From: a virus
Lineage: Duplodnaviria; Heunggongvirae; Uroviricota; Caudoviricetes
Length of the DNA stretch: 7,210 bases
Reading direction: 5' to 3' (one strand)
Virus record (IMG/VR): IMGVR_UViG_2778261667_000004
Location: 1 to 7,210 of that record
Below, one piece after another: positions 1 to 7,210 of this stretch. The notes under the pieces are model-generated. The model searched no databases and was not told the origin of the DNA. It was given only the letters and a program-made list of their open reading frames with translations. The translations under genes and the position numbers were made by a program. Each line of letters begins with the position of its first letter. Positions within the stretch are counted from its first letter, which is position 1.

Positions 1-567
1 TTCTTGCACCGTCTGATAGAGCGTCATCTCTTCAGCATTGTGCCGTATAAAATCTGCTTTCCCGCCTATTTTTCCATCAGCATGAACAGGCACCAACCAG
101 GGGTGCTTGAGGCGAACTTCAATCGGTGCTGCATGTTGATGGTGCCACTTACACAACGGGAGGACGTATTTATGGGCATCTTTAGCCGTTCTGCCAAATA
201 TGTGGTGGAGAGATACGACAGGGCTATACTTCCCGTGAAGATGGCAGGCAATACAGGGGAGTTTGCCTATAGCGTCCTGTATCCGGCGCTCTTCTGCTGT
301 GAGTGATCTCCCTTTTAATCCGCGTGACGTGCGCGTTTTTTTGGGGAGGGCTGACGTCGCTCTCTCTCTTCTGCGCTGTTCACTTTGCCTCGCTTTTTCA
401 AGTTTCTTTTGACGATATTCAGGCGATGCGGCTTTTTCCCTTGCGCGTTGCTGCTGGCGTTGAGCCTGCTGAAGACGTTTTGCCCTTTGCTCTTCCCGCC
501 ATTCCGGATCAGCCAGTTTTTGCATGGCTTTTTGTCTCTGTTTCTCCCAATAACTCTGTCTCTGCAT
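1..567 (-). CDS. Ref-like HNH endonuclease (P1 recombination enhancement function family), 3' end beyond window start; alternative start at 525
   Basis: Reverse-strand frame open from 567 to position 1 with no stop, so not in the ORF track. Translation: MQRQSYWEKQRQKAMQKLADPEWREEQRAKRLQQAQRQQQRAREK...GLKGRSLTAEERRIQDAIGKLPCIACHLHGKYSPVVSLHHIFGRTAKDAHKYVLPLCKWHHQHAAPIEVRLKHPWLVPVHADGKIGGKADF...TVQE. Basic, probably disordered N-terminus followed by a CxxC...HH...CxxHH zinc/HNH-type motif, matching my recollection of P1 Ref. Only weak SD-like AAGAGA upstream of ATG 567. Confidence 0.7.
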   Translation of the reverse strand, partial: MQRQSYWEKQRQKAMQKLADPEWREEQRAKRLQQAQRQQQRAREKAASPEYRQKKLEKARQSEQRRRERATSALPKKTRTSRGLKGRSLTAEERRIQDAIGKLPCIACHLHGKYSPVVSLHHIFGRTAKDAHKYVLPLCKWHHQHAAPIEVRLKHPWLVPVHADGKIGGKADFIRHNAEEMTLYQTVQE

Positions 568-685
568 GTTGGCTGTCTCTTACTTATCAGCGATTTTTTA
601 TAATTGATCATATTTGTTAGTTATTCAAAATTGATTTCTAACATAAAACATTAATATCATCACTGATAACTGTTTGGAGGACATG
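568..685. promoter_or_regulatory. Divergent AT-rich control region between Ref-like gene and rightward operon; inverted repeat TGTTAG(615-620)-N17-CTAACA(638-643); candidate -35 TTGATT (631-636)
   Basis: Non-coding AT-rich stretch between two divergently oriented starts. Inverted repeat and TTGATTT/TCTAACATA words are shared with 4767-4788. The -10 is ambiguous (TAATAT 652-657 at 15 bp spacing, or TATCAT 655-660 at 18 bp). Confidence 0.3.
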
Positions 686-838
686 ATGCTTATAGCTTTA
701 AGTGCGATCCACCAGCCATCTGTGAATGAGATCGGTCTGTTCTATGTGCTGTTTTTCGGGGCGTTGGCGCTACTTGAGCTTGGTATTGAGCTTTTTGCCG
801 TGCTGATGTTTTGCGTCACGATGCTGGGGAAATTTTGA
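686..838 (+). CDS. Small hydrophobic (membrane) protein, about 50 aa, first gene of rightward operon; not in ORF track
   Basis: GGAGG at 676-680, then ATGATG (683/686). Translation: MLIALSAIHQPSVNEIGLFYVLFFGALALLELGIELFAVLMFCVTMLGKF. Stop TGA 836-838 overlaps ATG 838 of the next gene (TGATG). Hydrophobic stretch long enough for 1-2 TM helices. Confidence 0.45.
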   Translation: MLIALSAIHQPSVNEIGLFYVLFFGALALLELGIELFAVLMFCVTMLGKF

Positions 839-1461
839 TGGTGAAACGTGTTTTGAAAATTTACATCGCGGGGCCGATGACTGGTTATCCAGAGTACAAC
901 CGCGCGGCGTTTAATGCGAAAGCGAGCGAGTTGATGGCTGAAGGGCATATCGTTCTGAATCCGGCGGTATTACCTGGTGGCCTTTGTCAGAGTGAATACA
1001 TGGATATTTGCCTGGCAATGGTGCGTTCTGCTGATGCTATCTATCTGCTTAAGGGCTGGGAATCGTCCTCAGGAGCACGAGCAGAACATGACCTGGCTGA
1101 AAAACTGAGGCTTACGGTAATTTATGAATCGCCATCTGACAGAGATTGCAGAATGGCAGCGCATATTTACCGTGAACTGGTCAATGCGTTGTGTGATGTT
1201 GCTATTGAATGTCACGGCACGGATCAGCTTCGCGCTCGCTTAAGCAATACCCTTTCCAGCTACCTGTCTTTAGCTGAAGGATACAACCTCCGGCAGCGGA
1301 GAATGGTCAAATTAATCACGCGTTTATCTCAATCCCTGGCAAATGCCGAACCAACTAATCCGCTACCTAATGACGCAATGAATTATCTGAAGTCATGCGG
1401 CGTTGTTTCTGAAGATGCAGTTCGTTTTGTGGAGTTTATGTCTCAGAGGATGTCGGCGTGA
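838..1461 (+). CDS. DUF4406-family protein (nucleoside 2-deoxyribosyltransferase-like fold) with about 100-aa C-terminal extension of unknown function
   Basis: N-terminal KIYIAGPMTGYPEYNRAAFNAKASELMAEGHIVLNPAVL...AIYLLKGWESSSGARAEHDLA...VIYES matches the DUF4406/NDT-like signature as I recall it. GGGGAA about 7 nt upstream of ATG 838. The track's TTG 811 start would overlap the upstream small ORF, so ATG 838 is preferred. Confidence 0.8.
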   Translation: MVKRVLKIYIAGPMTGYPEYNRAAFNAKASELMAEGHIVLNPAVLPGGLCQSEYMDICLAMVRSADAIYLLKGWESSSGARAEHDLAEKLRLTVIYESPSDRDCRMAAHIYRELVNALCDVAIECHGTDQLRARLSNTLSSYLSLAEGYNLRQRRMVKLITRLSQSLANAEPTNPLPNDAMNYLKSCGVVSEDAVRFVEFMSQRMSA

Positions 1462-1775
1462 GCTGGCGGGGATGGGGAAGGGCAGAAATCATGATACTCC
1501 GCCAGTGCGCCGGGACTATGACGGTCGAGAGTATCGGGAAGCTGATCGGTCGTACCGGTGATGCCGTCAGGACTAAAGCGCGGGAGCTGAGAATCAGCAT
1601 GATTCTGAAAGGTGACTTTCACCAGTCAGCCAAATACCGGCAGAGCGATATAGAGCTGGCGCGGCAGCTTCATCAGTGTGGCGTTCCCCGCCGTGAGATC
1701 GCAGAAAAACTCGAAATGCCCCTGGGCATGATTAATCAGTACGTTTATTTCGAAAGGAGAGTGCATGAAGTCTGA
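1458..1775 (+). CDS. GcrA-like / tandem helix-turn-helix DNA-binding protein
   Basis: GTG start in a GTGA overlap with the upstream stop; AGAGGA 8 nt upstream. MSW...IGKLIGRTGDAVRTKARELRIS resembles the GcrA N-terminal HTH; second HTH-like segment DIELARQLHQCGVPRREIAEKLEMPLGMINQY. Confidence 0.65.
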   Translation: MSWRGWGRAEIMILRQCAGTMTVESIGKLIGRTGDAVRTKARELRISMILKGDFHQSAKYRQSDIELARQLHQCGVPRREIAEKLEMPLGMINQYVYFERRVHEV

Positions 1776-2202
1776 AGGTTTAACGCCAGAGCAACTGGCG
1801 GCGGAGAATGCGGCATTGCGTGAAGTAGTTGAACGCATGATAAATCAATTTGCAATGAGCGGTATTTCTCCAGAAGAGAAGTCAATCAATCCCGCAGCGT
1901 CGCTCATGTTTGATGCTAAATCAGCATTGTCTATGCCTGCAACTGACGCTTTCCTGGCTGAAGTTCGTGCTGAGGCACGCAACGAGGGGATTAACTATAC
2001 CGCAAGCCGTCTTGCTGCTGCTTTTAACCACGGATTTATCAATAAGTCTTTACGTGAAGTTTTCGACGTTACGCGCATGATTCTGTCAGCAAAAGAAGAG
2101 TTGGCTAATGAACCGCACCCGATTGATGGCCTGTCCGGTGAATATGCGGAGAAATCCCTGGAAGAATGGGCAGAACAGATTCGCAAAGGAGGTGATAAGT
2201 GA
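1765..2202 (+). CDS. Ea22-like protein, short paralog carrying only the coiled-coil plus PATDAFLAEVRA module
   Basis: AGGAGA SD then ATG 1765. Contains LAAENAALREVVERM and SMPATDAFLAEVRAEARNEGI, the same modules as in 2618-3322 and 6665-7210. Confidence 0.75.
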   Translation: MKSEGLTPEQLAAENAALREVVERMINQFAMSGISPEEKSINPAASLMFDAKSALSMPATDAFLAEVRAEARNEGINYTASRLAAAFNHGFINKSLREVFDVTRMILSAKEELANEPHPIDGLSGEYAEKSLEEWAEQIRKGGDK

Positions 2203-2609
2203 AGAAGATGATTTTTGTGGCGGCATTGGTGGCCATTACCCAACAGGCACAGGCTTCAGCAGTTATTGTGGCATCTACCGCCGCGACAACGGCTGCTGTA
2301 GCTGCTGCGAACTCTGCGAATATCGCAAACCAACAGGCACAGCGTGCTGCCAATGCATCAGCCGGTGTTCAACCAATTACCATTAAGGCCAGTAAGCAAA
2401 ATCTGGGGTTCATAACGTGCGGCAAGCGTTCTTATGAAGCTGTAGGCTCTCTGGGATGTACGGTATATGGCGATAGTGAGAGTAGAGAAATTCCATGGAA
2501 AACGTGGCCCGGATACGTTCTCGGCTCGAAGCTCCCGGCCAGCTATGAAGTAAACGCCGTATCGTTTGATCACTATAACGGCGTGGCAACTGTCTATTTT
2601 GCATATTGA
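2199..2609 (+). CDS. Secreted/periplasmic protein of unknown function (signal peptide, Ala/Thr/Asn-rich linker, two-Cys C-terminal domain)
   Basis: AGGAGGT SD then GTG 2199 in a GTGA overlap. N-terminus MKKMIFVAALVAITQQAQA|SAV is a textbook Sec signal with AxA cleavage site. Low-complexity linker, then globular C-terminus with Cys-x13-Cys. No lipobox. Confidence 0.7.
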   Translation: MKKMIFVAALVAITQQAQASAVIVASTAATTAAVAAANSANIANQQAQRAANASAGVQPITIKASKQNLGFITCGKRSYEAVGSLGCTVYGDSESREIPWKTWPGYVLGSKLPASYEVNAVSFDHYNGVATVYFAY

Positions 2610-2617
2610 GGCTCCGC

Positions 2618-3322
2618 ATGAAATTCTCCAAATTTTCTGAGTTGGTGAATCGTATTTTGTCCAACAACCACAGCCATCATAGCGATATGGATGTGACGAT
2701 CGTTGTTCATTCGCCTGGCAGCATTGGTTCAACACCCTCAGTTGAGGTTCAGTCAATTCACGCTGGTTTTGATTGGGATTCCGGGAAAGTGCTGATTTTC
2801 CCAGCACAGCCACTGACCACGCTAACACCAGAACAGATTACTGATATTACTGATAGTGTGCGCAAAGGTCAGTCCTGGCACGCATATCAGGAATACAAGA
2901 AGCATAAAGAGCAGTTGGAAAAATTGTCGATTGAACTTGATGCCGCAAAACAGCGCGTTGCAGAGCTGGAGAGCAATCGAGCGGCGCTGGCGGCGGAGAA
3001 TGCAGGGCTAAAGGCGATATGTGATGACCGTCGCAGGCTCATCATGAATGGGGTGCAGATGGGTTATATCAAGGTGCCAACAGCGGAAACAGATCCAGAC
3101 CTTGAGACAATACGTATTGCTATATCACCACAAAAGCCCATTCCAGCCACCGATGCTTTCTTGGCTGAAGTGCGGGCGGAGGCGTTTAACGACCTTTGCG
3201 CGGCGTTTGTCATGGACGCGAGGGGAGTAGGACTGGATGATGACGAGCTAGTGACGCTTAAAGATGCGACAGGTGCGCTGCTGCATTGTGCAGAACAGCT
3301 TAGGGAAGGGGGCAGTCAGTGA
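2618..3322 (+). CDS. Ea22-like protein (Ead/Ea22 family), full-length paralog with distinct N-terminal domain
   Basis: GAGG SD then ATG 2618 (track TTG 2606 would overlap the upstream stop). Coiled-coil NRAALAAENAGLKAICDD and PIPATDAFLAEVRAEAFNDL shared with the other two Ea22-like genes; unique N-terminal domain (DVTIVVHSPGSIGSTPSVEVQSIHAGFDWDSGKVLIFP). Confidence 0.8.
   Translation: MKFSKFSELVNRILSNNHSHHSDMDVTIVVHSPGSIGSTPSVEVQSIHAGFDWDSGKVLIFPAQPLTTLTPEQITDITDSVRKGQSWHAYQEYKKHKEQLEKLSIELDAAKQRVAELESNRAALAAENAGLKAICDDRRRLIMNGVQMGYIKVPTAETDPDLETIRIAISPQKPIPATDAFLAEVRAEAFNDLCAAFVMDARGVGLDDDELVTLKDATGALLHCAEQLREGGSQ
2981..3002 (+). repeat. 22-bp direct repeat (GCGGCGCTGGCGGCGGAGAATG), identical copy at 6968-6989, 16-bp core also at 1797-1815
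   Basis: Exact string match read from the sequence; encodes the AALAAEN coiled-coil segment of the Ea22-like paralogs. Confidence 0.85.
3143..3180 (+). repeat. About 38-bp near-identical direct repeat (PATDAFLAEVRA-coding), partner at 7118-7156, more diverged copy at 1936-1977
   Basis: CCAGCCACCGATGCTTTCTTGGCTGAAGTGCGGGCGGA versus CCAGCCACCGATGCTTTTCTGGCTGAAGTACGGGCGCA; a handful of mismatches by eye. Confidence 0.8.
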
Positions 3323-3618
3323 ATATCGACACCACGATAACGATCGACACGGCTCTCAACACAGGTTTGGCCTTGCTCGGTTGGGTTTACATCATGTTCA
3401 GTGCAGTACGGTGGGTGAAATCTGTTTTTCTAAAGCAGTGGGATAAACTCCGCGAAAAATCACGCCGCCAACAGGCCGTAGATGAATTTTGCGATGCATT
3501 TTCTTTGGAATGCATGGAGCCAGGTAGCACCATCCGCATCGCAACGAAGGAGGACTTGATAATTATGATGTATCGACAGGAGAAGGCAAATGACAGAACA
3601 GACGATGACAAATCGTGA
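3319..3618 (+). CDS. Small single-pass membrane protein, unknown function
   Basis: GTG start inside the junction GGGGGCAGTCAGTGA (3308-3322), overlapping the upstream stop. One predicted TM segment (TALNTGLALLGWVYIMFSAV). Confidence 0.5.
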   Translation: MNIDTTITIDTALNTGLALLGWVYIMFSAVRWVKSVFLKQWDKLREKSRRQQAVDEFCDAFSLECMEPGSTIRIATKEDLIIMMYRQEKANDRTDDDKS

Positions 3619-3814
3619 ACTTGTTGATGCCGCGATTGAACTTGCTGGCGATTTTTATTCCATGATGGGTTACGAGCATCGACCTGGTTTTAAGTATTGG
3701 GAGTCACCGCATCCGCAAGAACGACAGGTGTTTGAAATGGCCTGCCGTGCTTTTGAGGTTATTCGCGGCTCTGATGTGATGGATGCCGTTGCCGACTTGG
3801 AGGATGAAGAGTGA
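3590..3814 (+). CDS. Small acidic protein, unknown function (74 aa)
   Basis: AGGAGAAGG SD immediately upstream of ATG 3590; 29-nt overlap with the upstream gene; acidic composition with DLEDEE tail. Confidence 0.55.
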   Translation: MTEQTMTNRELVDAAIELAGDFYSMMGYEHRPGFKYWESPHPQERQVFEMACRAFEVIRGSDVMDAVADLEDEE

Positions 3815-4041
3815 GCATCATTAAAGAAATGCCGGTAGAACGTGATGAATATGGCTGCTGGACACATCCTGAATATGAAAAATTCTGTGATGGTAGAGAA
3901 CTTATTTCAACGGAAGAGTTTGACACCTGGATGAAGGAAAAGAATCTTCAGTGGACTATTCGCAGTATGGATGAAGATGATTTTAATCTGGGCGCAGATG
4001 GTCCGGTTTGTATCTGGCTGCGGGAGAAGGTTGCCGCATGA
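3811..4041 (+). CDS. Small acidic protein, unknown function (76 aa)
   Basis: GTG 3811 in a GTGA overlap with the upstream stop; its stop overlaps the phosphatase ATG (ATGA at 4038-4041). Two Cys pairs (GCW...FCDG; GPVCIW). Confidence 0.55.
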
Positions 4042-4730
4042 CCCAGGCGCTGCATGAAGTGAATTTATATAGCCGTATTGATGGTTCAGGCTACAGAAAC
4101 ATATGGGTTGTTGGTGATTTGCACGGTTGCTACACCCTGCTTATGAATAAACTCCATCGTGTGGATTTTGACCCGACACAGGATTTACTGATATCGGTTG
4201 GCGACCTTATCGATCGCGGCACAGAAAATGTTGAATGCCTGGAGCTATTGCAGATGCCCTGGTTTCGGTCGGTTATGGGAAACCACGAGCGATTAATGAT
4301 CGATGCGTTAAGTCCCTCTGGCAACGTGAATAACTGGCTAATGAATGGCGGTCAGTGGTTCTTTATGCTGGATAGTGATAAGGAAGTTTTAGCCGGGGCG
4401 CTGGTGGAGCTGGTTAGACGACTGCCTTATATCATAGAGCTGAACACAGGGCAGGAGACTATTGTCATTGCTCATGCTGACTATCCGGATAGAGAGTATC
4501 AGTTTGGCAAGGATGTGTCGCTTTTCAATGTCATCTGGTCGCGAGACCGTGTTAGTGACTCGATAGATGGCATCGGTGAAGAAATCACAGGCGCAGATCG
4601 CTTTATCTTTGGACACACACCGGTACGAAGACCAAAAGCATTCTGGAATCAGCACTACATAGACACAGGCGCGGTTTTTTGCGGAAATCTGACGCTAATA
4701 CAGGTGAAGGGAGGGCAGCTTAAAGTCTGA
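4038..4730 (+). CDS. PPP-family Ser/Thr protein phosphatase, PrpA/PrpB / lambda-phosphatase (ApaH-related) type
   Basis: Canonical metallophosphoesterase motifs in order: GDLHGC (GDxHG), GDLIDRG (GDxxDRG), GNHE, plus later His residues. Length and layout resemble E. coli PrpA as I recall it. GGAGAAGG SD before ATG 4038; track TTG 4008 rejected. Confidence 0.92.
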
Positions 4731-4756
4731 TCAAACCATTTATGCACTCAAAAATT

Positions 4757-4795
4757 CGTTAGAACATTGATTTTAGTTTTCTAACATATTATTTT
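4757..4795 (+). promoter_or_regulatory. Candidate sigma70 promoter (TTGATT 4767-4772, N17, TATTTT 4790-4795) overlapped by inverted repeat GTTAGAA(4758-4764)-N14-TTCTAAC(4779-4785)
   Basis: 98-bp AT-rich intergenic gap after the phosphatase stop. Hexamers match consensus 4/6 and 4/6 at 17-bp spacing. Perfect 7-bp inverted repeat spans the -35 and spacer. Confidence 0.35.
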
Positions 4796-4828
4796 ACCGA
4801 TCGGAACAAAACAGAGTCGGTATGCATT

Positions 4829-5824
4829 ATGAGTGCAATAATCACCCCATATGTCGTAAATGAAACTGGTGTGGCTGTCTTTCCTGTAGATAAGCCCACC
4901 AGCAATTACATCGGCGCAGGACGCCGTTTCATTATCTCTCCACTTCCGCGTGAACAGGCGGAAAACACGCCAGATGGCGTAGTGGATCTGAATTATTCGC
5001 TGGTTGCCAACCAGTCTCTGAAACCATTTTTTCAAAGCGAGCGCGTATTTAACGCATTAGGCGGTGAAGATTCGCTTGTTCATTGGGTAAGTTCCAATAT
5101 CCACGATTGCCAGGCGCACGATAAGCGCGATTGCAGCCACCAGCTAACCACCCATTTCTATAACGGTTCTGCCGTTCGTCTGTGCTGGAAGCATGATGCG
5201 GAATACATGATGAAGGGATACGACAAGCTGGAAGACCAACTGTCACTGAATCGCGCCAACTGGATTATGAACTGGGCTGCCAGCGAGTTAAAACTTCCGC
5301 CAGATCGCGATCTGAGCATGGTTGAACTCACCTTTTGGGCCATTCGCCGGAATCTTAAAGACGAACTGCCTGATGAAGCTGGTCGCATTGCATTTTGTCA
5401 GCCAAAAACTGAAATCCCTACCGGCACCCTGAAAGAGTCGGATATTACCTGGGAGCATAGTACCCGCGAGCTGGTGGATATTTCCGCAGAGCAGATCGTC
5501 AATCTGTCCGTCGATGAAGATTCTGGCCTCCTATATATGCGCCGTCCAAAAACCTTACTCGGAAAAAGCCAGGCTTATCTCCGGTTTGTGGTGTCTCGCC
5601 CATGTGTAGGCTGCGGCGGCAAGGTTAATCACCCGTTCATGTACCGTGCCCGCTCATTAAACGAACACGACCGCTGGGCTGTTCCTCTTTGCGATGACTG
5701 CGCCAGAAGCGCAGAAAACGATGTCCGGGCATGGGAAAAAGCACATGGAATACGCCTTTACGTAGCAGCTAACCAGCTTTTCGACTTCGCCATCGAGCGC
5801 GGAGTGATCACGTTCAATAACTGA
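4829..5824 (+). CDS. DUF968-like prophage protein with C-terminal Cys-rich (CxxC...NEH...CxxC) Ref/HNH-like zinc motif
   Basis: 331-aa ORF after the promoter-like region. C-terminus RPCVGCGGKVNHPFMYRARSLNEHDRWAVPLCDDCARS parallels the PCIAC...HH...PLC motif of the Ref-like gene. Overall resemblance to enterobacterial prophage DUF968 proteins is from memory. Weak SD. Confidence 0.7.
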   Translation: MSAIITPYVVNETGVAVFPVDKPTSNYIGAGRRFIISPLPREQAENTPDGVVDLNYSLVANQSLKPFFQSERVFNALGGEDSLVHWVSSNIHDCQAHDKRDCSHQLTTHFYNGSAVRLCWKHDAEYMMKGYDKLEDQLSLNRANWIMNWAASELKLPPDRDLSMVELTFWAIRRNLKDELPDEAGRIAFCQPKTEIPTGTLKESDITWEHSTRELVDISAEQIVNLSVDEDSGLLYMRRPKTLLGKSQAYLRFVVSRPCVGCGGKVNHPFMYRARSLNEHDRWAVPLCDDCARSAENDVRAWEKAHGIRLYVAANQLFDFAIERGVITFNN

Positions 5825-5840
5825 TGGAGTGGATCAAAAA

Positions 5841-6419
5841 ATGAAAGAACGCGGGATGATTTTTAACGATGAAATGGTCCGGGCAATTCTTGGCGGGAAT
5901 AAAACACAGACTCGCAGGATTGTTGAAGAAAAATTCTATGGACGGGCAGTGGCCGCAGAGTTGCTTGCCAAGCATTGTCCATATGGTCAACCGGGCGATC
6001 GTATTTGGGTTCGCGAAACCTACCGGGTACATGGCAAAGCGACGGACGTCGCAACGCTGGTTTATCGCGCAAGCGTGCGTAACTCCTGGACAGAACAAAC
6101 GCACCGGGTTCCGGTCGAGGTTTGTAATAAACCAGTATCAGAAAAGTGGACGCCATCAATTCACATGCCGCGCTGGGCATCGCGCATTTTGCTGGAAATT
6201 ACCGACGTGCGTGTGGAACGGCTGCATGACATGAGCGAGGCAGATGCTAAAGCAGAAGGCGCAACTCCGGCGACGTACAAGATTACGCCACCTGAAGCTG
6301 TTTATCGCGTTGGTTTTGGTGATATCTGGCGCAGTATTTACGGGCAGGATAACTGGCTATCTAACCCGTTGGTATGGGTAATAGAGTTTAAGCGTATTCA
6401 GGGGGCAACCAGTGAGTGA
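5841..6419 (+). CDS. ASCH-domain (PUA-like fold) protein
   Basis: MIFNDEMVRAILGGNKTQTRR matches the ASCH signature (compare E. coli YqfB DDILAGRKTITIR), followed by GDRIWVRETYRV and C-terminal VWVIEFKRI (YqfB ends FYVIEFK). Start ambiguous: GTG 5829, ATG 5841 or ATG 5856. Confidence 0.75.
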   Translation: MKERGMIFNDEMVRAILGGNKTQTRRIVEEKFYGRAVAAELLAKHCPYGQPGDRIWVRETYRVHGKATDVATLVYRASVRNSWTEQTHRVPVEVCNKPVSEKWTPSIHMPRWASRILLEITDVRVERLHDMSEADAKAEGATPATYKITPPEAVYRVGFGDIWRSIYGQDNWLSNPLVWVIEFKRIQGATSE

Positions 6420-6678
6420 GTCAAAATGCCAAATTAATGGCAACAAGATAGAACCGTGCGCGGCGTTGACGCAATCCCTGGAGCATGACGCTGAATACAC
6501 GACGCGAAAAGGTCTGCTGAAATACAAAATCTATAACCATGCATTAATTCATTCACAAGACCTGATCATGCTGCGGTCTGGTGAATTTTCTAAATCACCG
6601 ATTCGAGTTTCATTTTGCCCGTTCTGTGGTGAAAGTCTGAAAACGTGGGAAGCGGAGGCAACCAGTGAGCAAAATTAA
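6412..6678 (+). CDS. Small Cys-containing protein (possible zinc ribbon), unknown function
   Basis: GTG 6412 inside junction GGGGGCAACCAGTGAGTGA, overlapping the ASCH stop. Cys-x9-Cys near N-terminus and CPFC near C-terminus. Confidence 0.5.
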   Translation: MSESKCQINGNKIEPCAALTQSLEHDAEYTTRKGLLKYKIYNHALIHSQDLIMLRSGEFSKSPIRVSFCPFCGESLKTWEAEATSEQN

Positions 6679-7210
6679 CTATCAAGAACTGCGCGAGGCG
6701 GCGGAACAGGCAACGCAAGATGAATGGGTAGCATATATTTTGCCGGGTCATAACGGCATTTATCCTGCGCGCACGTCTGAGGGTAGGCATTGCGGATACT
6801 TTATTGACTGGCCTGGCATTGATGGACAAAGGAATGCTGGTGCTAATGCCCGTTATATCGCGGCTATCCCACCAAAAGTTGCGCTGGCACTCCTGGGCGA
6901 AATTAAGCGCTTGGAAGACACAAATATTGATGCTATGTGCCGAATTGCAGAACTGGAGGCCTGTCGCGCGGCGCTGGCGGCGGAGAATGAGCTGGCTCGT
7001 AAAGCAGTTCAGGCATTCTGCGATGTTGTTGGCGACAACACCGAGGTTATCGCTGAGGAGATTGGGAGAGATGGTGTTCTGGCTATTTTGGAGGCCATGA
7101 AGGCAACAGGAAATATGCCAGCCACCGATGCTTTTCTGGCTGAAGTACGGGCGCAGGGGGTGGATGCTGCTATAGAAGCTGCAAAAAATCTGGTGGTCCA
7201 AGAATATGAG
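6665..7210 (+). CDS. Ea22-like protein (Ead/Ea22 family), N-terminal part; continues beyond window end
   Basis: Open frame from GTG 6665 to the window end with no stop (absent from ORF track). GGAGG 8 nt upstream. Translation VSKINYQELREAAEQATQDEWVAYILPGHNGIYPARTSEGRHCGYFIDWPG...ACRAALAAENELARKAVQAFCD...NMPATDAFLAEVRAQGVDAAIEAAKN is typical of the family as I recall it. Confidence 0.8.
   Translation, partial: MSKINYQELREAAEQATQDEWVAYILPGHNGIYPARTSEGRHCGYFIDWPGIDGQRNAGANARYIAAIPPKVALALLGEIKRLEDTNIDAMCRIAELEACRAALAAENELARKAVQAFCDVVGDNTEVIAEEIGRDGVLAILEAMKATGNMPATDAFLAEVRAQGVDAAIEAAKNLVVQEYE
6968..6989 (+). repeat. 22-bp direct repeat, partner of 2981-3002
   Basis: Exact string match read from the sequence. 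Confidence 0.85.
7118..7156 (+). repeat. Near-identical direct repeat, partner of 3143-3180
   Basis: See partner entry. Confidence 0.8.

Follow-up and report, generated by a model that had tools for sequence, protein, structure and literature searches.

The left end of the window (the whole stretch of DNA that was analysed, 7,210 nucleotides) carries on its minus strand (567..1), with a probability of about 0.9, the ref gene of a phage-plasmid that is D6-like and related to P1; the gene product is expected by homology to share the RecA-dependent mechanism of P1 Ref. An earlier, sequence-only reading had recognised a P1 Ref-like HNH nuclease at this place, and the profile and structure searches agree with it. 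The protein matches Pfam PF16786 (RecA_dep_nuc) with 120.9 bits and an E-value of 3e-35 over profile positions 2-97 of 103 (gathering score 26.9), PHROG 2321 "Ref-like RecA filament endonuclease" with an E-value of 1.5e-75, and the P1 Ref structure 3PLW (3plw_A) with an E-value of 4.7e-49, where aa 28-184 are aligned with 10-175. A scan of the Ref protein and of the DUF968 protein encoded further downstream against NCBIfam returned no family. The gene belongs to an already annotated, well-characterised family found in a common class of phage-plasmids. Its features in the window are the following.

1..567, minus strand: ref gene; the window covers codons 1-189, and relatives have 3 more codons and a stop (192 codons expected)
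301..567, minus strand: basic Gln/Arg/Lys-rich N-terminal region, aa 1-89, counterpart of the disordered, DNA-binding N-terminus of P1 Ref
10..300, minus strand: Ref nuclease core, aa 90-186, His-Me finger / HNH fold (PF16786 match and identity to P1 Ref)
244..255, minus strand: CxxC (CIAC, aa 105-108) with Cys105 and Cys108, aligned with P1 C96/C99
202..207, minus strand: His121-His122 (in SLHH, aa 119-122), aligned with P1 H112/H113
139..153, minus strand: CxxHH (CKWHH, aa 139-143) with Cys139, His142 and His143, the last equivalent to P1 H134
82..84, minus strand: His162 in PVHADG, equivalent to P1 His153

Reading frame and source element

Translation of the minus strand from 567 to 1 gives 189 codons without a single stop, as had been read from the sequence, with an ATG at 565-567 and a protein that starts MQRQSYWEKQ. 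A stop-free run of this length is expected in random sequence at a rate of about 1e-4. The ATG is the first possible start, since an in-frame stop is located five codons 5' of it. At window base 1 the frame is still open. Its end was read from a relative: the orthologous CDS in NZ_LT906557 (RL465 plasmid, 95% identical) reaches 12 bases past window base 1, which corresponds to three codons and the stop, and the C-termini of the orthologues are MVN or LIN followed by the stop. The stretch of the protein that matches the Pfam domain ends before these missing codons. The mechanical ORF list omits ORFs that run off either end of the window and therefore does not contain the ref frame. At the left end it shows 4..306(+), 66..251(-), 315..611(-), 303..620(+) and 385..603(+) instead, the first three of which had already been noticed as listed in place of ref.

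The source element was characterised by nucleotide matches. The first 1500 bases are 84% identical to phage D6 and were matched in 99 of 5426 complete E. coli genomes, in 101 places on plasmids and in none on a chromosome; the best E. coli plasmid matches are 95-96% identical. The whole window is matched by 899 PLSDB plasmids, mostly Escherichia and Salmonella replicons of ~90 kb. By these matches, the window belongs to a phage-plasmid of the D6 type, a relative of P1. The same frame is found in every annotated relative as a CDS of 192 aa named "Ref family recombination enhancement nuclease" (WP_077249931 / WP_119188298), and in phage D6 as orf87 (YP_009914764, 'Ref-like RecA filament endonuclease'). 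These proteins are orthologues with the same start codon, length, neighbours and intergenic region, a protein identity of 84-95% and only allelic differences to the window gene. In a collection of 5.8 billion proteins, the nearest cluster is a 95% identical protein of 192 aa from Salmonella enterica, and 144 relatives were obtained, many of them on Enterobacterales contigs of ~90 kb.

To compare the overlapping frames, window positions 1-700 were aligned with the orthologous DNA of NZ_LT906557 (RL465), pKOr024_2 and phage D6. The alignment has no gaps inside 1-567. In the Ref frame, 17 of 28 substitutions relative to RL465 are at third positions, as are 68 of 107 and 73 of 110 relative to KOr024 and D6, respectively, and dN/dS is 0.09-0.17 (Nei-Gojobori), which shows purifying selection. 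Synonymous and non-synonymous codon changes were counted against KOr024 and D6 in each frame:

567..1, minus strand: Ref frame; 53-57 synonymous, 30-31 non-synonymous; no defects in relatives
4..306, plus strand: shadow ORF; 5-6 synonymous, 44-46 non-synonymous; the TTG start is AAT in D6 and KOr024
66..251, minus strand: shadow ORF; 3 synonymous, 28-30 non-synonymous; no defects seen in relatives
315..611, minus strand: shadow ORF; 3-4 synonymous, 34-38 non-synonymous; stop in RL465

That the listed ORFs (4..306 plus, 66..251 minus, 315..611 minus and 303..620 plus) are the real genes and the long reverse frame is accidental has a practically negligible probability. These are the only ORFs shown by the mechanical list at the left end, and in the three relatives no stop interrupts 4..306(+) or 66..251(-). 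However, codon changes are overwhelmingly non-synonymous in the shadow frames and mostly synonymous in the Ref frame, a pattern that bears out the shadow status previously assigned to 4..306(+), 66..251(-) and 315..611(-). No codon evidence favours 315..611, which in addition to the stop in RL465 has its ATG split from its body by a 1-base indel near 594 in all three relatives. Compared with Pfam and PHROG, the five shadow ORFs gave nothing better than E 0.28, and they are annotated in no relative examined. Open in the relatives, 4..306(+) was also considered as a real antisense gene and was rejected for the loss of its start in D6 and KOr024 and a share of ~90% non-synonymous changes.

Two further observations concern the nucleotide sequence of ref. 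Relative to the RL465 plasmid, 4 nucleotide changes are found in the N-terminal half and 24 in the core (dS 0.018 vs 0.285). This uneven divergence suggests a mosaic with a recombination junction inside ref. A terminator-like hairpin with a T run (CGCGTGACGTGCGCG TTTTTTT) lies antisense within ref at 321-336 (+) and probably results from the Lys/Arg-rich coding sequence.

Conserved residues and comparison with P1 Ref

P1 Ref (YP_006474, PDB 3PLW; Ref of P7 and phiW39 is near-identical) and the window protein share a basic N-terminus and a His-Me finger core, and both genes reside on a plasmid-prophage. Overall identity is ~52% (87 of 168 aligned residues) and rises to 66% in the core (aa 81-189). 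The N-terminal ~89 residues are highly basic and probably disordered. The basic character that had been ascribed to this region is found in aa 1-79, with 25 K+R and 10 D+E, compared to 25 and 9 in aa 1-76 of P1 Ref. Within it, KLADPEWREEQ (aa 17-27) is repeated as KAASPEYRQKK (aa 45-55), with 8 of 20 residues identical; the repeat units in aa 17-62 (within window 301-567, minus strand) are KLADPEWREEQRAKRLQQ and KAASPEYRQKKLEKARQS. Both copies occur in most aligned family members, whereas P1, P7 and their relatives have one. The window N-terminus is longer than that of P1 and contains a second (A/S)PE(W/Y)R repeat that the P1 group lacks.

In the core, the CxxC...HH...CxxHH arrangement described from the sequence is present as CIAC, LHH (aa 120-122) and CKWHH. 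A six-sequence alignment equates C105, C108, H121, H122, H132, C139, H142, H143 and H162 with P1 C96, C99, H112, H113, H123, C130, H133, H134 and H153, so that the zinc and active-site residues (C96/C99/C130/H133, H112/H113, H134 and H153 of P1) all have their counterpart. These nine Cys/His columns and Gly125-Arg126 are invariant in an alignment of 28 family sequences, and all are present here. Two residues differ: Cys11 of P1, which is needed for the disulfide dimer, is Arg in the window protein, and C122 of P1 is Ala.

P1 Ref binds two Zn ions, and its active-site ion is held by three histidines; exchange of the zinc-coordinating active-site residue H153 (H153A) abolishes cleavage of cssDNA and the second cut in a D-loop (PMC3973344). 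The H134/153A variant is used in vivo as a nuclease-dead Ref (PMC4713147). In the Ref literature, H153 is likened to colicin E9 H131. From this likeness and the HNH pattern, C105, C108, C139 and H142 would form a structural zinc knuckle and H121, H143 and H162 would hold the catalytic metal, with H121/H122 placed at the end of beta-strand 1 after the model of colicin E9 H102/H103.

The charged N-terminus of P1 Ref (76 residues) is disordered and required for DNA binding (PMC4330346). By homology, the basic N-terminus of the window protein would bind DNA and tether the enzyme in the groove of the RecA nucleoprotein filament, and the HNH core would then nick the DNA to which RecA is bound. The first cut in a D-loop would be a fast one, in the paired strand. 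A second, slow cut of the displaced strand, which would need ATP hydrolysis by RecA, would lead to a double-strand break; in P1 Ref this second cut depends on ATP hydrolysis and on H153. During lytic growth, such activity in the cell would promote RecA-dependent recombination and increase SOS and DNA damage. The orthologue from which RecA dependence is predicted here shares 52% of its aligned residues overall and 66% in the core.

In P1, ref belongs to the lytic cycle; its product strengthens SOS, makes lysogens more sensitive to ciprofloxacin and leads to filamentation (PMC4713147). For SOS induction the N-terminal domain of P1 Ref suffices, and filamentation requires neither RecA nor nuclease activity (PMC4713147). 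These two properties favour another view, namely that the window protein is a true Ref homologue with a main role other than RecA-dependent cutting, either SOS induction by N-terminal DNA binding together with a nuclease-independent block of division, or that it is poorly expressed or decaying. The Shine-Dalgarno sequence points in the same direction, since it is AAGAGA in the window vs AAGAGG in three relatives, so that ref expression may be weaker. However, the frame is intact over 189 codons, the catalytic and zinc ligands are all invariant across the family and dN/dS of the core is ~0.09-0.13; the last two observations speak for selection on the nuclease. This alternative is considered quite improbable, and a nuclease of the P1 Ref type is the preferred reading.

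A further phage enzyme with related properties is Gp16 of Staphylococcus phage PhiNM1, a NinB-HNH RecA-dependent nuclease (PMC12817073). With Ref it shares its nature as a phage HNH nickase, the CxxC...CxxH zinc finger and RecA-dependent action (PMC12817073). Its architecture differs in the NinB-like N-terminal domain and the IscB-like HNH, and its description does not present it as a homologue of Ref.

Intergenic region and the divergent operon

Upstream of ref lies a short region from which the neighbouring genes diverge:

568..682, no strand: divergent intergenic region, 115 bp, AT-rich (25-28% GC), between ref (minus strand) and the plus-strand operon that begins at 683

Conserved blocks of this region are present in four relatives, and it presumably carries one or more promoters and operators. 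Candidate operators are two nested inverted repeats, TTATCAGCGAT/ATCACTGATAA at 584-594/659-669 (91% complementary) and the pair 603-620/638-655 (72% complementary). The arm 603-620 was sought elsewhere in 15.5 kb of the closest relative (RL465 plasmid), where only the orthologous copy was obtained. A promoter consensus scan returned one sigma-70-like site on the plus strand at 631-660, which is no more than expected by chance, and no site for ref. Two T runs of 568-682 are each one base shorter in the window than in all three relatives.

The locus is organised differently from that of P1. The P1 order is cre-c8-ref-mat, and the promoter P2ref is overlapped by Oref (annotated at 1173-1189 of the compared P1 locus), a C1 operator. 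The window ref instead diverges from a plus-strand operon that includes DUF4406 and pdcB. With up to 3 mismatches allowed, the P1 C1 operator consensus ATTGCTCTAATAAATTT is matched neither in the window nor in 15.5 kb of the closest relative, and regulation of ref may therefore differ from P1; the C1 operator is a feature of the P1 ref locus, not of the Ref protein family. Starting from 568-682, ref and a long early-type operon (DUF4406 ... metallophosphoesterase, DUF968/PdcB, Ea22-like) would be transcribed divergently.

The first gene of the plus-strand operon is a hydrophobic ORF of 51 aa at 683-838 (+), MMLIALSAIHQ..., that is hypothetical in relatives and whose stop overlaps the DUF4406 start. 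Three plus-strand proteins (1765-2202, 2606-3322 and 6662-7210) share the motif PATDAFLAEVRA(E/Q) and look like paralogous ead/Ea22-like modules of one operon. At the right edge of the window, a plus-strand frame is open at ~6675-7210 and runs off the end; it is Ea22-like and contains MPATDAFLAEVRAQG. Here the ORF list shows only an antisense shadow of 203 aa at 6590..7201(-).

The DUF968 protein and its C-terminal domain

The sequence-only reading had proposed that a second Ref-type zinc-nuclease-like module is located in the DUF968-like protein of the window.

4829..5824, plus strand: DUF968 protein, 331 aa, homologue of P1 PdcB and E. coli YdfU (PF06147, PHROG 96)
5549..5821, plus strand: C-terminal zinc-knuckle beta-beta-alpha domain, aa 241-331, with invariant C259, C262, H280, C288 and C291

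The protein matches PF06147 with 154.2 bits (cut-off 27.8; E 4.6e-45) as well as PHROG 96. It is 38% identical to P1 pdcB over 99% of its length and also homologous to the YdfU proteins of lambdoid prophages. As the protein is a PdcB homologue, P1 itself has the same gene pair. PF06147 and PF16786 belong to the same His-Me finger superfamily but to different groups, and a role in recombination has been hypothesised for DUF968 (PMC5714182). His-Me finger group 7 (DUF968/DUF1364), which comprises P1 PdcB, E. coli YdfU and YbcO (PDB 3G27), is akin to this second module only.

Direct sequence similarity between Ref and the DUF968 protein is marginal. BLASTP pairs CIAC of Ref with CVGC and LPLC with VPLC, at E 0.048 over 40 residues. 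With hhalign, the two family alignments match with a probability of 24% over 42 columns. Searches of the PDB sequences with the DUF968 protein (phmmer) and with its alignment profile (hmmsearch) gave chance-level matches only, and neither 3g27 nor 3plw was among them. When the two C-terminal domains were scanned separately against Pfam with E-values up to 10, PF16786 and PF06147 did not cross-match, and no other HNH family was returned.

For the isolated domain, more was learned from structure prediction. The full-length AlphaFold model of the DUF968 protein is mediocre, and a Foldseek search with it returned nothing useful. The model of aa 241-331 alone (pLDDT 86.7) has a beta-hairpin and then a helix, that is, a predicted beta-beta-alpha fold preceded by a zinc knuckle. 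Its nearest solved structure is P1 Ref. Next in rank are ribosomal protein L28 (5.7), the IscB HNH (5.6), YbcO 3g27 (5.0), Cap5 (4.5) and other HNH nucleases; Foldseek with the same model gave nothing significant. In the predicted model, the domain is structurally closer to Ref than to YbcO of its own family and keeps the zinc knuckle but not the active-site histidines of Ref.

The residues set the two domains apart. The invariant ligands of the DUF968 C-terminus (C259, C262, C288 and C291) form a C4 set, in contrast to C3H in Ref. In the hhalign alignment (probability 24%), H121/H122 of Ref are opposite R273/A274, and H143 is opposite A292. H268 varies among homologues (H/R/T), and the sole invariant His of the C-terminal domain, H280, is located in the loop between the strands. 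The proposed second module is therefore supported at the level of the fold, with P1 Ref nearest to the model of aa 241-331, but not at the level of the motif, which is C4 and not that of Ref. It seems unlikely that the domain, as a module derived from Ref or like it, recognises RecA filaments or recombination intermediates, either without canonical HNH chemistry or with H280 as catalytic residue.

In its N-terminal half, the model of the DUF968 protein shows a second beta-hairpin and helix at aa 94-130 (~5108-5218), with strands at 106-111 and 114-119 and a helix at 120-129. C94, C119, W120, H122 and D123 (RLCWxHD) are invariant in this unit, which BLASTP pairs weakly with LPLCKWHH of Ref. This unit may represent another zinc or His-Me-like module.

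As an enzyme, Ref has been characterised, and an allele with 95% identity to proteins that already bear the name "Ref family recombination enhancement nuclease" has little biological weight. The use of the ref result is methodological: ORFs that cross an edge drop out of the ORF track, and shadow ORFs are listed in their place. The predicted structural closeness of the DUF968/PdcB C-terminal domain to Ref is the only mildly new element. Were the domain indeed a Ref-like module, phage-plasmids of the P1/D6 type would possess two related tools aimed at host recombination. For this widespread prophage protein, whose function is unknown, P1 Ref as the nearest structure offers a specific lead that can be tested.

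Follow-up and report, generated by a model that had tools for sequence, protein, structure and literature searches.

Organisation of the locus

Do the first genes of this phage operon form one functional system, and what does the DUF4406 protein among them do? The 7,210-nucleotide stretch of DNA analysed here (the window) is part of a D6-like, P1-type phage-plasmid, i.e. a plasmid prophage of E. coli. Every feature named in a preliminary description of this DNA was found where it had been placed. The features at the head of the operon are as follows.

1 to 567, minus strand: Ref-like RecA-dependent nuclease gene (PF16786 RecA_dep_nuc, E=3e-35; its D6 counterpart, orf87, is annotated 'Ref-like')
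568 to 685, no strand: divergent control region
686 to 838, plus strand: gene for a 50-aa hydrophobic protein (orf88 in phage D6)
838 to 1461, plus strand: gene for the DUF4406 protein, 207 aa (Pfam DUF4406)
1126 to 1458, plus strand: C-terminal extension of the DUF4406 protein (aa 97 to 207), about 110 residues, no Pfam match; listed as a separate feature at 1138 to 1461
1458 to 1775, plus strand: gene for a tandem helix-turn-helix (HTH) protein, 105 aa, GTG start

The Ref-like gene has its start codon at 567 and its 3' end beyond the left edge of the window, and its product scored 120.9 bits against PF16786 (cut-off, 26.9). The earlier account of the gene anatomy, a rightward operon head divergent from a Ref-like nuclease gene, was thus confirmed. 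The three rightward genes are already catalogued as orf88, orf89 and orf90 of Escherichia phage D6. In D6 (NC_050154, 76689-77766), the gene set, order and overlaps are identical, and the genes likewise diverge from a Ref-like gene. The nucleotide identity of the window to D6 and to the copies in D6-like plasmid prophages was 86-96%, and the gene order is maintained in at least 100 D6-like plasmids. The genes further downstream differ between D6 and the window in a mosaic fashion. All three genes are protein-coding, are under purifying selection and are linked by overlapping stop and start codons. Such overlaps run on through the entire operon, up to position 4730. The best explanation is that a D6-like plasmid prophage carries here an operon of closely spaced accessory genes, of which these three are the first. 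The whole explanation developed below (an accessory operon under C1-type control, with a DUF4406 enzyme acting on nucleoside monophosphates and with independent neighbours) has, in our estimate, an even chance of being right.

The gene for a predicted small membrane protein

The preliminary description had reported a hydrophobic 50-aa ORF coupled by TGATG to the DUF4406 gene. The ORF was intact in all 11 related loci (11/11), each with the TGATG stop/start overlap. Its conservation, which had been proposed as a check, was also evident from the pairwise dN/dS values of 0.04-0.41. By conservation, the start is ATG 686 and not ATG 683, which is absent from the two loci that diverge most. The ELGIELFA core and the length of 50 codons were the same in four distinct sequence types (11 loci) at dS values of up to about 1.7; together with the low dN/dS, this points to selection acting at the level of the amino-acid sequence. 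The protein has a GRAVY value of 1.58 and, by hydropathy, a single long hydrophobic stretch (residues 16-48), which contains two conserved Glu residues. It matched phrog_8890 from end to end (E=2.6e-35), and NCBIfam held no family for it. The ORF occurs only in D6 and 110 D6-like plasmids; it is annotated as orf88 in D6, yet unannotated in most RefSeq plasmid records. These properties suggest a lineage-specific small membrane protein, with a predicted location in the inner membrane. We rejected a general role as partner of DUF4406 proteins: in phiKO2, Rac-SA53, PhiR46_1 and a Vibrio phage, DUF4406 is preceded by unrelated genes whose products are not hydrophobic.

The tandem HTH protein

Both elements of the earlier claim of a tandem-HTH protein joined through a GTGA overlap were present. 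The overlap was invariant in 9 loci, a Shine-Dalgarno-like sequence precedes the GTG, and the second half of the protein forms another three-helix HTH unit. RefSeq places the start at ATG 1491. We rejected this start since W6 and E10, which lie upstream of it, are invariant in 25 homologues; GTG 1458 is therefore the correct start.

The label 'GcrA-like' reflected a resemblance of fold only. Pfam at E<=10 gave no match to the GcrA family (PF07750), and the only matches were weak ones to Sigma70_r4_2 (E=0.0088), HTH_7 and Sigma70_r4. The protein resembled the DNA-binding domain of GcrA (5yiu) and the N-terminal HTH of a small terminase (4xvn), a generic three-helix likeness for which many ordinary HTH domains, such as those of sigma region 4, Tc3, resolvase and Myb, scored nearly as high. 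In GcrA, the DNA-binding domain is followed by a sigma-70-binding C-terminal domain; the HTH protein lacks this domain and has the second HTH unit instead. A sequence search of solved structures returned noise and a weak match to a tandem-HTH structure (2lvs, E=0.45). The HTH family is widespread in chromosomal prophages without DUF4406 or the small ORF, and the protein is probably a separate, widespread prophage DNA-binding protein.

One system or neighbours

In two divergent D6-like plasmids (L009 and L010), the small ORF and the DUF4406 gene are kept and the HTH gene is replaced by other genes. DUF4406 is also found in many phages without the small ORF or the HTH partner. Since each gene is found elsewhere without the others, we infer that the three genes are positional neighbours rather than one functional system. 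The proposed regulation of the enzyme by the HTH protein was undercut by the occurrence of its family in prophages without DUF4406 and by its replacement in the two plasmids.

We weighed two other readings of this arrangement. In one, the genes make up a three-part module, a toxin-like or exclusion device in which the peptide serves as anchor or gate for the enzyme, by way of the extension, and the HTH protein regulates the set. The translational coupling, the order kept in at least 100 D6-like plasmids and the two Glu residues conserved in the hydrophobic stretch are in line with such a device. However, L010 has the peptide next to a DUF4406 protein free of the extension, and the HTH gene is missing from L009 and L010. 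Many chromosomal prophages have a member of the HTH family but neither of the other genes, and many phages have DUF4406 with neither the small ORF nor the HTH gene. In addition, the overlaps continue along the whole operon to 4730, so the coupling is not special to these three genes. We consider such a module very unlikely. In the other reading, the 50-codon ORF serves chiefly as a regulatory leader: its translation would determine how strongly the enzyme gene behind it is expressed, and its peptide would have no role. The ORF is the first cistron after the promoter and its one-base TGATG overlap is kept everywhere, as this reading would have it, but a dN/dS well below 1 and a core and length unchanged across four sequence types, at dS of up to about 1.7, make it highly improbable. 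Separate neighbours, with a small protein that is itself under selection, remain our preferred reading.

Control region and expression

Comparison of the 11 loci revealed a conserved block of ~50 bp (about 598-645) in the control region, with flanks that diverge. The block contains an inverted repeat, GTTAG(616-620)-N17-CTAAC(638-642), which overlaps a promoter-like site found by promoter scan (631-660, TTGATT-18-TATCAT). GGAGG is present at 676-680, 5 nt upstream of ATG 686. The D6 genome has 12 occurrences of the TTCTAACA core, where 3.25 would be expected, and these sites were mostly intergenic, one of the gaps being upstream of c1. We rejected the idea that the motif copies the operator consensus of P1 C1, as no D6 site came within 3 mismatches of ATTGCTCTAATAAATTT; the resemblance is loose. 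Judging from the recurrence of the motif, the inverted repeat is a putative operator for the C1-type repressor of the prophage. If so, the operon would be expressed early in the lytic course; it would be silent in the plasmid prophage state and turned on early after induction or infection. Early expression linked to the control region, as proposed before, is thus plausible, given an operator-like repeat that overlaps a promoter-like site and recurs in the D6 genome.

These data correct and complete the record for a plasmid-prophage family that is common in E. coli, Salmonella and Shigella. The gains in annotation are a real small membrane-protein gene omitted by most RefSeq records, the right start of the HTH gene and a proposed repressor operator.

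The DUF4406 domain

The DUF4406 domain (PF14359) covers aa 7-96 (nt 856-1125; E=1.8e-34, 118.5 bits, cut-off 22), and the match spans positions 2-91 of the 91 in the model. Conservation was counted in an alignment of 215 DUF4406 relatives and in a smaller set of 58. G12, P13, N21, F25, P42, S77, G79 and E83 were all present; these residues are invariant in the 58 relatives and near-invariant in the 215. In the larger alignment, S77 was kept in 210/210, G79 in 209/210, P42 in 210/211 and E83 (codon at 1084-1086) in 208/209, and F25 and Y54 were near-absolutely conserved across its diverse members. Position 9 was Tyr in 180 relatives and Phe in 23. Position 58 was more varied (Cys in 142, Asp in 24, Ala in 19, Thr in 10 and Gly in 9). 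The catalytic Glu had been sought in GWESS, which is E75. This residue is variable (conserved in 56% only) whereas E83 is Glu in nearly all relatives; E75 was therefore rejected and the conserved Glu turned out to be E83.

An NDT-like fold had been proposed, and the fold is indeed of the alpha/beta N-(deoxy)ribosyltransferase type. A direct sequence search of solved structures with the DUF4406 protein returned nothing; a sequence profile reached nucleoside deoxyribosyltransferases (NDTs, PF05014), such as that of T. brucei (2a0k, E=0.0026), and no other solved structures. The protein of the window fails to reach the PF05014 family model, and NCBIfam had no family for it. In the HMM alignment to 2a0k, KIYIAGP fell on KIYIAGP, including the position of the triad Tyr (Y9), and P42 fell on the Pro of the LIPTDN motif. 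S77-x-G-x-x-x-E83 fell on D-C-G-T-A-F-E, with E83 at the nucleophile Glu. The motif S77-x-G79-x-x-x-E83 thus retains the nucleophile Glu of the NDT superfamily, and the beta-1 Tyr (Y9) is retained too. C58 stood at the position of the triad Asn; the superfamily has a triad Asp/Asn eight residues ahead of the conserved Asp of the next strand, and the DUF4406 protein has Cys58 there. With Cys at this position, the chemistry may differ, or the domain may only bind a ligand. The closest structural matches were metabolic N-glycosidases and transferases, not TIR domains. Together, these results suggest that DUF4406 has the nucleoside deoxyribosyltransferase/DNPH1 fold in a compact and divergent form. 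Relative to NDT or DNPH1, the DUF4406 core is short by about 50 residues. In those two enzymes, C-terminal elements complete the active site across the dimer; the DUF4406 core lacks these elements, which counts against an enzymatic role.

The C-terminal extension

The preliminary description had noted an uncharacterised extension of ~100 aa, and the ~110 residues after the domain are indeed devoid of a Pfam match, with nothing above noise and no NCBIfam family. In the structural model, the extension had three helices, predicted with moderate confidence, and ended in a disordered tail (pLDDT block means, 35-76). Residues 105-144 were 50-52% identical to parts of P1 PmgT, P7 Upf89.5 and others, and the extension matched PHROGs lacking an assigned function. 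Its dN/dS was 0.11-0.46 compared with 0.08-0.19 for the core. Phage D6 carries another allele of the extension, about 64% identical to that of the window over residues 101-190 (203 vs. 207 aa in total), and the DUF4406 protein of L010 has none. The extension is a mosaic helical module under weak constraint that P1 PmgT has in common with the DUF4406 protein, and it appears to be an exchangeable accessory part that is dispensable for the activity of the core.

The DUF4406 family

The DUF4406 family comprises at least 24,509 clusters at 50% identity and is among the larger families in phages with no assigned function. All contexts examined were phage, prophage or phage-plasmid. Many members are a bare domain of 93-116 aa, which indicates that the domain works alone; other relatives carry many different extensions, none with a Pfam domain. 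The DUF4406 protein matched phrog_355, 'nucleoside 2-deoxyribosyltransferase' (E=6.8e-43), and phrog_12019, a 'MazG-like pyrophosphatase' PHROG. Its viral structural matches included 'dATP/dGTP diphosphohydrolase N-terminal domain-containing' proteins of 216 and 462 aa. In a search for informative fusions, Pfam on 40 long DUF4406 relatives gave DUF4406 and related NDT-clan models only, so the argument from fusions rests on the PHROG and viral-structure names. In one Vibrio phage, the DUF4406 gene lies immediately ahead of a dUTPase gene. The gene neighbourhoods are heterogeneous, and context therefore supports a link to nucleotide metabolism only weakly. PADLOC-DB contained no family matching any of the three proteins at E<=0.1. 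Our literature searches (DUF4406; deoxyribosyltransferase and anti-defence; phage-plasmid hotspots) turned up no functional data for any of these genes.

Proposed activity of the DUF4406 protein

Ser77 occupies the place of the DNPH1 Ser that binds the 5'-phosphate. DNPH1/Rcl and MilB/BlsM, which are nucleoside 5'-monophosphate N-glycosidases, share with the DUF4406 protein the S-x-G-x-x-x-E motif, the Ser six residues before the Glu and the Tyr of the first strand. There is no significant sequence match between DNPH1/MilB and the DUF4406 protein, whose core is shorter by about 50 residues and has Cys in place of the triad Asp. In NDTs, the residue six before the Glu is an Asp, which holds the 5'-OH of the nucleoside; in DUF4406 it is the invariant Ser. 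Pro42 is a transferase feature, unlike DNPH1/MilB. On these sequence features, the most likely activity is that of an N-glycosidase or a phosphodeoxyribosyl transferase on nucleoside monophosphates, a substrate class that we deduce from one Ser and one Pro position. The enzyme would bind nucleoside 5'-monophosphates and cleave the N-glycosidic bond, either freeing the base or transferring the (deoxy)ribose-5-phosphate to another base. The nucleotide pool could thereby be reshaped or cleaned during phage replication. The residue map (Glu83, Ser77, Pro42, and Cys58 replacing the usual Asp) offers a concrete first assay.

Three other roles were weighed. With its altered centre (Cys for the general-acid Asp, a DNPH1-like phosphate Ser and a transferase-like Pro), the protein could perform a nucleotide reaction not yet described, such as base swapping on nucleotides or the destruction of a defence-derived signal or toxic nucleotide; the site of action of the enzyme might then be set by the lineage-specific membrane peptide and the PmgT-like extension. 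We regard this as unlikely. An anti-defence enzyme, suggested by the position at the operon head behind an operator-like site, would hydrolyse or trap a nucleotide-derived immune signal or a toxic nucleotide of host defence (candidates being cyclic ADP-ribose isomers, other NAD-derived signals or modified (d)NMPs), and its early production would shield the induced or infecting phage. The at least 24,509 clusters with exclusively phage, prophage or phage-plasmid contexts among those examined, and the variable N- and C-terminal add-ons typical of conflict genes, are consistent with such a role. However, no PADLOC model matched and no link was found in the literature; the nearest structures are metabolic N-glycosidases and transferases and not TIR domains; the Ser at the phosphate position of DNPH1 suggests simple nucleoside monophosphates; and the fusions and neighbours are nucleotide-pool enzymes, not known anti-defence genes. 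We consider it quite unlikely. A role in anti-defence or in a new kind of nucleotide editing would, if true, have wider importance. Finally, the domain could be a non-catalytic scaffold of NDT/TIR fold that binds a ligand or protein, has lost the full triad and leaves the function to its extensions. The Cys in place of the canonical Asp/Asn, the Phe in place of Tyr9 in 23/203 relatives, the short core and the many different extensions, none with a Pfam domain, would suit a scaffold. Yet E83, S77, G79, P42, F25 and Y54 are near-absolute in the 215 relatives, a pattern like that of an active site, and bare-domain members of 93-116 aa are numerous, which makes a scaffold distinctly improbable.

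For the preferred reading, an enzyme acting on nucleoside monophosphates, a phage parallel exists. DmtZ, a characterised enzyme of 2-aminoadenine phages, belongs to the NDT family and acts as a dAMP N-glycosidase and phosphodeoxyribosyl transferase, and its gene adjoins a dUTPase-like gene (PMC12884076). Like the DUF4406 protein, DmtZ is phage-encoded and has both the transferase Pro and a pocket of the 5'-phosphate type (PMC12884076), and its dUTPase-like link is paralleled by the DUF4406 gene of the one Vibrio phage. The DmtZ phages have 2-aminoadenine, whereas the window gives no hint of base-modified DNA. DmtZ is about 145 aa long with a triad of Tyr6, Asn77 and Glu103, compared with Y9, C58 and E83 in the DUF4406 protein; this difference in spacing points to a different family inside the NDT superfamily.

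Occurrence of the genes in D6-like plasmids

Escherichia phage D6, a P1-type plasmid prophage, matched 63% of the window length at 87% identity. Bases 500-1900 were present in 158 enterobacterial plasmids, 112 of which carried at least 80% of this stretch at 79-96% identity. Nearly all of the matching plasmids (156/158) were typed as non-mobilizable, and replicon cluster 1704 was common to all nine plasmid records opened. In the D6 annotation, orf89 carries the DUF4406 domain and its neighbours orf88 and orf90 are hypothetical; all three are divergent from orf87, the Ref-like nuclease gene. The three genes are thus already catalogued, and the DUF4406 family is known yet uncharacterised. For comparison, we used ten related loci that covered the full range of identity, giving 11 sequences with the window. 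The features considered are as follows.

1-567 (-), Ref-like gene
568-685, control region
616-620 and 638-642, inverted repeat GTTAG-N17-CTAAC in a block of ~50 bp, overlapping a -35 hexamer
686-838 (+), small ORF (50 aa)
838-1461 (+), DUF4406 protein (207 aa)
1458-1775 (+), HTH protein (105 aa)
1765-2202 and 2606-3322 (+), two ORFs with a common motif, PATDAFLAEVRAEA, and ead/Ea22-like family matches
2199-2609 (+), 136-aa ORF with a signal-peptide-like N-terminus, MKKMIFVAALVAITQQAQASA, and a full-length match to phrog_8805 (E=1.4e-83)
4758-4785, second copy of the inverted repeat, in the gap that precedes the DUF968 gene

The DUF4406 domain and its likely catalytic residue

PF14359 matched residues 7-96 of the DUF4406 protein (E=1.8e-34), and the AlphaFold model had a pLDDT >90 over most of the core. 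When a library of 1.84 billion proteins was searched with a profile built from 56 homologues, at least 24,509 cluster representatives matched at E<=0.001. Bare domains of about 95-130 residues made up most of these, and a minority had N- or C-terminal additions; a Pfam scan of 40 longer relatives found no other domain. The profile aligned to the Trypanosoma brucei nucleoside 2-deoxyribosyltransferase (NDT) 2a0k (E=0.0026). KIYIAGP paired with an identical KIYIAGP, Pro42 with the Pro of LIPTDN, Cys58 with the triad Asn, and S77-S-G79-A-R-A-E83 with D-C-G-T-A-F-E. The NDT-like fold proposed in the preliminary description holds.

Residue conservation was scored over 215 diverse relatives. E83 was Glu in 208/209, S77 was Ser in 210/210 and P42 was Pro in 210/211, and at the Y9 position 180 relatives had Tyr and 23 had Phe. 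Position 58 held Cys in 142 of the 215, against 24 with Asp and 19 with Ala. The Glu of GWESS (E75), formerly taken as the catalytic candidate, was Glu in only 118. Since E83 is near-invariant and aligned with 2a0k, whereas E75 is variable, E83 is the likely catalytic residue.

NDTs hold the 5'-OH with an Asp six residues ahead of the Glu; the corresponding residue of DNPH1 is a Ser that binds the 5'-phosphate. According to the study of the phage enzyme DmtZ, monophosphate hydrolases are without Asp six positions before the Glu, and a water-excluding Pro is a mark of transferases (PMC12884076). The combination of Ser and Pro in DUF4406 is likewise found in DmtZ (PMC12884076), although the residue spacing differs and DUF4406 is without the triad Asp/Asn. 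Our best reading, inferred from sequence, is that the DUF4406 protein would be an enzyme acting on nucleoside monophosphates. Its PHROG matches included one named 'nucleoside 2-deoxyribosyltransferase' (E=6.8e-43) and one named 'MazG-like pyrophosphatase'; the viral structural matches included two (216 and 462 residues) named 'dATP/dGTP diphosphohydrolase N-terminal domain-containing'. A literature search on DUF4406 found no experiment on the family.

In a Vibrio phage, the DUF4406 gene lies immediately 5' of a dUTPase gene. A DNA methylase gene directly follows it, with overlapping stop and start, in a P2-like prophage (L016, 5001-6475), and DNA methyltransferase genes are also nearby in phiKO2 (L012, 347-3299) and PhiR46_1 (L013, 370-3173). 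This proximity may point to a recurrent association, or may simply reflect shared accessory regions. Apart from that of the Vibrio phage, the neighbourhoods, the P2-like prophage included, were a mixture of early or accessory temperate-phage regions.

The C-terminal extension

The extension was modelled as three helices of moderate confidence followed by a disordered tail. Residues 105-144 shared 50-52% identity with a stretch of P1 PmgT, P7 Upf89.5 and others, and also matched several PHROGs of unknown function. Constraint was weaker on the extension (dN/dS 0.11-0.46) than on the core (0.08-0.19). At least two alleles exist, about 64% identical over residues 101-190, with protein lengths of 207 and 203 aa, in a comparison of the window with related loci L001 and L004-L008. 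They swap at the stop/start junction GCGTGAGC (window 1456-1463). Because identity resumes exactly at the overlap with the HTH gene, the alignment suggests a recombination junction there. The copy of the Shigella dysenteriae plasmid is a bare 97-residue domain. Its weak constraint, its alleles and its absence from that copy mark the extension as an accessory module that can be exchanged.

The small membrane-protein gene

The preliminary description had coupled a small hydrophobic ORF to the DUF4406 gene, and this was borne out: the 50-codon frame was unbroken, and its TGA overlapped the next ATG by one base (TGATG), in 11/11 sequences. The four distinct sequence types had diverged at numerous synonymous sites (dS up to about 1.7), and dN/dS was 0.04-0.41, similar to the adjoining enzyme domain (0.06-0.31). 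Length and the central ELGIELFA motif were constant in all compared sequences, and the phrog_8890 match spanned all 50 positions. The protein has a mean hydropathy of 1.58 and a single long hydrophobic stretch (residues 16-48). ATG 686, five bases 3' of GGAGG, is the conserved start, since ATG 683 is replaced by ACA in the two most divergent loci. Some RefSeq plasmid records call a 51-aa version from the upstream ATG. A translated search found the protein in D6 and 110 D6-like plasmids only, and it was unannotated in most of the latter. We conclude that the small ORF is a genuine gene, specific to this lineage, that encodes a small membrane protein. As a general DUF4406 partner it was rejected, the upstream genes being unrelated in phiKO2, Rac-SA53, PhiR46_1 and a Vibrio phage.

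The HTH protein

In RefSeq, the HTH gene begins at ATG 1491 or later. This start was ruled out by Trp6 and Glu10, which lie upstream of the RefSeq Met and were invariant in 25 homologues from other contexts. In addition, AGGA precedes GTG 1458 (AAGGAG in the other allele), and PHROG 323 ('transcriptional regulator, D5-like') aligned to residues 2-103. The GTGA overlap is therefore real, as first described. Most RefSeq plasmid records place the start 11 or 20 codons too late.

The model consisted of two three-helix units. The protein had been called GcrA-like, but a Pfam search gave no GcrA match even at E<=10, and membership of that family is not upheld. The HTH family, of which we found 116 clusters, is present in many enterobacterial prophages without DUF4406, for example 3' of the replication genes in PPompW phages. 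In the two divergent D6-like plasmids compared, the gene was replaced by a PAPS-reductase-family (PP-loop) gene (E. fergusonii L009, 3827-4699) or by a gene for a 214-residue Cys-rich protein (S. dysenteriae L010, 3533-4177). This occurrence and replacement argue against the proposed role as the enzyme's regulator and for an independent DNA-binding protein, as judged from sequence comparison.

The control region and operon organization

The block of ~50 bp between the Ref-like gene and the small ORF was conserved even where its flanks diverged. The sole promoter-like site in the control region (631-660) has its -35 hexamer overlapped by the inverted repeat, and the early, controlled position ascribed to the operon stands. 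Across D6, the repeat has the form GTTAG-N17/18-CTAAC with the core TTCTAACA. The core occurs 12 times in the D6 genome (3.25 expected; maximum of 8 in 200 shuffles), at 199, 8919, 9075, 10324, 11367, 21269, 54210, 64116, 75980, 76639, 80731 and 89948. The copies share extended flanks and almost always lie in intergenic gaps, such as ref/orf88 and ppp/pdcB, with further sites upstream of c1 and near lpa. The repeat is probably the operator of a D6-type C1 repressor; as such, it would split the 'rightward operon', leaving two or more units under separate control. If so, the operon would be silent in the prophage and switched on early in lytic growth, under a C1-type repressor.

Stop/start overlaps continue along the entire operon to 4730, so translational coupling is a property of the operon and not of the three genes. 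The ORFs at 1765-2202 and 2606-3322 represent a mosaic module that is repeated, as is typical of the accessory regions of lambdoid phages. The 136-aa ORF also lies within the operon, where D6 has different genes.

What the first reader, a model, noticed from the sequence alone, without database searches (positions are those of the whole stretch)
615..4788. Same regulatory words (TTGATTT and TCTAACATA, with (T/C)GTTAG...CTAAC inverted repeat) in both intergenic regions
The only two non-coding gaps of the rightward gene array (568-685 and 4731-4828) both contain TTGATTT (631-637; 4767-4773) and TCTAACATA (637-645; 4780-4788) with inverted GTTAG/CTAAC half-sites. They are contiguous in the first site and split by a 6-nt insertion in the second. 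This suggests one DNA-binding regulator controls both the operon start and the internal DUF968-ASCH promoter. The GcrA-like HTH protein is a candidate; the prophage repressor, which is not in this window, is another.
Basis: seen in the sequence. Interest (0 to 1): 0.45.

Follow-up and report, generated by a model that had tools for sequence, protein, structure and literature searches.

The report
Phage-plasmid C1 repressor operator sites
The two shared "regulatory words" are most likely copies of the binding site for the master (C1-type) repressor of a D6-like, P1-family phage-plasmid, placed over two promoters so that these genes stay silent in the lysogen; this is the expected counterpart of the well-known P1 system.

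Summary
The words are at the stated coordinates. Each alone is at chance level, but the extended 19-bp motif AWWTTARTTTTCTAACAYA is not: it has 2 hits in the window against 0.04 expected.

The window is a segment of a phage D6-like, P1-family phage-plasmid. In D6 (91 kb) the motif has 13 strong copies. All are intergenic, and they lie before c1, lpa, repL, hrdC-dmt and ref, just after ref, and at ppp|DUF968. This mirrors the annotated C1 operators of P1.

D6 C1 is a distant homologue of P1 C1 (21% identity, same PHROG and Pfam family). The P1 operator (ATTGCTCTAATAAATTT) shares only a TCTAA core with it. Around ref, each element carries the operator type that matches its own C1.

In both window gaps a strong site is paired head-to-head with a weaker inverted one (TTAG-N18-CTAA). 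The pair overlaps a TTGATT -35-like hexamer.

Its homologues occur in 26 loci without the motif, and one element has the sites but no homologue.

No binding or transcript data exist. This is an ordinary member of a known kind. A hypervariable 4-5-nt tract beside each pair is unexplained.

The parts
1..567 (-). 5' part of a ref-like gene (RecA-dependent nuclease); its start codon is at 565-567 and it runs off the left end of the window
   Evidence: Pfam RecA_dep_nuc, E = 3e-35. D6 orf87 'Ref-like' lies at the same place.
613..631 (-). Weaker left operator of the first pair (reads ATTTTGAATAACTAACAAA on the minus strand), facing ref
   Evidence: PWM score 14.4 of a maximum 30.5. The GTTAG core is invariant in 25 relatives. 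In the L065-L071 group this site is a near-perfect copy.
627..645 (+). Right operator of the first pair (AAAATTGATTTCTAACATA), facing the rightward operon. The window copy lacks one T that all relatives have.
   Evidence: PWM 20.8; the D6 and CP042620 versions score 28.5 and 27.8. The block 616-660 is invariant in relatives.
631..660 (+). Promoter-like element for the rightward array: TTGATT, 18 nt, TATCAT
   Evidence: The only plus-strand promoter-like hit in the window. In the diverged L065-L071 group TTGATT-17-GATACT is kept (read by eye). No transcript data.
600..628 (-). Candidate leftward promoter for ref: TTGAAT (628-623), 17 nt, AATTAT (605-600)
   Evidence: Relaxed scan, 8 of 12 positions. 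Inference only.
611..615 (.). Hypervariable tract just outside the left core of the first pair
   Evidence: Column 615 has T6/A5/G9/C5, H = 1.95, the most variable of 725 columns.
4755..4773 (-). Weaker left operator of the second pair (reads AAATCAATGTTCTAACGAA on the minus strand)
   Evidence: PWM 12.9 in the window and 16.1-16.8 in D6 and CP042620. GTTAGA at 4758-4763 is near-invariant in 34 relatives (G4758 varies in a few, H = 0.32; 4759-4763 invariant).
4770..4788 (+). Strong right operator of the second pair (ATTTTAGTTTTCTAACATA), before the DUF968 gene
   Evidence: PWM 28.8. Exact match to the degenerate consensus. Positions 4767-4798 are almost invariant in 34 relatives.
4767..4795 (+). 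Promoter-like element for DUF968 and downstream genes: TTGATT, 17 nt, TATTTT
   Evidence: Relaxed scan, 8 of 12 positions. Both hexamers are invariant in relatives. Inference only.
4754..4757 (.). Hypervariable tract just outside the left core of the second pair
   Evidence: H = 1.83, 1.37, 1.31 and 0.99. Column 4754 is the most variable of 737 columns.
683..4730 (+). Rightward accessory-gene array presumably controlled from the first site: small ORF, DUF4406, HTH ORF 1458-1775, Ea22-like ORFs, and the Ppp phosphatase 4038-4730
   Evidence: ORFs; Pfam; D6 orf88-orf97 are collinear.
4829..7210 (+). Genes presumably controlled from the second site: DUF968 (4829-5824), ORF 5841-6419, ORF 6412-6678, and an Ea22-like ORF that runs off the right end
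   Evidence: ORFs; Pfam DUF968, E = 4.6e-45.

Best explanation
Both gaps carry operators for the C1-type master repressor of a D6-like, P1-family phage-plasmid. The repressor gene lies outside this window.

The recognised unit is an asymmetric site of about 19 bp, AWWTTARTTTTCTAACAYA. Here it occurs as head-to-head pairs: a weaker copy on the minus strand and a stronger copy on the plus strand. Their 5' arms overlap by 4 nt, or 5 nt in the first pair of this window.

The first pair (613-645) sits between the divergent ref gene and the rightward accessory operon and covers the -35-like hexamers of both. The second pair (4755-4788) covers a TTGATT-17-TATTTT promoter-like element before the DUF968 gene.

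In the lysogen, bound C1 would occlude these promoters. When C1 is inactivated by an antirepressor, ref, the accessory array and the DUF968 unit would be switched on together with c1-, lpa- and repL-linked functions elsewhere on the element.

Shown: the motif, its genome-wide distribution, its conservation, and its match to the element's C1 type.

Inferred: that C1 is the protein that binds, that the promoter-like elements are real promoters, and that binding represses them.
For: (1) Context. The window is 87% identical to phage D6 and about 90% identical to many E. coli and Salmonella phage-plasmids of about 92 kb.

(2) Distribution in D6. A PWM built from D6 copies gives 13 hits above 23 of 30.5, all in the 10% of the genome that is intergenic. 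Shuffled genomes give 0.7 hits at a score of 15 or more, against 15 observed.

(3) Location in D6. The sites lie 12 bp before c1, before lpa, before repL, between repL and icd, before hrdC-dmt, before ref, after ref, between pmgR and pmgS, and at ppp|DUF968. P1 has annotated C1 operators Oc1, Olpa, Odmt, Oref, Omat, OpmgRa/b and Oppp at the corresponding genes.

(4) The repressor. D6 C1 is homologous to P1 C1: BLASTP 21% identity over 240 aa, E = 2e-8. Both fall in phrog_1678. D6-type homologues carry PF27008 Phage_P7_repressor_C1.

(5) Operator type follows C1 type. The D6-type PWM finds nothing at 14 or more in the 74 kb of P1 and P7 scanned. The P1-type PWM finds no strong site in D6. P1, and an IMG/VR contig with a 50%-identical Ref, have P1-type operators before and after ref; D6-type elements have D6-type sites at those same two places. 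In P7 the unit that begins with upf86.8, part of the stretch matching window 4092-6668, is preceded by the P1-type operator Op(hea).

(6) Conservation across C1 lineages. The c1-proximal, lpa and cre-side sites are kept in lineages at 100, 90 and 80% identity. The TTTTCTAACA core is kept directly before c1 and before lpa at 51% and 44% identity. The 44% element also has a 29.3-scoring site before its DUF968 gene and a 22-bp-spaced pair before lpa.

(7) The closest complete plasmid, CP042620, encodes a C1 100% identical to D6 C1 (one apparent frameshift in that assembly) and has the same set of about 14 sites. Contig IMGVR_UViG_2778261184_000002 carries Ref at 96%, the HTH at 97% and C1 at 90% identity.

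(8) Phylogenetic footprint. Positions 616-660 and 4758-4798 are nearly invariant in 25 and 34 relatives, while the flanks vary.

(9) In P1, C1 binds 22 dispersed asymmetric 17-bp operators (PMC8546580), and a C1 site occludes a ref promoter (PMC4713147).
Against: There is no experimental binding, footprint or transcript evidence for any D6-type site.

c1 is not in the window, so its presence in this particular element is inferred from relatives.

The left sites are weak (scores 12.9-14.4), and their position +6, which is invariant A in the strong sites, varies freely among relatives. They may therefore not all bind.

The first site in this window deviates from all relatives by a 1-nt deletion and scores only 20.8.

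Promoter-like matches are modest, 8-9 of 12 positions.

Any other DNA-binding protein common to all D6-like elements would give the same distribution. The assignment to C1 rests on analogy with P1 and on synteny with c1.
Confidence: 0.8

Rival explanations
1. The sites are bound by the small HTH protein encoded in the window (1458-1775), which autoregulates its own operon and the internal DUF968 promoter.
For: The protein matches phrog_323 'transcriptional regulator, D5-like', E = 1e-27. It also has a weak Sigma70_r4_2 HTH signal. It is present in nearly all D6-like loci examined.
Against: There is no GcrA or other Pfam family above threshold. Homologues at 70-78% identity sit in 26 non-D6 viral loci (146 kb) with no motif copy at 17 or more. 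Contig IMGVR_UViG_2908543018_000007 has both operator pairs, scoring 25-27, but no homologue was detected in the flanks held or in the collection scan. This rival does not explain motif copies directly before c1, lpa and repL in elements down to 44% C1 identity.
Confidence: 0.04
2. The motif is the site of another regulator shared by D6-like elements and not of C1, for example a second immunity factor, an Lpa-type activator or a host nucleoid protein.
For: The sequence data alone cannot name the binding protein. Several sites lie only 12-14 nt from start codons (c1, orf52, hrdC), which is unusual for a promoter-occluding operator.
Against: The motif differs from the -22 box of P1 late promoters (AAGTGACTT) and is not found before the structural late operons. 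The set of genes preceded by it matches the P1 C1 regulon. The motif core co-occurs with c1 at a fixed position across 44-100% C1 identity. It shares the TCTAA core with the P1 C1 operator.
Confidence: 0.1
3. The two regions are simply copies of one promoter cassette (common descent or module exchange) with no dedicated repressor. The similarity would reflect sigma-70 promoter elements in AT-rich DNA.
For: Both contain TTGATT with a -10-like hexamer 17-18 nt downstream. In one relative the homology with the DUF968 module starts right at the left site, so the cassette moves with the gene.
Against: The conserved CTAACA core lies in the spacer, not in a -35 or -10 hexamer. At the other 11 strong D6 copies there is no consistent -35/-10 arrangement around the motif (sequences inspected by eye). 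Thirteen dispersed copies of a 19-mer with an invariant 10-nt core are far more than promoter consensus explains.
Confidence: 0.05
4. The words match by chance in AT-rich intergenic DNA.
For: Each short word alone is at chance frequency in the window.
Against: The composite 19-mer is found 2 times against 0.04 expected. The paired geometry has an expectation of 0.00. The sites are invariant in 25-34 relatives. Thirteen copies in D6 are all intergenic.
Confidence: 0.01

Closest known systems
C1 repressor operators of phages P1 and P7 (Op/O sites; consensus ATTGCTCTAATAAATTT)
   Same: They are asymmetric sites of 17-19 bp, present in more than a dozen copies dispersed over a plasmid prophage of about 90 kb. 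They lie before c1 itself, lpa, hrdC-dmt and ref, after ref, in the pmgR/pmgS region and in the ppp region. The two repressors are homologous. They share a TCTAA core, and in the same-orientation alignment 10 of 17 positions agree. Some sites occur as overlapping inverted pairs. In P1, C1 occludes a ref promoter (PMC4713147).
   Different: The sequence differs outside the core. The D6 type has a conserved 5' arm, AWWTTAR, and TTTT before CTAAC, whereas P1 has TTGC before TCTAAT and a 3' AAATTT arm. Neither PWM finds the other's sites. The paired geometry is opposite. In P1 the 3' arms overlap by 6 bp, giving CTAA-N8-TTAG over 28 bp. In the D6 type the 5' arms overlap by 4 bp, giving TTAG-N18-CTAA over 34 bp. 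The C1 proteins are only 21% identical. A D6-like plasmid was reported to lack the corepressor Lxc (PMC6799933). Binding is proven for P1 and not for D6.
P1 bivalent operators Oc1ab and Obanab
   Same: Two inverted, overlapping copies of the asymmetric operator lie over a promoter.
   Different: The orientation is head-to-head rather than tail-to-tail. The core-to-core spacing is 22 bp rather than 12 bp. In the window the two halves are of unequal strength (28.8 against 12.9, and 20.8 against 14.4).
Lambdoid CI/Cro operators (OL/OR)
   Same: They are repressor sites over early promoters of a temperate phage. The downstream accessory genes (Ea22-like, Ppp/NinI-like) are shared with lambdoid phages.
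   Different: Lambdoid operators are symmetric dimer sites clustered at one immunity region. Here the unit is asymmetric and scattered over the whole element.

Membership tests
P1-family C1 repressor operator network | An asymmetric site of about 17 bp repeated at many dispersed intergenic places in the element | tested here: met
   There are 13 strong copies in D6, all intergenic, and about 14 in CP042620. Five D6 copies have no inverted partner, so the unit is the asymmetric 19-mer.
P1-family C1 repressor operator network | The element encodes a C1-family repressor | tested here: met
   Met for relatives, not for the window itself because c1 is off-window. D6 C1 against P1 C1 gives E = 2e-8. 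Both are in phrog_1678. D6-type homologues carry PF27008 Phage_P7_repressor_C1. Contigs that share the window's genes carry C1 at 90-100% identity.
P1-family C1 repressor operator network | Match to the P1 consensus ATTGCTCTAATAAATTT | tested here: not met
   The best P1-type PWM score in the window is 15.6 of 26.8, at 4752-4768. D6 has no strong P1-type site. Only the TCTAA core is shared. This is a different specificity class.
P1-family C1 repressor operator network | Sites placed at c1 (autoregulation) and at lytic or early genes such as lpa, repL, ref and dmt | tested here: met
   One search compared with the P1 annotations. The c1 and lpa sites are kept down to 44% C1 identity. That repL is C1-controlled in P1 is taken from PMC8546580.
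P1-family C1 repressor operator network | Sites overlap sigma-70 promoters | tested here: inconclusive
   Promoter-like hexamers overlap both window sites, but the matches are modest and there are no transcript data.
P1-family C1 repressor operator network | Specific binding by C1 protein and repression in vivo | not testable with these tools
   This needs EMSA or footprinting, reporter assays or ChIP-seq.
P1-type bivalent operator | Two inverted 17-mers overlapping by 6 bp at their 3' arms (28 bp) | tested here: not met
   Pairs exist, but they are head-to-head with the 5' arms overlapping by 4 bp (34 bp, cores 22 bp apart).
   Pfam gives only Sigma70_r4_2 at E = 0.0088, 16.1 bits against a cutoff of 25.7. 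PHROGs gives 'transcriptional regulator, D5-like'.

The most novel reading that the evidence does not exclude
The paired D6-type operators carry a localised hypervariable tract of 4-7 nt. It lies just outside the left core at 611-615 and at 4754-4757, and in the centre of the pair before hrdC. Among near-identical relatives this tract changes about 25-fold more often than the surrounding DNA, while the operator cores stay invariant. This could reflect a real process, either diversifying selection that tunes second-site occupancy and so the induction threshold of ref and the accessory operons, or a mutational hotspot at the edge of a stably bound repressor. If so, it would be more than relaxed constraint.
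Probability: 0.15. Interest if true: 0.55.

Novelty: new member of a known kind. Interest (0 to 1): 0.3.

Why it matters
It gives a usable operator consensus, AWWTTARTTTTCTAACAYA, and a predicted C1 regulon for D6-like phage-plasmids. These elements are common in E. coli and Salmonella, and their GenBank records annotate no operators.

It predicts that ref, the Ea22/Ppp accessory array and the DUF968 unit are lytic-phase genes silenced in lysogens.

It also shows that a 21%-identical pair of C1 repressors kept a TCTAA core while changing flanks and pair geometry. That is a tidy case for studying how specificity diverges and how heteroimmunity arises.

It does not change how these phages are understood.

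Tried and rejected
Literature:
- I tried to read the D6 genome paper (Gilcrease and Casjens 2018, PMC5800970), Sauer and McDermott 2004 (PMC534624) and the P1 genome paper (PMC523184). None is held, so I cannot say whether D6 operators were described before.
- A full-text search for the motif words found only unrelated primers.

Searches that found nothing useful:
- A genome-contig scan with D6 C1 found nothing.
- A tblastn search of D6 C1 against the phage collection found only D6 itself.
- Rfam found nothing in the window.

Ideas considered and dropped:
- Late-promoter element. The P1 -22 box AAGTGACTT is unrelated, and a loose scan for it in D6 gave three scattered intergenic hits. Rejected.
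- Leader hairpin at 4795-4822. The fold z-score is -1.8, and the variable positions 4799-4800 break pairs without compensation. Not supported.
- IHF site at the second gap. It does not fit the WATCAANNNNTTR consensus (consensus recalled from memory, compared by eye; no tool run).
- My first alignment of the D6 motif to the reverse complement of the P1 operator. It was replaced by the same-orientation alignment on TCTAA after the P1 PWM scored the left site of the second pair.


Full report
**Observation.** TTGATTT is at 631-637 and 4767-4773. TCTAACATA is at 637-645 and 4780-4788. GTTAG is upstream of each. The array of rightward ORFs has only two sizeable gaps, 568-682 and 4731-4828. Each word alone is at chance frequency, 3 against 2.1 expected and 2 against 0.9 expected. 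The extended motif is not. AWWTTRRTTTTCTAACAYA with up to 3 mismatches hits only these two places, 2 against 0.04 expected, and 0 of 200 shuffles reach 2. GTTAG-N17-TCTAAC has an expectation of 0.00.

**Context.** The window is not an integrated prophage. It is a segment of a phage D6-like, P1-family phage-plasmid. It is 87% identical to Escherichia phage D6 over 63% of its length. It is about 88-91% identical over 80-89% of its length to many E. coli and Salmonella plasmids of about 92 kb. No near-identical source is in the collections.

On the minus strand a ref-like gene (RecA-dependent nuclease, Pfam E = 3e-35) starts at 567 and runs off the left end. The first gap is therefore a divergent control region. 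The rightward genes are a small ORF, DUF4406, a 105-aa HTH ORF, Ea22-like ORFs, the Ppp phosphatase, then DUF968 and further ORFs. They are collinear with D6 orf88-orf100.

**The motif in whole genomes.**
- In D6, TCTAACA occurs 14 times, 12 of them in the 10% of the genome that is intergenic.
- Aligning the copies gives a 19-bp asymmetric motif, AWWTTARTTTTCTAACAYA.
- A PWM finds 13 copies scoring above 23 of a maximum 30.5, all intergenic, plus 2 moderate ones. Shuffled genomes give 0.7 hits at 15 or more, against 15 observed.
- The copies lie 12 bp before c1, before lpa, before repL, between repL and icd, before hrdC-dmt (a pair), before ref, just after ref, between pmgR and pmgS, at ppp|DUF968, and before a cre-side operon.
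- The richly annotated P1 record has C1 operators at the corresponding genes: Oc1a-e, Olpa, Odmt, Oref, Omat, OpmgRa/b and Oppp, plus the bivalent Oc1ab and Obanab.
- P1 C1 is reported to bind 22 dispersed asymmetric 17-bp operators, with consensus ATTGCTCTAATAAATTT, and to control RepL and Lpa (PMC8546580). A C1 site occludes a ref promoter (PMC4713147).

**Link to C1.**
- D6 encodes a C1 homologue. BLASTP against P1 C1 gives 21% identity over 240 aa, E = 2e-8. Both are in phrog_1678. D6-type homologues carry PF27008 Phage_P7_repressor_C1.
- Operator type follows C1 type. The D6 PWM finds nothing at 14 or more in the 74 kb of P1 and P7 scanned. A PWM from the annotated P1 operators finds no strong site in D6 or in the window.
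- At one orthologous place the swap is visible. P1, and an IMG/VR contig with a 50%-identical Ref, have P1-type operators before and after ref. D6-type elements have D6-type sites at the same two places.
- In P7 the unit that begins with upf86.8, part of the stretch matching window 4092-6668 at about 90% identity, is preceded by the P1-type operator Op(hea).
- The closest complete plasmid, CP042620, encodes a C1 100% identical to D6 C1 (split by one apparent frameshift in that assembly) and has the same set of about 14 sites.
- In IMG/VR contigs with C1 at 100, 90 and 80% identity, the c1-proximal, cre-side and lpa sites are all kept.
- In metagenomic elements with C1 at only 51% and 44% identity, the TTTTCTAACA core is still found directly before c1 and before lpa. 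The 44% element also has a 29.3-scoring site before its DUF968 gene and a 22-bp-spaced pair before lpa.

**Anatomy in the window.** PWM hits are 4770-4788 (+, 28.8), 627-645 (+, 20.8), 613-631 (-, 14.4) and 4755-4773 (-, 12.9). Nothing else in the window scores above 12.1. Each gap thus holds a head-to-head pair, with cores TTAG...CTAA 22 bp apart. The 19-mers overlap by 4 nt at their 5' arms. D6 has the same geometry before hrdC, between repL and icd, and in its two homologous gaps, alongside five unpaired sites.

This is the opposite of the P1 bivalent arrangement, CTAA-N8-TTAG with the 3' arms overlapping by 6 bp. The best P1/D6 operator alignment is in the same orientation on a shared TCTAA core, with 10 of 17 positions agreeing.

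In the first gap it is the 5' arm of the right operator. In the second it is the complement of the 5' arm of the left operator. In both it is a -35-like hexamer: TTGATT-18-TATCAT at 631-660 and TTGATT-17-TATTTT at 4767-4795. A leftward TTGAAT-17-AATTAT (628-600) could serve ref. These promoters are predictions only.

**Conservation.** In 25 and 34 relatives, positions 616-660 and 4758-4798 are almost invariant while the flanks vary. In one relative the homology with the DUF968 module starts at the left operator, after a terminator-like hairpin, so the operator-promoter cassette travels with the gene.

ORF 1458-1775 has no GcrA hit and only a sub-threshold HTH match. PHROGs calls it a D5-like transcriptional regulator. 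Its 70-78% homologues occur in 26 non-D6 viral loci (146 kb) with no motif copy at 17 or more, against 84 copies in 31 D6-like loci. Contig IMGVR_UViG_2908543018_000007 has both operator pairs, but no homologue was detected. This argues against that protein, though diverged homologues could have a different specificity.

**Mechanism proposed.** In the lysogen, C1 bound at the pairs occludes the promoters for ref (leftward), the accessory array (rightward) and the DUF968 unit. Inactivation of C1 by an antirepressor derepresses them along with the rest of the regulon. The motif, its distribution, its conservation and its match to C1 type are shown. Binding by C1, promoter identity and repression are inferred.

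**Unexplained.** Immediately outside the left core of both pairs is a hypervariable tract. Column 615 has all four bases at near-equal frequency (H = 1.95), and column 4754 has H = 1.83. Each is the most variable column of about 730. Among pairs of relatives with 7 or fewer differences in about 720 columns, 10 of 18 and 43 of 59 differ inside the tract, where about 2-3% would be expected under a uniform rate. The hrdC pair has a similar variable centre. The unpaired c1 site has none.

The window's first site is also unique among all the D6-like relatives examined (about 30). It lacks one T (TTGATTT-CTAACA) and has GTTAGT for GTTAGA. This could be a sequencing error in a T run, or a real operator-weakening variant that also moves the -35/-10 spacing from 19 to 18.

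**Novelty.** This is the D6-lineage counterpart of the classical P1 C1 operator network, with its own sequence and pair geometry. The D6 GenBank records annotate no operators. I found no description in the searchable literature, but the two most relevant papers could not be read. A specialist would expect such sites. Interest is modest.

Noticed in passing
window 611-615 and 4754-4757; also L167-L192, upstream of hrdC: There are hypervariable 4-7-nt tracts beside or inside the paired operators. They are the most variable columns of alignments of about 730 columns, and they differ in 10 of 18 and 43 of 59 near-identical sequence pairs. The operator cores are invariant.
   Followed up: partly
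window 621 and 634-637: The window's first operator pair is unique among all the D6-like relatives examined (about 30). One T is missing from TTGATTTTCTAACA, and it has GTTAGT instead of GTTAGA. Its PWM score falls from about 28 to 20.8, and the core spacing falls from 22 to 21 bp. This could be a homopolymer sequencing error or a real operator or promoter variant.
   Followed up: partly
D6 (L001/L002) 197-215, 54201-54219 and 64114-64147: Several D6-type sites end only about 12-14 nt before a start codon (c1, orf52, hrdC). This leaves almost no room for a leader and suggests very short 5' UTRs or a roadblock mode of action.
   Followed up: no
window 1765-2202, 2618-3322 and 6665-7210: Three ORFs share the peptide PATDAFLAEVRA(E/Q) and an AALAAENA stretch, which is Ea22-like. 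Parts of 1933-3814 are 92-94% identical to unrelated phages such as phiV10, so the accessory array is mosaic.
   Followed up: no
In CP042620 its counterpart is annotated as hypothetical, and a different gene is the one called ASCH. The ASCH label was not confirmed here.
   Followed up: partly
L029 about 2370-2460 (IMGVR_UViG_2908543018_000007): A shorter D6-like element has ref and DUF968 only about 1.4 kb apart, with no HTH gene. Similarity to the window's second gap begins right at the left operator, after a GC-rich terminator-like hairpin. The operator-promoter cassette appears to move with the DUF968 module.
   Followed up: partly
window 604-610 (TTGATCA): A conserved TGATTGATCA block containing a GATC (Dam) site lies just left of the hypervariable tract in the first gap. 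It is invariant in relatives. Its role is unknown.
   Followed up: no
L249 14484-14520 and L099-L102 about +4412 to +4445: In C1 lineages at 80% and 44% identity, the lpa-upstream operator is a head-to-head pair with the same 22-bp spacing. In D6 itself the partner is degenerate.
   Followed up: partly

Follow-up and report, generated by a model that had tools for sequence, protein, structure and literature searches.

Three genes on one strand of a small contig share short stretches of near-identical DNA, which raises the question of whether these direct repeats serve as sites of recombination and, if so, what is exchanged between them. The window analysed here is the whole 7,210-nt stretch, a 7.2-kb draft contig (PTSF01000043.1 over its full length; L023 in our comparison set). 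We consider it probable that the three are EaE/Oad2-like genes with three slots each, and that homologous recombination located in conserved linkers reassorts the modules filling the slots.

Anatomy of the three genes

The original prediction had placed three ORFs on the + strand, and all were recovered with the same coordinates (Table 1), the third running off the contig end. Both LAAEN and PATDAFLAEVRA (hereafter PATDAF) were found in all three proteins, and the segments between them are mutually unrelated. PATDAF had been described as a common C-terminal module; instead it is an internal linker, after which three unrelated C-terminal modules follow. Different N-terminal domains had also been proposed, correctly for B and C. 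Gene A has none: set against the other compared elements it has lost 57 nt in frame, so that LAAEN begins at residue 11, and the deletion junction sits in linker 1 copy A. Gene A matched PHROGs 614, 368 and 492 and had no Pfam match. An E. marmotae protein is 99% identical to its product, and full-length N1-Mg-Ca and N6-Mg-Ca forms of this gene type occur elsewhere.

We propose a layout of three slots: a variable N module, linker 1 ((A)ALAAEN, in a long coiled-coil helix), a variable middle module, linker 2 (PATDAF, which would start a C-terminal helical module), a variable C module and linker 3 (AEQLRKGGxQ, with a stop codon overlapping the next start). In gene C the N slot would be filled by an EaD/Ea22 N-domain. 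In the AF2 model of gene B (mean pLDDT 60.7, with low confidence outside the coiled coil), helix 87-147, which is confidently predicted where it holds AALAAEN, carries linker 1, and PATDAF opens helix 178-203.

The near-identical direct DNA repeats reported earlier are real. Linker 1 copies B and C form a 45-nt repeat of 87% identity at a spacing of 3987 nt, including the 22-bp exact repeat, and a 43-nt repeat of 88% identity (3140-3182 vs 7115-7157) has a spacing of 3975 nt. Exact 17-bp repeats are found at 1795 and 2987 and at 3143 and 7118. By our own arithmetic, about 1.5e-6 exact 22-mer pairs would be expected by chance in 7.2 kb. These repeats are the codons of the linkers (A)LAAEN, inside the coiled coil, and PATDAF. 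An extra repeat, absent from the original prediction, lies at the ends of genes A and B (linker 3 copies, 73% identity) and codes for AEQ(I/L)R(K/E)GG and a stop codon that overlaps the next start.

Table 1. Features of the window
Feature	Coordinates	Strand	Remarks
Ref-like RecA-dependent nuclease gene	1..567	-	PF16786 RecA_dep_nuc; cut by contig start; divergent neighbour of operon
Conserved operon start	683..1775	+	small ORF, DUF4406 gene, DNA-binding/D5-like regulator
DUF4406 gene	838-1461	+	
DNA-binding/D5-like regulator gene	1458-1775	+	
Gene A, putative EaE/Oad2-like, 145 aa	1765..2202	+	truncated N1 (10 residues)-LAAEN-Mg-PATDAFLAEVRA-Ca-tail EQIRKGGDK
Linker 1, copy A	1795..1811	+	CTGGCGGCGGAGAATGC (LAAEN); 17-bp exact repeat of 2987-3003
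Linker 2, copy A	1936..1971	+	PATDAFLAEVRA; has the most diverged silent sites of the three copies
Linker 3 (tail), copy A	2167..2203	+	WAEQIRKGGDK; stop codon overlaps next start
Gene for 136-aa protein	2199..2609	+	PHROG 8805, full length; cargo in linker-bounded block 1932-3002
Gene B, putative EaE/Oad2-like, 234 aa	2618..3322	+	N2-AALAAEN-Md-PATDAFLAEVRA-Cc-tail EQLREGGSQ
Linker 1, copy B	2958..3002	+	AELESNRAALAAEN; with 22-bp exact repeat 2981-3002
Linker 2, copy B	3143..3178	+	PATDAFLAEVRA
Linker 3 (tail), copy B	3287..3323	+	
Conserved backbone between B and C repeats	3319..5824	+	aligned in 19/19 D6-like relatives
DUF4752 gene	3319-3618	+	backbone
Two small genes	3590-3814, 3811-4041	+	backbone
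Ppp-type metallophosphatase gene	4038-4730	+	backbone
DUF968/PdcB-like gene	4829-5824	+	backbone
Variable segment 5' of gene C	5829..6678	+	weakly ASCH-like gene and 88-aa gene
Weakly ASCH-like gene	5829/5841-6419	+	Pfam ASCH E=0.046, below cut-off
88-aa gene	6412-6678	+	
Gene C, 182 codons	6665..7210	+	cut by contig end; N3 (EaD/Ea22)-AALAAEN-Ma-PATDAFLAEVRA-start of Cd
Linker 1, copy C	6945..6989	+	with 22-bp exact repeat 6968-6989
Linker 2, copy C	7118..7153	+	PATDAFLAEVRA

The element and its operon

The setting had been given as a prophage. The closest matches to the window are phage D6 and non-mobilizable plasmids of ~92 kb, and the matching gene order is Ref, DUF4406, ..., Ppp, DUF968. 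Judged by its best matches, the element is a D6-like (P1-family) phage-plasmid, not a lambdoid prophage, with one long + strand accessory operon. The single promoter-like site found on the + strand of the window lies at 631-660. The divergent gene at 1..567 is called 'Ref family recombination enhancement nuclease' in the annotation of relatives, and block 9-1799 aligned in all 19 D6-like relatives. Relatives have the segment 5' of gene C whole, in part or replaced by other sequence, and block ends fall at 5827, 5915, 6153, 6417 and 6433; of the proposed DUF968-ASCH module, the DUF968 half stood and the ASCH label proved weak. The 136-aa product of gene 2199-2609, read from its sequence alone, has a hydrophobic N-terminus that looks signal-peptide-like by eye.

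Breakpoints and module reassortment in relatives

We compared the window with 19 D6-like relatives, one P1-like plasmid and phage phiV10. As predicted, breakpoints fall at the repeats, homology blocks starting and stopping at LAAEN, PATDAF and the tail repeats. Inside the eight linker intervals, which make up 6.6% of the window, lie 96 of the 182 block ends and 19 of the 38 distinct end clusters (binomial P ~4e-13, which, like the codon P values, is overstated because the counts treat related sequences as independent). Each of the 18 relatives whose gene A is unlike that of the window lost homology at 1799-1801, and homology resumed at 1932-1948 (linker 2 copy A); L021, with the same gene A as the window, aligned straight through linker 1 copy A. 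Further block ends were located at 2167 and 2190-2192 (linker 3 copy A), 2978-2984 and 3002-3013 (linker 1 copy B), 3143, 3172 and 3183 (linker 2 copy B), 6941-6989 (linker 1 copy C) and 7146-7165 (linker 2 copy C), and block starts at 3287-3289, 3309 and 3317 (linker 3 copy B).

Module typing covered 36 family genes, drawn from the window itself, from 17 relative elements and from phage phiV10. They reassort freely: 29 N-M-C combinations were drawn from 7 N, 7 M and ~10 C types, and the four-gamete test (all four pairings of two types per slot across two slots) was positive at both junctions, with 5 cases for N/M and 9 for M/C. A chimeric gene in L013 joins the N-terminus of B (2613-3002), the middle of C (6941-7157) and the C-terminus of A (1932-2190), every junction being inside a linker. 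A recent and clean replacement was seen in L020 and L022 (of this pair one is an assembled 90-kb contig, the other a Logan read-set assembly). Over 1-1799 both match the window at 99.1% identity and over 1936-4004 at 99.3%, and their gene A holds a different middle module; the tract replaced (~1788-1975) lies between linkers. The block consisting of the Ca tail, gene 2199-2609 and N2 (1932-3002) occupies the upstream Ea site in most relatives (L002/3/5/7/8) and the downstream one in L006; one intervening gene or more has therefore relocated from one site bounded by linkers to another. The domain shuffling within the operon that had been suggested is thus borne out by chimeric genes and by block ends at the repeats, and module exchange at the repeats is supported.

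The codons of the linkers are conserved well beyond protein constraint, the same codon being used in 75% of comparisons for PATDAF and 83% for AALAAEN, against 34-35% expected from codon usage. It had been foreseen that the shared segments might prove conserved only as protein, with diverged silent sites. Between B and C most codons are identical (7/7 in AALAAEN and 9/12 in PATDAF); PATDAF of gene A is diverged, with 4/12 identical codons against B/C. The PATDAF codons of Oad2 equal the plasmid consensus at 36/36 positions, with all Oad2 modules different, and those of P22 EaE match it at 26/36.

Alternative explanations

The original prediction saw in the B/C repeats substrates for deletion or exchange of the ~4 kb that they enclose, and in this a reason why moron content varies among related prophages. 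The repeats exist, linker-bounded blocks do move, as in L006, and this lineage has undergone deletions at short repeats (57 nt in one case, 81 nt in another). The interval itself, however, is not variable cargo: 3317-5827, from DUF4752 to DUF968, is present and syntenic in 19/19 D6-like relatives fetched, at ~80-99% identity over 3317-4004 and 90-97% over 3996-5827 (phosphatase, DUF968), and no variant lacking it was seen among these 19. Phosphatase and DUF968 are also listed in 8/8 D6-like rows of a sample taken at even intervals from 899 plasmid hits. All variable genes lie outside it, adjoining the family genes at 1800-3317 and 5827-6680. Since the chimeras of L013 and L014 (B N module with C middle module) retain the supposed cargo downstream, they are replacements, not deletions. 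The repeats are thus credible substrates for module exchange, with block ends to match, and a role in deleting the bracketed 4 kb is improbable.

Clustering of breakpoints alone does not prove that exchange is driven by homology, because the same pattern would result from illegitimate joins made at random and then filtered by selection for proteins that fold. The linkers might then be kept for the protein's sake, joins surviving there in frame and DNA identity being a by-product. Some data agree with this: the motifs persist as protein in P22 EaE and gene A despite the codon differences given above, AALAAEN belongs to a confidently predicted helix, and microhomology-only deletions are present in the contig. 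Yet copies with unrelated flanks share codons at more than twice the expected rate, non-preferred codons included, the Oad2 linker matches at every position, and the L020/L022 replacement has its ends in tracts where identity is shared, rather than at random positions; we regard protein constraint as an unlikely sole account, though a somewhat better one than deletion. That the linkers are selected as DNA signals for targeted exchange is harder still to credit. It would be favoured by a Chi-like octamer, GCTGGCGG, in linker 1 copies B (2986-2993) and C (6973-6980), by canonical Chi (GCTGGTGG) in 3/35 linker 1 alleles (AALVAEN), by 11 occurrences of degenerate GCTG[GC][TC]GG in the window vs 1.1 expected, and by the Ref nuclease gene adjoining the operon. 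But GCG-CTG-GCG-GCG is the commonest encoding of A-L-A-A in these genomes, and linkers 2 and 3 have no Chi-like octamer. Chi richness is reportedly a general trait of P1-type genomes (Lobocka 2004), so the excess across the window is not specific to linkers. GCTGGCGG is a Chi variant inferred statistically in Enterobacteriaceae (PMC8022716); we found no published activity data for it in E. coli.

We therefore return to reassortment by homologous recombination in the linkers. In the E. coli/Salmonella phage pool the linkers are near-identical as DNA and the modules between them unalignable, so that recombination between co-resident elements or paralogous positions would resolve in the linkers, reassorting modules and occasionally moving a whole gene between two linkers. 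Such exchange may proceed via RecA and/or a phage recombinase. Perfect identities within the window are only 17-22 bp, at or below the minimum of ~23-27 bp for efficient recombination by the RecBCD pathway; deletions of the B-C interval may be unseen because so little identity makes a poor substrate, or because this stretch is required. The process is ordinary phage mosaicism, yet unusually clean.

Family assignment and function

The label 'Ea22-like' suits only gene C, which alone passes the Pfam Ead_Ea22 threshold (PF13935, 72.4 bits over residues 2-122); genes A and B gave no Ead_Ea22 match even at E<=10. Lambda Ea22 resembles gene C only over the first 21 Ea22 residues and has nothing in common with A and B. 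The family appears better named EaE/Oad2-like: in hhalign the gene B family profile matched HK446 Oad2 (98.3% probability, E 1.7e-14) and P22 EaE (98.4%, E 8e-15). HK446 gp27 (Oad2) reads ...SLAAENAG...TPATDAFLAEVRAQ...DQLRKGGNQ*, and P22 EaE reads ...AALVVEN...TPATDAFLAEMRAQ, then C module Cb and AAQLRKGVQS*.

The family thereby includes one known anti-defence protein. Oad2 acts on the P2 OLD defence nuclease by binding and inhibiting it, which a homologue with 54% identity does not do, and Oad2 is described as kin of P22 EaE, at times fused to EaD/Ea22 (bioRxiv 10.64898/2026.07.10.737580). A, B and C may likewise be oligomeric factors targeting the host or its defences; if the variable modules set target specificity, shuffling would diversify the targets. 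An anti-defence function of A, B and C would be an extrapolation, because the N, M and C modules of the window are all unlike those of Oad2, and the similarity (28% over 159 aa) is mostly in linkers and coiled coil.

Comparison with known systems

HK446 Oad2 and P22 EaE share with the window family a scaffold of three linkers, in which a coiled coil that ends in (A)LAAEN/ALVVEN is followed by PATDAFLAEV/MRA and a C-terminal QLRKGG tail, with profile homology of 98%; both lie in early accessory regions adjoining recombination genes, and Cb of EaE is common in D6-like plasmids. They differ in that the window element has three copies, one with an EaD/Ea22 N-domain, on a phage-plasmid instead of a lambdoid or P22-like phage, and OLD inhibition is a feature of Oad2, with its own modules. 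Lambda Ea22 shares MSxINxQxLREAAEQA with gene C; it lacks the PATDAF linker, and the window family lacks its C-terminal domain. The Ea22 mosaics of Stx phages have a similar short N domain, coiled coil and swappable C-terminal domain (PMC10834534, PMC7093339). That Ea22 proteins are mosaics has been published before (PMC10834534). The reported role of lambda Ea22 is pro-lysogenic, not anti-defence (PMC7093339).

The early accessory region of phage D6 (orf89-orf104, NC_050154) has the window's backbone and gene order: Ref, DUF4406, regulator, EaE/Ea22-like genes, DUF4752, Ppp, DUF968/PdcB and an Ea22-like gene, at 84-91% identity across aligned backbone blocks. Its module combinations differ (orf91 is N1-Mb-Ce), and gene 2199-2609, the N2 gene and the ASCH-like gene are all absent from D6.

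The view that temperate phages evolve as mosaics of modules reportedly goes back to the module theory of Susskind and Botstein, and conserved gene-boundary sequences or linkers in lambdoid phages, with relaxed homologous recombination by phage recombinases, are part of that background. As there, the sequences on either side of unrelated modules are short and conserved, the junctions of relatives lie within them, and the modules are freely recombined. The linkers of the window, in contrast, are intragenic and split one protein into three slots, and since the same linkers occur 2-4 times per genome, exchange is possible between non-allelic positions too.

Genomic context of the three genes

The window corresponds to the whole of draft contig PTSF01000043.1 (assembly GCA_002965845.1), with 100% identity over its full length. 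The closest phage was Escherichia phage D6, a P1-family plasmid prophage (87% identity across 63% of the window), and the closest plasmids were non-mobilizable elements of about 90–95 kb from E. coli and Salmonella, which have the same gene order at 88–91% identity and always aligned in 4–8 pieces. A lambdoid prophage origin was ruled out by the backbone synteny with D6-like elements. A scan limited to consensus sequences revealed a single upstream promoter-like site at 631–660 and no convincing internal terminators, consistent with one operon.

In every D6-like relative, the operon has a Ref-like gene as its divergent neighbour (Ref is the recombination enhancement function of P1); P22 EaE and HK446 Oad2 also adjoin recombination genes (Erf/Abc). 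The product of gene 2199–2609 is hydrophobic and signal-like at its N-terminus and includes a stretch rich in alanine. At 3996–4004, the open reading frame 3811–4041 carries an 81-nt in-frame deletion (27 codons) compared with every relative, including the 99.3%-identical contig L021; a 9-bp direct repeat, AGATGGTCC, borders the deletion, and the product is 76 aa long in the window and 103 aa in the relatives. The contig ends 57 nt past the PATDAF linker of gene C, within the C module of this gene (7153–7210), and the assembly break at 7210 would fit the presence of extra copies of that module elsewhere in the genome.

Genes, recurrent ends of homology blocks and Chi-type sites of the window
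Feature	Position	Strand	Remark
Ref-like RecA-dependent nuclease gene	1-567	-	annotation/profile searches
Genes for DUF4406, a DNA-binding protein, gene A, the 136-aa protein and gene B		+	chain with overlapping stops and starts
Gene A	1765-2202	+	EaE/Oad2-like
136-aa protein gene	2199-2609	+	signal-peptide-like start; PHROG 8805, function unknown, full-length match
Gene B	2618-3322	+	EaE/Oad2-like
DUF4752, two small genes, Ppp-type metallophosphatase, DUF968/PdcB-like gene		+	downstream of gene B
Weakly ASCH-like gene, 88-aa gene, gene C		+	next in order; gene C from 6665 to contig end
Recurrent block end	1932-1948		linker 2, gene A
Recurrent block end	2190		tail, gene A
Recurrent block end	2978-3013		linker 1, gene B
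Recurrent block end	3143-3183		linker 2, gene B
Recurrent block end	3287-3317		tail, gene B
Recurrent block end	6941-6989		linker 1, gene C
Recurrent block end	7146-7165		linker 2, gene C
Canonical Chi, GCTGGTGG (five sites)	709-716, 4400-4407, 4896-4903, 5137-5144, 5470-5477	-, +, -, -, +	
Degenerate Chi sites	450, 1290, 1462, 2986, 3854, 6973		2986 and 6973 within linker 1 of genes B and C

Direct repeats and the three-slot anatomy

The original prediction described three genes with common motifs and direct DNA repeats between them, and both are real. In a three-way alignment, LAAEN and PATDAFLAEVRA were the sole invariant stretches. An exact 22-bp pair lies at 2981/6968 and exact 17-bp pairs at 1795/2987 and 3143/7118; genes B and C agree at 87% over a 45-nt repeat and at 88% over one of 43 nt. 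Since the calculated chance expectation is only about 1.5 × 10^-6 exact 22-mer pairs in 7.2 kb, the 22-mer repeat is not due to chance. A third repeat, absent from the prediction, joins the gene ends (2167–2203 versus 3287–3323).

The genes had also been thought to end in the same C-terminal module. It is clear, on the contrary, that PATDAFLAEVRA is an internal linker and that three unrelated C-terminal modules come after it; the interval from LAAEN to PATDAF is also occupied by three unrelated middle modules in A, B and C. The layout of these proteins has three slots (N, middle and C) and three linkers: linker 1 ((A)ALAAEN), linker 2 (the PATDAF motif) and a QLRKGG-type C-terminal tail. The expectation of a different N-terminal domain in each gene did not hold for gene A, which is essentially without one. 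At its start (1788–1811), the N1 module is shorter by 57 nt (19 codons) than in the other relatives, and the deletion junction, between CAACTGGCAGAG and GCGCTGGCGGCGGAG, falls at an incomplete internal copy (QLAERN) of the ALAAEN linker. This deletion is common to L021 and an E. marmotae protein, and an undeleted N1-Mg-Ca form exists (P0122).

An AlphaFold model of the gene B protein, built from an alignment of 44 sequences, had a mean pLDDT of 60.7 and was confident only in the coiled coil. It predicts a long helix at residues 87–147 that holds AALAAEN at 122–128 (10-residue block means of pLDDT 74–92 from residue 91), and a two-helix C-terminal module opening with PATDAF. A blastn search of 5,426 complete E. 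coli genomes with the middle module of gene A was negative, and none of its 41-mers had an exact match among the GTDB species representatives; the module was found elsewhere at the protein level only.

Family assignment

Of the three, only gene C reached the threshold of Pfam Ead_Ea22 (PF13935), its residues 2–122 scoring 72.4 bits (the gathering cut-off for the whole-protein score is 27 bits); genes A and B gave no match to this family at E ≤ 0.01 or E ≤ 10, only sub-threshold coiled-coil noise. An NCBIfam scan of ten window proteins, including A, B and C, returned no matches. When lambda Ea22 was compared by BLASTP, only residues 1–21 aligned with gene C and nothing significant was obtained with A or B; its C-terminal domain (residues 102–182, a solved dimeric fold) gave no significant alignment with any of the three.

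All three proteins resemble instead P22 EaE and HK446 gp27 (Oad2). The coiled-coil end motif (A)L(A/V)(A/V)EN reads LAAEN in A, B and C, SLAAEN in Oad2 and ALVVEN in EaE; the motif PATDAFLAE(V/M)RA is exact in A, B and C and is also present in Oad2 and EaE; and the Q(L/I)RKGG-type tail appears as EQIRKGGDK in A and EQLREGGSQ in B, that of C lying beyond the contig end. HK446 gp27 has the arrangement ...SLAAENAG...TPATDAFLAEVRAQ...DQLRKGGNQ*, and P22 EaE reads ...AALVVEN...TPATDAFLAEMRAQ..., followed by a C module that is frequent in the D6-like plasmids and ...AAQLRKGVQS*. In hhalign, a gene B family profile (44 relatives) matched Oad2 with 98.3% (E 1.7e-14) and EaE with 98.4% (E 8e-15) probability, from the coiled coil through to the C-terminus. 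The motifs and the profile matches together identify the shared scaffold as that of EaE. Gene C joins an EaD/Ea22 N-domain to the EaE scaffold, a type of fusion already mentioned in a 2026 preprint. Searches with EaE/Ea22-type proteins matched over 2,600 and over 3,000 clusters (90% identity).

Reassortment of modules among relatives

Every open reading frame with both motifs was collected from the window, 17 relative elements and phage phiV10, and the three slots were clustered. The 36 genes comprised 7 N, 7 middle and about 10 C types in 29 distinct combinations. The four-gamete test was violated at both junctions, five times for N/middle and nine times for middle/C: two types of one slot occur in all four pairings with two types of the other, which requires recombination. 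One gene, in L013, joins window 2613–3002 (the N module of B), 6941–7157 (the middle module of C) and 1932–2190 (the C module of A) and continues into the region downstream of B, with every join inside a linker. From plasmid to plasmid, the Ma middle module turns up in family gene one, two or three, so exchange also takes place between non-allelic positions. Locus L016 was considered as a simple linker 1 deletion product of A and B and was rejected because its C module differs too (N1-Md-C4).

Three contigs (L020, L021 and L022) encode a gene B protein identical to that of the window. L021 is 99.3% identical to the window across 1–4004, while L020 and L022 are 99.1% identical over 1–1799 and 99.3% over 1936–4004 but differ from it in the middle module of gene A. 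Replacement extends over about 1788–1975, beginning shortly ahead of LAAEN and reaching the end of PATDAFLAEVRAE; with shared sequence on both sides, it is a clean exchange of one cassette.

The p46 gene of phiV10 (L019, 2851–3426) has the structure N6-Md-Ca, its middle and C modules showing 94% DNA identity to those of window genes B and A. As phiV10 is an epsilon15-like podovirus, the pool of modules spans unrelated virion types, and exchange crosses phage types: D6-like and P1-like phage-plasmids, phiV10, HK446 and P22. The best database match of gene B was 85–86% identical, and the exact module combinations of the window are new. In some relatives a PAPS-reductase-family gene, absent from the window, stands among the downstream Ea22-like genes (L004, 9882–10754; L007, 9358–10230; L020, 12828–13835).

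Breakpoints in relatives and the segment between genes B and C

We aligned 19 D6-like loci, one P1-like plasmid and phage phiV10 to the window and counted the ends of homology blocks of at least 150 nt. The proposal that relatives would break at the repeats was borne out: eight linker intervals, 6.6% of the window, contained 96 of the 182 block ends and 19 of the 38 distinct clusters (binomial P about 4e-13 for clusters, a significance inflated by the kinship of the loci, although the clustering itself is evident). All 18 D6-like relatives that differ in gene A had a block end at 1799–1801, in linker 1, and L021, with the same gene A as the window, aligned without a break there. The remaining ends were mostly gene boundaries (2613, 5827, 6417/6433 and 6654–6673). 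Programmed variation systems (shufflons, invertible cassettes, diversity-generating retroelements) had no counterpart here: the window genes include no recombinase or reverse transcriptase, and no long inverted repeats were found, the repeats being direct and coding.

The repeats had been suggested as substrates for deletion or exchange of the roughly 4 kb that they bracket in genes B and C. This segment is not variable cargo: 3996–5827 aligned at 90–97% in all 19 D6-like relatives and 3317–4004 at about 80–99%, and the phosphatase and DUF968 genes were listed in 8/8 D6-like rows of an evenly spaced sample of 899 plasmid matches. Chimeras that unite the N module of B with the middle module of C keep the segment downstream. 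Variable content flanks the family genes instead, at 1800–3317 and 5827–6680. One linker-bounded block does move as had been predicted: 1932–3002 (Ca tail, gene 2199–2609 and N2) occupies the upstream Ea site in most relatives but the downstream one in L006, so that gene 2199–2609 changes site as a unit with the half-genes on either side of it. The Ma module can be present twice per plasmid, as in L010 (4328–4509 and 9696–9897), giving direct repeats of about 180–200 bp some 5.4 kb apart. Such repeats are far better deletion substrates than the 22-mers of the window, and in some relatives the interval is nonetheless retained.

Conservation of the linkers as DNA

Divergence at silent sites of the linkers would have counted against the original prediction, and within the window the result was mixed: B and C use the same codon at 9/12 PATDAF and 7/7 AALAAEN positions, whereas A agrees with B or C at 4/12, about chance. 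Across the pool of sequences with at least one unrelated flank, the same codon was used in 75% (PATDAF) and 83% (AALAAEN) of cases, compared with 34–35% expected from codon usage. The PATDAF codons of Oad2 equal the plasmid consensus at 36/36 positions, though every module is different, and those of EaE from the Salmonella phage P22 at 26/36. The P22 value indicates that the ultimate constraint is on the protein; in the E. coli-centred pool the linkers are shared as DNA and are usable as recombination substrates.

Discussion

The original prediction was thus partly confirmed as an observation and partly supported as an interpretation. We propose a mechanism of homologous recombination, either among elements resident in one cell or among paralogous positions, that would resolve in the linkers; candidate enzymes are RecA with the help of the adjacent Ref function and the Red/Erf-type recombinases of prophages carrying the same family. 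Efficient recombination by the RecBCD pathway needs about 23–27 bp of identity; the 17–22 bp of the window would be marginal, which fits rare exchange and the lack of observed deletions. Illegitimate joins, of which selection would keep those that give folded proteins, are the main alternative; the codon identity in the linkers makes it less likely.

A Chi-like octamer in linker 1 might instead drive the exchange, to which we assign a low probability. Linker 1 contains GCTGGCGG, inferred to be a Chi variant in Enterobacteriaceae (PMC8022716), canonical Chi is present in three alleles, and the degenerate Chi GCTG[GC][TC]GG is enriched in the window (11 sites versus 1.1 expected from shuffles); GCG-CTG-GCG-GCG, however, is the default encoding of A-L-A-A.

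The proteins A, B and C are most likely oligomeric scaffolds with variable modules for host or defence targets, shuffling of which would diversify the targets. Oad2 is reported to bind the OLD nuclease of P2 and to prevent its activation, and a homologue with 54% identity has no such effect (bioRxiv 10.64898/2026.07.10.737580), so its specificity is narrow. The Ea22 proteins of lambda and Stx phages are tetrameric and coiled-coil, have C-terminal domains that can be swapped, and show a pro-lysogenic phenotype (PMC7093339, PMC10834534).

Published work already describes mosaic Ea22 genes and these regions as highly modular. The string PATDAFLAEVRA occurred in no searchable paper; neither the description by three linkers and three slots nor a connection of 'Ea22-like' plasmid genes with EaE/Oad2 was found in the searchable literature, the D6 genome paper (Gilcrease and Casjens 2018) being outside its scope. 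Of the early genes of enterobacterial temperate phages that lack an explanation, those of the EaE/Ea22 type are some of the commonest, and this locus shows unusually clearly, in three swappable slots and three short linkers, how the family is built and diversified. It also corrects annotation, as 'Ea22-like' is being used for proteins that have only the EaE scaffold in common. The slot structure and the specificity of Oad2 offer an experimental handle, since module swaps could reveal the slot that sets specificity.

Oad2 is the only family member with a tested activity, OLD binding and inhibition; the variable modules of the window differ from those of Oad2, so no specific target can be claimed. 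It seems rather unlikely to us that the linkers are preserved as DNA to serve as recombination 'splice sites', linker 1 being also Chi-like, and that the two to four EaE/Oad2-family genes of each phage-plasmid form a natural combinatorial library with the copies in co-resident prophages. If so, reshuffling of N, middle and C modules would yield new anti-defence or host-targeting specificities, and the system would be a recombination-based counterpart, for counter-defence, of tail-fibre cassette exchange.

Follow-up and report, generated by a model that had tools for sequence, protein, structure and literature searches.

By its sequence, the gene at positions 2199 to 2609 of the window (the whole 7,210-nucleotide stretch of DNA analysed, which is the entire contig PTSF01000043.1 of GCA_002965845.1) is a genuine and fairly ordinary accessory gene, and its product is very probably a genuine exported phage protein whose function is predicted only. 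What the gene makes is a small protein that, as predicted from its signal peptide, is almost certainly placed between the two bacterial membranes. The best overall explanation, to which we assign a probability of about 0.35, is that this protein is a phage effector that would be expressed with early genes and act on a host-generic target in the envelope, with exclusion as its most plausible effect. Superinfection exclusion as the specific role is put forward tentatively.

The gene and its probably exported product

The gene and the parts of its product lie in the window as follows:

2186..2192, + strand: ribosome-binding site AAGGAGG, 6 nt before the GTG start (from sequence)
2199..2609, + strand: coding sequence of the 136-aa exported protein, phrog_8805 family (ORF call, GTG start)
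2199..2255, + strand: signal peptide MKKMIFVAALVAITQQAQA, aa 1-19, with a predicted SPase I cut after AQA (hydrophobicity scans)
2256..2363, + strand: Ala/Thr/Asn/Gln-rich segment, aa 20-55, 44% Ala, predicted helical (composition, AF2)
2364..2606, + strand: C-terminal domain, aa 56-136 (AF2 model mc2586df56d07, alignment, dN/dS)
2418..2420, + strand: Cys74 codon, first of the invariant pair (sequence, alignment)
2457..2459, + strand: Cys87 codon, second of the invariant pair and putative disulfide partner (sequence, alignment)

The 136-aa ORF is present as first described, and its conserved homologues, together with purifying selection on the C-terminal domain, mark it as something other than a chance ORF. 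Each end of the gene shares 4 nt with the adjoining one: the GTG start runs into the upstream stop (GTGA), and the stop runs into TTG 2606, the first possible start of the downstream ORF, which an independent gene call begins at ATG 2618. Given these overlaps, the gene is predicted to be translationally coupled to its neighbours. Three alternative-frame ORFs (2108-2386 on the + strand, 2105-2353 and 2358-2828 on the - strand) were set aside as by-products of the GCN-rich segment.

The initial annotation had credited this gene with a clear signal peptide ending in an AxA site, and had called it the only such gene of the array. Both statements hold. The N-terminus, MKKMIFVAALVAITQQAQA followed by S, combines a positive n-region, a hydrophobic core of 10-11 residues and Ala at -3 and -1. 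It divides into n, h and c regions of MKK, MIFVAALVAI(T) and QQAQA before the S, in line with Sec/SPase I sequence criteria, and the core has a KD of 2.8-3.1 (best 10-residue Kyte-Doolittle mean 3.13). A signal-peptide-like N-terminus is found in 33/33 aligned homologues despite their diverged sequence, and the GenBank annotators of phage KLB16 also recorded one. Among the 15 called genes of the window, this is the sole gene with a canonical cleavable signal peptide. Transmembrane-like segments occur in the 51-aa ORF at 683-838 and in the DUF4752 protein (3319-3618).

A lipobox, [LVI][ASTVI][GAS]C, was not found at the end of the signal peptide, the first Cys being residue 74, and this rules out a lipoprotein of the Llp, Cor or Bor type. 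The precursor would be a Sec substrate, cut after AQA19. The envelope, which had been suggested as the place of action, is supported as likely.

The C-terminal domain is the best-defined part of the protein. The initial annotation had noted a domain of about 80 aa with two Cys positioned for a disulfide; residues 56-136 indeed hold exactly two Cys, C74 and C87, and both are invariant in the 33-sequence alignment. The full set of invariant residues in these 33 sequences is G70, T73, C74, S84, C87, P104, Y106, Y116, D124, T131, Y133, F134 and Y136. Pairwise dN/dS in the domain is 0.05-0.5, and the domain is under purifying selection. Because the Cys pair is invariant and the predicted location periplasmic, a C74-C87 disulfide is expected; made by DsbA, it would staple the domain in the periplasm.

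Structure prediction, one of the checks proposed at the outset, modelled this domain confidently and the full-length protein poorly. Alone, residues 56-136 gave a small alpha/beta fold with a pLDDT of 88.7 and a pTM of 0.75, whereas the full-length AF2 model reached a pLDDT of 65.9 at the same alignment depth. The modelled order is beta1-beta2-beta3-beta4-alpha-beta5-beta6, with the two Cys at the end of beta1 and in beta3. The model has no convincing structural neighbour, a BFVD search returning only a member of the protein's own family. An outer-membrane-protein-like C-terminal beta-signal (YF.Y at the C-terminus) was considered and dropped, both for the extra residues that follow the motif in homologues P0063, P0064, P0076 and P0077 and for the place of the motif in the domain model, where it forms a core strand.

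Between signal peptide and domain lies a segment initially described as a 35-aa Ala/Thr/Asn/Gln-rich linker. The low-complexity segment is there, at 36 aa, but the word 'linker' fits poorly: after the AQA19 cut nothing would be left on its N-terminal side, so the term is a misnomer unless the protein is anchored. Residues 20-55 comprise 16 Ala, 4 Ser, 4 Asn, 3 Thr, 3 Val, 3 Gln, 2 Ile and 1 Arg. Hydrophobicity is borderline in the first half of the segment; the second half, which has a modest hydrophobic moment, is polar. In the main subfamily 19/36 of these positions are invariant, and the distant clusters P0074, P0076, P0077, P0081 and P0070 retain an Ala-rich stretch with an (A/I)NAS-like motif at its end; in the KW1E branch this is replaced by a shorter, polar stretch. 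The dN/dS of the segment is noisy, at 0.07-0.98 from few sites. A weak match to the Pfam Alanine_zipper model (E 0.29, in 1/32 members) was not taken as evidence. We treat the segment as a conserved, predicted helical module, with oligomerisation, membrane association or service as a stalk as candidate roles.

The segment also bears on the form of the mature protein. A membrane-associated form is possible, since residues 19-37 reach a KD19 of 1.65, borderline for a membrane helix. The signal peptide might stay uncleaved, or the Ala/Val/Thr-rich segment might be re-inserted, leaving the protein attached to the inner membrane, where the helix would form a stalk presenting the C-terminal domain. 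Such a protein would resemble a signal-anchor or SAR-type protein, and the 'linker' would then have something to link. AF2 draws residues 2-55 as one continuous helix (pLDDT about 67-74), and most family members carry a hydrophobic [AV]-V-[IV] triplet right after the AXA site. Nonetheless, the hydrophobic core is just 10-11 residues long and leads into a textbook AQA site, the KW1E branch turns polar shortly past the cleavage site and lacks a second hydrophobic segment, and the helix comes from a full-length model of low confidence (pLDDT 65.9). SAR proteins such as T4 RI and the N-terminus of P1 Lyz have a weakly hydrophobic transmembrane domain, rich in Gly, Ala, Ser and Thr, without a cleavage site; here the Ala/Thr/Ser/Val-rich segment follows a signal peptide, with the AXA site between the two. 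We consider a tethered form unlikely. The question is one of form, and any of the functions proposed below would go with either answer.

A narrow family on an in-operon cassette

The protein was initially said to belong to no recognisable family. This is true of the curated libraries, as Pfam, NCBIfam, PADLOC and a profile search of PDB sequences gave no match, but PHROGs v4 places the protein, over its full length, in phrog_8805 (E 1.4e-83, 279 bits, residues 1-136 on positions 1-136 of the 136-position profile), a family annotated there without function. Literature searches by accession, PHROG id and keywords found no study of it. A word-indexed search of 5.8 billion proteins returned 56 relatives in Escherichia, Salmonella, Shigella and Citrobacter, most of them 80-96% identical. 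With the homologue of phage KW1E_UTAR as the query, a further search added 17 more distant relatives, one of them from Rahnella. An exhaustive HMM search with the 33-sequence profile against 1.84 billion representatives (at 50% identity) gave 17 hits and about nine true clusters, all of stand-alone proteins of 92-134 aa. Large multi-repeat hits (P0078, P0079, P0082 and P0084, of which P0078 and P0084 were directly inspected) were judged spurious, with matches limited to a short GF[IV].CG-type motif or a low-complexity stretch. In tblastn against 50,697 phage records, P1 records included, the five records returned were all of the protein's own family. On these searches, phrog_8805 is a very small, phage-restricted family. 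Frameshifted or truncated copies occur (P0050, P0051, P0055 and P0081), and the gene is therefore dispensable in many prophages.

Narrow as it is, the family is spread over several kinds of element. The gene is carried by 64/5426 complete E. coli genomes, with 47 chromosomal copies and 19 on plasmids of about 85-97 kb. All 66 PLSDB matches (66/66) are non-mobilizable plasmids of 85-110 kb, the size of phage-plasmids. The E. coli carriers include the pathogenic lineages O111 and O45. IMG/VR holds 59 contigs with the gene. A one-genome-per-species collection gave a single match, 93% identical, on a 3.2-kb contig of a MAG labelled Actinomycetes, a label that almost certainly reflects mis-binning.

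Marker genes were used to class 60 loci, these being the 59 from IMG/VR and the MAG contig. About 14 are D6-like, about 13 lambdoid (YfdQ/YfdR...exo), about 12 P1-like (with a HOT/phd-doc neighbourhood and the P0074 subtype) and about nine Mu-like (DUF3164, GemA, Mor); the other 12 include the virulent Vequintavirinae phage Av-05. Homologues of at least 90% aa identity sit on D6-like, Mu-like and lambdoid elements, close copies also on P1-like phage-plasmids, and more distant copies in the virulent phages Av-05, KW1E_UTAR and KLB16. The homology search called for in the initial annotation thus found conservation well outside the element in which the gene was noticed.

The genes and sites around it in the window are:

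631..660, + strand: promoter-like site TTGATT-18-TATCAT, the sole one on this strand (consensus match, ref/operon intergenic region)
1765..2202, + strand: upstream Ea22-like gene, 145 aa (PHROGs, RefSeq name of a near-identical neighbour)
1933..1985, + strand: conserved Ea22 motif PATDAFLAEVRAEA, left mosaic joint of the cassette (direct repeat of 3140-3192)
2618..3322, + strand: downstream Ea22-like gene, 234 aa from the ATG at 2618 (PHROGs, gene call)
3140..3192, + strand: second copy of the Ea22 motif, 75% identical to 1933-1985 (repeat comparison)

The window is part of a D6-like phage-plasmid and is collinear with D6 itself, an Escherichia phage-plasmid of P1 type; the exported-protein gene stands in an operon whose genes all run in one direction. 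The common order runs from a Ref-like nuclease through DUF4406, an HTH protein, the Ea22-like genes, DUF4752 and a Ppp/NinI-type phosphatase to DUF968 (PdcB-like). D6 lacks the exported-protein gene, and its orf91 and orf92 are adjacent. Relative to D6, the gene is, by this comparison, an inserted cassette.

The description of the gene as embedded between Ea22-like genes was borne out. RefSeq names a near-identical neighbour of the upstream gene 'ead/Ea22-like family protein', and both flanking genes share the PATDAFLAEVRAEA motif and match PHROGs 614/368/492; neither reaches Pfam PF13935. The arrangement recurs among the 59 IMG/VR loci, with an Ea22-like gene directly upstream in 29 and one with a phrog_6026 N-terminal domain directly downstream in 35. 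That N-terminal domain of the downstream gene is linked to the exported-protein gene in both a lambdoid prophage (L007) and the virulent Av-05, and the 3′ part of the upstream gene, from 1933, travels with it.

Nucleotide similarity to other elements covers window positions 1936-2628 in a Mu-like prophage (L005), 1936-3012 in the lambdoid prophage L007, 2167-3172 in a D6-like plasmid (L006) and 2186-2923 in Av-05, there at 76% identity. The borders of similarity coincide with direct repeats between the two flanking Ea22-like paralogues (1933-1985/3140-3192, 1795-1811/2987-3003 and 2167-2203/3287-3323). The cassette appears to move by recombination in conserved Ea22-like motifs, and the Ea22-flanked placement probably reflects homologous recombination there. 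The frequent linkage might also reflect a functional tie to these cytoplasmic proteins.

Several features of the setting bear on the view that the gene is a moron. Consistent with that view, it stands between genes that are adjacent in the related phage D6 (orf91 and orf92). The other two marks of a moron, its own promoter and terminator and a base composition unlike the flanks, are both missing (2/3). A consensus scan of the + strand found no promoter-like site between 660 and the gene, nor a terminator-like site flanking it, the nearest being a weak 5-bp stem at 2002-2015 inside the upstream ORF. The gene has a GC content of 0.49-0.52, against 0.45-0.54 for its flanks. The site at 631..660 is instead a candidate promoter for the whole operon containing the gene, and both D6 and a D6-like plasmid conserve the ref/operon intergenic region that includes this site. 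The insertion relative to D6 thus speaks for the term 'moron', but the 4-nt overlaps, the early-region placement elsewhere and the copies in virulent phages do not. Because the gene has no flanking promoter or terminator and the GC of its flanks, we read it as an accessory cassette within an operon rather than an autonomous unit of lysogenic conversion.

Its placement in other elements is also in early or accessory regions. Mu-like elements carry the gene in their semi-essential early region, directly ahead of gemA and next to GemA/Mor, a position seen both for a copy with 94% nucleotide identity and for a homologue 43% identical to the KW1E-type query. In lambdoid prophages it lies in the YfdQ/YfdR...exo region. 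In 45-kb virulent siphoviruses (KW1E_UTAR, KLB16 and two metagenomic relatives) it is syntenic, with a gene for a small two-TM protein and the terminase genes downstream of it, and in 3/4 of these phages it directly follows a Dcm-type methylase.

Possible roles at the host envelope

In the reading we favour, the protein would be produced in lytic development, alongside the products of early or accessory genes, rather than as an autonomous lysogen-expressed moron, a timing read from gene position only. Acting alone, it could bind an envelope or periplasmic component common to Enterobacterales, independently of the carrier's own receptor. Binding might then shield the cell, whether infected or induced, and the likeliest way would be to stop a superinfecting phage at a periplasmic step of its entry. 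Three aspects of the distribution shape this proposal. Retention of the gene by virulent phages means that whatever benefit it brings cannot rest on lysogeny. The contexts have no conserved partner gene in common, and the protein therefore probably acts alone on a host component. Finally, receptor masking, one of the activities raised in the initial annotation, is disfavoured because copies at least 90% identical in aa sequence occur on phages with unrelated tails and adsorption machinery, and because the gene was never beside tail-fibre genes in the loci inspected; the same facts favour a host-generic target.

The protein could instead be an effector of host takeover or lysis timing. Its target could be a host cell-wall or division enzyme (a PBP, an LD-transpeptidase, a lytic transglycosylase or a divisome periplasmic domain), an envelope-stress sensor or the phage lysis machinery. 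In Mu-like elements the gene keeps company with the early host-takeover genes kil, gemA and mor, D6 has an Icd-like gene nearby, and virulent phages, which also carry it, gain from host remodelling. The next gene encodes a small membrane protein in the 45-kb siphoviruses and in a Mu-like prophage. These small downstream membrane proteins, however, bear no holin or spanin annotation in PHROGs, and no recognisable lysis cassette adjoins the gene; in the Mu-like prophage L005 the holin and endolysin genes lie about 2 kb further downstream. The protein also lacks similarity to T4 RI or other antiholins. Takeover or lysis timing is an improbable role.

A broader proposal, which we hold to be quite unlikely, is that the modelled C-terminal domain represents a novel fold family among the periplasmic effectors of phages, one common to virulent and temperate phages whose tails are unrelated, and directed at a conserved enterobacterial envelope target, with the Ala-rich helix serving oligomerisation or membrane association. 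If this is true, the family would embody an undescribed mechanism of receptor-independent superinfection exclusion, envelope takeover or counter-defence.

Counter-defence as such seems a poor prospect. The protein could oppose periplasmic or inner-membrane defences of the host or of a resident prophage, such as entry blockers, Sie-type proteins or DNA-entry gatekeepers. Like this cassette, anti-defence genes are commonly found in early accessory regions and spread across unrelated phages, and periplasm-located defences against DNA entry exist, the HXS system being a reported example (PMC13128918). Against this, a protein made after genome entry cannot rescue its own phage's entry and could serve only later steps or co-infecting kin. 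PADLOC matched no defence or anti-defence model to the exported protein and no defence-protein model to nine neighbouring gene products, and linkage to known anti-defence genes was not seen.

An equally poor prospect is lysogenic conversion, in which the prophage-expressed protein would alter the surface through receptor masking, serum resistance or animal-host interaction: the insertion relative to D6, the predicted export and the O111 and O45 carriers are in keeping with it, but the gene has no promoter or terminator of its own, is coupled in translation, matches its flanks in GC, lies unlinked to receptor-binding genes and has virulent-phage homologues that cannot act through lysogeny. The P1 C1 operator consensus, at up to 3 mismatches, has no match in the window or the D6 region; a D6-like lysogen may express the gene, since a P1-type C1 operator was not found near the operon promoter. 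Early regions are repressed in lysogens of Mu and lambda, and the Mu-like and lambdoid placements are of this kind.

To our knowledge, few small exported phage proteins have been studied. Several of those that have, namely T4 Sp and Imm, T5 Llp, Cor and P1 Sim, revealed ways in which phages govern traffic across the envelope. Two points lift the present protein a little above the average hypothetical protein: its lack of a confident structural neighbour, and its recent wide spread across element types and virulent phages. A narrow family that was recently exchanged among Mu-like, P1/D6-like and lambdoid elements, and that virulent phages retain, argues for a benefit independent of phage type. 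Should that benefit come from action on a host-generic target, whether for exclusion or for envelope takeover, the protein would offer a compact probe (about 115 aa when mature) for that target, with a possible bearing on the design of phage-therapy cocktails in E. coli, Salmonella and Klebsiella. Should the protein have no measurable effect, it would be one more hypothetical accessory gene.

Comparison with known exported proteins

The DUF1471/YhcN family (PF07338; BhsA, YdgH, SrfN, YjfN) was compared by profile. None of 32 members of the present family matched PF07338 up to E 10, and hhalign against seven K-12 DUF1471 paralogues gave a probability of 5% over 19 aligned columns, which rules out membership at the HMM and profile-profile level. 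Compared with DUF1471, the C-terminal domain as modelled has a different strand count and an extra hairpin that would bear the putative disulfide.

Known phage exclusion proteins (T4 Sp/Imm, T5 Llp, P1 Sim, Cor and P22 SieA) showed no sequence similarity to the protein in tblastn or in PHROGs, where phrog_8805 was the one match, P1 being the phage whose presence in the 50,697-record collection was confirmed. P1 Sim, a processed, signal-peptide-bearing protein of a P1-type phage-plasmid, blocks superinfection after adsorption. It is much larger than the exported protein and is encoded at a different locus; D6 has a simB-like gene near the region collinear with the window, and tblastn with the exported protein returned no P1 record, though P1 is in the collection.

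T5 Llp and Cor of phi80, T1 and N15 are likewise small, phage-encoded and exported, and their site of action is the envelope, where the present protein too would probably act. Llp has a disulfide that matters for its function. Llp and Cor are lipoproteins with a lipobox Cys, whereas the exported protein has no Cys before residue 74, and tblastn against the 50,697 phage records revealed no sequence similarity to either. Their genes adjoin receptor-binding genes and track FhuA specificity; the exported-protein gene, in contrast, occupies early regions of phages with unrelated tails.

The closest parallel in logic is T4 Spackle (Sp, gp61.3). Spackle is a periplasmic protein of about 100 aa with a cleavable signal peptide, produced early by a virulent phage, which inhibits the tail lysozyme gp5 and, acting alone, excludes superinfecting phage at a periplasmic step (PMC7650644). 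The exported protein is like it in small size and in its signal peptide, and the exclusion proposed here would follow the logic of Spackle rather than the receptor masking of Llp and Cor.

The exported-protein gene and its neighbours

The gene downstream of the exported-protein gene (2199-2609, + strand) begins with a domain that recurs beside homologues of the exported-protein gene in other phages.

2618-2970: phrog_6026 N-terminal domain of the downstream gene (2618-3322, + strand), cytoplasmic

A lambdoid prophage (L007) and the virulent phage Av-05 also show linkage of this domain to the exported-protein gene. Between the window and Av-05, the domain is 56% identical in amino acid sequence, and the two genes taken jointly show 76% nucleotide identity. 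The exported-protein gene and the phrog_6026 N-domain gene may be a two-gene module. In 45-kb virulent siphoviruses, the gene immediately 3′ of the homologue has a product of 62-71 aa that contains two hydrophobic segments, and a Mu-like prophage carries an 83-aa product at the downstream position.

Small genes downstream of homologues (coordinates within each locus)
4249-4455: siphovirus locus L002
3248-3463: siphovirus locus L003
1145-1348: siphovirus locus L014
3265-3453: siphovirus locus L015
6511-6762: Mu-like prophage L005; N-terminal transmembrane segment, phrog_8391

A 93% identical copy of the exported-protein gene lies on a 3228-bp contig labelled 'MAG: Actinomycetes bacterium' (L017, JAFAFN010000164.1). 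This copy of an enterobacterial phage gene is flanked by Ea22-like genes, and the contig is almost certainly mis-binned. In some genomes, the homologous proteins (P0050, P0051, P0055 and P0081) carry a frameshift or an internal deletion, which indicates that the gene is decaying in some prophages.

Ea22-like repeats and mosaic borders

The Ea22-like paralogues, the third of which starts at 6665, share direct repeats.

1933-1985 and 3140-3192: direct repeat
1795-1811 and 2987-3003: direct repeat
2167-2203 and 3287-3323: direct repeat
7118-7164: further Ea22-like repeat site

Mosaic borders that the window has in common with Mu-like, lambdoid, D6-like and Av-05 sequences coincide with the positions of these direct repeats. 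Ea22-like motifs seem to serve as recombination joints for accessory cassettes.

Operon start and gene starts

683-838: strongly hydrophobic ORF, 51 aa, first in the operon (KD19 2.30)

This ORF directly follows the sole promoter-like site (631-660); phage D6 (orf88) and a D6-like plasmid have both kept it. The intergenic region between ref and the operon (568-682) is likewise kept across D6-like elements. It contains, by eye, two copies of AATTGAT spaced 27 nt apart, and the P1 C1 operator consensus found no match in it at up to three mismatches. For several genes of the window, mechanically chosen first-start ORFs and public gene calls disagree on the start (4008 versus 4038, 811 versus 838, 2606 versus 2618, and 5829 versus 5841); the shorter ATG/GTG starts better match the 4-nt-overlap pattern of the operon.

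A further segment absent from D6

5841-6419: ORF, 192 aa

The product of this ORF had no match in Pfam or NCBIfam. The ORF lies inside a segment (5827-6433) that is another accessory insertion: phage D6 has no counterpart to it, and the match to D6 picks up again on either side.

Follow-up and report, generated by a model that had tools for sequence, protein, structure and literature searches.

Organization of the locus

The window analyzed here is the whole stretch of 7,210 nt covering positions 1 to 7,210 of a Caudoviricetes record (IMGVR_UViG_2778261667_000004), and its features are listed in Table 1. Between positions 674 and 4730, ten ORFs follow one another on the plus strand with successive start/stop overlaps of 1–29 nt. 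The gene under study, ppp, is the tenth, and the nine ORFs before it are probably co-transcribed and translationally coupled with it. At the left end of the window lies a ref-like gene. We considered a frameshift in this gene and rejected it, as the ORF is intact from the ATG at 567 to the contig end. The minus-strand ORF listed at 315–611 is out of frame with the ref-like gene and is an artefact. Searching the window against Rfam found no RNA family.

Table 1. Coordinates of the features of the window
Feature	Position	Strand	Description and basis
Ref-like RecA-dependent nuclease	1–567	−	Pfam RecA_dep_nuc, E 3e-35; diverges from the operon, truncated at the contig end
Operon head	613–660	+	Promoter-like TTGATT (631–636), 18-nt spacer, TATCAT (655–660); promoter scan
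Operator-like TTTCTAACATA	635–645	+	Overlaps the operon-head promoter; weak inverted half-site at 613–623
Nine ORFs before ppp	674–4041	+	Small TM, DUF4406, HTH-like, ead/Ea22-like, signal-peptide, second ead/Ea22-like, DUF4752 and two small ORFs; ORF coordinates, Pfam/PHROG matches, order as in D6 and CP056796
DUF4406 protein	838–1461	+	Second gene of the operon
ead/Ea22-like ORFs	1765–2202, 2606–3322, 6671–7210		Three paralogues
136-aa ORF	2199–2609	+	Sec-type signal peptide (MKKMIFVAALVAITQQAQA); PHROG 8805
ORF preceding ppp	3811–4041	+	Stop overlaps the ppp start (ATGA)
Shine-Dalgarno-like GGGAGAAGG	4021–4029	+	8 nt upstream of the ppp ATG; direct sequence reading
ppp	4038–4730	+	230-aa lambda-phosphatase-type (NinI/Ppp) binuclear metallophosphoesterase; catalytic residues D27, H29, D56, D59, R60, N82, H83, H146, R169, H193, D209
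Gap after ppp	4731–4828		98 bp, first non-coding gap after 674
Conserved gap element	4755–4795	+	Weak inverted half-site at 4755–4765; operator-like TTTCTAACATA at 4778–4788
Gap promoter-like pair	4767–4795	+	TTGATT 4767–4772, 17 nt, −10-like TATTTT 4790–4795
DUF968/HNH-like gene (similar to P1 pdcB)	4829–5824	+	Pfam DUF968, E 5e-45; PHROG 96
196-aa ORF	5829–6419	+	PHROG 874; no Pfam match

The DUF4406 protein matches nucleoside 2-deoxyribosyltransferase-like profiles (PHROG 355) with its first 100 residues, after which comes a C-terminal extension of about 100 aa. The 136-aa ORF is predicted to encode a secreted or periplasmic protein within an operon that appears to be early and repressor-controlled, and it is absent from D6. 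The three ead/Ea22-like paralogues, all within 7.2 kb, have the motif PATDAFLAEVRA in common. The last one runs past the right edge of the window, which ends inside this repeated gene family; the window is an entire contig of the draft Escherichia sp. MOD1-EC6153 assembly, which may have broken there. Parts of the region 1933–3814 are matched at 93–94% identity in other phages, lambdoid ones among them (phiV10, O157 typing phages), which points to mosaic exchange with phages of non-P1 type. Downstream of the DUF968 gene, the 196-aa ORF forms a variable cassette that is missing from D6. This stretch (5829–6419) has about 90% DNA identity to P7 near upf86.8, a gene named "DNA primase" in one record.

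Relationship to D6-like phage-plasmids

On DNA identity and gene order, the window is a segment of a D6-like, P1-family phage-plasmid of Escherichia. Phage D6 was the closest relative at the DNA level (87% over 63% of the window, with 84–91% in the backbone), and non-mobilizable plasmids of about 90 kb from E. coli and Salmonella matched 82–89% of the window at about 90% identity. The gene order corresponds to D6 orf87–orf99 and is also that of plasmid CP056796. In this D6-type order, a minus-strand Ref-like gene is followed on the plus strand by a small ORF, DUF4406, HTH-like, ead/Ea22-like, DUF4752, two small ORFs, ppp and DUF968. Two cassettes of the window, at 1800–3316 and 5828–6432, differ from D6, while ppp and the DUF968 gene stand in the conserved backbone.

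Start codon and catalytic residues of Ppp

The ppp ORF starts with an ATG at 4038 and its TGA stop ends at 4730, giving 230 aa. In the program-made list of ORFs, the same frame opens further upstream, at a TTG at 4008. The ATG at 4038 is supported as the start by the Shine-Dalgarno-like sequence, by the ATGA in which the start codon overlaps the stop of the ORF before it, and by the homologues annotated in D6, P1 and plasmids, which are likewise 230 aa long. The coordinates of the initial annotation, 4038–4730, were thus borne out.

The same annotation had described three intact PPP motifs, and we examined these in an ungapped alignment to the lambda phosphatase (lambda-PP) structure 1G5B. Motif I reads G26-D27-L28-H29-G30 (GDXHG), whose D27 and H29 pair with lambda D20 and H22. 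Motif II reads G55-D56-L-I-D59-R60-G61 (GDXXDRG), with both the second Asp and the Arg present, and pairs with lambda D49 and R53; motif III reads G81-N82-H83-E84 (GNHE) and pairs with lambda N75 and H76. H146 and H193, the distal ligands, and R169, which binds phosphate, are present as well. Overall, the nine lambda residues D20, H22, D49, R53, N75, H76, H139, R162 and H186 correspond to D27, H29, D56, R60, N82, H83, H146, R169 and H193 of Ppp, and all nine are identical. In addition, D209 (lambda D202) is invariant in an alignment of six sequences. The alignment therefore confirms an intact catalytic center, and accurate alignment showed no metal-ligand substitution in Ppp.

Family placement of Ppp

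Well above chance, Ppp matches the Pfam Metallophos model with 59 bits (cut-off 21.5) and PHROG 246, "NinI-like serine-threonine phosphatase", with an E value of 8e-110. Residues 10–226 align ungapped with residues 3–219 of 1G5B (215 residues, 67% identity, E 5e-96), and with such identity to a crystal structure the fold of Ppp is already settled. Identity to the window protein was 89% for D6 orf97, 80% for P1 Ppp, 66–67% for lambda-PP, 50% for E. coli PrpA (pphA) and 46% for E. coli PrpB (pphB). A PPP-family phosphatase related to lambda phosphatase, as initially proposed, is what we find, and the relationship is close.

Against the PrpA and PrpB equivalog models (NCBIfam NF008516 and NF007425), Ppp scored 282 bits for a cut-off of 326 and 242 bits for a cut-off of 332. 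As both scores fall below their cut-offs, Ppp is a phage-type member of the lambda/PrpA/PrpB group and an orthologue of neither host enzyme. Andreeva and Kutuzov place lambda-PP, PrpA and PrpB together in "Group III" of the bacterial PPP phosphatases (PMC535813), and by alignment the window Ppp belongs in this group. Of the earlier label "PrpA/ApaH-like", the first half holds as a more distant kinship to PrpA and PrpB, whereas the second half does not hold, for reasons of score, alignment length and signature residues that are given in the Discussion. The initial annotation had also stated that the substrate cannot be read from the sequence, and we agree.

The intergenic region downstream of ppp

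Among the window, D6 and the plasmid, conservation is higher in the 98-bp gap that follows ppp than in the coding DNA of ppp, which is 88–92% identical to the D6 and CP056796 copies. In columns 4758–4800, the window is identical to D6 and CP056796 has one substitution. This part of the gap contains an operator-like site and a promoter-like pair (Table 1). The −35/−10 pair scores 8/12, which is below the threshold of the promoter scan. No intrinsic terminator was predicted in 4731–4828, and the gap does not stand out in its RNA fold (z-score −1.4).

The operator-like sites in the gap and at the operon head both correspond to TTTCTAACAYA. In the D6 genome, we found 10 exact copies of this motif where 0.06 were expected under a first-order Markov model, and 13 of 14 near-matches in D6 are intergenic. 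The D6 sites (record positions are, for example, 197, 10323, 21268, 22465, 64114/64137, 75978, 76638, 80730 and 89946) include some ahead of c1, cre, ref and repL and beside pmgR and pmgS, and the motif is often preceded by AAATTA. In P1, C1 operators lie at similar places, and the P1 unit with ppp has the C1 operator "Oppp" (Op83) in front of it. The P1 consensus itself, ATTGCTCTAATAAATTT, is distinct from the motif of the window and D6, and a search of the window with up to 3 mismatches found no match to it. We propose TTTCTAACAYA as a candidate operator to which the D6-type C1 prophage repressor would bind. The element at 4755–4795 probably serves the genes that follow as a promoter under repressor control.

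From this arrangement we infer that ppp is the last gene of a repressor-controlled early unit and that the DUF968 gene has its own repressor-controlled promoter. The DUF968 protein, 96% identical to D6 orf98, opens the block after ppp. The view of ppp as the terminal gene of the operon, taken in the initial annotation, agrees with its being the tenth of ten overlapping ORFs before a conserved gap with operator- and promoter-like sites; the missing terminator speaks against it. Since no terminator was predicted and genes continue on the same strand, read-through from ppp is likely, and "last gene of the operon" may be nominal only.

Conservation and distribution of ppp

Compared with the D6 and CP056796 alleles, ppp has a dN/dS of 0.11–0.14, and from these values the gene is evidently under purifying selection. 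A protein identical to the window Ppp is already present in RefSeq as a "metallophosphoesterase" of Escherichia sp. MOD1-EC6153 (WP_105283356.1). Its cluster at 90% identity has 245 members from E. coli, Salmonella and E. albertii, and the length of 230 aa is conserved. More broadly, Ppp homologues occur in 1,403 of 50,697 phage records. Among complete E. coli genomes, 645 of 5,426 carry sequence related to ppp, at 652 places on plasmids and 18 on chromosomes. The window Ppp is an allelic variant of the textbook family formed by lambda-PP, P1 Ppp and D6 orf97. Nothing in its sequence, context or conservation was unexpected.

Discussion

We interpret ppp as the D6-lineage orthologue of P1 ppp and lambda ninI, that is, as a gene for a lambda-PP-type enzyme, under repressor control, with an accessory role. 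Taken together, we consider this reading about 85% probable. By similarity to lambda-PP, Ppp would be a small single-domain, Mn2+-requiring enzyme with two metal ions in its active site. One Mn2+ would be held by D27, H29 and D56 and the other by D56, N82, H146 and H193. A metal-bridging hydroxide would be the nucleophile that attacks phosphorus, R60 and R169 would bind the phosphate oxygens, and H83, oriented by D59, would act as the general acid that protonates the leaving group. We have high confidence that the chemistry of lambda-PP can be transferred to the window Ppp by this analogy. The expected activities are then those of lambda-PP, namely a broad phosphomonoesterase activity on phosphoproteins and phosphopeptides and a phosphodiesterase activity on 2',3'-cyclic nucleotides. 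Lambda-PP cleaves phosphoproteins, phosphopeptides, pNPP, bis-pNPP and 2',3'-cNMPs but not nucleoside monophosphates, and its physiological substrates are explicitly described as unknown (PMC2190708).

As the last gene of a translationally coupled ten-ORF unit whose promoter appears to overlap a C1-operator-like motif, ppp should stay silent as long as the prophage is maintained as a plasmid and come on early upon infection or induction. What the enzyme would do at that stage is the least certain step: most likely, it would strip phosphates off host phosphoproteins early in lytic development. The gene would be an accessory one, dispensable for growth on laboratory hosts. CRISPRi screens showed that P1 ppp and lambda ninI are both dispensable for plaque formation (PMC10695390). 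Within the host, E. coli PrpA is known to modulate CpxAR/htrA signalling (PMC6610125).

Two other readings can be set against features of the protein itself. An ApaH-like enzyme, which would hydrolyze dinucleoside polyphosphates or decap Np4N-capped RNA, has the PPP fold and the N-terminal motifs I–III in common with Ppp; ApaH chains are found with E values of 3e-11 to 4e-08, and B. subtilis PrpE, named as a bis(5'-nucleosyl)-tetraphosphatase, gives a full-length match, although a weak one (43 bits for a cut-off of 340). However, the ApaH models score Ppp at 68.3 bits for a cut-off of 176 and at 53 bits for a cut-off of 222.85, and ApaH chains align over about 70 residues only, from about residue 20 to residue 92. 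A neutral residue replacing the second Asp of GDxxDRG is the signature of ApaH (PMC535813). In Ppp this Asp is retained as D59, so that the ApaH/Alph signature is absent, and its GDLIDRG and GNHE are those of protein phosphatases, whereas the ApaH chains have GDLVNRG or GDLVNKG and GNHD. The placement in Group III also counts against ApaH. Sub-cut-off scores, partial alignment and the retained second Asp and GNHE thus remove the ApaH-like label, and we regard this function as highly improbable. The chance that ppp is a decaying or inactive passenger gene without function is smaller still and close to nil. The copies of the gene in P1 and lambda are non-essential, as a passenger would be, but every catalytic residue of Ppp is intact, dN/dS stays at 0.11–0.14, the 230-aa length is kept across the 245-member cluster, and the start of the gene combines a strong Shine-Dalgarno sequence with start/stop coupling. 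The intact residues together with the purifying selection exclude an inactive remnant.

The remaining readings concern the substrate and the benefit to the phage. If the real substrates were nucleic-acid or nucleotide phosphodiesters, Ppp would heal RNA ends or clear signals. H83 and R60, which are tied to phosphodiesterase activity, are kept in Ppp, and the protein has weak similarity to a PHROG "RNA ligase" profile and, over its full length, to the phosphatase module of Pnkp; the model of bacterial Pnkp, an RNA repair enzyme with kinase, phosphatase and ligase modules, gives 38 bits for a cut-off of 750, and residues 24–221 of Ppp cover the phosphatase module only. P1 and P7 also encode a 3'-phosphatase-like protein in a gene of its own, pap, at a distance of 2.3 kb. 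In contrast, the window has no kinase or ligase partner, and D6 has no Pap homologue, hence the pairing of Ppp with Pap is not conserved in the D6 lineage. Moreover, lambda-PP cannot take off the resulting 2' or 3' monophosphate, its Km values, measured on two non-nucleotide substrates (pNPP and bis-pNPP), lie in the mM range, and its cyclic-nucleotide assays used 10 mM substrate (PMC2190708). We consider such a function improbable. Two-step RNA end healing by Ppp and Pap as a conserved module was rejected, since D6 and the window both have no Pap homologue. We take an equally reserved view of Ppp as a dedicated counter-defence enzyme that would act early to dephosphorylate abortive-infection kinases or the host proteins they modify. 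The accessory operon that contains ppp is the first one and appears to be under repressor control, and its ead/Ea22-like and DUF genes are typical of variable early regions, which speaks for this reading. So does the wide spread of a non-essential family through unrelated phages (1,403 of 50,697 records), which would suit an accessory role or one in host range. Evasion of immunity has been linked to another phage metallophosphoesterase, gp48 of a mycobacteriophage, though via DNA damage (PMC12287305). Against this stand the absence of any neighbor or partner conserved across the lambda, P1 and D6 contexts and the non-specificity of lambda-PP in vitro. In addition, the literature that we searched for an in vivo or anti-defence role contained nothing specific, and no experimental link to counter-defence, for NinI/Ppp-type phosphatases, and PADLOC defence-system models gave no match to ppp or to four further window ORFs, among them the adjacent DUF968 gene. 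The signalling or anti-defence role suggested in the initial annotation thus finds no backing in the sequence, its context, PADLOC or the papers searched, and is speculative.

A more general proposal can be formulated for the whole Ppp/NinI family, which might be an early counter-defence tool that either erases the marks of abortive-infection kinases or clears the 2',3'-cyclic-phosphate nucleotides and RNA ends left by defence ribonucleases. We find this doubtful. If it were true, it would account for the purifying selection on a non-essential enzyme across about 1,400 unrelated phage genomes and for the position of ppp in the operon that is derepressed first in P1/D6-type phage-plasmids. The benefit of lambda-PP or Ppp to the phage is a question that is decades old, and lambda, P1 and D6 are better suited to it than the window. 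In practice, the candidate D6-type C1 operator motif may be of more value than ppp, as it would locate the units under repressor control in D6-like plasmid prophages, a group common in E. coli and Salmonella.

Comparison with known systems

Lambda-PP (NinI, orf221; 1G5B) is among the best-characterized phosphatases and is sold as a laboratory reagent. It has the fold and length class of the window Ppp, and its metal-ligand and phosphate-binding residues are identical; like ninI, ppp is probably an early, non-essential accessory gene of a temperate phage. The window Ppp differs from it by an N-terminus that is 7 residues longer and by its C-terminal tail. The genes also differ in location, as ninI lies in the nin region between ninH and Q, whereas ppp stands at the end of a plasmid-prophage operon that appears to be controlled by a C1-type repressor. 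E. coli PrpA and PrpB have the PPP subgroup and the catalytic residues in common with Ppp, but they are chromosomal genes tied to envelope-stress signalling, while ppp is a phage gene. ApaH, with GDxxNRG, GNHD and a distinct C-terminal half, has only the PPP motifs I–III in common with Ppp.

Closer relatives are found among the P1-like phage-plasmids. The Ppp of P1 and P7, from the same phage family, is also 230 aa long and is encoded in a repressor-controlled early unit, as the window Ppp appears to be. There, however, pmgN-P lie upstream and pmgQ/hdmD follow directly downstream with a 4-nt overlap, whereas in the window and in D6 the genes upstream are of the lambdoid ead/DUF4752 type, and downstream come a gap with an operator-like site and then the DUF968 gene. 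D6 orf97 and its counterparts from D6-like prophages that occur as plasmids in E. coli and Salmonella are the nearest of all, with 89–92% identical proteins and the same neighbors on both sides. From these relatives, the window differs only by allelic divergence and by its other variable cassettes, at 1800–3316 and 5828–6432.

Follow-up and report, generated by a model that had tools for sequence, protein, structure and literature searches.

The three tightly packed genes between positions 4757 and 6678 of the window (the whole 7,210-nt stretch of viral DNA analysed here) probably form the distal end of an early operon of accessory genes in a D6-like phage-plasmid, and they are likely to be independently shuffled accessory cargo, not a dedicated system. 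In the proposed mechanism, the 98-nt gap before them would act as an internal control site, carrying in bivalent form an asymmetric motif of ~17 bp, TGTTAGAAAACTAAWWT. This motif is dispersed over intergenic regions of phage D6, one of them in front of the c1 repressor gene, and may be the operator of a D6-type immunity repressor. If so, the genes behind the gap would be silent in the lysogen and turned on early after induction or infection. The cargo would comprise a PdcB-type DUF968 protein, a putative DNA binder with a Ref-like fold that lacks the catalytic dyad; a PmgT-type ASCH enzyme with the predicted Lys-Thr-Arg and Glu set of the N4-acetylcytidine amidohydrolase YqfB; and a small four-Cys, putative zinc-ribbon protein usually found alongside ead/Ea22 genes. 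Each of the three would have been acquired independently of the others.

Table 1 Features of the window discussed in the text.
Feature	Position	Strand	Remarks
P1 Ref-type gene, genuine	1-564	-	Distinct from the DUF968 gene
Operon-head operator copy (candidate)	616-660 (GTTAG...CTAAC 616-642)	+	Overlaps the window's only plus-strand promoter-like site, 631-660
NinI/Ppp-like Ser/Thr phosphatase	4008-4730	+	Upstream neighbour of the DUF968 gene in every D6-like locus with the upstream flank present
Bivalent operator-like site	4758-4786	none	Inverted repeat and recurrent motif
Weak promoter-like site	4767-4795	+	TTGATT 4767-4772, 17 nt, TATTTT 4790-4795; 8/12 matches, read by eye; overlapped by the operator-like site
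DUF968 protein, PdcB-like, 331 aa	4829-5824	+	Open reading frame and Pfam
ASCH-fold protein, PmgT-like, 192 aa	5841-6419	+	Alternative GTG start at 5829 gives 196 aa
Upf87.4-like four-Cys protein, 88 aa	6412-6678	+	phrog_4030
ead/Ea22-like next operon gene	6665-7210, exits the window	+	phrog_368

By its matches, the window is part of a D6-like, P1-family phage-plasmid: it matches 90-97 kb E. coli plasmids with ref, icd, phd/doc, humD and cre-like genes, and it also matches phage D6. Clinical E. coli and Salmonella often carry such phage-plasmids. Within 811-7210, the 98 nt from 4731 to 4828 are the sole sizeable intergenic gap. Downstream of it, 16 nt separate the DUF968 stop codon from the ASCH ATG, which is favoured as the start over the upstream GTG by the family alignment and by RefSeq, and the ASCH gene overlaps the 88-aa gene by 8 nt. 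This layout bears out the original prediction of a single sizeable gap followed by three tightly packed genes. The same prediction had called the block a self-contained module, and that part does not hold: the ead/Ea22-like gene begins inside the 88-aa gene with an overlap of 14 nt, a scan of the window found no terminator-like site 3' of 6678, and the three genes have separate distributions. The gene block is open at its 3' end, and the operon continues past 6678.

We surveyed the three genes across D6-like loci, P1-like plasmids, diverse ASCH-family loci and complete E. coli genomes. Among 37 D6-like loci, the slot after the DUF968 gene is occupied by an ASCH gene in 20 and by the 88-aa gene without ASCH in 11; the remaining 6 have neither gene there. 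Phage D6 itself has no ASCH gene, and its 88-aa gene comes directly after DUF968. The ASCH genes in this slot fall into at least five allelic classes, 45% to 99% identical to the window protein by tblastn, and in 20 of the 37 loci an ASCH gene of some allele lies exactly 20 nt after DUF968. The same alleles are found in P1-like plasmids apart from pdcB; in the P1-like JL22, for example, the ASCH and 88-aa genes follow pap, 6.5 kb from pdcB. Across diverse ASCH-family loci, DUF968 is adjacent in 2 of 80, both D6-like, and outside D6-like elements an ASCH gene was found beside DUF968 in none of 71 viral and none of 76 genomic loci (0/147). The common neighbours of ASCH genes are RecT, YqaJ, Dam, TraR/DksA, excisionase and integrase, and no conserved neighbourhood joining DUF968 to ASCH was found. 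In complete E. coli genomes, the DUF968 gene occurs in 99 records, an ASCH allele in 82 and the 88-aa gene in 369, with the contiguous trio in just 14. Because each gene has its own distribution and the operon runs past 6678, we conclude that the three genes are no conserved module. Gene-neighbourhood conservation had been put forward as a check on the original prediction; co-occurrence of the trio fails outside the D6-like lineage, the outcome named there as counting against it. An apparent ASCH replacement in plasmid p98192 was rejected, the gene being retained with a PAPS-reductase cassette inserted after it.

The shared slot could also be read as the mark of a lineage-specific partnership, in which a nuclease-dead PdcB-type protein and the ASCH enzyme would cooperate in D6-like phage-plasmids (e.g., DNA/RNA targeting with base deacylation) and ASCH turnover would reflect conflict with hosts or rival phages. 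Such cooperation would fit the single position occupied by ASCH alleles of widely different identity, the catalytic motifs kept in all of them and the near invariance of the control site and DUF968 5' region across D6-like loci. However, 17 of the 37 loci have no ASCH gene after DUF968, the same alleles reside in P1-like plasmids at a distance from pdcB, and conserved flanks (e.g., ead/Ea22 repeats) provide a simpler, recombinational explanation of the shared position. We hold the partnership to be unlikely and prefer independent shuffling of the three genes.

The gap contains a perfect 7-bp inverted repeat (GTTAGAA at 4758-4764 and TTCTAAC at 4779-4785, with a 14-nt spacer) and, on the minus strand at 4770-4786, a strong copy of a recurrent motif, TGTTAGAAAACTAAAAT. 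Taken alone, the repeat is non-significant, an equal one arising in 20% of gap shuffles and in 19 of 146 tiles of 98 nt taken from the window itself. We nevertheless take it to be real and not due to chance, because the core TGTTAGAA is found again at the operon's head and in phage D6. At the operon head the copy lies at 616-643 in the window, its minus strand reading exactly TGTTAGAAA at 635-643, and nearly every D6-like locus has such a copy. Against an expectation of 3.5, phage D6 carries 12 exact cores; 11 are intergenic in a genome that is 10.2% non-coding (P=1.4e-10), and one is placed 28 nt before the c1 repressor homologue. Motif copies in D6, single or inverted (bivalent), precede the c1 homologue, ref, icd-ant and hrdC-dmt. 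The relaxed palindrome, by comparison, turned up just 3 times in 2.9 Mb of unrelated loci.

The repeat site is most likely an operator for an immunity repressor of D6 type. P1 offers the precedent, with 22 dispersed, asymmetric, 17-bp C1 operators (PMC8546580). Like these, the D6 motif is ~17 bp long, asymmetric and AT-rich, ends in AAWWT, and is scattered over intergenic regions in single and bivalent copies; its sequence, however, is unlike that of the P1 operators (TGTTAGAAAACTAATTT here versus ATTGCTCTAATAAATTT in P1). The P1 consensus is absent from the window at <=3 mismatches and shows no enrichment in phage D6 at <=4 mismatches. The hallmark of a C1-type regulon, namely dispersed asymmetric intergenic sites including one upstream of the repressor gene, is found in D6, and the TGTTAGAA motif provides a candidate map of the immunity regulon in D6-like phage-plasmids.

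A promoter-like site overlapped by the perfect repeat had also been predicted for the gap. The repeat stands as a regulatory site, whereas the promoter is weak, its matches falling below the scan threshold: the promoter scan found no sigma-70-like site at 9/12 matches within the 98 nt. The TTGATT -35-like hexamer is repeated within the operon-head operator copy, where the scan reports a promoter-like site. Alternatively, the recurrent motif could serve as a promoter element, given the -10-like TAAAAT it contains; its strong copy before DUF968 is directed away from that gene. Rfam returned no match in the gap. Another explanation sees in the inverted repeat no more than an intrinsic terminator or a palindrome due to chance, and has the genes read through from the operon-head promoter. 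Besides the frequency of equal repeats in the shuffles and the absence of a promoter call in the gap, a U-rich stretch after the hairpin and a folding z-score of -2.2 would agree with this explanation; however, it does not account for the exact core at the operon head and the 12 D6 sites with their intergenic placement, nor for the rarity of the relaxed palindrome in unrelated loci, and the hairpin would make a poor terminator because its stem is AU-rich and its loop 14 nt long. We consider a terminator or chance palindrome very unlikely and retain the operator as our preferred interpretation of the repeat.

The 331-aa protein belongs to Pfam DUF968 (PF06147; E=4.6e-45, 154.2 bits against a 27.8-bit cut-off, residues 161-325), a family that falls with YdfU and YbcO in His-Me finger group 7. 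Its Cys/His motif reads C259xxC262...N278-E279-H280...C288xxC291, and the HMM search proposed for it agrees with the initial assignment to DUF968 with a Ref/HNH-like zinc motif. The structural model predicts a C-terminal Ref-like His-Me finger (beta-beta-alpha-metal) with a Cys4 zinc knuckle. The alignment behind this model consists of YdfU-type relatives, carriers of an HH dyad that the 331-aa protein lacks, and confidence in the model is low outside residues 61-190 and 251-320; the N-terminal part matched no known fold. The HH dyad, H292 and H296 are kept in 55-57 of 60 family members, and the dyad aligns to IscB H246-H247, of which H247 is the catalytic His (PMC9640706). The 331-aa protein has a 5-residue deletion at the dyad, with Ala in place of H292 and Glu in place of H296. 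Structure prediction of 4829-5824 had been suggested as a check for a beta-beta-alpha-metal site; the fold and zinc knuckle are recovered, whereas the catalytic dyad and the helix His residues are missing. As judged from the alignment, the structural zinc site is kept and the catalytic His dyad is lost, and the protein is probably a DNA binder that does not cut in the canonical manner. H268, one residue before the deletion, might serve as general base in place of the dyad, leaving a residual or altered nuclease activity.

Phage D6 orf98, annotated as 'similar to P1 pdcB', is 96% identical to this protein over its full length, P1 PdcB 38% identical across its full length, and YdfU-type proteins, with full-length homology, 24-31% identical. 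P1 PdcB also lacks the HH dyad and the two helix His residues, whereas the majority of YdfU-type proteins keep them. The gene positions differ, being after the phosphatase gene here, after phd-doc-pdcA for P1 PdcB and in the lambdoid nin/Q region for YdfU. P1 Ref, a RecA-dependent HNH nuclease (PDB 3plw), keeps the SLHH...CKWHH residues, unlike the 331-aa protein, for which membership of the Ref family received no NCBIfam match and BLASTP against D6-type Ref gave a non-significant E=0.18. Searches of PDB sequences with the DUF968 protein gave chance or marginal matches only. Both pdcB and pmgT are non-essential genes of P1 whose function had been given as unknown or "putative morphogenetic"; pdcB may now be described as encoding a Ref-like His-Me protein without catalytic histidines and pmgT as encoding a YqfB-like ASCH enzyme, and both assignments are open to simple assays.

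For the 192-aa protein, the Pfam ASCH match (PF04266) is sub-threshold (E=0.046, 14.9 bits against a 21.2-bit cut-off), and just 6 of 54 relatives reach E<=0.01. The initial homologue search returned near-identical E. coli proteins only, and the diverse set was drawn from a representative library. With the AlphaFold2 model (pLDDT 88.7), nine of the top ten Foldseek matches in the PDB are ASCH, DUF984 or related PUA-like proteins, led by YqfB 9kyf, 3s9x, 2z0t and 1t62 (probability 1.00 and TM 0.73 against YqfB); the tenth, EOLA1, is an ASCH protein according to the literature. The ASCH (PUA-like) fold of the original prediction is supported by these structural matches, whereas the Pfam gathering score was not reached. 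Single-sequence and profile searches of PDB sequences gave no solved-structure match. By hhalign, P1 PmgT falls into one family with the 192-aa protein (E=2.7e-52), and the latter shares with YqfB the ASCH beta-barrel; YqfB is half the size, the protein here adding a large insertion and a C-terminal helical extension.

A GxKxxTxR octapeptide holds K25, T28 and R30 (196-aa numbering), which are residues 21, 24 and 26 when counted from the ATG at 5841 and coincide with Lys/Thr/Arg at the same positions in YqfB, whose catalytic residues are known from mutagenesis (PMC6972931). None of the three varies across 54 diverse relatives or across the full set of 16 D6-slot alleles, and a GKTR subgroup of ASCH proteins has been described (bioRxiv 10.64898/2026.02.27.708502). 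E143, at least 90% conserved, is matched to YqfB E74 by hhalign at a low probability of 22% (E=9.6e-4). Since it keeps the YqfB-type Lys-Thr-Arg residues and a putative counterpart of the Glu, the protein looks like an amidohydrolase and not a passive reader; from its residues and predicted fold, it probably deacylates N4-acylated cytosine nucleosides or RNA. PmgT-family ASCH proteins form 42,903 clusters at 50% identity, mostly phage-borne. A more specific proposal would make them phage erasers of N4-acylated cytosine (e.g., in host tRNA ac4C or the nucleotide pool), acting early after derepression, maybe beside the nuclease-dead PdcB-type DNA binder, with allele turnover as a trace of host-phage conflict; we rate this as decidedly unlikely. 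Given the huge size of the family in temperate phages and recent reports of ASCH-driven ac4C removal from tRNA, the phage-encoded version is a testable lead.

The original prediction also raised the possibility of a modification-sensing nuclease, with the ASCH protein recognising a modified base and steering the HNH-like DUF968 protein to cleave the modified DNA or RNA, in the service of defence or anti-defence. In its favour, the window has the two folds side by side, 20 of the 37 D6-like loci carry an ASCH gene after DUF968, and fusions of a PUA-superfamily reader with HNH are known modification-dependent nucleases (PMC7897488). However, the His-Me catalytic dyad is deleted and two more conserved His residues are replaced, and the ASCH protein retains the catalytic residues of a hydrolase where a reader had been proposed. 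Nor are the genes co-inherited: DUF968 and ASCH are never adjacent outside D6-like elements, D6 itself has no ASCH gene, and the P1 homologues are separate, non-essential genes. In PADLOC, none of the three proteins matched a defence model at E<=0.1, and NCBIfam had no match for the three genes. Compared with EVE-HNH VcaM4I, McrA and TagI, which combine a PUA-superfamily reader with HNH, the parts here are separate genes, the nuclease site is degenerate, the ASCH protein has hydrolase residues, and the setting is phage cargo, not a host defence island. A modification-sensing nuclease is scarcely tenable as an explanation; the candidacy as a defence system does not stand, and effort on that idea is saved.

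The last of the three proteins matches phrog_4030 with E=2.5e-43. The alignment shows four invariant Cys residues (C6, C16, C69 and C72), in keeping with its initial description as a small 88-aa Cys protein, and it is probably a zinc ribbon. Homologues are found in P7 (upf87.4), D6 (orf99), JL22, Rac-SA53 and Salmonella phages, and the usual companions of the gene are ead/Ea22 genes.

The three genes are members of known families within a known kind of element. The segment 4731-6700 is ~95% identical to E. coli plasmids of 90-97 kb that carry ref, icd, ash, a DUF4406 gene, ead/Ea22 genes and a NinI-like phosphatase gene, with hot, humD, phd-doc, dut and a cre-like recombinase downstream; this gene set is that of phage D6, a P1 relative living as a plasmid prophage. 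The plus-strand gene row runs from 811 past the window end, and the Ref gene is divergent from this operon, whose first large gene encodes the DUF4406 protein. The window's Ref is a canonical one and retains the SLHH...PLCKWHH His-Me signature, which the DUF968 protein does not carry. The 136-aa ORF opens with the signal-peptide-like MKKMIFVAALVAITQQAQA, and its product may be a secreted or envelope protein within the early operon. The internal repeats of the ead/Ea22-like genes may help drive mosaic shuffling among relatives.

Features of the window (coordinates in nt)
Feature	Position	Strand	Remarks
Ref recombination-enhancement nuclease	1-564 (runs off window start)	minus	83% identical to Ref of plasmid NZ_JBTZPF010000006
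DUF4406 protein	811-1461
ead/Ea22-like paralogues (three)	1765-2202, 2606-3322, 6665-7210		share near-identical PATDAFLAEVRA segment
136-aa ORF	2199-2609
Intergenic gap (98 nt)	4731-4828		operon's only sizeable intergenic gap
7-bp inverted repeat	4758-4764 / 4779-4785		seen in sequence
DUF968 protein (PdcB-like, 331 aa)	4829-5824
ASCH protein (PmgT-like)	5841-6419
88-aa protein (Upf87.4-like)	6412-6678

ORF analysis of the window and a check of its sequence recovered the three ORFs, their packing, the gap and the repeat as originally described. The most likely start of the ASCH gene is ATG 5841 rather than GTG 5829; GGAG lies 10 nt 5' of this ATG, and the MKER... start is common to all ASCH relatives. 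The DUF968 and ASCH genes are separated by 16 nt, the ASCH and 88-aa genes overlap by 8 nt, and the next ead/Ea22-like gene overlaps the 88-aa gene by 14 nt; the block is therefore tightly packed, yet its 3' end is not closed. With this overlap and the separate distribution of the three genes, the claim of a self-contained module falls.

We compared the slot after the DUF968 gene across 37 D6-like loci, with ASCH identities to the window protein determined by tblastn. A phosphatase gene precedes DUF968 in all 36 loci with upstream flank. In six loci an ASCH gene 98-99% identical is followed by the 88-aa gene, with a PAPS-reductase cassette separating them in two of the six; two loci have an ASCH gene 81-84% identical plus the 88-aa gene, seven an ASCH gene 56-58% identical without the 88-aa gene, and five an ASCH gene 45-48% identical, one of which (locus L037) also has the 88-aa gene ~0.5 kb downstream; 11 have the 88-aa gene alone and six have neither. 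At least five ASCH allelic classes, 45-99% identical and 192-242 aa long, occupy this same slot (L008-L039). The cassette, a PAPS-reductase-family gene (PF01507, E=2.8e-9) with two small ORFs, sits exactly between the ASCH and 88-aa genes in some plasmids (7679-8983 in locus L002; ~9580-10890 in L036). Phage D6 has the 88-aa gene directly after the DUF968 gene, with no ASCH gene between, and in the P1-like phage JL22 the ASCH and 88-aa genes follow pap, 6.5 kb away from pdcB.

Beyond these loci, DUF968 adjoins an ASCH-family gene in only 2 of 80 diverse viral ASCH loci, both D6-like, and no adjacent ASCH gene was found in 71 other viral or 76 genomic DUF968 loci (0/147). Among non-D6 DUF968 loci, only P1-like ones have an ASCH gene, several kb distant. 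Gene counts from 5,426 complete E. coli genomes gave 99 records with a full-length DUF968 gene, 82 with this ASCH allele and 369 with the 88-aa gene; just 14 have the three as a contiguous block. YdfU-type DUF968 genes typically lie beside RusA and Q, and ASCH-family genes beside RecT, YqaJ, Dam, TraR/DksA, excisionase and integrase genes, which places the latter family on the recombination-to-int arm of temperate phages; the early region of lambdoid phages has the two families on opposite arms. In the viral loci L040-L119, many ASCH-family genes lie within 1-3 kb of a contig end, 3-4 genes upstream of an integrase. In Vibrio anguillarum phages (Pel, pVa-8; matches H79-H82), the DUF968 homologue adjoins a nucleoside 2-deoxyribosyltransferase gene. 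D6-like elements have only united the DUF968 and ASCH families in a mosaic operon. A lineage-specific DUF968-ASCH partnership in these elements seems unlikely to us; in its favour, an ASCH gene of some allele lies ~20 nt after the DUF968 stop in 20/37 loci and all slot alleles retain the catalytic motifs (GxKTQTRR and DAxxEG).

HMM searches confirmed DUF968 on residues 161-325 (Pfam, E=4.6e-45), with an end-to-end match to PHROG 96 ("HNH endonuclease"). D6 orf98, annotated by the D6 authors as similar to P1 pdcB, is 96% identical to the protein; P1 PdcB is 38% identical across the full length, and YdfU-type proteins of lambdoid prophages 24-31%. Within the His-Me finger superfamily, published work assigns DUF968 to group 7, together with DUF1364/YbcO (PMC5714182). 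The AlphaFold2 model (mean pLDDT 77; high at 61-190 and 251-320) contains a beta-hairpin and helix at 269-297. Sixty aligned relatives share the signature C..C..DD-PHH-IGHG.GG.GTKAHD..PLCR..H..LH, with the HH dyad in 55-57 and both helix His in 55; in the YdfU-type profile the dyad aligns to H246-H247 of OgeuIscB, of which H247 is the catalytic His, equivalent to Cas9 H840 (PMC9640706). In the window protein and D6 orf98, a 5-residue deletion removes HH, and Ala and Glu replace the two helix His; by alignment, P1 PdcB retains one His and a P1-like variant none. The predicted Ref/HNH-like motif is thus right at the level of the fold, but the active site is not intact. With HH and the helix His gone but H280-D281 and the structural zinc ligands (C259, C262, C288, C291) still in place, a derivative that binds DNA is more probable than a canonical nuclease; H268, just N-terminal to the deletion, leaves doubt about a nuclease-dead reading. 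Structure and profile comparison found no recognisable solved relative of the N-terminal 250 residues. Residues 90-130 contain a second conserved Cys/His cluster, which is modelled as a beta-hairpin plus helix and may be another treble-clef or degenerate His-Me unit; DUF968 proteins invariably have C94-Q95 and C119-W120, and relatives show LCWHxDN.

The Pfam ASCH match is sub-threshold (E=0.046) and the protein has no sequence matches to solved structures, but the fold call stands on a model built from 54 diverse relatives (pLDDT 88.7), whose highest-ranking structural hits (YqfB, 3s9x, PH0355, EF3133; Foldseek probability 1.00, TM 0.73 normalised to YqfB) all come from ASCH proteins or close PUA-like kin. 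The relatives hold K25, T26, T28, R29 and R30 invariant (196-aa form) within G-x-K-T-Q-T-R-R, the YqfB-type "GKTR" version of the ASCH octapeptide (bioRxiv 10.64898/2026.02.27.708502). YqfB requires K21, T24 and R26, with E74 as the acid (PMC6972931); counted from ATG 5841, the ASCH protein has Lys, Thr and Arg at the same numbers, and conserved E143 falls on E74 in a low-probability profile-sequence alignment. P1 PmgT is another member of this family (hhalign E=2.7e-52). With this fold and these residues, the protein looks like an N4-acylcytosine amidohydrolase-type enzyme rather than a passive reader. An amidohydrolase role for this very large phage ASCH family (42,903 matching representatives at 50% identity, E<=0.001) becomes a hypothesis that can be tested, and, with the DUF968 results, P1 pdcB and pmgT, both non-essential for lytic growth, can be described better.

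Hydrolase-type ASCH residues and a degenerate His-Me site speak against the proposed pairing of a PUA-like reader with an HNH nuclease. Little favours a defence or anti-defence module: nuclease activity has probably been lost, the supposed reader resembles an enzyme, the genes do not travel together, and defence-system models matched none of the three proteins. Overall, the original prediction is partly supported: the observation is confirmed and the domains and regulatory site hold, but the module and its function do not.

The 88-aa protein matches PHROG 4030 and has homologues in P7 (upf87.4), D6 (orf99), JL22 (gp100) and Rac-SA53 (rac21), with further, more divergent homologues in phages of Salmonella and Enterobacter. 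Because C6, C16, C69 and C72 are invariant down to 36% identity, its sequence suggests a small zinc ribbon. The gene adjoins ead/Eae in lambdoid prophages, and most copies in complete E. coli genomes are chromosomal. In the virulent Guernseyvirinae member Salmonella virus VSiA (L269, 2498-3986), a DUF3850 gene and an HNH endonuclease gene stand two and four genes downstream of a homologue, respectively; DUF3850 is a PUA-clan, ASCH-like domain, and this arrangement is probably coincidental.

The inverted repeat before the DUF968 gene is unremarkable alone, because an equal repeat arises in one of five shuffles of the AT-rich spacer and in 13% of real 98-nt window tiles. The repeat had been said to overlap a promoter-like site; the repeat is present, but a promoter scan of 4731-4828 called no site, the best hexamer pair reaching 8/12 matches. 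Its recurrence at the operon head and across D6 intergenic regions establishes a real control site. Several D6-like loci have a second copy of exact GTTAGAA-N14-TTCTAAC, placed between ref and the operon's first gene. A slightly relaxed pattern gives exactly two copies, one heading the operon and one preceding the DUF968 gene, in nearly all D6-like loci with enough upstream sequence, compared with 3 occurrences in 2.9 Mb of unrelated loci. The window has the exact 9-mer TGTTAGAAA at just two places, 635-643 and 4778-4786, each on the minus strand, and the head copy (616-643) overlaps the only plus-strand promoter-like site, 631-660. In the full D6 genome (loci L267, L268, L003), the 8-mer core occurs 12 times (3.5 expected), 11 of them within the 10.2% non-coding fraction (P=1.4e-10), and the aligned sites yield the asymmetric motif TGTTAGAAAACTAAWWT. 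In P1 the C1 operators are asymmetric 17-bp sites, 22 in number and dispersed (PMC8546580); the D6 motif shares their layout but differs in sequence, and the D6 genome shows no enrichment of the P1 consensus. Given this parallel layout, we consider the site a candidate operator of a D6-type immunity repressor. Alternatively, the motif may be a promoter element; the strong copy before the DUF968 gene is oriented away from that gene. Read as operators, the genome-wide sites, one 28 nt upstream of a c1 repressor homologue and others upstream of ref, icd-ant and hrdC-dmt and in front of orf98, look like an immunity-repressor regulon and provide a candidate operator map for D6-like phage-plasmids.
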